NCBI GenBank assembly: GCA_976551045.1
Contig: CDPCPM010000103.1
Coordinates: 4,526,001 to 4,590,000, forward strand
DNA from: Glaucostegus cemiculus
Lineage: Eukaryota
DNA length: 64,000 bases
Reading direction: 5' to 3'
Part shown: in pieces, positions 1-64,000 of the stretch
Numbering within the stretch: the first letter of the stretch is position 1
Layout of the letters: the number at the start of each line of letters is the position of its first letter
The notes under the pieces: model-generated
What the model was told of the DNA's origin: nothing
Database searches by the model: none
What the model saw: only the letters and a program-made list of their open reading frames with translations
Made by a program: the position numbers and the translations under genes

Positions 1-24
1 CAAAGAACTTTTCAGATTTCAATG

Positions 25-120
25 AACACCCATCATTCTTCTAAAATAGAGAACGTACAGGTCTGGTTTGCTTAACCTTTCTTCATACGACAAAGCTGCC
101 TTCCAGGAATCTATCTGGGA
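25..120 (-). mobile_element. Degraded CR1 LINE fragment (end of ORF2)
   Basis: CATTCTTCTAAAATAGAGAACGTACAGGTCTGGTTTGCTTAACCTTTCTTCATA...CCAGGAATCTATCTGG parallels the CR1 copy at about 45440-45520 (CTCTAAAGAACAGAGGTCTAGCTTTCTCAATTTCTCTTCATA...CCTGGAACCAGTCTAG). Confidence 0.6.
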
Positions 121-139
121 AATATCCCAAGATATCTCA

Positions 140-245
140 AATAGAGGAGGATTAATCAAGTGACCAAAAGTGTGGTTGAAATGAAAGAGTTTGGAGGGTG
201 GAGTGGGAAGGCAAAGAGATTTAAGTAAGGTATTCCAGAAAAAAG
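140..245 (-). mobile_element. Very old L2-type LINE relic
   Basis: Purine-rich GTGACCAAAAG...GAGATTTAAGTAAGGTATTCCAGA resembles the antisense 3' region of elasmobranch L2 elements as I recall it. Weak. Confidence 0.35.
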
Positions 246-905
246 GAAAGCTCTACACCAAAAGGCAAACTAAATTAATGGAAGGCATGTGAAGTAGGGC
301 TGGGATCTGGGACCACAGGTAGGAGTGGTGAGACTATGGAATGACTTATGACATGCAGACTGACTCGCCTCTGAATTTATCTCCTTCTCTCTCCTCTTCA
401 GGACAAGCTCCTTCTTTCTGTTCTGTAGCTTGCCTAATAGCTCTGTGCAATTTTGAGAACTTTTGTGCCCAAAATAGTTCAATAGATTCTATGTCTATTA
501 AATCTTTGCTCTACCCCATGGCACTCCATGCCAATCAGCAACAATGGATATGACAATTCCATAATAATTGTGTATACGATTTTTCTAGAGGCCAGTCTGA
601 AAATAATACAATGATATTAATGAATCACTATTTGCATCTTAACAAAATAAAACTTAGAAGGGAGCATATATACAACTAAGGAGTCAACAAATAACAATTC
701 AATAAAATTAACCAATAATATTAAGCAGAAAATCCAATGAAAATGCAACCAAATCATAACTGTCACATTATCTTCATAATACTATAATTTTAGAGAAAAC
801 CCAAAGCTATTTTTTGTAAGCCAGGGTTCAGCCTCTGTCACAGAGCAGTCCCCTCAATTCATGCCTCAGCAATGCACTCAATATGTATCCATTCTACCAA
901 TCACC

Positions 906-1202
906 AAAGATAAGGTATCTTTATTAGTCACATGTACATCAAAGCACACAGTGAAATGCATCTTTTGCGTAGCGTGTTCTGGGGACAGCCTGCAAATGTT
1001 GCCACACTTCGAGCGCCAACATAGCATGCCCACAACGTCCTAACCTGTACGTCTTTTGAAATGTGGGAGGAAACCAGAGCACCCGGAGGAAACCCATGCA
1101 GTCATGGGGAGAACATACAAACTCCTTACGGACAGTGGCTAGAATTGAATCCAGGTTGCTGGTACTGTAATAGCATTACACTAACCGCTACACTACCGTG
1201 CC
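906..1202 (-). mobile_element. Full-length tRNA-derived V-SINE (HE1-like)
   Basis: On the minus strand: A box TAGTGTAGCGG (1195-1185) and B box GGATTCAATTC (1152-1142). V-domain core reads TGTGGGAGGAAACCAGAGCACCCGGAGGAAACCCATGCAG on plus. LINE-type tail ...TTTCACTGTGTGCTTTGATGTACATGTGACTAATAAAG. Confidence 0.9.
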
Positions 1203-1371
1203 TACCTGGTAGAGATGCTAGTGATTGCCTGATGAGAGTAGAGAAGGGGTCAGTATGTGTTTGTATACCCTCCCATCCCATTCTTCAAAACTCTCCAATG
1301 CCAGCCTACCTGGTTGCCACCTGCTTCCCTCAGCAGCCAGAACTTCATCTGCCATATTGTTTACACCACCT

Positions 1372-1541
1372 ACACAAAAAGTGCTGGAGGAACTCAACAG
1401 GTCAGGCAGCATCCATGGGGAGAAATAAACAGTTGATGTTTCAGGTCGAGACCCTTCATCAGGACTGGAAAGGAAGAGGGCAGAAGCCAGAATAAGAAGG
1501 TCGGGGGAGGGGGAGGAGCACATGCAGACAGGTGATAGGTC
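1372..1541 (-). mobile_element. Penelope-like element terminal repeat fragment
   Basis: GCTGGAGGAACTCAACAGGTCAGGCAGCATC...GTTTCAGGTCGAGACCCTTCATCAGGACTGG. Same family as the copies at 16.3, 20.9, 32.9 and 38.9 kb, and it contains a hammerhead core. Confidence 0.75.
1430..1467 (-). ncRNA. Minimal type I hammerhead ribozyme motif (CpG-decayed)
   Basis: Minus strand reads CAGTC-CTGATGA-AGGGTCTCGACCT-GAAA-CATC-AACTG: CUGANGA and GAAA cores, stem II GGTC/GACC, stem I CAGT/ACTG. Differences from an ideal GAAACGTCGACTG are CpG transitions. Confidence 0.7.
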
Positions 1542-3724
1542 CAGGAGTTTACACCACCTGGCCATACCACAGCAAGGCCAGCAATGGCGGCATACATGAT
1601 GAGGCAGAATCCCAGTTGATACAAACTTTAAATCATAACATTGTCAATTGACTTATTATTTGACTTCATAATTTACTGAATTAGTATAAAGAAACCTAAG
1701 GGACCAAAGAGTAGTGCCATGAGTTGAGGTCTCACAGCATAGCTGGATTCTTCTTTCTTTATAATACCCTTCACCTTTTTTTATCTTTATAAGAAGCTGT
1801 TGTCAGCACTGAATCAGAGGTGAATAGAGAGTGTCATGACATAGGATTACCAGCATGACTGGATGCTAAATTAAATGTTTGAGATGAAAGAATGGAAAAT
1901 GTGACATGCATTGATAGAATGCATTTACAGAATTCTAGAAAGATACCTTTGCAGATTAATGCAGACAAAAGGCACCTACACTAAACTGAATCATATTCGT
2001 AGAGCATGCTATTATACCCAGCAAACCACCCAGGATTTAAAATGCTACACACTGTCCAATCAACTCCAATGGTGAAATAAAAGGCCAGGCAATGTGAATT
2101 ACACTGTGTTACAAAGAGAGTCTATACAGTGACAAAAGATCAAATATTATATCACACTATTTCCCAAGAGGGAAGTTCCAATCAGTCTAACGTTGTATGG
2201 GGCATCATTTCAATTACTTAAATGGAAGTTTTGATGGTTACAAAATGATTTGTTTTCGGTTTGTAGTTAATCCATGCAGCACTGAATTTCTCTGGTAATT
2301 TTAAAAAGGCATTGCAATATCTCCATTATGATTTGTATAAAATGCTATAATTAATGAATATTTCAACCCTCAGTAAGTAGTCAATCTTATCTATATCTAA
2401 AATCAATCCTAACAATTATATGATTCCAATAGTTATTAAACTGTTTGTTTATGGATACTTCTTTAAAGTGGGTGGGATCTGGAGCCATCTTCTGAAGAAA
2501 GTCAATATGCAAAAAACAATATTTTACATCTTAAAATATATCAATTATGATTTCATTTTATCGACATATTAGGGCCTGCAAGTCTTGCCTGCGATGATGT
2601 CAAGTGTGTTAGCCAGATCTGACTTCATAGTACATAAGCCAGCTAATATGCATAAATGATTATGTGCCTCAACACATACAGTAACATGCATTTTGATAAC
2701 ACAGAGCAGTACAACAAATAATTCATTTCTAAATATTTAAAATAGAGCTTGTGCCAATTTGCAACCTGCTTTTATATGCAAAATAATCAAAAAGTAATTA
2801 AGATGCTGTAAGTAGAACAGAAAAATCAAAACTACTGCCTTATGAGATTTTCCTAATAAACACAACAATTATGCATTCATTGCCATAATTAAAACAGTTT
2901 TGTCCTTTGGTCACATGCTGTTTGTGAAATAGTCACTAAGATACTGTTCATTTGTATCAGAGACATTTCTTGTTCCCTGTTCCTTACCTGAAAGTTTATT
3001 TAATGGTAACAATTAAATATTTCATTGTCATGGTTCAATTAAATAGTTTGGCCTTAGAAAATTGGGGATTGTAAAGTGAGGACGGAACATGCTTTGATCC
3101 TCCTTCCAGGGTTATTGTTTCATTAATAAATGAACATGTCATTTGTCTCACCAGAGGGAGCTCATGCCCTCCAGGCTTCTTCCTTTTTTGTTAGGGTTTT
3201 ATAAAGATGAATTTCCAGTGCTCTAAAATACCATGGATTAGTAGTTAAGCTTGACAGCACTTCGGGGAGTAGTGGGCTTAAAGTGTCTCACACAGGTCTC
3301 CAAAGCACTTGTTTACTAATAGGGAAATCAACGGCCGTCTGCAGCTGCTGATACCACATTACCATTTAGAAAGACGGACACAGAGATAGCAATCCACACA
3401 GGTTTAATAATTATTACAATATCCACATTTTTCTCATAACTGTAAAGCTGGTATTTTATGACTGAATCCAACATCTGGTAATAAGCAATGCTTCTGACAA
3501 GATCATAAGTGTTTACTGCTGAAGTATTTTGCCTAATCTGGATTTTAAAACATCATTATTGCAGTTAAATGTTATATATCTTTGAGTGTGCTAGAAACTC
3601 CCAGTTTGTACATTACAAAATGTTTTGCGATATATGAGAAACTGTCTCAGTATCAAAAGTTCCAGGTACATTTAAAAATCCTACTGTTTTTTGGAGTGAA
3701 TGGGCTTTTGAAGAAGGAGTAGCC

Positions 3725-3960
3725 AGACCTAGCCCCTAGTTTGAACTGAGTTGGGTATCTTAGCCAGGGTGCTAAAATTAGCATCAATATTCTGAGTTCA
3801 GTTGAAGAAAAATTGGCCAAAATTTCTGCACTTGGTTGCTATCCACGAACTCCTGTTAGAAAATACAGGCATGTGGATGTTGGCTGGAAATGGATTGGAT
3901 TTAGCTATGGTGCCCATTATGGTTCAAATGCATGCCAATACTCACTGGGACAGACGGGAG
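3725..3960 (+). mobile_element. Old SINE-like repeat relic
   Basis: CTGAGTTGGGTATCTTAGCCAGGG...TTGCTATCCACGAACTCCTGTTAGAAA...TACTCACTG resembles an old elasmobranch dispersed repeat as I recall it. A related 3' piece may lie at about 4550-4670 (CTGTCTCTACTCTTACATGAAGAATG). Confidence 0.35.
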
Positions 3961-5084
3961 AACTGAGTAACAGCAGCCTGTCCATGTTAAGAAGGCAAAG
4001 AGGTCAAAGGCACTTTGAGTCTCAATTAAATTGTATAGCTGAGTTAAGGGAACTATAAGGGAGCCCAGATAGAGCATATTGGATTTAAGCCCTTCCAATA
4101 TTCAGGCAGACCTGGGTGAATGGGAGAGAGGATCATGGTGGGGGTTTCTAAGGAGGATGCTTCTCTTCCTCCTAGTCTATGAAAAATTCAAGTGACAATG
4201 ACACGTTTGATACTGAGACAGTTTCTTACATATTGCAAAAGAAAGTTCCAGTGAATAGGGTGGGAGTTTCTAGCACACTCAAAGATATAAAATATTTAAC
4301 TGCAATAATGATGTCTTAAAATCCAGATTAGGCAAAAAGATGCAGCTGCAAACACATAATGACGTCAGAAGCAAAACTCATGTACCAGACAGGTCTCTCC
4401 TTAAACTGCAATTGGAGTTACATTTTACATGAAACAAACTCAATATCCCTAGCAAAACAACCTTCTGCCTGAAGAAGGCTGTTGGTTCAGCCATTCAGCA
4501 CCAGGTGCTGTAAAAGGGGCAACAGTCCATTAGCAATGATAATGAGGCTGTAAGGGTATAGATCCAGTTTGGATGCTGTGACAAGGCTTTGCCTGTCAAT
4601 TTTGGACAGTTAAAGTAGATCACGCTGTCTCTACTCTTACATGAAGAATGACACCTTGGGCAGGAGTACACCATCTCCTGAGCTGTTTGTTGATATGAAT
4701 TAATAATTTTATGAGAAAACTAGGAATTGGGAAGGATTAATAAAAAAATATATATTTCTTCACTGAAGAACATTTCTAATATCTTTGATATTAATTAGTG
4801 AACATTGTTGATGATCATTTATGATCTGAGAATCTTTGCTTAATATTTCCTAAACAATTGATCTACCATACTAAGGACTGCACATGTATAAATAAAGAAT
4901 ATTTTCTAACAAGATCATTTTCAGATTAAGTATTATTCATAGACTGCTTGGAAGATAGATACAGCATATTTCCATAATAATATTGCTTCCTAAAGTAGCA
5001 GAAATGCCTTCATTGGAAATTCACGGTCTTGTCTGAAACATGCAAAGAATGGCAATATTAGAAATTTATATTTGAAATGTCATT

Positions 5085-5290
5085 TCTTTTATTTACTTAC
5101 AGGATGTGGGGATGAAGGCTAACAATAATTGCAACCCCCGGATTGTCCACAACAAAGTGGTGGTGAACCACCTTCTTGAATTACTTTAGTCCTTCTGATG
5201 AAAGCATTCCCACAATGCTCTTGGGTAAGTCATTCCAGGATTTAGAAGCACTGATAGACCAGAGATACACAGTATTTCCAAATCAAGGAA
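5085..5290 (-). mobile_element. 3' end of a decayed CR1/L2-group LINE
   Basis: TTTATTTACTTACAGGATGTGGG...GTGGTGGTGAACCACCTTCTTGAA...TTCCAGGATTT...TATTTCCAAATCAAGGA matches the antisense tail pattern of a common shark/ray LINE (recalled). Confidence 0.55.
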
Positions 5291-7080
5291 AGCCTGTTTG
5301 AAATTATTTTCTCCAGCCTGGTGCAAAGGTGCTGAATCAGTTAATAGTGTAGTTCTAAGGGAGCTATGCGACTTGTACTTTACTTCTGTTACCTGAGTGC
5401 AGGATCTTCCAGTGTCGATGTAGCATAGTGTATTTGGCCACTGGGCATTTCAGGAAGTGCTTCATAGTGTTTTTTTTACACTAACACCAATTGTTTACCT
5501 TTCATTCAAATATTCTATGGAATTGATAGCTTCTGCGCAAGTAAACTTATATTAAGGAGATTTGTAAATAAATACATTTTATATTCCATCCATATAAATG
5601 CCCAGTTCAAAATTTACAAACAGTTCAGCTTCATCTTAACAATCAAAGAAAGCCAGAAGATTACTGCTTTCAGTTGGTTGACCATCAATCCTTGTTCCAT
5701 TGGGTGATTAAAGAGAGCTGGTAGTTAAAGCATTACATCAAAACTATCTTAATTGGTGCAAGGTTTAGCCCTTTCTATGCAGAGAGGGAAAAGGTGGAAT
5801 AGCCTTTTCAAGTCACATGAAAGTTTCTGGGATGAATATGGCTAATTAGATTAATAAGTAGCTTAATTTATCAGAGCTGAGAATTTCAACAGCCACACAC
5901 TGGAGTAAGAAAGATTAGTGTGATTTTAGTTTCTCCAGCTTGTACTAAAACTTCATTAAGCAAAGACAGAAAGCTTTTTTTTGGCCTGGATTAGAAAAAT
6001 GTTGAATAATCAGAAATGTCACTTTACTAGAATGAGGCTTATTAGGCAGAAGAAGGGAACACTTTATTGGGGCCTCTTGTGACATGGTTAGAATGTTTGG
6101 CACAAATGAGTCTAGATTACTGGGACTTCAAGGAATTCCAGTGTTGGTTCATGGGCAGACATAGAAACCACTGTATTAAAAAAATTCTTTCGTTTTCAAT
6201 TCATTATTTTTCTCCCTGCCCTATTGAAGACATAGGGATAACTATAGGGATGGTTTTATGCTATCCCACTCATCTCCCATCAGACAGTTATAAGGATGGT
6301 TTTACCACTTCCCCCTACCTCCCCTCACACACCTCATTTTATTTCCTGTTTAATCAACAGTGACTAACAATGAACAAGTTGTAAAATACCAATGTGCCAA
6401 CCAATCGTCTGGATTTTCCACCTAGCTATTTGGGTTAAAATGATTGACCGAGTGTTTGTGGATTATTCTATCTATGCCGTATCCTCTGATGTTTTTTCCC
6501 ATGCGGGTGTTACACATCTATGAACCAGGTCAGTGAGAAACTATTTGGCTGAATGAAGGGGGAGGAAGGGACATCATTCCCACTCTTATTTTAATTCATA
6601 AACACCATATTTTAACAGAACTGTGATCAAGAGATTCTCTTTCTTAATTCAGAGTCAATGAAGCCAAACACAAGTGATATAAATTCTTACCCTGTTTGAA
6701 ATTATGAAGTTCACCAGAAGCCTATTTTAGACCACCAGGTTGGAAATTACATACAAAATTGATGGTAAGTTTGCTTAAACAGCATTCTATTATGCTGCAG
6801 AATACAAGTTTTCTTCATATTATTTTCTTACATTGAGACTGAACTGAAATTTAAGAAGTTAAACAGATGAAATAAAATTTCATGCAATTTTTAATTCAAG
6901 TAAAATTGTAAATCATTTGGGGAAACAACACCCGCCACATACAAATTTATACGTTCACAAATCTCAATTTCATCATAATAGAGATAGAGAGAAAGAAAGC
7001 GGTTTAAGAATGATTTTACCTGTTTACACTCCAGTGGACTTATGCGTTTACAAGTTTGATATAGACGGACCATGAGAAGC

Positions 7081-7480
7081 ATGTGGCCGAACACCAGATG
7101 TACCTCTGGTTTCAAATCCAGTGACGACTATTAGGAGAGGATTAAAATCTCCTCAGTACCTTGGTTAGCGTTACTATGTGAGGTTTGATGTTATTTCAAC
7201 CTGGTTCTTAGGTGACTTATACCCATTGGAGAAAACTTCCTTAAATCTGGTGTGAAATTAGTCCTCTCTGATTCAGGATCATCGGTATAGAAAGTGGAAG
7301 GAGACAGCGTGCTGAACATAAGGGGTCATTTTCAGTGTGACCTACTGTTGTAGCAGAGTAGATGGAGCTTTACTTTTCATTTAATTGTTCACTATCTGAT
7401 ATGAAAGCACTTAATCTTGAGAACCTGAAAGGGAAAACATTCTCTCTACTATCTCTCATCCAGATGAACATAAAATTCAT
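7081..7480 (+). mobile_element. Ancient tRNA-type SINE relic, copy A (possibly LF-SINE-related)
   Basis: B-box-like GTTTCAAATCC at 7109-7119. The first ~130 bp align by eye to 8691-8815. The 3' part GTAGATGGAGCTTTACT...GATGAACATAAAATTC is SINE-tail-like. Confidence 0.5.
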
Positions 7481-7890
7481 GCAAATAATAGAGGTTCAAT
7501 AATTAACATTTTTTTTCCATTTGCTGAGATGATTATCAAGATATGTTAGCAAGGGCTGACTTTTCAAAATTCTTCTCACATCTTGGTGTTTCAGGAGCAT
7601 TCGATGTGGATTTAATTTTAAAGCTAGATAAATCTGTTGTGGGTGGAAGAAGCCCTTGATGAAACTAAAATTATATCTCCATTAGAACATCCATGCTTAC
7701 AGCCAATTGATACTTATTTTCTATTGAAGCATCTAACAGGTTATTGTCAGAATACTGGAAAATAATCTTCAACTGTTTGAAGCAATGTTCCTGTGACAGC
7801 CAAAATGAATTGTCAATTTAATAAAGTAAGATATGTATTTATATAAACCCTTATTACGTATCACAGGATCATTTTAGGCACAATGGTTAA

Positions 7891-7936
7891 GAATGCAGTA
7901 CAGGTAAACTCAGAGGAGTTTACCTGTACTGCATTC
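7891..7936. repeat. Perfect 21-bp inverted repeat with 4-nt loop
   Basis: GAATGCAGTACAGGTAAACTC-AGAG-GAGTTTACCTGTACTGCATTC; the arms are exact reverse complements. Confidence 0.97.
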
Positions 7937-8077
7937 CAAACAATTGTTCAATGTTTGTGGTGGCTGTGAATGAACAAAAAATGTTCACCAACAAACCAGG
8001 GAAAGTTTATCAAGTACTTTGAATAAAGCATGAAATATTTAATCTCCTCCCAAACCACTGTAATGTTTGATATTATG

Positions 8078-8682
8078 AGGACTTAGGAGTATAGGAGTTG
8101 GGATATTACATTGCAATTGTACAAGTCGTTGCTGAGGCACTTGGAGTACTGTGTACAGTTTTGGTCACCCTGTTATAGGAAAGATGTGGTTAAACTAGAA
8201 AGAGTGCAGAAAAGATTTACGAGGATGTTGACTAGAGGGCCTGTGTTATAGGGAGAAGTTGCCCAGGCTAGGTCTTTATTCCTTGGAATGTAGGAAAATG
8301 AAGGGTCACTTTATGGAAGTGTTTAAAATTATGAGAGGCATAGATAAAGTGGACGGTAACAGTTTTTTCTCTAGGGTAGTGGAGTCCAAAGCTAGGGGAC
8401 GTTAATTTAGGATGAGGGGGAAAGATTTAAAAGGGACCTAGGGACAACTTTTTCATGCAGAGGGTGGTAAGTACATGGACTGAGCTGCCAGATGAAGCGG
8501 TTGAAGCAGGTGCAATAGTATCATTTAAGAAGCGCTTGCATAGGTACATGGAGGGGTGAGGCCTGGAGGGATATGAGCCAACGCAGGAAATTGGGACTAG
8601 GTGGATGAGCACCATGGTCTGCATGGACTCGTTGGGCCAAAGGACCTGTATATGTGCTGTATTGCTCTGTGAATCTATGTCT
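8078..8682 (+). mobile_element. 5'-truncated CR1 LINE
   Basis: Encodes HLEYCVQFWSPCYRKDVVKLERVQKRFTRML (CR1 ORF2 C-terminus). 3' tail GGGCCAAAGGACCTGT...GTGCTGTATTGCTCTGTGAATCTATG. Confidence 0.92.
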
Positions 8683-8690
8683 CAGCTACA

Positions 8691-8820
8691 GGCTGAACAT
8701 CGGCCGTTCAACTCTGGGTTCAAATCCAATCGAAAATGACAGGATTAAAGTTTCCTCAGTGCCTTTCTTAAAGTTCTGTGTGAGGTGTGGTTTATCTCAA
8801 ACCTGTTCCTAGCTAACTTA
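8691..8820 (+). mobile_element. Ancient tRNA-type SINE relic, copy B
   Basis: Perfect B box GGTTCAAATCC at 8717-8727. Shares AGGATTAAARTYTCCTCAGTRCCTT and CTRTGTGAGGT with copy A at 7.1 kb. Confidence 0.5.
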
Positions 8821-9791
8821 GACACACTGCAGAAAATTGTCTTGTGCCCGATACTGGGTGATTGATAAAGAAAATGGAAAAAGATGGCATACTGCTGCAA
8901 TAGGGAGTACTTTTCTGAAGCTGGTATTTCCACAAAGGTACAGCTTCGAAGTTCTGGCTATAGCTCAAATTTCTATCCTTGTGTATCAAGGTTAACAATG
9001 CAACTAACTGTGTGAATTCCAGTTACAAATTACAGATGATGAAGCTAACAGAAAAACTGTAAACTAACACCCAGATGCAAAGATAATTTAAAGCAAAAAA
9101 AATGGATGAAATTATGGATGATTCTTATTCATTTTTGTGAACATTCCAATGCATTGAAATCCCTACTGCTGCAACAATTAATTCAATACTTTAATTAAAA
9201 GACCAATAAATTTTTATCTCCTCCATTTGGTGGTTGATGGTTGATTAACAGATCAGATTTCCCTCCTGCTCTAGATTTTTGATTCCATTGGAAGCGAAAC
9301 ACTCTGGATAGCTGAGGACAGGAATAAAGGAAACCACAAATACAAAAATAGCCAGAACTGAAAGAACATGAGAGTTTTGGATGATTGTTGCCTGGCTATA
9401 GAGAGAGGAAGCATGCAGGATCAGAATTTTACATTTAAGGCATTGATTGCATACCAATATAGGTGAACCAGTACAAGGCCAATACATAAATGAGTTATGG
9501 TCTGAAGTAGGATATAGGCAACTTTGTTTTAGTTTTTGAATTCCCATTTTCCTAGTGATTTTCTCTCCTGACTTCGATCTACCTGACAGTAGTGACAAAG
9601 TCATTCAGAAAGCTCTTTAATACGTAGGATTTTACACAGTGAATGCTAATCAGCCATTCAGTAACAGGAATGGAAGAGACGGGGAATGATTGAGAAGAAA
9701 ATTCGCATTTAAAGATCATTCTCTCTCCTTCCATGTGCAGCTTCCATGGATAATGATTAGATGAGGTGCCCCAGCAACTTCTCTCCAACAC

Positions 9792-9840
9792 AGCTCAGAG
9801 TCTAAAAATTAAGCAGGTAAGCTCAGAGTTAAAACTAAGC
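9792..9840. repeat. Short imperfect tandem duplication
   Basis: AGCTCAGAGTCTAAAAATTAAGC-AGGTA-AGCTCAGAGTTAAAACTAAGC. Confidence 0.8.
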
Positions 9841-10944
9841 TTAGGACGTTTATGAATTGCAGATGTTTGTATTATAGTATTATACAAGTCATTTGCTGAC
9901 CTCAAGCAATTATATTTTAATTATTAAGAAATAAGTATTTAATATTGAACACTGACACAGTCGTCAGTCCATTTGTTTATAACTAGAGTTACTGATTTAT
10001 GGCAACTCTTTAAGTCAAATTCGGTCTTATAACAAGAGACTACAGAATTTTAGGGATTTCTTTCCAGTCTCCTGTGAGTCCATCCAATTTTCTGTAAAAA
10101 CTGAAATAAGCACCGATTATGACAGTAATGGATAGAAAATACAAAAAAAGAGAGTTCCTGGCACTAATTAGAATGGTTTTTATGGCTAGCTTGTCATGTC
10201 TTTGAAGAATGCTGAAGCTGTCTGAAGTATTCAACATAAACTCAGCTTCAAAATGAGAATTGTCACTATTATTTTATCAGAAAGTGCTGAAAAATATTGG
10301 AAAAGGTATTGCAAATTGGTAAATCATTGTGCTGCTGATCATATTGACTCCTAAAACTTTAGATTTACACAAAAGGAATGTAAATCCAGAATAGAAATCA
10401 GAATCCTTATTATTAAAGATTGTGGTGTTGTGATTATTTATCTATGGCAGACTGAAGAGACTGTCAAAACTATGTTGGGGGATAAGGTAGAAATTCTCTT
10501 TCATAGTGCAATATTCCACATAATAATTTTTTTCTGAAACCTAATCACTAAATATGATTATGTTGTACAGAGTTAGAGTGCATTATAGTGTAAACCCTGA
10601 CCTGGTCCTCAGACATATAACAATGGTTGTTACCATGGGATTTTTAACTGCTTCAAATGCTGAAACAAGCTTAAACAAAATAACTCATGCCTACTCCATT
10701 GTTAGTTAAAGGGCCCATCCCTACTTTGCCTGTTGCCAAACAGTGAAGATTCTCTAAACATCCATCTAGCTTTATCAATGTAAGTTCCTGATTCATATTA
10801 ACAACCACACCCACACATACAGCTTCCAAACCCAGGGTTGTCCCCTACTCCCTTCCATATCCTCCATTGCCTCTTGGGTATCTCTCTGCACTTCTCCAAT
10901 CAATGTTCTCCCTATTTTCTGTCTGAATTGCAGAGTAAACTTGA

Positions 10945-10985
10945 CCAGTTAATGTTTCGGGTCAATAACCCTTCCTCAGAACTGG
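10945..10985 (-). ncRNA. Minimal type I hammerhead ribozyme motif
   Basis: Minus strand reads CCAGTT-CTGAGGA-AGGGTTATTGACCC-GAAA-CATT-AACTGG: perfect 6-bp stem I CCAGTT/AACTGG, stem II GGGT/ACCC, and intact CUGANGA and GAAA. Confidence 0.7.
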
Positions 10986-11052
10986 GGGAAGAGTTGGAGG
11001 GTTTACAGTGTACCACTATACAAATACTGTTAACGCTCCACTATTCCCCAGT

Positions 11053-11118
11053 TTTGACTGGCTGAGTTCTCTCAGCATTTCTGGTTTTGTTTCAGATTTC
11101 AGCAGTTGCAGTTTTATT
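11053..11118 (+). mobile_element. Penelope-like terminal repeat fragment (opposite orientation to the 10945 motif)
   Basis: TGACTGGCTGAGTTCTCTCAGCATTTCTGGTTTTGTTTCAGATTTCAGCAGTTGCAG parallels 21045-21100 and 38925-38980. Confidence 0.65.
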
Positions 11119-11296
11119 TGTTTACCTGTCTTCATCACCCTCCCTTCTACAATCATCTCCCTGGCACCAGTCTTCTCTCCCCGAGCCTTGATCCTCTCCC
11201 TTGCACCAATTATCTCCTGAGTTCCCTTGGTCTCCTCCCCAGTACCTCTGAGCTTCTCACCAACTTCCCCAGCATTCTCTTTAGCCCATTCCAATC

Positions 11297-11574
11297 TTTA
11301 TCCACTATTGAACGGTTCCCTCACACAATGACATGGTCTGTGACCTCACATTCTACCTTGTGTGACCTTGCACCTATTGCACTGCACTTTCTCTGTAGCT
11401 GTGACACTTTATTCTGTACTGTTGCTGTTTTTACTGTACTACTTCAATACACTTTGTACTAACTATGTAACTGCACTGTGTAATGAATTGACCTGTACGA
11501 TCAGTTTGTAAGACAAGCTTTTCACCATACCTTGGTACAAGTGACAATAGTAAACCAATACCGATACCAATACC
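11297..11574 (+). mobile_element. LINE 3' UTR fragment (Rex1/Babar-like) ending in (CCAATA)n
   Basis: Ends AAGCTTTTCACCATACCTTGGTACAAGTGACAATAGTAAACCAATACCGATACCAATACC, a microsatellite-type LINE tail. The clade name is inferred from recall. Confidence 0.65.
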
Positions 11575-11727
11575 CTCCAGTCCTCTTCACCCCAAATTTC
11601 CCTTTCTCCTTAATAGAAGATTAAAGCCCCTGCAATATTCTTTCTCAATTCACTGCCTAATAGAGGATCTCAGGGGAAGGCCATTGTGTGTGAATATGTG
11701 CGTGAGGATTTGTCAGTTCTATTGGGC

Positions 11728-11810
11728 ACAAAACCAGAAAATGTTGGAAATCTAGCAATGTTTCTGGAAAGAAACACCAATCAATATTTCAGGTCAGTGA
11801 CCCTTCCTCT
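11728..11810 (-). mobile_element. Degraded Penelope-like terminal repeat
   Basis: AAAACCAGAAAATGTTGGAAAT...TCAATATTTCAGGTCAGTGACCCTTC, ending in the hammerhead stem II region. Confidence 0.55.
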
Positions 11811-11956
11811 ATTGGGCATGTCTCTTTGGTGAATATCGTGAATATTGGTGAATATGGCACACTTGTGGCCTTATAGCAAACTGGGACAGAAAACCCACAC
11901 AGTGCCTCTTTACACTAAAGAATTTCTAGGCTATTGGCTTTTCTTTGAAACACACC

Positions 11957-12460
11957 TAGAATATAGAACACAGAAGAGTACAACAAGGAAAGAGGTCCTT
12001 AGGACCACCAAGTTCTGTGCTGGTCATCATGCCAATCTAACTAATTCCATCTGGCTGCACATGATCTTTATTCCCTGCCTGTTCCTGTATCTAAATGCCT
12101 CTTAAACATTGCTATCACATCTGCTTCTAACACCTGCCCTGGCAGCACATTCCAGGCACCTACCCCTCTTTGTGTAAAAAAAACTTGCCTCGTACATCTT
12201 CCTTAAACTTTCCATCTCTCACTTTAGACCTATGCCCTCTAGTAATTGACATTTCCACCCTGGATAAAAGATTCAGACCAATATATATGCATGTCATAAT
12301 TTTATATACTTCTATCAGGTGGCCCCTCAGCTTCCAACACTCTAGAGAAAACAATCCAACTTTGTCCAGCCTCTCCTTATAGCTAATACATTCCAATCCA
12401 GGCAATATCCAGGTGAACTTCTTCTGCACTCTCTCCAAAGCCTCCACATCCTTACTATGG
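11957..12460 (-). mobile_element. 5'-truncated CR1 LINE
   Basis: ORF 12160-12447 gives ALERVQKKFTWILPGLECISYKERLDKVGLFSLE..LRGHLIEVYKIM (CR1 ORF2 end). Tail TAGAATATAGAACACAGAA at the left edge. Confidence 0.92.
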
Positions 12461-15400
12461 TCATCATTAATATTCAGACTATGTGGAACTCAACATATGG
12501 CACATCAATGTGCTAAAATCCATTGTATGTCAGCAAGAGTCTGACATACTGATTATGATTAGATCTTATTTCCAAGTTCATGTGTAACCATTTTCCATAA
12601 TTTAAAAAATACGTTTGATTTCACCATTATCCTCATTATATTTAGTGATGTTTCAAATTTAGGAAATCTTTCAAAAGGAAGTATCATTATTACCTCAAAG
12701 TTTGTACATGATGCAGGACAATCACTTATTGACATAGAATTATTTTGTAATCACAGCACAATAACAGGTCATTTGCCCAAACGGTTTGTGAAGGAGTTTA
12801 TCCTCCACATGAACAGTAATGTTAACCCCATGTGCCATGGTCACCTGGTGGACTACAAGCATAGATTAGTTATCAATAGGATCACTCACGGGGACACAAG
12901 TGATCATAATGGTGAAGTGCTTGCCAATTTCATCACATTAATAGGAACTTGTTGCCCTTTAACCCTTTGTCTTCTCAAGGAGCCAAATGCTTCAATTAAA
13001 ATATACAACTTTTGAATATAATGAGTTCTGTTAAAAACTAGGAATTAACAAAACAGCTTTAATACATTCTTTACCATTTCTATCATGCTTTTACTAAATC
13101 TAAACATGAGTTTATAATATAAATATTCACATATTGTCAATGTTTTATGTACAACTACAATTAAGAATACTTTGAATGGCTTTTAATGAATGTTATATTT
13201 CACTGTTTAAATAACACTTCTTTTAAAAGAAATACATAAAAAGTTGGTCATTAATAATCAATGTCATTATAATGGTGTTTGAAGTTAATGAGGAAAATGT
13301 TTTCCCAGTAATGAAACAAATGAACCTCAAAAACAACAAGAATAAAGGACCATCGTAATGAGCTTATTTTTATTGCTCTGCAACCATGATCTCTCTGCTT
13401 ATTCAACTTGCAATTAAAAACAAAGGTGTCCCTTTGAATAAAAGAAAACATGGCTCTTTAATGATAATGTTTAGCTGAAAGCAAAGCATAAAATTTTGGA
13501 TTGTGTTTGAAAATTAGTCTATGAAGTTATTTTGATGACTTTAAGAAGCAAAGAAGATCTGCACAGTATGATTTGCATCCATCTACTTTCCACACATTTT
13601 TTGCTCTTCTACCTATGAGAAAAATTAAAATATTTCACAGTAAATGATATAGGAACTTAATCCACAAGCAATATATTTCTTGATATGAAATTACAGAATG
13701 TCCATATTCAGTTTTGGTTATGAGCATATATAAGATTATTCTAGCCTAAATTTAAATATTAATGAATACATTAATAAATGAACAAAACTCAACTTTTCAG
13801 CTCTATCAGCAGATTCTTTTTATTGTTCAATAAATAATAAATATTTCTTTGTAGAAGCAGCAATTAATCAATCACGGGAAAGGCCGCATTAACTGGGCCC
13901 AATTCCTATCACTGCCTTGTGTGCATAGCGCCACATCAGGCTTCAGTTCAACTCTAGTAATGTACAAAGTCAGAGGATGGCCTGAATATCAAGGGAGAAA
14001 ATTGAGCAGAATATCCCCAAACTATTTAGTTTCAAAAAATAATATAAATTGAAGCTACAACCTTACACCATTGATTATGCCGCATTGTAAATTTATGTTG
14101 AATTGTTCCAGTTGGCATTTCAAAAGTGAGCATTTTGAATGTATATAGACACTTTTTATTTTTACAGTTTTAAATTCCTCAGTAGTACTATGGTAATAGG
14201 AGAATTATTTGACTTGGAATAATACTTAGCAGCCAACCGCAATTTTGCATTAAGTCCTCTGCAAACAAACTGCAGAAATAGATGAATCATTGTTTCCTTT
14301 ACATCTCTGCAAAAAGTTAATGTGGTTTTATAGATTACAGTAGCAGCAGTTACAATTGTAAGCATACTGAAAAGGTTTGTAATCTTGAATGAACAGAATG
14401 GTTGCCACCTACAAGATCTGTGGTTCTCTGTATAGGCATCTATGTCTGAAATCCTGCCTAATGAAATTTATTTGCTCAAAGGTTTAATGAGAGATGTCAC
14501 CACCAGGGATAGGCTTTTTCCTCTTCTGTTTACTTTGAAGGAAGCTAGGGATTTCAGAAAATCCAAACCAAACTGAACCATAGTCAATATGAGACAATGT
14601 TACCTTTCACAAGAGGATCCATTATGCAGTATTTTTAGCTAACTACTCAAGGATTTTATTTTAGCTAAAGAAATGAGCAGTGAGATAAAGTTTTATTTAA
14701 ATGTGCATTGTATTTTATTTTCTGTGTTAACAATTCTTCTAACGAAAATCTTCATAATACCTGCCACCAAAATCTTTACAGCTGCTCCCTCCTGAAAAAG
14801 TGAAATATTTTTTTTAAATAGCATATCATTTCAGAAGCTGGAGCAAGAGTTTTATTCCACATGCAGAGAATGTAACCTTGACTTGTCAATATACAGCTGC
14901 TGCATTTAGAAAGTGTAGCTAATGGTCTGATGAACTAATTGTTTTTGGAGCTGGTTTCTTATGAGTTAGCCAGTTTCTCCCTTTAATTTGTCCATTGATT
15001 AACCTATTGAAATGTTAAGTGAGTCGGCTTCCTCCTAGAGCAAACAGTAACGACAGACCGCATTGGCTTCATTAGTTGGAAGGAGCACTCATTTGCTCGA
15101 CTAAATGTGCTGGTATTTTCAACACCTCCCTGAGCTTTTAATTAGATGAGCCAATTCCAAATGTATTTGTCTGCAGGAAAGGTTATCAGTCCTGCAGCTG
15201 ACCTACAGAGGCTAGAATGAGGCAGGCAGCTATAATAGAAAGGATTTTTTTTCACTACGACTGCTGTACTTGATTGTATTGTAATGATAATGGAGTTGAG
15301 GCCTTGCTTTCCTCTGTGTTTTTGTTGCAGTAACTATGCAATCAGGTGCTTCCTCTGTCATCTATATGCACTCATTAAGCACTCATTTGGCTGTAATCTG

Positions 15401-16296
15401 CATGCAAATAGTCAAGTGTTTCTTCAGGCTAATACTACACCATGTGGATTTGTGGTGCCATCAAGCAGTTGTAAAGAAGGTAGCCCCCAGCTAATGGGGG
15501 AGGTGGGGAGGTTTATGCTAAGAAAATTGAACCTGTCAACAGAATTTAGCACCTCCATTGTGGAAAGCCCCTTCTGGGGTTTCCTTACTCAAGAGACCAA
15601 CTGGTTATCAGGGAAAACAACACACTAAGCATCAATAATCACAGTTCAGTCCACAGAAAAGCCTTCAGGTGAGAACATTAGTGAAGACTACTGGAAGTGA
15701 AAACTGATGGTTTAATTAATTTGGCAGGAGCAACATTAAAGCCAAAAATTTTAAATAGAGAGAAAAAAATAGATAGCAAGTGAGAAAACAGCAGGTATTA
15801 ACTGTCTTGTTTTTAAATGATGCCTCATTATTGTACAAATTAGCACAAATTAGCAAATCAAGAAGCATTTAGGATTACATTTATCTTACTGGGCTCAAAC
15901 TACTGGTGTCCTCTGATAGTTAAGAAAGAGCAAACACAATACCAGAGAATATACAGATGAGAAGGTTGGGTAACTGGGTTATTTTCAACAGGGTAGTGAG
16001 AGAAAAACAGACTAGTATGCTGGTATGTTAGCACATTGAGATTTTAACTAGATCTGGGCTGTATTCCAATCATCTCACCAATTCACTTTTTGACTGTTTC
16101 ATGGGAAATAGTTGTCAGCTTTAGCTGTCAAGGGAGGACAACTATCCAATAAATGGTTGGCAATTTGGGGTTGCTGATAAGGGAAAGAACAAGCTGAGAG
16201 AGAAAAAATTCTGAAGGGGAGGTAAAGTTACATAGGGTAAACAATGGGGAAAGGGAATGTAACAATATCTAACAAGAAAGGGTATGATAAACGGAG

Positions 16297-16567
16297 ACAA
16301 AAGAGACTTCAGATGCTGGAATCTGGAGCAACACACAAAACACTGGAGGAACTCAGCGGATCAGGCAGCATTTATTGGAGGGAAATGGACAGTTGATGTT
16401 TTGGGTCAAGACCCTTCATCCGGACTGGAATGAATATGCATGTATACTAGTTATCTCTCCTCTCTCTTTCCAGTCCGGATGAAGTGTCTCGACCCGAAAT
16501 GTTGCCTGTCCATTTCCCTCCACAGTTGCCTGACCCATTGAGTTCCACCAGCATTTTGTGTGTTGCT
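16297..16567. mobile_element. Inverted pair of Penelope-like terminal repeats, each with a hammerhead-like motif
   Basis: Left arm 16327-16430 and right arm 16468-16567 are imperfect reverse complements around a 37-nt spacer. Hammerhead-like motifs at 16390-16427 (-) and 16471-16508 (+). Confidence 0.85.
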
Positions 16568-19185
16568 GGAGTATGATAAGTGTTCATTTTCTACAATGTT
16601 GAAGGGTGACCCCTGGAACTCACCTCTGGACAATGCTGCACCCCTCATAGTTTAGATGGTAGTGGAGAGAGGGGGGCAAAAGAATGATTAAAAAATATGC
16701 AGTGCCGTGGGGAGGGACTGGAAATAAATGTGTGCTTGACTGATCTGAGAGACATAGTGGTTTATTTGGAATATTTTATTAATTCTGGGGAGATGGAGGT
16801 AACCAACATAATAGAATTATTACCCATTTTTGAAAGGGGGGGCCTTCTCCCTCAGCATTGTGCTTAGTTGCTCCAAGCATTAGTAATGAATTACAAGATT
16901 TTGATTCAGTAATGATGAAGAATTGACAAATATACATAAAGTTAGGCTGGGGTATAGGCCACATACCCCAGCTGGTGTTCCAATATTTGCTCTTATACCA
17001 GCAGATGATATGTTTTTTGTTTTGAACATTTTACTCTGTTAGAAGTACTTTATAAATACAAGTTGTTGTTGAAGACAATTGCATTGACAAGTGCAGTTGG
17101 AATAAATTTAGGTCGCTATATAGCTGTTATCTACTGCAGATGCAATGTGTCAATGATGAATTGTTCATCATTGGCACATTGCAACAGCAGAGATGCTGAA
17201 GGAGGAAAAATCTTTCTGAAATATTTCCAAGTATTTGCAACCAACTACTATGAAGGCAATGATTGTTGTTAGGTAGTCTAACCTAATTTATATTATAATT
17301 TTCCCATCACAATGTAGGACATTGTTCTTCACAGGCAAGTCAATGGTAATACTATTGTTCATATTTATGTCAATAATTGCTTTCTTGGTGGCCTTCATTG
17401 GTTTCATCATTGGATTCATAGTAGCTGATTGTTAAACTGTAAAACGTTCAAGTGCAATAGTTTAACTCAATGTTTTTAGTAATATCAACCCCTGATCTAA
17501 AACCTAATAGGTATACAGCTTAAGAACAGCTTTCTGCTTTCTCACAGATGTTTAAAAATTAAATGCATTGAAGTGGTGACTGAATGACACAAGCTAAACA
17601 ATAGCTCATAACATTATGCAAGAGTATTTACATTGGAATAAGGGCTTGCTGAATGGGTGGGGGTAGTCAATAGTCAGGCACTACGAATATAACGAAAGTC
17701 TGTCCAAACTCCATTTCAATAAAAGCTTCTGTACAGAAGCAGAGCAGCTCATGGGGGTTGACAAACAGATTAGCTCAGGAATTTTACTTTTCTGAGAAAA
17801 CTGACTTAACACAATTGAAAAGATAAAACTAGAATCTGTAGCTCTATGGAAAGAACTTCCAAATTAAAGTTTAAGATGAATAGGTATTTTTTTTCCAATG
17901 CAAATTATAGCACAGTGAAGTGCACAATTTGGAACAAGGGATTGTTTTAAAAAGTGAAGGGTTTAAAGTCCTTTACAAAATATTTAAGTCATGTATGAAA
18001 TGTCATTTAAGTTCCAGATTTGGTAGATAATTATCTCTTGTGCTGAGTAAATCATGAAATGTTTCACTTTAGCTAACTCAAGGCGTCTTTGCACCACAGC
18101 CACCAAACAGTTCACATTAAAATTGAGTTGGGATGGCCTCCACTAATACAGCCACACAAGTATTTCCTTAATACTGTGTAGACAGTTCAAATGCCTGGCA
18201 GTATTCCATCATGAGCTTGTTGGTTTCTCTTTCTTCCGCACAATATTAGAAGTCTTGCACCAGGGGTTTTACATTAACTTAATTTGACCCTTGAGCATGC
18301 CCAAAGTAGCTTTGAGAGAATGAAGTAAATGCTGTACCTGCTGAAATGTTAGCATCATTTTCCGTCTCCATATGTCTCTACTATGTTCACAGTAACAAAG
18401 AAGCGTTAATACAGTTTGCACCAAAATGTCCAACTGTTACACCGCAAAAGGGAATGCAATGTGTTCAAATTGATACCTAGTTTCACAGAAATATTGCAGA
18501 AGTCTGCCCATTTGCCCAGAAACATCAAGCAGCTGTTTGCAAAAAGAAGCAGTTGACCTCTTTCTCGGGTCAACATTTGAAGATGAAGGCCAGCCAACTG
18601 GATTTAAGAGATAAGTTCATTCCAGTAACATTGCCGTTCACCCCTAAGATCAGCTGACGCCAAGGGTTCAAAAGCTCCATTTTGTTTTGTTTTAATCCGC
18701 TGAAATAAATATGTATTAAAGAATGTTTAAAGATAATGCAGTTGATTAATCTAGATAGGTAAATGAGGCCACACAGCATCTTTCTAAAGATGTGTCCTGG
18801 CTCCCTTCTGTACAAAAGAACTGAAGCCAACAGCTCATAACCTGAAAAGGCTGGAGAAATCGATGCTTCATTCAAGGCAATTGATCAGCTCCAAATTAAT
18901 TAGACTTTAAGGCTTATGGTAGTTGATAAGATAACTTGTTAATTTTGCCATCAATAGCATTTCCCCTTAAGCAGCAAATACCCTCTTGTTGGGGAAAAAA
19001 AACACCTGTGGCAGCGAGGGTGAAAAGGATCAGTGCTGACCTCTTTTCATCTCCCAGGATTTAACTGAATGTGAGGCTTTGATGACAACAGTCGTTTAAA
19101 ATGTATTGTCTCAATTGCAAAAATGAGGCAACTCAGAAGGCACCATGTACCACTGCTGGCTTGGTGGCAAAATGGGGAAAACGGG

Positions 19186-19237
19186 GTGTGTGTGTGTGTG
19201 TATGCGCGCGCACACACTTGTGTGTGTGCATATGCAC
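19186..19237. repeat. Alternating purine-pyrimidine tract (GT/GC/CA)
   Basis: GTGTGTGTGTGTGTGTATGCGCGCGCACACACTTGTGTGTGTGCATATGCAC, flanked by GGGG and CCCC. Confidence 0.9.
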
Positions 19238-20934
19238 CCCCAGCTGATCCTGGGGCAGTAGCCTAGTATCAGCAGCACTCCAGCACTGTGAGAATGCTGA
19301 TAAACCAGTGAAGACCACAGGCTTTCCTGCTGGCATCCATGGGGCTGTTGAAAACCGCATGGGGTTCACAAAATAAAGGAGGCCTAATTGAGAATTTCTT
19401 TTTGCACATTTTGCCTGCTAAGTTTCTTTCCCACTTGATCCATCGGCTGAGTGTGTTGTGCTAACAGCAGGGGTCAGAATGCTTGGCACTATTTTGGCTA
19501 ACGTTTTCCATTGGATGTAACACTGCCTTTCAAAGCATGAGAACAATTTTTAATTTTGAGCTTTAATTATAATGCCGGAGAATGGTGCTTATTAAAACTC
19601 CTGAGTAGAAGGGCGTCAGTTGTATATCTACCCGGAATGACTGGCAGCATTCGTAGGAATTAAGCCTGTGGTCCATTCTGCTGTATGATTATTATATTTG
19701 GGGGCTGACATTTTTGTGCCTGCAGGTGACACATTGATGAAAACTAAAATTAATAAATCAACAGCAAGCCTCACACCTACAGTTCACAGTGGGAATTCCA
19801 AAACAAGTATAAAAAGGGAGCTTTATTTGTGCTTAGTATAAAATCACATTACAAAAGCACTTGTCAGAATTTTCTGACAAGTTTTAACAGTTTATCTTAA
19901 TACATATTTTTAACCTCTTGAGAGCTTTTGTTAATTAACAAGCTGCATGAGGTTCTAGCAGGTGATTTTGTCATTAATCTCTCATCCACCACTCATAGCT
20001 TATTAATTAGTTGAAGAGTACTGCTTTAGATTTGACCCTCTCTCTAACAAGAAATCAATTCAGTGGGTGAACATTCAATATATTCAATTGAAGAGGTGGC
20101 AGTCATTGACACTGGCCCCAGAGCTAAAGATGGCACTTAGAACAGGCAATTTACACCGAAATTTTGAAACGTACTCATCCCACCATACTTCCACATAATA
20201 TGTTACATAGGTGACTCGTGTCTAATTTTTACTGGAACCAGCAGCAGCTTTTGAAAGCCAGTCATGGAAGAATGCTTGGAATCGAAGGTTTCTGGTTAGC
20301 TTACAATAAAGTGTTTAATACATTTATTTCAAATTAACCATAGTTTCCATAATGCCTTATCATACAAAGGCAATCAGCTGATGTAGCATAGGGTATACAC
20401 AGGAGTGATTAGCAAATATAACACTCAAAAATAACAGATTCAAAATTCAGCCAATTTGGCGACTAAAATAAACAAAGGAGTAACGTTTTACATTACAGTG
20501 AATCTGCTTTTTTTGCAGCATCTTTAAAATCTCTGTTGTGTGTCTTCTCATGTTAATACACTTTATATTCCATGACCTCCAATATACCAAAGATTATTTA
20601 CGGTCCCTCTGTAAACAAAAAAGTCCTGTAGCCTTTTTGTTACATTGTTCTAAATTTTCCTTCAAGTGGCTCCTAACGTCATTTTTTTCTGAAAGATCTG
20701 CTGCAGCACTTGGTTATTGGCAATGTATTGGTGCAGAATATGATTTGGGAGAAAGTAATGTCCGTTATAAACCTTAGGAGACACAGAGTGAATGCTGGCA
20801 GTAGTGACATGCAGTATGCTGCACACCAGTGCAACATGGGTACATGCCACTTCATCAAGACTTGGAGAAAATTTGAGGCAATGACTCAACTTTGGCCACC
20901 AACTGGTAATTTTGACCCAAAGAAAAATGGAAAA

Positions 20935-21116
20935 CACTCATGGACTTACTCAGCAAGTCAGGCAACATCCATGGAGAAAGGAACAGAATTAACATCTTAT
21001 ATCATTGACCTGAAATGTTAGCTCTGTTTCTGTCTCCATGAATACTGACTGCTGAGTATTTCCAGCATTTTCTGTTTTTATTTCAGATTTCAGGAATCTG
21101 TAATTTTTTTGCTTTT
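20935..21116. mobile_element. Inverted pair of Penelope-like terminal repeats
   Basis: TACTCAGCAAGTCAGGCAACATCCATGGAGA...TTAACAT (20947-20995) faces ATGTTAG...TCTCCATGAATACTGACTGCTGAGTA (21015-21058). Confidence 0.8.
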
Positions 21117-24100
21117 TGATGATCTTGACTGGTTGGATTCTGGGCAGCTCTTCTCAGTTTGGATGGGAGCACTGCATTGTGCCCACTCAACTTCTCAGTC
21201 AGGGAGGCTAAATAGTATTAGAAGATCAGACAAGGAGAAAGGGAGGAAATCTGCTAAGAAGGTAGGGTTGTGGGAAGGCATAGAAATATGTAGACATATT
21301 AGATGATTACATGTCAGAGTAGGGGTGGAATATTTTGCACCCAATTACTTATAGTGCAGAATAATGTATAGAAAGGTTATGTATTCATTTGCTTTTCAAT
21401 TATCATCACACAAAGCCAGAATTAAAGGAAGGGTCATGTTAATCTTCACAGGTTTCTATTTCAAACTAACCAGAGATTCAATTTTTTTCGTTGTAAATGG
21501 TTCTACGTTTTTAGGTCTTGATTTTGTAATTACTGTGTTTTACTTTTGTGAGTTCCTTTATCAGTTATTTCTGAAAGGTACAACGATGGATTTGTGAAGT
21601 GCGACTGCAAATGTAACACATTTCTTCGTATTTTCATCTTCTTCATGTGAACGAGAACAAAATACTATTGTGGAGAGAATGAATCTTGCAGGTTTCTGGT
21701 ACCCTTTGCAACTGATGTACTGTACAAATATATGCTTTCTGTTGCTTTTTCTACCCAAACAGCCTTGAACCACTTAAAGTAATTAAATGAACCCTTAGCA
21801 CTTGTCATTTTCCCTTTTCACTATGTTGCAAAATCAGATTATGTTCTTCATACATATGCAGGGTCTTGGCTCTTGCCGCTCTTTCTAATGAGCTCTTACT
21901 TAATCAACAGGACAATGTCCTCCTTTTCCTTTTGTCCGCACCCGTAGGAAAAGCTGGTGGTGAAAAGCGTGAACAGAGGCAGCATTTCTTGCCAAAATAT
22001 TAAAGTATGCTTTAGATGAATCCTGGTTGGTCATGCATTGTTCCTTAGAAATGTGTAAAACAAATTGGATTAATGGTATTCACTTAAGCAGCAAATTGTG
22101 AATAGCAATTAAGCTGACAGAAGTTAAAGCTGCATGCATGCTGATTATTGAACATTAGTTCATACTTTCAACAACTTGTGTTTAAGGTGTTTTCTGTAAC
22201 ACAATGGCTAATTGATTGAATTTTAATTATCAAGTGTTTTAACCTTCAGCAGTATATCAATTTTAAGACTTCACAACTTCTTAGGCCTATATCAGAGCAC
22301 AGATAAGGCACATATCCTTTATGTTGCAGGCAGCATTGTTTTACCAATCATCAGCAATGTTTTGGTCATTTTAGAATGTAGGTCAGAGCTAAAGGATTAA
22401 TGATAGCATTGCCTTTTCTCTGTATCAGAGCACATTTGTTGTAATTAATCAGGACATTGGGTTGTATGCAGAAGGTCAGGTCATTCGCTTAGGAGCAGTC
22501 TGGGTTTTGAACAAAAGCAGCTGCATATGTCCCTTAGTGCCTTTTTCGAGCCACCAGTTGAACTGGTCAGATGTGCTCAGCTGCAGGGTTTTGCCATGGG
22601 CGATGGTTTCCTTCAGTATGTCGCTGCATGAGTTTGAACCTGCTGCACTAAAGCCGATGTGACTGATGTTACACTGTCTTAGGGAAAGAACAGGGCTCCA
22701 TGTGTCAGGCAAAGCTGGATTTAGGGGAATTATAGCAAGATCCTTTCATCCCTCTGTTAGGTGGAAGCTCTGTGATGGGCATTTTGATACTACAGATATC
22801 AAGGTGCAGGCTGGTAAAATGATACCTTGCTTTCAATCCTTTTTTGTGTGTTTATGCTCTATGTCAGCAAGACTGTGAACATGGGATTTGATTTCAACTC
22901 TAAATTTACTTACATAAACAAAATGCAGTGATAAAGAAGTGATTGTTTGACACCTATTTGGAAAATTGACGATTTGACACCAGAATCAAGATTCTAAACT
23001 TCCTGGTCCTTGTTCTTCATTTTTCTGTTTCTTTGGCGATAAATGCATATGAGTTTTAGTGAGGTGTGTCTCACCATCATCAGCCTGTGACACCAGTCAC
23101 AGCATGAAGTCACATTGGGTCCAAACATCTTCTCACCCCTCTATTCATAATATGGAAGTGGAAGGTACTCAAGGACTCTATTCATTAGAAACTGAACTCT
23201 TCCCTTCTCTTTCAAATTTTTACTGACATGTTTTCCATCTCCAGCCCTTCCTAACGATTATTTTTTGGGTACAGTCTGAAGTTGTGATACTGGAATCTTC
23301 TGGTTGATCTTAAGAATACTAGCTTAATGTATCAGATTGAATCTGACTGAACAGTGCTTGGATATACATTTTCATTTGTCTTTCTGTGGATGCTGTTAAT
23401 ATTTATAAGTTACAGGAGATGTGGACAATATTTTTTAAAGTGAACACATGATTTCACACTACAATTTGTACTTCATTTTAACTATTTATATTTCAGCTTG
23501 TCTTCTAAGTAGTTCTGGGATGAAATGGCCTTGAAATTAATTAAAACTGTGCATCAGCCTCCAATTTTACATCTCGGTTGATTTCCTTTCCCAGACTTCT
23601 TTTTAGTGGTAGGTACACAATTCCTTCCAGAACCTCCTAGATCTAGTCATATCCCAAACAATTCTTTCTGAGGGAAATTCTAAATTGTCTGGAACTTGCT
23701 TTATGAAGAATCAAGTTTTTGACAGATTCAATATTCCTTGTTTTCCTTTATATTGAAATGCCAAAAAGTTTTAATATCAGTGAATGAAATGGACACCCAT
23801 GCTCTGCCCATGGATACTTGATGGACCAATGATCCTTAAAGGAATAGCTGTATATTGCTCACAAACACATGGAATAGTTGAGACACTATTCCTGGTGTCA
23901 TGTGGATTCTGAAGTATCTTGTCCCGACCAAATTTTTCCACCAGTCCCTGCAATTGTTTTTCTCCTGCAACTTCCAATATCCAGCTTGAACATTTCCAAT
24001 TTTAAGATGCAGTTAGTTACAAATCTACAGTAACATATTCTATAAAGCTGCCAATTTTTAATCCACATGCAACATAGGATAAAAGATGCTTTTCCTGAAG

Positions 24101-25214
24101 ATGCTTTTCAATCCTTTTGCAACTTCAGACTTTGCTTCTGTGAAGAGAGGCCTGAGTGAGTTAATGGTTAGGCCTCAATTAAATGACGTTGAGGAGCTGT
24201 GAGCACACACAGGCTGCCTACAACTCCCCAAACACAGAGGAAGTTGGAGGTTGAGGGACAGAAACGATTGCAAGGGATTGCACAAAAGGATGAACAGCAT
24301 GTTACAAAGGATCCAGTATAAGGTACACATAAAATGGACTGTAGTATATCTTGAGTAATATGCTAGCAGGTCTGGACTTCATGGCTCGCTTAAAGCCTAT
24401 GATACCCAAATAGTGTTTAGGGGCACGCACAGCACTTCAAGCAGGTAATTGCTTCATTTCCCCTCCTCCCATGTTCAACTCTCTAGCTTCAATTACCCTG
24501 CAAGACTTTGTCTAAAATCCCTCTTTTCTACACACTCCAATCAAGCTGTGATTAATACTACTTCAGTTTCTCTCCATCTCCCACTGAGAGAGAAAGGCAA
24601 TACCAAGACTCCCATTCTTTTCTTGCTTCAAAACCTTTATAGGTTACAGGGCAATTTAATAATGTCGCTGATGTGATAGTGCTGACTAGTAATGGTTTTT
24701 GGGGGAGGGACAACATCGTCAACCACAAGTAGAGGTTACCTGAAGTTGGGAAGGAGTGCAAGCAAATCTGAGGTGCAGAAAAAAGAGAGAATTTGGGACA
24801 AAGATAACCAAAGAATCCAAACTGTGTATGCAAACAAATTAAAAACCAAAGTAGGGGATGAAGTTAAGTCCAAACAATTAGCCTTCAGGTGAGCTTGACT
24901 CATTTTGCTTGCTTAAATATATCTTCCTGTGTGCTGGTTGATTAATAATAAATCAGTGCTAATGATTCAATTTTTGAAATTCCACCAATCAATTAAATCC
25001 CATCGTTCAAACAAAACTGTGAGATTTAAGCATAAGTGCTCCACTATGTTGTCCTTAACCATCACTCCCACTAATTTTTCAAATTATTTGATTGTTTAAA
25101 TAGGAGTTTCCTTTTGGAAATCTATATGGTTTTTAAAACTATAATCTCTGTTTCAACATATTGGTTACCTTATTCTGTTCGGCTCTTCAATCTCCACCAA
25201 CATACTGCCCTTCT

Positions 25215-25342
25215 TATGACACCCGCCATGTAACCTCAGGGATGCCACACCTACCATTTAACCCCTTCCCTTCCATCAGCCAAGGTCCCAAACACTAATT
25301 CCAAATGAAGCAGCAATTTAATTCATGTTCCTTTAATTTGTT
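25215..25342 (+). mobile_element. Penelope-like ORF relic (region just before the GIY-YIG endonuclease motif)
   Basis: From 25281 it translates QGPKH*FQMKQQFNSCSFNL, preceded by a broken Cys-rich PCN..C.T segment. This resembles the linker and start of PLE endonuclease domains (recalled). Confidence 0.5.
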
Positions 25343-27334
25343 TTTCTTCTTTGTTCTCCTAGTATTTCAGCTTCGACCTCCTCCAGACACACCTTTACTT
25401 CTTTCTCTCAGTTGGCATGACCACCGCGTGTCATTCACTATTGTTAAACAAATACATCTTTGGTCTGTTGGCTACTTCTAAATAGATCAACGGAACAAAG
25501 ACCATCATCCTCGACCTTGAGGGATAGCCATGACGACGACGACTGTCTCCTGGTGGATTGACGTGGAAGCAGGCATGTCCACTGTAACACTCAGCATGGT
25601 GACATTTGCAGATCTCCAGCACAGCTAGTAAGCTGTAATCATTTGGTATCCAGTTAGATTCTATGATAAAGCTTATTGGATTGATTTTATCTGTATCAAT
25701 GCCCCATGTACCTGTCCCTACAAATACGAATGCTGCACATGTTTGTTACAGAGAATGCAGCTGCTACATTTACAAAGAATCTGATTCATGCTGACTTAAT
25801 CAATCTACCATTAACCTTTTTCTAGCCTGGAAGACCATTTTGGACCTATGAAGCTACTCACTGATCATGCCTCAGCCTAGATGACTAATGGTATTATGTT
25901 TGGAAGCACTGAAACATTCTCCACCATATTCTTGGTTTAAACCTTTGCTGCAAATAATAGACCATCGTCAACCATTTCTGAACTCATCATGTTAAATATT
26001 ACCATCATCTCTGATGATGAAAGATTAGAGCATGGAATATCATTGAACACGCTCCCCAGGGGGAAATTTGCAGGTAGCTGACACTATATCTATCCTATTA
26101 GGCTGGAAGCTCTGACCTGGATATCTGATTGAACATTGATATTTGATTTGTTTTGCTGCTCCCACACAAAAGCCAGTCTATGTGCTATGTTGTTGGCTTG
26201 TAATTTTTATAACTCAAATTGCATTTGCTCCCTTTTCTGTTTCTTGCACCATCAGTCAGCAGTGTTTAATCAGGTGGTTTCAAAAATATTGGCCTGAATG
26301 TTATGGTTGTCTGGACAGTGGAACAGTTAACATTCACTGTTATTGCATCAAGGGGCTGCCAGCAACTCCTGCACAGGCACAGTTAAACACTGCAACCCAG
26401 AAACTGTCAGCGATGATTCCCTCCCCCTCCATGTGATCTGCAATTTTGCAACCTTCTCCAAAATTAGTTTAAAACATAGTTATCAGATGAAATTCCATGC
26501 TCTGCTAACTCTTCTCACCACAAACTACACCCCTCCTTCTAACTAAAATTGTTGTGTTTTATTTTATGAGGTGTGTCAGTTCTTAATGGTTTACTTAGCT
26601 GTAATTACTGCTTAACAGTGTTCTAAAAAGCTAATGTTATGTATGTGGATAGCTTTTTTTCCCTCAAAATAGTTATACCATGTAATAGATATTAAATATT
26701 GCTTAATCCTTATTCATGATATTACTACTTTTGTGTTCAGCTGCCATTTTGGTTTAAAATATGAATTAAAATTTGTATATTTTATTTCCTGGTTTGTTGG
26801 CTCTGAGAATTCTTCAGTGTGATTGGTTGAATTGCCTGTTTGATAATGTTGTGTTGGATTCCAAAGAACTTGTCCTTGACACCTGGGATCAAGAAAAGGA
26901 GAGTCAATGCTGCAGAGATTGTTGAAGCTTTGTGGACTACTCTTTCCAAATGAAATCACTTCACTACCAACTCCAAGCTTGCACTTTAAAGGGTGTTTCA
27001 CTGAAACAGAATGTACCTTAATAATTTATAAACTCAGTGTTGTTCATACACTTGCTAACAATTCATTATGGTGAATACTCTCTGTTGCATTTCACCTTCT
27101 TCTGGTTACAACTGATGTATCTTTCTCCTTTCATTTTCAATTATTCTAGCCGGTTTGTGTGTAACTCAAGTTGACTCAAGTCTTTACAGCTTGCTGCTGT
27201 TATTTCTTTCCACTTACCCTAATCCATATTGCTTTGTAAGTTTATCTCTTTTTTTCAATATACATTGCAGATAGCTAAAATAACAATCTTGGGGGATGTT
27301 GCTTGAAACTTAACCGCTTGATCTCCATACTAAT

Positions 27335-27605
27335 GTGTCAGCTTTGTCTCAGTGCTCTGGGTCAGGATTCAAGACTTGCAGACATGATCTAGTCACTTAT
27401 GTGCTGCATTAAGGGAGAGCTGTATTGTCAGAGGTATTGTCTTCCAGAAAAGATATTAATCCACTGTCACTTTTACTCTCTTGTATGGCAGCTAAGCTAG
27501 AGTTCTATTTGAGGAAGAGTAAGTGGTATCACCCATGTCCTCGTCTGCATTTAATGTGCAGCTAACATTTAAAATAGATAAACAGAATAAGAGACCAGAT
27601 TACCT
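27335..27605 (+). mobile_element. Decayed Deu-domain SINE (SacSINE1-like)
   Basis: AGGGAGAGCTGTATTGTCAGAGGTATTGTCTTCCAGAAAAGATATTAA...CTATTTGAGGAAGAG parallels the Deu core GAGGGAGTGCTGCACTGTCGGAGGTGCCGTCTTTCGGATGAGACGTTAA...CTATTTGAAGAAGAG as I recall it. Confidence 0.65.
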
Positions 27606-27901
27606 GAAGCGCAGAAGAATGAGGGGAGATCTTATAGAAGTATACAAAATTATGAGTGGTATTGATAGGGTAAATGCATACAGGCTTTTTCCCCTCAGGT
27701 TGGGTGAGACTAGAACTAGAGAACATAGGTTTAGGGTGAAAGGTGAAATATATAAGGGGAATCCAAGGAGGACCTTCTTCACTCAGAGGGTGTTACGAGT
27801 GTGGTACGAGCTGCCAGCAGAAATAGTAGATGCTCGTTCAATTGTAACATTTAAGAGAGGTTTGGATAGGTACATGGATGGGAGGGGTTTGGAGGGATAT
27901 G
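27606..27901 (+). mobile_element. CR1 LINE fragment
   Basis: Translates RRRMRGDLIEVYKIMSGIDRV...FFTQRVLRVWYELP...FKRGLDRYM (CR1 ORF2 C-terminus). Confidence 0.93.
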
Positions 27902-29590
27902 TGTCACAGTGTTGATTGAAGAGCAAGCTCACAGAGAACCCAAATGCAGCACACTGATACAAGACTGGAGTCAGGATACTTCCTCAGGACCAGACACAGG
28001 CAACACTGGAAGGAAATCTTGCCTCGGAGATCTGAGTAGTAATCCCAACACGACCTGAATCTTCAAACAGGACTAGAGAACACAGGACTGCTCTGGAGTA
28101 GACCACTCTAAGCAGCTAGGAACCAAAGTATACCCTAAGGTTGACCAATCCTCTGATTGTCAATCCTCTGACTGTGAAATACTTTTACAAATGCATTTCA
28201 AATTCTTTTATAATATTAACTGAAGAGTTAATTTTAGCAATAAAGAAAATGAAATTTCATATATGCTTATTTTTCAAATGGCATGGTTAAAAGAATGGTG
28301 TGGTTAAAAGAACCAGAAATAACGCAATATTAGATTTGGGTAAAAGTTTGAATCTGTTTTAGTTAACTTGATTTTATGAACTAGAATTGCAGTAATTCAA
28401 GGCAAAAAAAATTAACATAGATATACGATACGTATATCAGATGTATCAGTAAAAAATGATTGAAATAGCAAGAAAGAGCTGCTGTTCATTTATAGCACAG
28501 TGACCAATAATGTCAGGCCTGCATTCAGATTTACAAAAAATATAAAGGGAAAACAAATTATCACAGAGTGCAAACATTAATGGATTAAACCAGCAAGTTG
28601 TGAATCAGGTTGAAAGTACATACTTTATTATCAAACCTTTTGCATTAAAATTGTTTTAAATTCCCATATTTTTACTATCTGTCTTTAAGCAGGTTCTTGG
28701 TAGGTAAGAGCCCATTCTGCAAGCTTCTTGGCTTCCAAGACTGCTGCAGGAATCTTATGTGGGAAGTAACAAGGTGAATACATCAATACGCATTTAGGCA
28801 AGGTTAATGTTAACTTAACCTAAGGGTTAACATGCAGGTTGATATTATCCAATGCATGTATCACAATTAAATGTCTTAGTATTTCTGGGCATTAATATCG
28901 TTATGGACTTTTTGGCATTTGACCTTGCTCATGGGGTACAGGAGCTGGTTGGCTGGGGTGGAATGGGGTGCAGAATAAGTTCCAAAAACTAAGTGGCCAT
29001 TTTGTGTTGTGCCATGAATTGCAGACTGGGAAATCTTAAATACTAAATTTTAAAAAAATGTTACGGGATTTCCACAGTGGAAGCATCACTGGGAGTATAA
29101 TGCCAATGCTAAAACAAACCCAAGTGCACAGTCAAAATATCGGCCAAAAATCTAAAAGATCAATTCAATGCAAAATAGACATAGAAAAGTATCATTAAGT
29201 GCCGTATTCTTATTTCTGGGAAGAATAGAGCAAATAACTGAATTTATAAAAGACAAACCAATCTCTCCTCCTCCCCCATCTTTTCCTCACTGACATCTAC
29301 ACTTCCACAAAGCCAACAACAGCTATACTATTACTGCAGGGCACATCCTTCTGTTCCATTGAAAGGATAAATTATGAAGATCACTGAAAAAAGAATATCT
29401 TAAAAATGAAATAGAGAACTTAGTTGTAAGATTTTGCCGAGTGAAGGAAGCACAAACAATTTATGAGCCTCTTTAAAGGAATACTCAGCAAATGACTGGT
29501 AATAATTGTAAGTATAAATTGCTGCATTTAGTGGCGCTCCCTACACCATACTAATTATGGGATGCTGTCATGGAAATTCAATGTCTTGAA

Positions 29591-29645
29591 TTTCTCTCTC
29601 CAGAGATGCTACCTAACCTGCTGATTACTTCCATTATTTTCATCT
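29591..29645 (+). mobile_element. Short Penelope-like terminal repeat fragment
   Basis: TTTCTCTCTCCAGAGATGCTACCTAACCTGCTGATTACTTCCA, the same motif as in the other copies. Confidence 0.55.
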
Positions 29646-32600
29646 GTGTGTGTCTGTGTGTGAAGTTCTTGCCAGTTTATGGTGACAATGTTTACAGTGC
29701 ACATCTCTAACATGGTTCTAACTTCACAAAATGTTCCAGCAGACTCCAGATGATTGATTATCGTCTACAGGTTGATTATTTACTTTGAAAATCCTGGCCA
29801 GTTCCTCATTTCATTAAATTCTTTGACTAAATATTTGAGAATTTTACATTAAAAAAATGAAACCTTTGATGGAATGAAGTGTGGGTTATCTTTGACTATA
29901 ACAGGCAGTGTAGGCAAATGGACTATAAAATGTTCTAGTCATCATACAGGAGCAATCTGGGACATGTAGATAATAAATCAATACTGCAATGGTGAGACCA
30001 ATCAAATGGAACTTTTCATCAGAGCATATTGAAAAAATCCTATGGAGCTAAAATCACAGAACCATCCACGGAAAATTAATTTTCAGAACACATATTTACA
30101 TGTGGCCTTAGTTATACTATTGGTGACTATGTTAGAAGCAAAAGTGAGACATGACCACACTTATAATCTAGTGCAAAATCCTAAGAAAATACTGTTTATA
30201 TTGAGACCTATCCATTTCCAATAAATTAACAATTTGAAATATTAAAGGGAGGTTTCATGAAGTAAAAGTGGGAAAAATATGTTCAGTTTAAGAACAAAAC
30301 TTTCTTATGCTTATTATTAATTCAAATGTTTCCTGTTTAAAGAGCAAGTCCTAATCATATTGGCTTCTAATGGGTGTTCTTAAAAATACTTAAGATGAAC
30401 ATTCCTAACTTTCTTTGCAATTCAACAGGTTGTTGCTCCAGAATATTTGTCCAAGTGAAGAACATCATAGTAATAACTCAAAGTTATGTAGTTTGAGTAA
30501 ATTCGCTGAGAAGACTGAAGTGGAAAGGCCCAGTCTTTTAGACTTGTCAGGAGCATCTTTTCTTAGATGCTAATTGGTTAAAATGTAGGGTATACAGGGT
30601 TTAAAAAAAACAATGATGGGAAGCAGAGGAGGGTTGATAGTTACCACAGAGGAGAGCCCCTTACCTAAAGAATAGTTGAAGAATGAAAGAAAGAAATATG
30701 CAAGGCCAACAGTACACAGTTTTCATGGATAAATGTATGGAATCCTAAAATTTAATCTCCAAAATAGGGAATATTTTGAAATATCATGTAATTCAAGATA
30801 TTCATGGAATTTGACATTTTTGCTCAATATAAATAGAAGGATTCAATAGATGGATTCAAATCTCAAAACACTACTAAAGATTCAGGAACTCCCTTGAATA
30901 AAATGGAACCTGATTCCTTCAGTTCAAATCGGTGGAAGAGAATTTAAAACACAATCTTGGGAATCAATATATTCTTAAAATTTTCATTATATAAGAAAAC
31001 ATCAATTCTGAGATTTCAAGGAAAACATCATAAAAACATTAATATGGTGCACAACCTATGACCTCTGTGGCATAATTGCAGCCCACTTATTACTGCATTT
31101 ATCTGAATTTGTTAAGGTTTGAAATGCATTCTCAATGAAGTATATAGTATTATTGGTTTCAGAATACATTGTAAACTGCCAGAAGACCAATCTTTCCATT
31201 GTAGCTCTGGGTGGCTGCTGATTTGCATTAACATAACTAGTTTGTTTGCAAGTCTTTCTGAAAGCAGTGTCAGGAAACAAGATGCTTTTATAGCTCCTTC
31301 AACATAAAGGTAGTCAACTCAGGGCAGTATTAAGACATATGGTACTTTGGTCTCTTAAATAGGGTTTTGGATGTTTACTTGAGCACCCCTACGGTAATGG
31401 GGAATGCAACAATTCTTAAAAAGTAGCATTGTCAATGAAAAGATTTAGTGAGGTGTGAAGAAATTTCTTGAGACTAGAGACATAATCTGGTGATCCAATT
31501 CTCCCCACTGTGTCTATTTCTGTGAAACTCCATTTGCTTTCTCCTAGTTGCCACATGCTCCCCCACCCTACCTAGCCAATCCTATAGGTTTCCCACATTG
31601 TCATGATCTTTTGTCTTTCTGGCTTTAAACAGAAGAGCAAGGAACAAAGTTCTAAGGGGCAGGGAACATCAGGAGCTGGTGAAGAATGGTGGGATGGAGG
31701 TCAGGATCCTGCCCCTACTGCCATCAGTTACTAGGGTTTGTGCTGCCCGGCTGAACACCGTTCAAAGACATTGCTGGGCTTTGTTCGACTGTGCAGGGAT
31801 TAGGCCGAGCAGTCTGAGAATTTGCCTTCTAATTAAAAAGGATAAAAGATGGAAGTAGCATGAGACTAAAACGTTGCAATGTTACTTCACAGGCTGGTGC
31901 CCGGTCACAAGACTTCCCAAGAAGTAGTGAAGTTCTTCAGTTTTTAGAATTACAATTTAACCATCTTTAAAAGTAAATTTTCATTCTTTTCTGAAATAAC
32001 AATAGTTGTCCTTTAACAGTAAATTTAACTAGAAAATAATACCTTGCAAATTTATTTTTATAAGTATACACAACCAAAGATTTTATTCAAGATTAATTTG
32101 TGAACATGTAACAAACTGTTTAAGCATCACATCAATTTCTTTACTTAGACGTTTTATTCATTGAATTATTGTTAAGTGGTAATGCTATTTCACAACATGG
32201 ATGTTATTTGGCATTTCACCTCCCAATGGAATAATATTTGATTAAAAAAACAGATATGACTTATTAACAAAGTTACCAGATAACTACGGAATGAATTCAA
32301 AGCCATGTTTAAGACTTTCCAGCAGTCATGTGTTCAGAATGCTTTGGATGTTTTGTGAAACACCATCTAAGTCACAAAGGTGTGTAAAGAGGCTTTCATT
32401 CTTAAGAGCAATATGCCATAGCTCACTGTTACCTGTGAGATATTCTAACCTTAATATAATAAATATGTGTACAGAACTGAACAAAATATACCAAAGACAC
32501 TTAGTAGCCTGTTACCCTAATTAAAACTGTGGCTTGCTTGATTTATTCTGCACCATGCATCTCAGTGTCATTAAGCCTGTTCAGGTTTAACTTGTTTTGT

Positions 32601-32849
32601 TCGTATTTTACATATTCAAGAGCTTGATCTAGGTTCATGCTGTCATTTGTGTAAAATTAAACAAATTGCTTTAACTTGGAGCATGTCTGGGATGTGTTCT
32701 GATTAATCTAATTCAAAGCCTTGACTCTTCCAAGTGTACTTAGGCAAATCCATGCAAAACTCCTAAATTTATGACCAAGGAGCTCTTGACGAACACAAAA
32801 GCTCCACTTAACTGTCACAACTTTCCCTTGGCAAATCAGCAGTGGAAGT

Positions 32850-32966
32850 AAATCAAAAACTGCAGATGCTGGAAACCTGACATAAAAACAGAAATTGCTG
32901 GAAACACATAGCAGCTCAGGCAACATCTGTGGAAAGAGAAACAGTGTTAACGTTTCAGATTGAAGA
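32850..32966 (-). mobile_element. Penelope-like terminal repeat fragment
   Basis: ACTGCAGATGCTGGAAACCTGACATAAAAACAGAAATTGCTGG...CAGTGTTAACGTTTCAG. On the minus strand it keeps the un-decayed GAAACGTT-AAC hammerhead segment. Confidence 0.8.
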
Positions 32967-33689
32967 TGAAGAATCTTCAGGTTGATGTGTATTATAACAA
33001 ATCATTCAGTGAGCTTGTGTCTGTCAATACTGTTCAGAATGGTAAACAAACATATGATTCTATGAACAAAAAATATCTGATTGTTTCCATATTATCTCTC
33101 AGTCTACTTTGCCTATAACTTGCAAATAACTGTTAATCTTCTCTTTTTTCAGAAACACCTGTGAACATTAAGAGTAGAATCTTGTATTAAGGCTGATGTC
33201 TGCAGGCTGAGGTATGAAAAGTAAGAGCTCAGATGCTCCATGGACCACTGGTCAAGTCAGGTGATATCAGTCACACAGAACTGGGAAGGGTCAAACTGTG
33301 GAGATATTAGTTTAACTTAGCTTTGTTGAGTTAGCTTAACAAACTTAGCAGCACCATATAATATGAACTGCAAATAACCAAGAATGTCATATGAATATCA
33401 ATATCAATGATTTAAATGACAAAGTAGTTTATAAACAAAGAAGAACCTCTGTCAGAATTTTTTAAATTTTCGTAAAGCTCTGCAAAGTCAGCAGATATAT
33501 AACTGAAAATCCAATAACCTTAAATTCCAGAGTTGTCTAATTCTGAATTTATAGAAGAGTAAATGCTTAATGTTTAAAAATTAAAGGGCCAAGATAAAAT
33601 AGATTTTTCCTCATGAGAGTACGCTGAATTCGCAATGAACAGGGAAAATTCAAGCTTGTGCAGACTGGGATGCTGGCCAGGAGAGTGTT

Positions 33690-34292
33690 GGATTAGTGTA
33701 GGTATAATGAGGGCAAAGGATGAGGGCTTCAGCAATGGATGGACAGAGGCAGGATATAATGAAGCAATATTACAGCAGTGGAAGGAGAGTCGCTCGTTGG
33801 CAGAGCAGATTTATGGTCAGGAACTTAGAGTCAAATACAGTGACAAGGGAGGGGATAGTCAGGTTCTACCTCAGATAGTTGGAAGGGCAAGGAATGCAAT
33901 TAATGTCCAGAGAACTGAACTTGTAGTCTACAGAATACAATGACTTTGGATGCCTCACTGTTAATTGGGGAAAATTTTTGCTTACCCAATAATGCCTGAC
34001 ATGGAGTGATACAAATCAGAGGTAAAGAAAAGTTTGAGAGAGGAGCTGAGACAGAGGTTATGTCATCATGTTTTCTCAGATAATGACAATGAGGAGCAGC
34101 ATATGGATGAGAAACAAGAGAGGACCAAAGATAGATTGTTTGAAGATGCTGCAGTTAACTGTGCAGGAGCTGGAAGAGAAGCTATTGCAGGTGATACTTT
34201 GGTTACAACTGGATAGAGAAGGATGAAATCAAGTTCCTCCTAGCTGAATGACAAGTGGAAGATATTGGAGAAAGATGGTATGCTCAGCAGTG
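33690..34292 (-). mobile_element. Decayed L2 LINE reverse-transcriptase region
   Basis: Minus strand near 34160-34092 translates VNCSIFKQSIFGPLLFLIHMLLL, a decayed form of the L2 RT motif GVPQGSILGPLLFLIYMLPL. Confidence 0.75.
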
Positions 34293-35120
34293 CCTTCAAG
34301 CTCACTATCCCTGTGATTAATTGACAGAAAACAAGAGACAATAGACTGGTTCATGCTCAGTCTGGCTTGCCACTTGTATTTTTCCCCAAGCAATTCTCCA
34401 TTGGCTGCACCTACATTTTGGAGCTCCATTGGATCAAGCAACCTGCAGGTGAGATCTTTTGGCTATACTACTAGGCAAGCAGGCTGTGAGTGATCATTAG
34501 GCCTCTGAAGGCACACTCTGGTGCCCTGCCCTGGGGCTGCCTTTTGTCAGCTCAGGGGCACTAACAAACAATGCAAGGAGATTTAAATAATTTAAATAAA
34601 TAAAAGCTATTAAAAAGTATAAACCTACTTAAAATACCTCAATCTACTATTAATCACACATTAACTTTCAAATAAAATAATTGAATAAACTATTAAGATA
34701 CACTGGCCTTTTTAATCAAGGTTGGCAATCTCATTCAATTGAAGTGGGTAGCAGTACTGATACCAGACCTGACTGGTTGGATGTGAAGTGACTTCTCATC
34801 TCCAAGCATTTGTGTTTCTTTGCTTGACTCAGAGGTGAAACCAATGGCAAAGCAGCAGGTCAGTTGCTCCAGCATGTGACCATCAGCTCTTTTCTGACTT
34901 CTGTGTCTCAATGCACAAATCTAGAAGTTAGTGACCAACAGATTCAAGAGGAGGAGGTACAGTGTAACTCCAATAATCGGGCATGTTCAGGACTTTGGTG
35001 GTGCCAAGCTGGGAGGTTTTCCAGCTTACTGGATGTTATTCCTATTAATACCCAACATGTTTTAAATCACTTTGTTTAGATGTTACCTGTTTTTATAATT
35101 AAATTTCCAATGAACCTGTT

Positions 35121-35254
35121 AAGTTTAAAGGGAGTGCAGGGATCTGGGCCCAGGTAAGTTTCAAGGGAATGTGGCAAACGGGGCCCTGGTGAGTCTAAAG
35201 TGGATGCAGTAAACTGGGTTTAAAGGGAGTGCAGGAAATATCATCTGGTCAGGT
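35121..35254. repeat. ~35-bp degenerate minisatellite, about 4 units
   Basis: AAGTTTAAAGGGAGTGCAGGGATCTGGGCCCAGGT / AAGTTTCAAGGGAATGTGGCAAACGGGGCCCTGGT / GAGTCTAAAGTGGATGCAGTAAACTGG / GTTTAAAGGGAGTGCAGG... Confidence 0.8.
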
Positions 35255-35763
35255 AGCAGTTTATCAAAGTTTTACTGTGGTGAGCAGTTTCCTATGCAAC
35301 TGTTAGCCAGAAGGAAGTAGAATTCAGCCAATGTCTGATTTCACTCTTCCACTGAGTACACAACCCTCTCTCTGATACTATTTCTGAGACTTATTCCCCC
35401 CTTACAAATAGGAAAATTAATCTGATAGTAAATTTGAAATAATGATTTTTCAAAGGGGAATTAACTGCCAAAGATATTAACCAGCCTACATTAACATGAA
35501 ATCACAGATGTTAGTTATAATGTCAGTAAAAAGATGCTAAATTTAGTAATGCTGAGTGGACTGAAATTTACCTTTTATGAGGAATACAAAAGAGGCCAGT
35601 TTTTTCTACAGTGGGAACTAATAGTGAACATAATTGAAATATACAAATTATGCATGAAAGCTTTTACTGGCACTAACAAACAAATATCAAATATTTATGA
35701 TGCATCAACAACAATTATCAATCATACGTAAGAAGCAATGGAAAAGAAATATAATTCTCCTCA

Positions 35764-36790
35764 ACTCATAGAATCATAGAAAATTTACAACACATTTTTT
35801 TCCTATCTTCTCACTAATCAATTACTTTAAATCTATGCCCCCTAGTTTCTAACCACCCTGTGAGGGGAGATAGGTCCTTCCTTTTTATTCTATCAAGGAC
35901 CCTCATAATTTTCTATGCCTTTGATAAGTCTGCTCTCAGCTTCCTCTGTTCCAAAGAAAGCAGCCCTAGTTTATCTAATCTTTTTGCAAAGCTACAAATT
36001 TCTATTCCTGGAAACATCTTCGTAAAGTTACTGCGCATCCTCCCAAGTGCAATCACATCTTTCATGCAAGGTGGTTACCAGAATTGTGCACAATCATCAA
36101 GTGTAGCATTGTGAGTACACAGTTCTAGCATAACATTGCTGCTCCTATATTCTATGGCTTAATTAATGAAAGAAAGCATCCTGTTTGCCTTTCTAACCAC
36201 TATACTTATCTTTCCTGCTACCTTTAAGGATCAGTTGGCATGCACTGCAAAGTCCCACTGCTCCCCCACATCACTCAGTATCCTCCTAGTTATTGTATAT
36301 TTCCTTGCACCACCCAAATGCACTACCTCATGCTTTCCATTTTCTTCTGGCCAAATCACAAGACTAGCTAAACCCTCCCACAGTTTAAAGCTGCTCTCCT
36401 CACTGCCAACAACATGGCCATTTTTTGTATCATCTACAAAGCTCTTTATCATGGCCCGCTACATTTAGGCCTCAGTTATTGATGTATATTACAATAAACA
36501 AGGTAGCATATACTGAGCCCAGTGGAATGCCACTGGTAACACTCCCCTCCCACAAAAACATCCATCAACAATTATACTGTTCTTTCTACCTCTGAGACAA
36601 CTTTGAATCCAATATGTCACTCTCCCTTAGACCCCCTGGGCTTTTGGGATCTTGTCAAAGCCTCCGTAAAATCCATACGGGCTGCATCCAATGCACTGTG
36701 CTCATTGGCCCTCCTTATTACCTCAAAGAATTCAGTCAGATTAATCAGACAAAACCTTTTCTTAACAGATGCATGCTAATTAGTCTTTGT
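35764..36790 (-). mobile_element. Old CR1 LINE, RT region to 3' tail, with internal deletions
   Basis: ORF 36231-36452 has IKSFVDDTKNGHVV (RT motif KFADDTK). CR1 tail repeat CATAGAATCATAGAA at 35767. Confidence 0.85.
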
Positions 36791-37616
36791 ATTTCTAAAT
36801 TAGGGTTTATACTGGGAAACATTTATTACCCAGTTGTAGCATACCGTATATGATTGTGGAATGGAATTCAGAAATCAGCCAGTGGTTAAAATAAAACTTG
36901 CTAAAAGTGGATACACACTGTAACAGTTCCTCGATTTTGTGCCCCTTTGGTACTGGCTCTGCCAGATTTGGCACTGTCCACATGTACATTCTTGATTTTT
37001 TTAATGAAGCCAGATCTTACAGGTGTGATAATGAAATTTGTTTTTCAAAAGAAATTTGCCTTAGTGTTCTTGAGCTGATGTGTAATGTATGACCAGTAAA
37101 AGATGTAAGAGTATATCATCTACAAGCTCATGGGAAGCATTTTTATATAAACAGATTCAGATATTTTTGTTCCCATTAAAACAAAAAACACAAAGTCTAC
37201 TTGTGTGGCAGGAAATGAAACCCTGACAAAATAATTAGAATGAAAATATGACAAGAATAACCTGTTACTAACTATGGCAAAGGTCATTCCAATGGTATAA
37301 GCTGCTCTGAATGATGAAGTGACACAGAGAAATGGATTGTTTTCAAGAAGCACAATGATAAGCCGCCATTACCAGACTCTGATAAGATTAATTATTCCTT
37401 CCTGGTTTGATAGTATGTGAATCACAGACTCTTCTAACCTCTTCTGCTGGCCCATGGATATCCCACCCCTTTCCTTTCCAAAGACAGTATCTGGAGAAAA
37501 GCAACATCCCATGCCACAACTGCAAGGCCTAGAAACCTGGACTGATGAGGAATATCCTGAGTGTACTCAGGAGACGTACTTCAGTCCTTTGTTAAACACA
37601 GTGAATCACAAGTAGA

Positions 37617-37714
37617 TTTTTTTTTTACTTACAGCGTGGTAACAGGCCCTTTTGGCCCAATGAGTCCACGCCGCCCATTTTAAACCCCAAATTAACCTAC
37701 CCGTACATCTTTTT
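37617..37714 (-). mobile_element. 3' portion of a SINE with CR1-type tail and A-rich end
   Basis: T10-ACTTACAGCGTGGTAACAGGCCCTTTTGGCCCAA...TAACCTACCCGTACATCTTT. CAGGCCCTT..GCCCA is the antisense CR1 tail, and the right end matches the V-SINE at 1040-1057 (CTAACCTGTACGTCTTT). Confidence 0.7.
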
Positions 37715-38872
37715 ATATTGCAAAAAGTTCAATGAAATCCCAAAGACTAGTTGGGACAAGAATCAGAATGGCATGCTGGACAGTTCTGGTCCTTTTTTAA
37801 TTATTGGTTTATGTGACGTTGCACTGGAAAAGTTCATGATTGCTATAATGGAGCATTGTGGTGAGAAAGGAAGTACTGCAGGTATTCAATGTGCATGGAG
37901 GAAATAAATTAGGCCAGAAAGGTGAAAGATCTGGGTGAAAAAGTATAGAGTTTAAGGTAAAAAATCAAGCCCATGTCTTCATTAACAAAGTAATAGCATT
38001 TCATGGAAAGATTTATGAGAAATAAATTATACAGACACTGAGAAATATAAACCTGCAAATGTTAGAGTTGAAAATATTAGGTTTATAAAAATCATAAGAG
38101 TGACTATAACACAGGAAGCAATCTGCAGAGATCAGTCCTCTGATCATTCCCCATTTCTTCATTGCTTTCAAGGAATGAAGAAAATGCTCTTGTCAGTATG
38201 TTCTGGCACCTTTAAGGAGAAAGACTTTATGCTTTTCTCTGAAATATTCAGCTGGCAAACAATTACAGCAGGACTGACTGGCTACAAAATATTATTTTTC
38301 AAGTTATATTTCATAACATATATCTAGTTTTCTCTTGACTAATGCTTGAATTGGCTTGTGCATTCACCACTAACTCCACCCCACCTATCCTGCATATCTA
38401 TTCCATAAATTCATCACCTTCCGTGTAAAGTTGTTAAATCTGAACTCTGACCCTCTCTATATTTTGATTTAATCTTGGGCTGTGATTGCATTTATTGTTC
38501 ATCACTGATTTCCCTGATGGTGACCATTGGAATCCCAATTGTGATGGTGCCTCACTATGATTATCTTTGAAAGTTTATGTTGATCAGCCATGAAGCTGCA
38601 TGTTACTCAGCCTCAGTAGAACTGGTAAGACCTTACCTGAAGGTACTTTTATTATCCCAGAACTAGTTTGATAAACATTGCAGAGATGCCATAACCCCAA
38701 GGACAGATTTAGCTCAATAAGAAACCTCCGCAACTCAGTCCCGGGGCAGTTAGTAATGAACAGTAGATGTACCAACAGATATTCTCTCAGATTATTGTTC
38801 AAAATAATCTCCCCTTTACTTATGTTTAGCAGACTGATAAATGATTCCCAGATTTAGCAACAAGCCCTATGT

Positions 38873-38993
38873 GGGGTCTTGATTCAGAATGACAACAGTT
38901 CCTTTCTCCCCACAGATGCTGCTCGACCAGCTGAGTTCCTCCAGCAGTTTTCTTTTTGCTCCATATTCCAGCATCTGCAGTCCCTTGTATCTC
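38873..38993 (+). mobile_element. Penelope-like terminal repeat fragment
   Basis: CACAGATGCTGCTCGACCAGCTGAGTTCCTCCAGCAG...TTCCAGCATCTGCAGTCCCTTG; it begins in the hammerhead stem II region (GGGGTCTTGA). Confidence 0.8.
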
Positions 38994-41842
38994 TATCTAG
39001 CTGTAAGATCATACAAAAAGGCCAGTAAACACTGCTGACAGTGACTCTGATCGAAGCATTTGTGTTTGTTGCAAATACAGAAAATATGCTGCTGTCCATG
39101 TAGATTGTAAACTATCCTCTCTGTTCTCAGTGTTAGTTTACTGACTTGCTAAGTTACAAGGTAAACCAGGAAGAAACTCACAGGTATTTATTGTACACAG
39201 GGTCAGAATTTAACCATAAAACATATTAATTTTTGCTGGTTTTGACTATCATATTTTAATTCTGCTAAGATTACCTATAATTTCTCCAAAAATAAATGTA
39301 ATAGAACATGACAAATTATCTACAAAAATTAAATCAGTGAGGCAAGTAGAAATTCTGTAGTCGGTCCTCCTAATGCAGAATTACATGGCTAACTGGCCAA
39401 AGCCTGGGCAATAGCATAAGAAAGATCCCCATGACAAAAGACTTGCAGGTTAATACTTATTTTAAATTGTATTATGGACAAACAAACAAGTATTTAAGAA
39501 ATGCTAAAGATTCTAGGGACAGAGCCAACAAGTTATAAGTGCAAACAAATATTGTAAGAGTAGGAGGCAAAATCAAAAGTATAAGGACCCTTTAACAAAT
39601 TTCACCATAAAACACTGGCCTTTGGAACTGTGGCAGAGCATCATAAAGCAATTTACAAGAGATGTGGAGAAACTGGAGGAAGGGGTAATAACTTCACCAC
39701 ATTAGTGAAATGTTAGCCTTATAGATCATTCAAAGTTATCATGCTCTAAATTTAATTTAGCTACAGATTATGCAATTAGGTCATTTGCCACGAACTATCT
39801 TTTGTAATCTGTTGTATTGAAACATATAATAGCCAGCGAATATTATAATGTTTCTCATATAAAAGTAATCTTTCCTGTAATGTTAAGAAACCATTAAAGA
39901 ACTCAGCCTTTTGCTGTATGTTGTGAAATCATGGTGATTTTTGACATTAGTAAATAACGTAGGTGTACGACTCAATAAGGGTTCTCAGCAATTAAAATTC
40001 TGGAGATATATAAATATGTGTAAAGTAGTATATATGGCTTTTTGGCCTTCCTCTTGTTGCTTGTGTGATCATCCAGATGCCTTAACTGTATGCTATGTAA
40101 TCTTATATGTCACACTCAAACTGCATGCTTATTATCTGAATTTTATTTTGAAGGATTTATCATCTTTGTAAATTTTGATCTAATATATCAAATCATTTGA
40201 CATTTTATTCACCAATTACAATAGGAAATATGAATCATGAATGATAAATTATGCTTGTCAATATTGTTTTGCGCTCCCACTCATGATCTGTAATACCAGT
40301 GTAAACTATTTCATGAGGAATAGCATGCTACAATTAAAAAAAATCTGCCTGTGGCTTTGTTCAGTGTCAACTATAAAGACATGGATGGCCAAGCTCATGT
40401 AAAGGCAACTTTTCATGTTGTCTTGAATTTCTGCCACATTGATCTTGGTGATGTCAAAGGAACAGATGCCATACGTATATACGTTTGAAGGAAAGATTGG
40501 CAATATGTCACAGTATAAAGCAAAAACCATATGTAGGATGGATTATACATCAATGCAATTATGATAGCATCAACCAGACAGCTGTTCTACTCCAATAAAG
40601 ATAAAACTAAATGATAAAACTGAATGATATTTCCCTAAAATAAGTAAATTTCACATGAACCAACATAATTTGTGAACGTGTTTATGTAAATTAGTTCACT
40701 TAAAATTTGCAAATTTCTGTGTCTAGCTTGTTAAAGTAAATTGAAGCATAAAACATTCATTTTAAATCATAGAAATGAAAAATCACAGATTAAGATGTTT
40801 CAGATTAAGGGATGGTGCAATGTTTTATGTGTGAACTAATTATCACTATATGACCATTTAATGAATAATATGGCACTCCCAGCCCAATTAAGCTGATGTA
40901 ACAGCATTTAGCTTATTTTCCCATTTGAAAAAGCCAAGAAGAGATCATTGTTAAGGACCATCTTGTGTTTGCTGGATGAAGTCCCAATTACTTCTTGCTG
41001 TTTTATATGTGTATTACTGTTGCTATGGAGCTCACTAAAACTAGTTAAGCTGCATATAGCTCTCTGCTTGGAGTGAATGTTGTACAGTTCATGGAGTATG
41101 GCAGTTTGTGACTTTCATTACTTAGTTTAGAACAGAAGAATCAAGCAGTGTCAGCAATCCACCTGATTACATTCCAAGTCTCCATTATTGGACTTTGTAT
41201 TAGTCACTTCATTTTCCACATTTCCTCATGTAGCTTAAGCCAGATGTTTTGGAAAGGCATTTTGAATTGTTTCCATTAGGCCTATTCTAAGCTTCATAGA
41301 GTAGCTTAACAATGGGGCTACCGTCCTGGAAGCAGGTGAAGGGGGTCAAATAAATAGAGCCCACATGATTTTTCACATAACCAGAATAAAAAAAGTTTTC
41401 TTTTCTCTCTTGATGTGAATCCAGTTATTACAAATGTGACCATTCAACAAAAATAATTAGTTGCATGCTGATTAATTATATAATTTGTGCAACTATTAAA
41501 AGCCTATATTTTACACTAAAAAAGAACTCTTTGTAAAACTCCTTGGAGCCAGCAACATTAGTGAATCTAATCTGGAATGCTGCCTGTATCAACAATATCT
41601 ATCAGAATAAAAATCTAGTATTTAAATGAATTCTCATAATTCCCTACTTCTGGCCTCATTTTATATTTGAGGTTTCTTTTGAATTATGATATGGACAAAT
41701 AACCATAGGAATGACAAAAAAAGCTACATCACAAGCTTGTGGTACACAGGGGATAAGTAAACTCTACTGCCAAGAAGGAAGCACTGGATAATATAAACTT
41801 TATGGAACATGTGATATCAGTTTTAAGCTGTTCTTCAGCCTC

Positions 41843-41994
41843 NNNNNNNNNNNNNNNNNNNNNNNNNNNNNNNNNNNNNNNNNNNNNNNNNNNNNNNNNN
41901 NNNNNNNNNNNNNNNNNNNNNNNNNNNNNNNNNNNNNNNNNNNNNNNNNNNNNNNNNNNNNNNNNNNNNNNNNNNNNNNNNNNNNNNNNNNNNN
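41843..41994. other. Assembly gap (152 N)
   Basis: Run of N. Confidence 1.
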
Positions 41995-43998
41995 TTTTAG
42001 GTATTTGTATTATTTAAGATTTTAATTAGTGTAAAACTGATAAAAAACAGCTGGATCTATAATTGTCATTTCAAAACAGTGGGTTTCTTGGACAAGGTCG
42101 AGTTATTAGAATGCTTATTTACACCCCCAGGACCTTTTTGTTCCATTGGGGGTGTCTATCACTTGCCATTAAGTGTACATGTTTAGAAATTGCATGCAGA
42201 GTATCAGCAGTCTTGTCTGAGATTCCCCACTATCCCAGCCAAGCTAGTACTGCCCATGCATTTTCTTCATCATTTCAGTGAGTTCTGTATGTGAGCCAGC
42301 ACATTCTTAAGCAAATGATCCAGTAAGCATGGTTACTGGCTCCTGAGCACAGGCTGTCTGAGTGTCAGCTCTTACTACTTAGCGGGAGTTTTTGAGTAAC
42401 TGAAAGCACAAGTTCAGGTTATCAGTTTGATCAGAGTTGTTAGGGTAAATTGCAGTTTTATTTAGGTAGCTGATGCATTCAAGGAGGAAGCCATGTTCTT
42501 TAAATCTTCGGACTGGAATTGTTGACGCCTCAGGTACTCTGGCTTTACAATGAATGACTGCTGTGTTGACTTTGTCTAATTATAGGGGAGTGGCAACAGA
42601 AGCAATGATGGGCAGCGTCACACTTGGTGGGATAGTTGAGAAAGTCTGCCACAGCCATGGAGAGCGAGACAAGACAGACCAATGACTGACACAAAAATGG
42701 CTCTTCACTTGGCAAGAAATGTAGACAAATTGGCAGTGTTGCATGATGTTGCTTTACTTTTAACTGGGACTTTGACTGATGAAACAATTGCCAAAATGTC
42801 TGTCAGATTTAAACAGTTGATCTACAGTGCCTGTTGGCATAAGTGGCAGAAGTGAAAGATAAATGTAATGGCAATGATTCTAAGATAACAACCGATAATA
42901 ATTAATGAGTAAAATCTCACTACAGTAAAAGCTATCCTCTGACAGGTTAATTTAATTACATCCAAAATTACTACCCAGAAGTGAGTATTTAAAAAAATAA
43001 GAAAAAAGTTAAGTTGATGGAGTAAAGGAACACAATACGTAGAAAGATATATGTGTGTCTTTAAGCACACAGTGACTGGCACCACAGCAACAATTTAAGG
43101 TTTTAGAAAAGTTCTTAGAGTAGAGTCAATCTGCATCAATGAACAATGTAGGTCCAATCTGACTATGCCCAAGATCAAGTAAAATGCAGTATCAATCTGC
43201 CACTACATATAGCGTAGGATCTATCAGTGAAAATTAACTACATAGGACCAATCTCTGGCCATGCACTGTGTGGAATCAGTCTGCCACTATGTACAGTGTA
43301 GGATCAACCTGCCACTCATAAGACTCCAGGTTTAGTCTGTGATAATGAATACTGCAGAATAAATCTATCACTATGTGCAGTGCAGGATCAATCTGTGACT
43401 ATGAGTATTATAGATCAGTCTCTGAATGTGCATCATGTAGGTTCAGTCTGTGACTGTAAGTAGTGTCCAACCAATCTGCAACTTTAACGATAGAATCAAT
43501 CAACAAATATGTGTGGTATAGGATTAACCTGTGACCATGCATATGGTAGAATCAACCTTTTGCTATAGACAGTGTAGTATCAAACAACAAGTATAAATCT
43601 AACAAAAACAGCAAACAGCAAAGCAGATCTATCTTTGGTGTAAAATCAGTCTGTGCCCATGAATAGTGTAAGATCAATCAGTGGCTAAGAACTATATAGG
43701 ATGAATCTGCAGCAATTAACAGTGTAATATCATTCTAGGACTATGTACCGTGCAGAATTCATATGTGACTATGATTCAGGAACAACAGTAATGGAGTATA
43801 ATGCAGAATCAATATGTGATTATTTGCATTGTAAGCTCAGTTTGTGAGTATGTTCTGGATCAATTTGTGACTACATGCAGCATAGGATAAGCTTGCAGCT
43901 ATGAGCACTGTATGACTATGCAGAGTCTAAGACCGTAAATAAGTGAAGTGTCAGACCATTCTATGACCATGAATACTGCAGTATACTGATTGATACTG

Positions 43999-44042
43999 AT
44001 TGTAATAAATTGATTAATACTCATTAATCAATTTATTACAAT
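43999..44042. repeat. Perfect 20-bp inverted repeat with 4-nt loop
   Basis: ATTGTAATAAATTGATTAAT-ACTC-ATTAATCAATTTATTACAAT. Confidence 0.97.
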
Positions 44043-44187
44043 GAATACAGTAAGATTAGTCTGTAACTTTGTCCAGTGTAAGATCAATCTGTGAGAATGA
44101 ACTCAGTAGAATTAATCTCTACCAATGTGCAATGTGGGATCAATCAGCAATTACAAATATTGCTTCAATCTTGACACTGTACAATTC

Positions 44188-44980
44188 CTAGTGGAGTGCC
44201 ACAGGGACCAGTGCTGGGGCCTCAGATATTTACAATCTATATTACTGACTTGGATGAGGGTTCCAACTGCACTGTACCCAAATTTGTTAATGATACAAAG
44301 ATATGAGGGTCAGCAAATTGTGAGGAAGACACAAAGAGTATGCAAAGGGGTATAGGTGAAATAAGTGAGTGGAGAAGTTGACAGATGGAATGTCATGTGG
44401 GAAAATGTGAGGTTATCCATTTTGGAAGGAAGAATGAAAAAGCAAATCATTATTATAGTGATAATATAAAATGAAACAGTACAAAGAATTCTGGGGAGTA
44501 TACTCTCATTGGAGGTACAGAGATGGATCCCTATGGTCATTGTTGGTATGAAGGGGTTGATGTATGAGGAGAGGTCAAACAGGCTGGGCCTGCAGTAATT
44601 TTATATCAGAAGAATGAGAGGCAATCTTACTGAAACACTGAGGAGGATTGACAGGGTGGATGCTGAGAGGATGTTTCACGCAGTAAGTGTGGCTAGAACT
44701 ACAGGATATAGTTAAAGAATCAAGGGTTGTCCATTAAGATAGAGGTGAGAAGGAATTGCTTCTCTCAAATGATGGTGACTCTTTGGAATTCTTTACCCCA
44801 GAAAGCTGTGGAAGCAGAGTCATTGAATATATTCAGAGTGAAGAGTGACGAAATGATATGAGGAGGGAGCGGTAATCGGTGTTGGAGCCAAGACTGGATC
44901 AGCCATGATCTTACTGGATGGTGGAGCAGGCACAAGGAGCCAATAGGTCTACTCCTGCCCTTGTTTCTTATATTCCTATG
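44188..44980 (+). mobile_element. CR1 LINE (RT region to 3' tail) inserted in the 28-bp array
   Basis: Translates SGVPQGPVLGPQIFTIYITDLDEG...KFVNDTKI. Tail CTACTCCTGCCCTTGTTTCTTATATTCCTATG. Confidence 0.9.
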
Positions 44981-45091
44981 CTCATTGTAGGATCCATCTG
45001 TGACTATGAAGATTTTATCATTAAGATGAGATAATGAGCAGCATTGGATCAGTCTGTGACAATGAATGGCACAGAATGAGTCTATGTTTGT

Positions 45092-45600
45092 GTCAAGCCT
45101 GCTCTGCCGATTAACAGGAACATGTCTGAGCTTCTACCACAACATCCTTTACCTACCCTATCCCAACATCCCTTGATTCCAAGAGTATCCAAAAATGTGA
45201 CAATCTCTGTTCTGAATGAAACCATTTAATGAACCTCCACAACCCTCCTGCATGGAGAATTCCAAAGATCCACCACCCTATGAGTGAAGAAACTTCTCCT
45301 TGTTTCTGTACTAATTGGCTTACCCTTTATTTTGAGATTGTAATCTTTAGTTCTTGACTCATCAACCTGGGAAAACATCCTTCCTGTATAAATCCTTTCA
45401 AGACCTTTCAGAAACTTGTACCTTTCATTGTGGTTGTCTCTCAATCTTTTAAACTCTAAAGAACAGAGGTCTAGCTTTCTCAATTTCTCTTCATATGCCA
45501 TCCCTGGAACCAGTCTAGTGAATCTTCACTGCACTCCACCCACAGCAAGTTTATTTTTGTTCAGGTAAGGCAATTTGAATGTACAGTACTTCAGGGGAGG
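45092..45600 (-). mobile_element. CR1 LINE fragment
   Basis: ORF 45226-45501: YEEKLRKLDLCSLEFKRLRD...FFTHRVVDLWNSP. Confidence 0.88.
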
Positions 45601-47358
45601 CCCAATGTATCAATCTGTGACTATGACTGCTCCAGGATTAAGCTATGAGAAGAGTACCATGGCTATTGTCATTCCAGGATCAATGAATACTCGAGCATCA
45701 ACCTGGGACTGAATACTACAGAATCAATGTATGAGAATGTGTAGTAAGGGGTCAATCTGCCACTGCACCTCAATTCCAGTCCCTCTGTTACAATAAATTC
45801 TGTACATTATAAGACGTGATCTGTGTACAGTGTGAGATCAATGCAACCATCAATACTGAAGGATCAATTTATGACAATGTACAGTGCAGGATCAATCCAT
45901 GACCATGAATACAGTAGGACCAATGTTTGAGATCTGGAATCAGCCTGTGTCTGTGTATAAATTAAGGGCATTCTGCAACTTTGAAAACTTTAGGAATAAT
46001 TCAGGATCAATCCATGATGGTACAGTGCTATATCAAGCAGTCTCTGAATACTTTAAGTGTCTTAAGAGGTAACTATATGTAGTACAGGACCAATTAGCAG
46101 TTATGTATGCTGTGGTATTAATCTGTAATTATATACAATGTAGAATCAACCTCTGACTGTGAATACTGTAGGAGTAATTTATGACCATGTTCAGTATGGA
46201 ATTAAGCTGTAGCTTTGTACTCAAGAGGATCTATCTGTAACAATGTACATGGTAAGATTTATCAATGACTGTACAGCTTAAAATCAATCTGCCACTCTTG
46301 AAGAATACTGCAGGATCAATCTGAATATGAATGTACTAGGATGAGTTTACAATTATTAATACTGTCCATCTGTGACTGTACACAGAATAGGTTCAGTTTG
46401 CTACTATGGGTAATCTAGGGTCAATCTGTGACCATGAAAACTGTAGGATAGATCTGAGACTACTCAAGCATAGGATCAATCTGTAACTATGCAGTGTAGG
46501 TTCATTCTGTGACTATGAACTGTATAAAATCAGTATGTGAACCAAACCATGCTATGATCAATGTGTGAGTATTTGTAGTTCATGATCAATCAGTCACTAT
46601 GAATACAGTAAAATCAATCTGTCGCTCTGTCTGCGTATAGTGCAGGATCAGTCTGTGACTACAAATAGTATAGGACCAGTGAAATGTGATATCAATATGT
46701 GACCATATACAGTGCAGTATGAGTCTTTAGCTATGACTGTTGTAGGATCATTGTGATAAAAAGCAGTGTGTTATCAATCTGTGACCATGTACAGTATGGA
46801 GTCAATCTGTGACAGTACAGTCTAGGATCAATTTGCGACTTTGTTCAATGCAGGGTCAAATTGTGACAATGAATTCTGTAGAATTATATGTGCCACTGTG
46901 AACAGTATAACTTCAACCTGTGAAAATAAGCAGTGCAAGATCAATTTTTGACTTAATAAAGTACAGGATGATTCTGTGACTATGTATGCTTTAGGATCCA
47001 CCTGCAGCTACGAATACTGTCAGACTAATCTGTAACTATGTCCAGTGTAGGATCAATTTGTGAGCAGATCAATTTGTCAATATGTACAGTTTAGAATCAA
47101 ACTGTGACCATGTATAGTGTCAGATCATCTTTTGTCGATCGGCATTGTGAGATCAAGCTATACTTATGAACAGCATTAGGTCAATCCAAGTAATGGATAT
47201 TATTGTGGCTATGAGTAGCACAGCATCAATTTATGACTATAAATAGTGTTGGGTTGACCTATATACACTGGAGGGCCATTCTGCTTCTACATAGAGTGTC
47301 AAATTAGCCTGTGAATAGGAACAAAGTTGGATTAATCTGTGATAATGAACACTGTCAA

Positions 47359-48525
47359 AGGAACATGAAAACACAGAAAACAGAAGCAAGAGTAGGCCAT
47401 TTGGCCCTTTCAGCTGCTCCATCATTCAATATCATCAGGATATTAGAGGAACAGAGGGATCTCGGGGTCCAAGTCCATAGATCCCTCAAAGTTGCCATGC
47501 AAGTTGATAGGGTTGTTAAGAAGGTGTAAGGTGTGTTGGCCTTCATTAGTGGGGGGATTGAGTTCAAGAGCCGTAAGGTAATGTTGCAGCTCTATAAGAT
47601 CCTGATTGGAACATACTTAGAATATTGTGTTCCATTCTGGTCACCTCACTACAGGAAGAATGTGAAAGCTTTAGAAAGGGTCCAGAGGAGATTTACCAGG
47701 TTGCCAGCTGGATTGGAGAGCACATCTTATGAGGATAGGTTGAGTGAGCTGGGGCTTTTCTCTTTGGAGTGAAGGAGGATGAAAGGCGTGTACAAGGTGA
47801 TAAGAGGCATAGATCGAGTGGATAGCCAGACTTTTTCCCAGGGCGGAAATGGTTAACACAAGGGTGCATAATTTTAAGGTGATTGAAGGAAAATACAGGG
47901 AGGATATCAGAGGTAAGTTTTTTTTAAAACACAGAGTGTGGTGGGTGCATGGAATGCGCTGCCAGCAGTGATTGTGGAGACAGACACATCAGATACATTT
48001 AAGAGACACTTAGATAGGCACATGGATGAGAGAAAAATGGAGGGGCATGTAGGAGAGAATGGCGCACAACAAGGTCGGCACAACATTGTGGGTCTAAGGG
48101 CCTGTACTGTGCTGTAATGTTCCATGTGCTAGCATGACTGATCCTCTATCTTAATGCTTTATTACCAGTCTTTCCCAATACCTCTTGATGCTTTTGCTTT
48201 GATCTATTGACCTCATTCATAAGTATATTCATCAACTTGGCCTCCACTGTTCTCTGTTCTCCTCATCTTAGTCCTAAATGTCTTAGCATGCAGATGTGGC
48301 TCCTCATTCTGGACACCCAGCCAATGAAATATCCTCCCTTCATCCAGTCCATCTCACCCAGTCAGAACTTTGCATGTTTCAATGAGATCTCCTCTCTATC
48401 TTCTAAACTCTAGTGAATCCAATCTCATTCATACAATAGTCTTGCCATCCCAGAGGTCATTCTGGAGGACCTTTGATGTACTTCCTCAAAGATGTTTATC
48501 CTTTTTTAGGTTAGGAGACTTAAAA
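47359..48525 (-). mobile_element. Older CR1 (pieces 47359-47436 and 48133-48525) split by a younger CR1
   Basis: The antisense tail GAGTAGGCCATTTGGCCC...TCAATATCATC resumes as CATGACTGATCC after the nested insert. Confidence 0.75.
47437..48131 (+). mobile_element. 5'-truncated CR1 LINE nested in another CR1
   Basis: EEQRDLGVQVHRSLKVAMQVDRVVKK and YLEYCVPFWSPHYRKNVKALERVQRRFTR. Tail AAGGGCCTGTACTGTGCTGTAATGTTCCATG. Confidence 0.93.
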
Positions 48526-49718
48526 TGTCAACAATCTGTGATGATATACAATGTAGGATCTTCTTGTTATTATGAATACACTAGGATCAATCTTTAACAA
48601 TAATTAGCATAGGCTCTAACTAAGGCAATATTCAGTGTAAAATTGATCTGTGACTGTGTAGAGTGTTGCATCAATCTTTGACCTTCAAAACTTAGATCAA
48701 TCTGCAACTTTAGGTAGTGTAAGAACAATGTGTGGACCAGAACACTCAATAATCTGTCAACGTCTGGTCATTTCTTTGACTATGCGCATTTAAGATCACC
48801 ATGAACAGCAGTAGATCAATCTGAGACGACATACATTGTAGGATTAATCTGCAACTGCAACTGTTGTAGAATCAATCACAGTAGGGTCATTATTGAAATG
48901 TAAATACCCATATAATCAATCTTTGACTATGGATAGTGTAAAATCAATCTGTGACAATGTACAGTTTAAATTAATTCTGTTTTTATGTACAGCATCAGAT
49001 CAATCTGTTACAACGTATATTGCAGGACTAATTTCTGACTATGCACAATGTCAAATTAATTCATGGCTGTATCCAATGTAATAACAACAATGAATATTCC
49101 AAAATCAACCTTTGAAAATGAATATTGTGGGATCAATCTGTGACTAGGACTGCACGGTGTAGGATCTTTGACTGTACAATAAAGGATCAATTTGCCACTA
49201 TGAGTACTGTAGGATCAATCTGTGATTTTGTGCAGTTTGGTATCAATCTGTGACTATGTAATCTGTACGATAAATGTGATAAGTAAGTTCTCTGGAATCA
49301 ATCATGAGAATGTAGTATCAATCTGTGAGTATTTACTGTGCAGGATAAATCTGGACTATAAGAATAATCTGTGGGCCTTGTACAGTGGAAGATCAGCCTG
49401 TGGCAATGCATAGCACTGGACTAATCCATGAGAACAGACACTGTAGAATCAATCTGCAACGTGAATACTCTAAGCTCAGCCTGTAACTATGAACAGCATA
49501 GAATCAATCTGTGACTGAAAAATGTTGGATCAGTTTGTTACCTTGGACATTGCAGGATCAATCTGTTGCAATGAATATTGTGTTTTGAATTCCAGTACCA
49601 TAATTAGTGAGCTCAGTTAAAGTTTTGCCTACAAAACAATATGTAGCCAAGTACAAGAATTAGTTGTAAGTCATTGAGCCTCATTGATAAACATTTGATA
49701 ATAGAAATCATGTAACAG

Positions 49719-49787
49719 GTGTGTGTGTGTGTGTGTGTGTGGGTGTGTGTGTGGGTGTGTGTGTGTATGTGTGTGTGTGTGTGTGTG
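49719..49787. repeat. (GT)n microsatellite
   Basis: About 34 GT units with a few interruptions. Confidence 0.98.
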
Positions 49788-49837
49788 AGAAAGAACAATT
49801 TGTATAAGAACAATCTATAAGAACAATTTGTAGATAC

Positions 49838-49988
49838 AAACAAAAGAAAATGTTAAATGGAGATACTCAGCAGGTTAGGCAGCATCTGTAGTGGTAGAGA
49901 GGACATTAACTAGAAATATTAGCCATTTATCTTTGCACAGATACTATCTGATCTGCTAAGTGTCACCAACACATCTTGTTTTTAGTTA
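49838..49988. mobile_element. Old inverted pair of Penelope-like terminal repeats
   Basis: ATACTCAGCAGGTTAGGCAGCATCTGT...TTAAC faces ACAGATACTATCTGATCTGCTAAGTGT. Confidence 0.7.
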
Positions 49989-50452
49989 AGTGCAGTTATG
50001 TGTTTGACATTTAAAAATTGGCAGGCTGTCCAAGGCTGTCAGGGCATTCTGGGATGGGAGCTCAGTGCTATCCCGCCTGTGTCCTTGTTGCCTCTCCGGT
50101 GCCGAGAGTTTACTCATTCAGCATACGGAAAATGTAAGGGCAGGTGGGCAGGTCAGCAGGCACCATGTGTGGTGAGTCTGGTCAGCAAACTCTAGTGTGA
50201 TAAAAATACATGCTTAATTTACAATGATATTCAATCCAGATCCATCTGCAAAGAAGTAATTGCAGAAGATCTTTGAGTGGACAACTTAACACAGGAAGAT
50301 TTGTGCATATAAACTCACAGAATGCATTCTGTCACCCAAATTATGTGAAAAGAAGAAAAGAAGAAAAAAATTGAAAAAATGCAATTACTATTGAGCCACT
50401 TCATGATATGTCAATGAATGTTATAACCAAAGTCTTTATATTCAGCAAACAA

Positions 50453-51910
50453 GAGTCATAGGGACATAGAATTATACAGAATGGAAACTCAGAAATGCTG
50501 TCCAAAGTGCCTCCCTGAGTTAGTCCCATTTACCTTCATTAGGCACATATCCCCCGAAACCTTTCCTATCCATGTACCTGTCCAAATGTTTGTTAAATGT
50601 TGTAATTGCTCCTGCCTCTGCCGCCTCCTCTGGTAGTTCATTTCATATACCCACTACCCTCTGTGTGAGAAACTTGCCCCTCAGATCACCTTTAAATTTT
50701 TCCCTCCTCACCTTAAACCTATGCCCTCTAGTTTTATACTCCTCTACCCAGAGAAAATCACTGTGATTAGCTACCCTATCTATGCCCATCATGATTTCAT
50801 AAACCTCTGTAAGATCACCCCTCAGCCTTCTTTGCTCCAGGGAAAACAGTCCCAGCCAATCCAGTCTCTCTCTATAATTCAAGCCTTCCAGTCCCAGCAA
50901 CATCCTTCTGAATCTTTTTTCTGAAGCATCTCTAGCTTAATCACTTCCATCCAGTAGCATGGCTCCAAGTGCGGTCTCATCATTGTCTTGTACAACTGCA
51001 GCATGATGTCCCAACTCCTATATTCAGTGCCCTGACTGATGACGGAAAGCATGCCATGTTTTCTGCACCACCTTGCCTACCTCTGGTGCCACTTTCAGGT
51101 AATCGTATCCCTTGCTCCCTCTGTTCTACAACACTCCCTAGGGCCCTGCCATTCACTGTGTATGTTCTGCCCTGGTTCAACCGCCCAAAATGCATCACTT
51201 CACACTTGTCTGATTTAAATTCCATTTGCCATTCCCTTGCCCACTTTCCCAGCTGATGCAGATCCTGCTGTTCCAGAACACCTCCAATTTTGGTGTCATC
51301 TGCAAACTTACTGATCACGACACCTGCATTGTCATCCAAATTGTTAGTATATCTGAAAAACAACAGTGGACCCAGCACCAACCCCTCTGTCACACCATTG
51401 GTCACAGGCCTCCAATCTAAAATACAACTCCCCACTACAACCCTCTGCCTCCGACCACCAAGCCAATTTTGTATCCAATTGGCCAACTTGCCTGGGTCCC
51501 ATGTGATCTCACCTTCCAAACCAGCCTGCCAACCAGGACCTTGTCAAAAAACATTGCTGAAGTCCATGTAGACAGCATCTACCACACTGCTTTTGTTCAT
51601 CCTCTTGCTCACCCCTTCAAAAAAACTCAATCAAATTTGTGAGACACAATTTCCTGTGCACAAATCCATGTTGACTATTCCTAATCAATCCTTGCCTTTC
51701 CAAATATAAATATATCCTGTCTCTCAGAATCCCCTCCAATAACTTTCCCACCAGTGATGTTAAGGTCATGGCTTGTCCTTCAGCCCTTCTTAAATTAAGG
51801 CACAACATTAGCCATCCTGCAGTCTGCTGGTACCTCACCTGTGGCTAATGAGAATAGAGAACCTCTTGCCAGGGCCCCAACAATCTCTTCCTTTGCTTCC
51901 CATGCCATCC
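50453..51910 (-). mobile_element. CR1 LINE, ~1.45 kb, RT domain through 3' tail, frameshifted
   Basis: LTSLVGKLLEGILRDRI..QHGF..CLTNLIEFF; WIQNWLGGRRQRVVV..VTNGVTEGLVLGPLLF..KFADDTKIGGV; LFSLEQRRLRGDLTEVYEIM. Confidence 0.95.
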
Positions 51911-54900
51911 AAACAGAAACTTTCATAGTTATTCAGGTACAAGTTGTAGTATTCTTCATCACCGCAAACTATTTGTAAATTGATCACAATAACAGAATGT
52001 GTTTATTGTTATATCTTATTCAATGCATGTGTGTAAACCAATGAGGACAATCTGTGAAACTAAGCTACGGAGAAATAATCTGAACAATGCTTAACCATAA
52101 TTGGCATGGGAACGATTTGTGACAGAGAACTGTTAAGGGACAGTATATGATTACATTTAACGTTAAAGAAACTTGTATCAATCTGCAACACATGAGCAAT
52201 TTGTGAACTTAAAAGTACACTGAGCTGATTGCTGAATTAATCTGCAATAATAAATATTAATACATCTGTATTTAAGAGCAAACTATAGCCATGAACAATA
52301 TATAATATTAATCTGAGATTGCTCAGTACTGTTGTTAAATACAATTTCACTAGAGATATCCCATTTAAAGTTTCAAACAATGAATTTATCTACTTATATT
52401 TCCAAGACAAATTTCAGGGATTTTAATTATTTATTGTTTTCTTATTGGAACACAAACCATGTTCCCTCTGAAAAATACTTAATTATGAACGCCATTACGT
52501 AGTTAAATACTGCAACATAAAATGGATTATGAAGTTAGAAATCTGACTCCCATATAAAGCCTGTGTCCAAATTGACACTTATGAATCCATCCAATGCATA
52601 ATAGAGATATCCACATAGCAAGGAGAATTTAGGATATAATTGTTGTTCCTGAATAAAACTAATATAATCAATAAAACAGATTTCATATAATTCTTGAGAT
52701 GTTTAATTTACCTAAAAATATACTGAACATAGCATCTGCAATAATTATTGCAATTAAAGTAAAATAATGACTCTTTTCTTACATAAAGTATTTTAGAACA
52801 ATATGGTAGTACTTCAGGTGCTTTCACTGGATTAGCAGCAAAGGGTTTGTAATTCTGAACAAATTCAAAGTAGAAAGTTCAAAATTCCTTCTGGCAGATA
52901 GAAACCTTAAAATATATATACAATAAAATATATAAACAGTGCAAAGTATTTTGTAAAAATGTGAAAACCTATTCAAAGTACCAGAGTGAAGTGTGAATTC
53001 GGGAGTGTGCAGGAACAAGCACCATAACAAGTAGATGGGTAAATAGTTTTGTACGTTTAAATGGAGTTTTTCTTCTGTAGTTCCAATGAAAACAGTATAC
53101 TATTTCACATTTCCTCTGAAAATTGTTGTTTATATTCTGATGATCGAAATAATAGTTCTGATGATTTAAAACAAATTCTTAATTCAGCTTATTCAAGTGT
53201 TTGACTATTAACACAATAAATTTGTCCTGAAAATTACAACACTAATGTAATTTCAGGAATTTTATGTTGCTTCACATTAAGATTAATTTTGTCCCTAAGA
53301 AGGATTTTTGTTTTATTATGTTTCATAACTTGATAATTTATAATATAAAACTTACATGGAAATACAATAAACTGTTGTTTGAAGTGTTTTCAACATCTGA
53401 GGAGATACTTCAGAAAACATTATTATTGCATGCCATAAATTATATTCACACAAATATTATGGCAACTTTTATTGTAAAATGCTTTGCACATTGACTTTGA
53501 TGTAAATATTCTCTGCAAATCATGTTTCCCTTGTCTCATTAAAGTTTTTATTTTATGGAAATTTCATATTTTTGAATACAAAATTGATTAATCTCCAAAC
53601 TATAATAGATGTAGTGATTGCAAATATGTAGTTTCATCTGCTGCATTAAATTCAATTTTAATAATTGGTAGGAAATATTTTGGAGAGAAACAGATAAAGA
53701 TATTTATTGTCTCTAGATTTCCTTGGCAAAATCAATGATAAGCATACTGACTGGGAACAAATTTAAGGCAAGCTATAAAAATTAATTTTGAGGCTCAAGT
53801 ATACAAGATGCAAATATTTTATTGAAAAATATAGATACATGTATATTCTGCTTTTGATGAATAGATGTAATGATCTCCTTGTGGTGTATACATTAGTTTA
53901 CCAACTAATTGAATTGGTTGTTTTGGAAGTGTTCACACAATCTGGCTGAAGTAATAATTGGAAAAGGAAGTAATATTATTGTCTTCAATGAAAAACCAAT
54001 GTCTGCAAACTGTAGACCTGTGCATTCCATGAGATTTATGAAAGTAAGAAAAAATGAAACATCTTTAAAGAATGCATTAATAATTGTCTCTGACTGTAAC
54101 ATTCTTTTGGTTTCTTAAAACTGTGCAGTGACGTGTGTGAAATAAAAATATGATTTTTGTGGAGTTGCAAGAATATGAATACTGTACTAGCTCAATTAAA
54201 CTTGAGAGATCTCAAGCACATTCTAGTTGCAGAACTAAAAATATGACAAAAAAGTATCCGAATTCTCTTCCAATTTACAGCAATGGCAAATAATGGTTAA
54301 AATATGATTGTTTCCTTGTAGTGTCAGTCATATTCAAGGATACCAACTGCAATTTTTTTAAAGTCTTTTTAGACACAAGCAACAGTATGCAAAATGATAC
54401 AGTTTAGTGGCCTCACAATGTCCTAAAGAAACCTATTTCTTCTTCTACTTACTTAACATTATATTTGTGAATGCACTTGAAGGGAAATGTGTTTGATGTT
54501 ATTTGTGAGAAACCTATGGCATTAAATGGACTTTACCTTGTATTTGTAGCAATTCAGAAGGTGAAGATTGTAATCTGAGATGATACAAATTGCAGAAATC
54601 TGATCCAGAAACGACTCCAATAATTCTACAAGACAAAATGGGACATAGTTTTAGGAAAGAGTATTTTAGTTTTAGCCAATGGACAATATGTCATACAGTG
54701 ATGTTCAATCAGATTTTATTTACCCTAAAGATTACAACAAAAGTTTCTCGAGCCTATTAGCAATGGCTAGGAGGGCAGTAGGAGAGGGATTTATGATATT
54801 TAAACATAAGAGGGACTCAAGTTACAAAGGTATTGTTCCTGCAATCACAAGATTACCAGTTTATTGCAAGAATTATGGATTAATGAGCTAGTGCAAATTA

Positions 54901-54990
54901 AACGGCCCTTCCACATGCTTCATAATTGACACATATGCCATTTGAAGTTCAATAAATGGAAATGAAGGAAAAAAGTCATTGCTTTCAAAA

Positions 54991-55390
54991 CAGTCATCTC
55001 AGCCACAAGACATTACTGCAGGTGTTCCTTACCATGGTGACCTAGGTACAACCATCTTCAGTTGTTTCATGAAAGACCTTCTGTCCACAGAGGTATAAAT
55101 GTTCACTAATCAATGCACAGGTTTCAATTCCATTCAAAATTCATCAGGTAATACAGTACTTTGCACCCAAGAAGGTCTGGACTGATTGGAGGCAAATAGC
55201 ACTCATGCCACACTGACTATCTACAAAAAAGAGAGTCTAACCATTTCCCCACCATCAATATCTGGGGGCCATTATTGACCAGAAAGGAAGTGGACCAGCA
55301 AGATCAATACCATGGTCAAAAGGTCAGAGGTCACCTCCTCTTTCCAACCCCTGATCTTCCAAAATCTTCATATCCACTTGTCTGGATAAG
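54991..55390 (+). mobile_element. Decayed CR1/L2-group LINE RT fragment
   Basis: From 54994: SSQPQDITAGVPYHGDLGTTIFSCFMKDL...MFTNQCT, a decayed GVPQGSVLGP..F...DL / FADD motif pair. Confidence 0.75.
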
Positions 55391-55429
55391 TAACAGTGAA
55401 AACAATAGGAGACAGAGAGAAAGGCTGTG

Positions 55430-55579
55430 ATCAACAATTCTGGATGCAAGGGGAATGGATGGATATGGATATTGGTTCAGAATATGGATGAGCTAATGGA
55501 TCAACTTTACTTATACTAAAAGGTAGATCAGACTTAAAGGTCTGGATGGTTGGCTCCTGCTCCTCTTTCTTATGTTCTT
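55430..55579 (+). mobile_element. Old CR1 3' end
   Basis: Ends CTCCTGCTCCTCTTTCTTATGTTCTT, like the tail at 44950-44980. Confidence 0.6.
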
Positions 55580-58500
55580 GGGTTCTTTGTCATGTTGGAC
55601 AATTATGTCTTCCAACAATTATGCAATAAGTGTACAGTAAATGTGTTCTACATCAATTGACACAGAACAAATACAATATATTATTATTGGATGTGGGTCA
55701 CAATAATGGACATAACTGGCCAATTCTAAATTAACATTGAGGACTGAAGGAATTAAACTGAAATTCTTTTTCCCCTTCCCTGCATTTGTTTAGCAAAGAT
55801 TTTGTTATTTACACTGAGGGATTTCCTCGCAATATTTCGGAGGTTTTCTTTGTAATGATGTGAATAACACTGAAATGTGCAAAATAAACACATTTTTATT
55901 TCCCAGCAAGCAATGAATACTGAATGGTTGTATTAGTCAGTTAAACTCGGCGTTAGTTTGAAAGCATGAATTAAACATTGGTGATTTGTGTATTGCCTAG
56001 AGTGCAGTAGTTTCCCCCCCCCCCCCACAGTTACTTCATACATGTGCAAGCATACAAACTGCAATAATTGTTAGTAAATTATTCGTTGAGGTGTTGAAGA
56101 TGGATTAATTTTCTTTCCTTTCTATTGATTACCAGTCTAGGATAATGACACATCTCTTAAAATATGTACAGGTGTTGCATTTTACTTTCCTTTGTAGCAG
56201 GAAATAATCTTCATTTAGAATTCAATAAATATATGTCTAATGTTTTCAGGGGAGTCTGAAATATTTGGGCCGCCAGTAAAAATAAAAGTAGGAAGTATAT
56301 CGGGTAACATCACATTAAAATGCTTTCAAGAAACTTTCAGGAAGTTAGTCGTTTAACTGCAGTGTGCTCTATCTATCTTTACGTATTTTATTACGTATTT
56401 AATCGATATCTGAAACACCCTGGCATGAAGTTGCCGCACTCGGGTGTTTGGAAATTTTTAATTGCCTCATTTAAGCTATAAGTCCTAAATCCGTTGAACA
56501 TGGTGTCCTTCTTGTTTCCAAAAAAAAAGCTCCCGAACAGATATTTTGCAACAGTTTGTTTAAATGCCTATAATTATGCATGCGAAGAAGGCGAGAAAGG
56601 GTGGGGTAGAGGAGGCGGTGTGGGGGAGACCTTTATTTTCTCTCCATCTGCTCCATGAACGCAGTGCGGTTGCAGAAGTCTATTTAAGGCAGTTACTAAT
56701 AACCTGAAAAGGCTAGTTTTTTCTTCTTTTTAAAAAGAGGCGTGTTTCGTTCACAATATTATACACAAGGGATTGTATTTTAAAATAATGCCGGAGGAGA
56801 ATAGTATTACCATTTGCAAACTGTTGTGATGCCAATAAGGATCTGTAATTAAATATTACCCAAATTTTAAACTTCACTTTTTACAACTCTCTGTAAAAAC
56901 ACAAACTATAAACTAGTAATGTTCGGTTGCTAATAGGTCTTGACCGCAGTAAATCACACAGATTGTTCTTCAGCCCTATCTCTGAAGCATATTTATGAAA
57001 AACTTCCTCTTCCAATGATCTACTTCCATTGCCTGCATCTGAATGCTCTATCTGTTAGCTTAGAAGAACTTGCATTTCTTCCCGGCGCATGTTTATAAAT
57101 CGTATCAGTTGACAGAGGATTCTAAATATTTTTGGTTATTATAATCTCAACAGCAGCATTGGGAACTTTGCATTGGTTAGTTGCATGAGGAGCTATTTTA
57201 ATTTAACAAAAATAAATGCTAAATCAAGCATTTAACACAATTTTGCACAGAATGCTTTACATTCAGTTTCTGTGGAAAAAGCAGTTGAACTTCGATTTAA
57301 ATGGGTTGGATTAAATCTCGATTGGATTTGTTCACGTAGTTATAATTTTCTCAGATCTATCGAGTAAAACCATGCTGTAACACTCAAGTTCGGAAGTGTG
57401 ATTAATATATTAAAGTCTTCATTTCCTGAACGTCGAAATTTGTAACAGCCGAAACTGGAGTTGATATTTAGTGGTTTAATAGTAACCTAATACTGTAAAG
57501 GAGGAGAAATTACCATTCCTACATTGTTGGTGGGCTGCTTTTAAAGGTGCATTAAGAACATAGACTTGCGTGTTAATCATCACCCATGACCACTATAATT
57601 GTTAATAAACTTTGTTTCAACTGCATGGTAATTTTACTCAGGATCTATTTATTAATGACAAGTGATAAAAAGAGGTTTCCAGTCTATTGTGGTTCTCTGA
57701 GGATGTTTTCCTTTAAGTGCTTTTGATATTCCGAGCTATTCCTGTTGGCAGATAGGGTGGCAAATTCCCAGCCTCAGACCACTCCAGCGACGGTTCAAAC
57801 GTTGTTATTCACTGACCAACATTGTCCGAGCCTGTTTTTTTATTTAAAGGTTGATCACGTTACGTTTGCTTTGCAAAAGTTGCTTACTATTTTAATACAA
57901 TGCCGGACAGTCTCCAGCAAAATAACTTCGGCTAGAGCTGTGTTTTCAGCTCCTATATGGATATGCAGGACGAGAAGATCGGGGATAAATAAAACCAATG
58001 TTGGGATAATGAATGTTTTCAACAATGTTGAACTTCCATATACAGTGAAATCATCAGGATGTGATCATAAATCTGTGCGACGTCCCACGCTCCGACTGCT
58101 GTTGTCCTCTCTTCTGTCTAAATTTCATCTTGCAATACATTTCAAACGCATCAATAATAAAACAGTGAGATTTAGATTCAATTTATCTTAATGCATCGAG
58201 TTTTCACTGCTGTTCACTCGTCGTCTGCGGCTGCGCCACTTAATTCCCCAAAACTTAACAAAACCGCACTGATTTACACCATACCTTCCAGACTGTATTC
58301 AATGCAGTGAGAAAAGGTTTCTCTGGAGATCTGGTTTAATTAAGCCGCTTTTCAAATTTTAAAGCAGATACATACACAAATCTAACTTTTTATTTAAAAC
58401 ATTAAGAATTCAAGATTAACCATCCTAAATAAATTAATCACACTGATTCCATTTAGTTCATCCGTTTAAACAGAATCACACAGTCTTGACTCTGTAGCTT

Positions 58501-59165
58501 TATATTTGAAGTGTTTTCCTCGAATCTTAATACTGCCCTGGTCGTGTAAATACTGTGAAAGAATTCATTTTCTAAAATCAGATTCGGCCAGCAATTAATA
58601 TATTAACCTGGTATATTGGAGCTAATGCCTTCTGGTGTTTGGTTGGTATCCTCGATCCCAACAGTAATTGTGCGAATGTTTGGATAAAGTATGTAATCTT
58701 CTTCTGTTGCATTACTATTGAAATATGCCGGATTTTCAATTAAAAGCTTTCTTCAGTTCAACAGTCAATTTCCATAATGAAGACATGTCAAAAGTGAGTT
58801 TACGTTCATTTCTTAATTTTAGCAGTAAAAGTCCAACCTAATCAGTCTGTGAGGTATAATGCTAAATACTCGCATACGTTATAATCATATACAATAATAC
58901 TGTCAGAATAAAAACCGAAGTACAATCAACAGCTGGGCGCTTTGTGGTGTTACAAAGAAAGTAAATTAATTTTTGCACCAGACATCCTAAACCGTAAAAG
59001 TCAGTAGATTATCAAAATATTGTTTATTTGAAGTCACATAAACTAATCTGATATTTTAAACTATTGGCGAATTTCTGATCTGGAATTTTTAATAAAAGTG
59101 TCGCTCACAAAAGTGGTATCCAACTGGTATAACTTAATTTTTTTAAAAAAAAACTGACATTTAAG

Positions 59166-59345
59166 TAAAATAAACAAAAACGCTAGAAATTTTCGCAGGC
59201 CAGTCAGCATCTGTGGAGAGAGAGATGTTTCAGTCCACTGACCTATCTGAAATGTAATCTCAACAGACGCTGTCTGATCTGCTAAGTATGTGCACCATTT
59301 TCTGCTTTTAATTTCAGATTTCCTGGGGTCTCAGTTGTTCTCTTT
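59166..59345. mobile_element. Old inverted pair of Penelope-like terminal repeats
   Basis: CAGCATCTGTGGAGAGAGAGATGTTTCAG..TGACCT faces CTGAAATGT...ACAGACGCTGTCTGATCTGCTAAGTAT...TTTCAGATTTCC. Confidence 0.7.
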
Positions 59346-61082
59346 GTTACAAAAGTGCCATTGCTTGCTGTTTTTATTTGCACTGATTCCATACATGTGT
59401 TATTAATAATGAATGTTAAATGTAACAAAACGAGTTACTGATGGCCCCATTTACAAATCAACTTCACCGAGATAGCCAATTAATTAAGGAGGAATTTATG
59501 CCAGTAGTCTAAAATCGAGTGTTGAGTCTTTGAAAAGCGGCACTTGCCTCGAAGGAGTTAACTTGTTTCAAAGGAAACAAGAATAACAACAGTGCAGGCT
59601 AGAATGCTGGAAAATGGAAAACTGGCAAAGCAGGAGAATGAAATTGGCAAAAGGTGATAAGGCAATGGAAAGCACTAGTATGAAGTAGTCGCACGCACTC
59701 AGCCTCTCTCTTTCTTACACGCACACACTCACTCACACTTGGATCTGCTTTAGATTGCTATTTTTCCACTGAGCTCGTGTTTCGTTCCTTTTTGTGTTGG
59801 CAGCCCGCTGCTGTGAAGGGATTAAACTGTATAATTTGGAAAGCAGGCATCTGCTCCAGAGCTGTGTCAGAGGCTGATTGCAGCGCCGCGCTGTTCATAA
59901 CACAACTTTATCCCGATTAAAGCAATGAAAAATGCCTCCTGGCAGCTGATGCCCTCGAGTCCCTACCTACCTCTCGTATTTTATGTGGTAATGCATTACA
60001 AGACTGTAAATTTTCCCCATTTACTTTCCTTGACGACTGATAGATTTTTTCGAAATATTCCTGTGAAATTTGGGGAATGATTCTTACAGTTGAGGACTTT
60101 CTTCTTTTCGCTCCAGGTGAGGTGGGAGGTTTTTTTTGTCCCTGCTAATTAAATGGCGTCTGATACTTGGACTAATTAACTAAGAAAAATACCCGTTCTA
60201 TTACCGGAGGAAAAATGATCTCGATTTAATCCGTTTTAATGCTTCTGATCGAACGGCGTTCGATGACTTTACGGTCCTTGAGTTCTTATTTTGACCGCCA
60301 GTGAGATGATAGCCGATTTAGACATAAAACTATCCAGATTTTCATTGATTTATACGACTCCTCCTACTTTTCTTCAGTTCAGGAAGTGCAGTCTGTCTAA
60401 AGAGTACATCTGGACCACAAAAATAACAGGTGCCGGGCAAATGTGATCGGATCTACTTAAGGACTGAACTATCAATTTTATTTAATATGGGGCAGAAGAT
60501 TAACATCTGTAAGAGTAAATCATCAGCTGAACTGCAATTGATGGCAATTGACTGGGTGTAAAGCACCGGGTAAAACAACATCTTTTCATTTCATACTTGC
60601 TAGTTTGTGACATTTCTTGTCAAATATACCAAACTGATCTGCTTTCTTATGGCTGTTTAAGAAATGCTAGCAAATACATAATTTTGTGTCAACATAAAAG
60701 TTTAGTAGGAATAAATACTGTCTGGTAGAGGTACAATTTTCAGTAGATATACGCGCTTAGTACTTTGTGAGGTTTTGTTTTAACATGTACAAACAGTCTC
60801 ACAATGATGATTTTGAAAAGAGCTTACAACGTTTCAGTTCCATAGGATCCAGGTTTAAGTCTTCCTTCCTAATTTATTTTATTGCACTTTGTCAGCAGGG
60901 TAACAGCTAGGTTGTTAACCCAAGAAGTCAATCAGATCCATTACCCAGGAAGTTGAACGCCGGCACCCATGTCACCGGCATTGGAACCTTTCTGTCCTCA
61001 TATATACAAAGTTTAAAGTCTCGCCGAGGGTAGAATCAGTTTTCCTTTTTAGAAGATGCAATCTATCTATGATGAATTATGG

Positions 61083-61172
61083 CAGTGAAAATACTTCAAA
61101 AGTACTTCGACAGTAAACCACTTCGGGGTGACCTGCAAGGCGCTATATAAATGCAAGTCTTTGTTTTCTTTT
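61083..61172 (+). mobile_element. L2-type / Deu-SINE 3' tail relic
   Basis: ACTTCAAAAGTACTTC...AAGGCGCTATATAAATGCAAGTCTTTGTTTTCTTT, the characteristic L2-derived tail (recalled). Confidence 0.7.
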
Positions 61173-63558
61173 AAAACTCTTTGTGATACACTGCATAGCT
61201 CAAAGCTATGATCTAATTCTTCCACAACCGTGTCTGCATCTAACCTGGACGCCAGTTCGTAAAATCTTTATTCTATAATTTAACATTCCAATCGCCTATA
61301 GTGCTACTAATATGAGCAAATGCAGTTTTATGAATTAGCCCATTGATGTTATAATTTAACAGTTAACAATTTAGATATATTAAAACAAAGTTCTTGAAAA
61401 ATTCAAAGGTTTCTGATGATTTGTTTTACCGTTCTACAGGGGAAAATATGCACACAAGAATTCGCCGACGTAGGAAACACTAGAACAAGTTAAAACTTTA
61501 TAAAGACTTGTTTCAATTCCAATAATTTCAATTAAAACAAAAAGTGTGTCTTTCAGATAAAAGCTACATTACATTACCTATCAAATGGTGACTTTTGAAT
61601 TTTGGTTAATTTTAGAAAAAAAAAATCATCTGCAAGTGATCCGTCGCACTCTAATACACAGCGTGGAGTAGGTGCAGATTTATTATGCAGGAACGGTTAA
61701 CAGTGGAAAGCCACAAATACATATTCATATACAATAGTATTTAAAAGTGTTTTTGAATCTTGCTTGTGGGACATATTTTAAGCCCTGGCAGATTGATCGT
61801 TGGTCGCGCTGCTACATCGAACACACAGCAAACACACATTTCAGAGACGATTTTCAGTCACGTTGTAGCTTTGGTTAAAATTTAAAATTAATAGGGAAGG
61901 GAGCGTTAGGAACACTAAGTGAATTGATGGAGCAAAAAGGGAATGATAGATTTAGGTGAAATTGAATTATACATCATTCGATAAGAAGTAATAACTGCTC
62001 AGATCCATAATAAATAGAATTCCATAGTTTGTGGCGACTAAATATTTAAAACGGCGTTTGTAAAACAAGGTTGCAAAGTTAGTAAATGTAGAACAGACTT
62101 GAGAATAATCTTGCAACATTGGTAAATGCACCAGACAACCAAAGTATATTGATTTCTGTTATCATTTTAAGTATATCGCGATTTATCATTTTAGTTCTGT
62201 CTATTACACAATATTTCTCTGTGCATCTCGGTATTATGTAATTGTATTCTGGCGTGTTACTGTGTAAGGAATGGGATACGAACGTTAGCGGTTTACATTT
62301 TCTGCAATTAAGCGGCAAGTCTCCGAAACTTGGCTCCAGCAAAGTTTCCAGTCGTGAATGCACCAAGTTTTGTTATTGCCTTTTGCATTGGCTCGGACAT
62401 CTGAAGTGATTTTGACCGGTGTGGCGCTGTTGTGCTTTTATAGATTTTTAAAAATAGACGATGTTGCTCCTGCAATTCCTTCACAACTTCAGAACTATTT
62501 CGTTAACACGGGAACATACGGGTGTAAAAGTAAAATCGGAGGCGAGAATTCTTGATATCGGTCAGTGGTAGTTGAATGACTGGCTTTTGTCATCCTTGTC
62601 TCTAACATCCTTTACTCCTAACTTTGACTGCGTTTCAATCCATCTGTTATTTCTTTTATTTATTGCTAAGAAGATATCCTGAATTGTTTGTTGGAGAAAC
62701 TCTCCTTCAAAGAAAGACAATACATTAGTTGTTCCTAAAAGTTATATAGCTGAGGGTCCTGTTTACAGCCTTCAAAATGTGATAGAATTACGCAGGTTAG
62801 GTTAAGAAATGTGCTAGAAGTCTTATTGGGATTCCTTTTGAGTCGAAAATGAATCATTTTATGTGCGGAAATGATTATTACTGTTAATGATGGACCATGT
62901 GTAGAATCGGTGCTGAGCAGAATGCGAGAACACCATTTGCACAGGTGGGTATTTCGACACTTGGCTAGAACGAAGCCTCCAAACAGACAAACATTTTCTT
63001 CATTTCCCTATATACCATTTCACTTTTTGACATTTCCTTCTGCAGTCTCTGATCTTTCGCCTCTTGCTCAAATTGCGTTATTTAAGTAACCGATACGTTT
63101 TGCTTTTATTCAAAATTAATACCCTGCCATCGTTCTTCGAATTTGAAATGTTTGCTATTAACATATCTACGATTTTTTTTAAATGTAGGACTATTACAAT
63201 CTTGTTTAGTGCCCGGAAATATGCGGGCCTATTTGCTTTAGTTATTTAATAAATAAGGACTCTACAAATGAGAACCATAAAAAGAAACACGATAATGGGA
63301 TAGCAAAATGAGAAATGGTCAGTCCTACAGTACTTAATCAACTTAAGATTGTTGTTATTGCCCTATTAAGTGGAACTAATTTATTCTTGGCCTAAATTTG
63401 AGGTGTATTTGTTCTCCGTTTGTGCTGGGACTGCTATTCTTTTATCTTTAGTGTTTCTTTCAACTTCAAAGCACGTAAATTGTATCCTAGGGCACAGGTT
63501 ACTGATAAAACTCATTTTAATAGAGTGGTGTTATTCCAATCGGCTTCGTTTTTCTTCT

Positions 63559-63620
63559 TATCTATCTGTCTATCTATCTACGTCTATCTGTCTATCTATC
63601 TATCTGTCTATCTATCTATC
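63559..63620. repeat. (TCTA/TCTG)n microsatellite
   Basis: TATCTATCTGTCTATCTATCTACGTCTATCTGTCTATCTATC... Confidence 0.95.
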
Positions 63621-64000
63621 CGTGTATATCTGGCTGTGTATCTGTCAATGTATCAGCGTGTCTGTTTGTTTCTTACTTTGCCTAACAACTGATTTACTGC
63701 GATGTAACTTTTTTGAATCGCCATCATTGTATATGTCGGTTAATACTGTTTGTCGCTGGAGTTAGCCCTCTCTTTTGCCGATCTTAAATGCGGTTCTCTT
63801 ACCTTGTGTTGTGTAGTTCCATGTGTATCTATGAATTCTTCATACTCTGGTTCATCACAGGTTGTTCTCTGGCTCTATGACAGTTGTAGCCAGATTTGGT
63901 TTTTTTCTGCGCCAGCTATCCTGAATTATTCTACTTAATGCTTTCTCGCCATGTCATTCCTGCTAATGCAGCTCTGGTTTATTCTTATCGAGATTCCTTG

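Follow-up and report, generated by a model that had tools for sequence, protein, structure and literature searches.

A decayed minimal hammerhead motif in a Penelope-like retrotransposon stump of Glaucostegus cemiculus, and a family of stumps that often begin at the motif's front edge

Introduction

A dispersed repeat near the start of a 64,000-nucleotide stretch of Glaucostegus cemiculus DNA (hereafter the window) was predicted from its letters to hide a minimal hammerhead ribozyme on the minus strand at 1430-1467. This raises the questions of whether the motif is a genuine hammerhead, what kind of element carries it, and whether that element depends on its cleavage. A consensus for the minimal hammerheads (min-HHRs) of metazoan Penelope pseudo-LTRs (pLTRs) has been given by Cervera and De la Pena in 2014 (PMC4209133, excerpts), against which the motif and its genomic relatives can be compared.

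Results

The window motif is a decayed minimal hammerhead

Read on the minus strand, the window motif follows the layout that had been claimed for it: the 5' strand of helix I (1467-1463), CUGAUGA (1462-1456), an extra A (1455), helix II (1454-1443), GAAA (1442-1439), four nucleotides (1438-1435) and the 3' strand of helix I (1434-1430), with the cut site predicted between 1435 and 1434. The stems fared less well than the layout, as helix I is paired at only four of five positions, the C.A mismatch being the innermost pair (2.1-1.1) that adjoins the predicted cut site, helix II is closed by a G.U, and the helix III tetranucleotide, ACAU, is not self-complementary. All three departures fall on CpG sites of the intact form; CUGAUGA, GAAA and the UC dinucleotide at the cut site are kept. 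The window copy fails a minimal-hammerhead descriptor that calls for a complete helix I and a self-complementary helix III, and an Rfam covariance-model scan gave 13 matches at E ≤ 10, with no hammerhead among them. The motif alone folded no better than its shuffles (z -0.93) and neither did any of the six copies tested (z-scores near zero), although single-strand folding is uninformative when helix III is 2 bp long. CpG decay broke the palindrome of helix III as well as the innermost pair of helix I, and the window copy, a real but mutated minimal hammerhead, is therefore likely inactive. The hidden ribozyme of the original prediction is real as a family motif, but at this locus it is a decayed relic that is likely unable to cleave.

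The motif is carried by the 3' end of a Penelope-like retrotransposon

The motif lies in an insertion of 175 bp with a perfect 13-bp direct repeat on either side (Table 1). A DNA search of the animal's own genome with the window repeat returned 2807 candidates, and the 40 that were scored comprised the window itself and 39 other places with 91-96% identity over 156-174 nt. Thirty genomic copies that were fetched have a common 3' end and a variable 5' extent, and the longest continue on their upstream side as a broken frame whose motifs are DKG-like, YIDD, a CX4CxxC linker and GIY-YIG with CCHH residues, that is, a reverse transcriptase (RT) followed by a C-terminal GIY-YIG endonuclease. The Pfam matches to these domains lie below the curated cut-offs (GIY-YIG, E 7e-4 in 1/5 fragments; RVT_1, E 1.8e-5 and 5.5e-4 in 2/8), with no relevant match in the other four of five and six of eight fragments, respectively. 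A protein homologue search among longer proteins found none, and a PDB search gave one match at E 0.36.

Searching the genome with an endonuclease fragment gave 54,155 candidates, of which 150 were scored and 30 loci chosen. With the query's own locus excluded, this independent test found a hammerhead-bearing repeat on the same strand, 181-534 nt downstream, at 26 of the 29 loci that had been picked by the GIY-YIG fragment alone (27/30 with that locus in), which, together with the RT and GIY-YIG frame, shows the Penelope link that had only been inferred. Among 19 loci chosen by RT, 14 had the repeat downstream and eight an inverted copy upstream; no intact full-length frame, direct tandem or element between two same-strand hammerheads was found among them, and all long copies were 5'-truncated. 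The 3' end of the family is bimodal: among 93 copies selected with a downstream pattern, 52 continue into an optional tail of about 40 nt, and homology in the window copy stops before it. The hallmarks of Penelope elements are thus present: 5' truncation, an inverted upstream copy, an optional tail and target-site duplication. Both the CX2-5CxxC linker between RT and endonuclease and the CCHH motif are found here, and in excerpts of PMC8557442 the linker ties to Neptune and Nematis among endonuclease-bearing Penelope-like elements, and the assignment to these clades is made by motif. The repeat is the 3' end, or pLTR, of a Penelope-like retrotransposon with a Neptune/Nematis-type linker. Taken together, we put at roughly 90% the probability that the window motif sits in a duplication-flanked Penelope-like 3' stump, likely made by a target-primed event that stopped early, and that this copy is likely inactive.

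In the window (1372-1467) and in family copies such as L089, one frame runs without a stop across motif and tail and has an ATG in the conserved block; in a tandem, this frame may form the beginning of the element's protein. Adjoining the insertion, the minus strand at 1100-1208 holds the start of a short tRNA-like interspersed repeat, which we take to resemble the HE1/V-SINE family of sharks and rays.

Table 1. Features of the insertion and of other family copies in the window
Feature	Position	Strand	Evidence or remark
Target-site duplication, copy at the element's 3' end	1359..1371	.	13/13 identical
5'-truncated insertion of a Penelope-like retrotransposon's 3' end (pLTR); optional ~40-nt tail absent	1372..1546	-	13-bp direct repeat at both sides; genomic homologues
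Conserved block 3' of the hammerhead, common to all subfamilies	1372..1429	-	Column frequencies; bimodal 3' ends
Minimal type I hammerhead motif with CpG decay at 1443, 1437 and 1434	1430..1467	-	Sequence and descriptor; intact form in 357 genomic copies
Pyrimidine tract, then CAG at the front edge of helix I; 5'-breakpoint hot spot in the family	1463..1495	-	Possibly initiator-like or splice-acceptor-like
Target-site duplication, copy at the element's 5' end	1547..1559	.	13/13 identical
Older copy	10945..10987	-	Passes the descriptor without the demand for a helix III palindrome, alone among window copies
Degenerate family copy	11733..11810	-	Profile, E 5.5e-8
Head-to-head inverted pair, core CGGAUGA	16331..16563	.	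Sequence and profile
Head-to-head inverted pair, both members truncated inside the motif	20941..21077	.	Profile
Short copy without hammerhead	29587..29641	+	Profile
Older-subfamily copy retaining GAAACGUU, truncated in helix II	32886..32966	-	Profile
Degenerate family copy	38869..38955	+	Profile
Head-to-head inverted pair	49845..49981	.	Profile
Head-to-head inverted pair	59173..59306	.	Profile

The family is abundant and mostly decayed

A profile built from genomic copies of the repeat gave, in its final form, 14 matches at 10 sites in the window, or about one site per 6.4 kb, in agreement with the one per 6-7 kb first estimated. These sites take in every place at which related motifs had been reported, all of which are family members, and add 29587-29641 and the pair at 49845-49981; the pair at 16.4 kb belongs to the family, but its core does not read as the CUGANGA expected of it. 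The first profile had 0 matches in the reversed window and in reversed 200 kb, and the final one 0 in reversed 800 kb. Elsewhere in the window, a near-perfect 62-nt hairpin at 17131-17192, with weak miRNA-family matches far below the gathering score in Rfam, is not a Penelope family member by profile, and 41843-41994 is a run of 152 N.

A non-random sample of the genome, 80 stretches of 10 kb at even spacing in large contigs (800 kb in all), held 172 profile matches, one per 4.7 kb, versus 0 in the reversed control. This extrapolates to about 600,000 fragments, and the stumps of the family likely number several hundred thousand. Most copies in this spaced sample are about 100-150 bp long, and 44 of the 172 matches form 22 head-to-head pairs, with no tail-to-tail pair and one direct tandem. 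The core is covered in 87 of the 172 matches; CUGANGA, GAAA and UH are kept in nine, the palindrome also in 2/87, and both helices as well, as the strict descriptor demands, in 1/87. The family is thus mostly relics.

Intact copies match the min-HHR consensus, and core variants are widespread

The exact 31 letters of the intact core have 357 matches in the genome, versus 0 for the reversed control, and these copies hold the CUGANGA, GAAA and stem pairing that the original prediction expected of a family consensus. One natural copy, L074, has 5/5 helix I pairs, 5/5 helix II pairs and a self-complementary ACGU. Intact copies have every item of the min-HHR consensus as it stands in excerpts of the PMC4209133 supplement, namely CUGANGA with an extra nucleotide, GAAA, UH, helices I and II, G10.1-C11.1 and a palindromic 15.2-16.2, so that the fit to a minimal type I hammerhead holds for these copies and not for the one in the window. 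The descriptor had 0 matches in five Markov controls and in the reversed 800 kb.

Clustering on downstream columns only separated an older subfamily with U2.1-A1.1 and GUU from younger ones with C2.1-G1.1 and GUC, which bears out the ancestral GAAAC-GUC/GUU read from the window copies. The C-G/U-A change at pair 2.1-1.1 (pooled Fisher p 0.007) and a weaker, partial G-C/A-U shift at 10.1-11.1 (p 0.008) amount to one or two changes in master elements, which are not independent across copies and are confounded by CpG decay. ACGU is the ancestral palindrome of both old and young subfamilies, the core is canonical by majority, and the helix I and II pairs are kept with a compensatory change. By column frequencies, core positions are no better conserved among copies than the downstream block.

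Hammerhead core positions are needed for cleavage. In this family, U4A is found in 22% and A9C in 20% of sampled copies (profile alignment) and the variants sort by subfamily; a pattern that leaves both positions free had 417 exact matches, and of the first 100 listed, counted by hand, 25 had U4A and 12 had A9C. Because the U4A and A9C subfamilies spread widely, catalysis may have been dispensable. The variants suggest that the family spread without a need for it, which agrees with excerpts of PMC11167929, where the hammerhead of an Anolis element depended on protein to cleave and insertion in vitro was unaffected by ribozyme mutations. A literature search for the U4A hammerhead change found no paper.

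Many copies begin at the front edge of helix I, with no excess at the cut site

A pattern lying 3' of the motif had 6428 matches; 90 of the first 100 listed were fetched and, once one overlapping locus was dropped, gave 93 copies in which breakpoints were placed. Thirty of these 93 young copies start at -7..+1 relative to C3, a rate of 0.053 per nt versus 0.006-0.009 in other intervals (p about 1e-11). When truncations were simulated as uniform, no false peak arose there (11 called, 16 true, of 150), and in contigs of four public runs it is at this edge that 5' loose ends are commonest, their flanks mostly in low agreement. An inverted partner accompanies 16 of the 30 hot-spot copies and is absent from the other 14. 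CAG at the edge is kept in 23 of 38 copies and its helix I partner varies. Target-site duplications of at least 8 nt were found in only 12 of the 93 copies, several of them likely by chance; as duplications were found for so few, most breakpoints rest on homology loss.

A pile-up of 5' ends at the cut site was rejected, with 5/143 in the spaced sample and 4/93 in the young copies, the latter equal to the background rate. Most copies span the cut site (125 of the 143 in the spaced sample reach 5' of it), and their templates were therefore presumably uncut at the hammerhead motif.

The sequence of the edge, CCAGUC/UCAGUU, is presumably initiator-like, and the front edge could be either an initiator or a splice acceptor. 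Excerpts of earlier work mention an initiator-like element in a pLTR (PMC3846280), an intron of Drosophila virilis that ends at helix I (PMC4209133), and a promoter and intron (PMC2377424). Inspected by eye, non-inverted hot-spot copies had no common sequence of the kind that a shared upstream exon spliced to CAG would leave, although varied host exons may have been captured there, and no junction of a precise fold-back at helix I was seen. We favour the edge as the template's 5' end, presumably reached by internal initiation and run-off.

The repeat is present on both strands in RNA reads of a related organism

No record of RNA type was listed as holding the repeat. The repeat occurs on both strands in three raw RNA runs of a related organism, and in these there is no site at which starts or ends of many molecules gather, nor a pile-up of read ends at the cut site. 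Libraries of fragmented RNA are insensitive to cut ends, and reads on both strands fit passive transcription and say little about cleavage. In run X23 of the related organism, about 3800 reads of one abundant transcript start their match exactly at the front of helix I (L074:1496), a case of a stump inside an expressed RNA.

Discussion

Our results point to the window stump as the likely product of target-primed reverse transcription that stopped early. In the parent element, judging by published work, the intact motif would be a weak minimal hammerhead that cleaves after GUC/GUU only as a dimer or with the help of protein. Dimer cleavage is reportedly the subject of Lunse et al. Reverse transcription would start 3' of the motif and read through the uncut ribozyme, as suggested by the majority of copies, which span the cut site, and by analogy with a lizard element (PMC11167929, excerpts) its starting point likely lies in the conserved block at 1372-1429. 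[quoted passage not shown] We tentatively propose, with the odds somewhat against us, that the stumps record the Penelope cycle in vivo, whereby the RNA begins at the hammerhead front edge, synthesis starts internally just downstream, and run-off yields hundreds of thousands of leader copies of 110-150 bp from uncut RNA, with catalysis dispensable and U4A and A9C cores spreading like canonical ones.

It is rather unlikely that in this lineage the motif has instead lost catalysis and persists solely as a structural relic, within the stretch of the pLTR that binds protein or acts as promoter. The success of the U4A and A9C subfamilies, the lack of excess breakpoints at the cut site and the lack of read-end pile-up there would all be expected of such a relic, as would the finding, in excerpts of PMC11167929, that ribozyme mutants of the Anolis element left insertion in vitro unaffected. 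The canonical majority core, the helix I and II pairs kept with a compensatory change and an ACGU ancestral to old and young subfamilies argue against it, and fragmented RNA libraries are a poor register of cut ends.

Less probable still, in our view, is that the short copies form a self-propagating non-autonomous family, SINE- or retrozyme-like, whose own transcript starts at the helix I front edge and is mobilised in trans by Penelope protein. Such a family would account for the sharp 5' edge common to 30/93 young copies with its initiator-like sequence and for the prevailing length of the copies, and retrozymes derived from Penelope pLTRs are described in excerpts of bioRxiv 10.64898/2026.07.22.740005. 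However, the 172 matches include a single direct tandem, hot-spot copies occur in both sequence types at a ratio similar to that of other copies (21:9 versus 48:15), which by that test leaves no separate short-only lineage, and the window copy itself begins about 80 nt upstream of the edge. We consider it highly improbable that the window copy is a working, possibly co-opted ribozyme: for all that it retains CUGAUGA, GAAA and the UC dinucleotide, the C.A next to the cut site, the missing palindrome and the G.U closing helix II are ordinary CpG decay, and the nearest same-strand copy, about 9.5 kb away, likewise lacks the palindrome. A chance likeness inside an ordinary repeat, as the Rfam scan and the folding z-scores near zero might suggest, is the remotest explanation, being largely refuted by the Penelope link and by a full consensus match at the position where Penelope elements carry the motif; the descriptor, moreover, has no hits in the controls.

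The motif itself is of a known kind, since Penelope pLTRs carry minimal hammerheads, and the window copy is likely an ordinary, dead example. According to excerpts of PMC4209133, min-HHRs share with our family a U-rich 5' flank, a helix I of 3-5 bp, CUGANGA with an extra nucleotide, G10.1-C11.1, GAAA, a palindromic 15.2-16.2, UH, the pLTR position and mostly single truncated copies; as monomers they did not cleave, and as multimers they did so at a low level. The about 600,000 copies extrapolated here are nearly all decayed fragments, versus 4,000-9,000 descriptor matches in coelacanth and Xenopus, counts that are not like for like, and the widespread U4A and A9C subfamilies are a difference from those min-HHRs. 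Neither the supplement file searched nor the chordate rows examined hold a chondrichthyan name. No paper on this family was found by title or abstract start; in the one paper on Penelope hammerheads that also mentions sharks, the word refers to the shape of the animal's head.

Neptune (or Nematis) elements, as described in excerpts of PMC8557442, are similar in having RT then a C-terminal GIY-YIG, the CX2-5CxxC linker, CCHH, 5' truncation, an inverted upstream copy and an optional tail of 30-40 nt, a likeness by motif; in contrast to them, no intact copy or direct tandem was found here at the 19 RT-chosen loci, and one direct tandem of the repeat among the 172 matches. The Poseidon element of Anolis carolinensis, PAc, also has a pLTR hammerhead, two 3' ends defining a tail, an uncut RNA template and no RNA-seq ends at the cut site, but belongs to a different clade without the linker zinc finger, and the helix I front hot spot of 5' ends found here is absent from its description in the excerpted text of PMC11167929. 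Additional to these systems are stumps that often start at the motif's front edge, not at its cut site, and abundant subfamilies with the core changes U4A and A9C. The value of the family lies in its sample size, as likely several hundred thousand stumps provide a base-resolution record of where reverse transcription ended. In that record the cut site is read through, helix I has a strong 5' edge at its front, and natural core variants have been amplified. With these natural sequences, the role of the hammerhead in Penelope transposition becomes testable.

Non-LTR retrozymes, reported in one chondrichthyan genome (bioRxiv 10.64898/2026.07.22.740005, excerpts), resemble our family in their type I hammerhead and Penelope pLTR origin but form head-to-tail tandems, versus the one direct tandem among our 172 matches in 800 kb. 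As a separate observation, copies L061-L066 (G000 C3 and C4) were considered as tandem arrays and rejected, since they share long flanks on either side of one insertion; they represent a single intact-core insertion, with a changed helix I 5' strand, that was multiplied inside a larger duplicated GC-rich segment.
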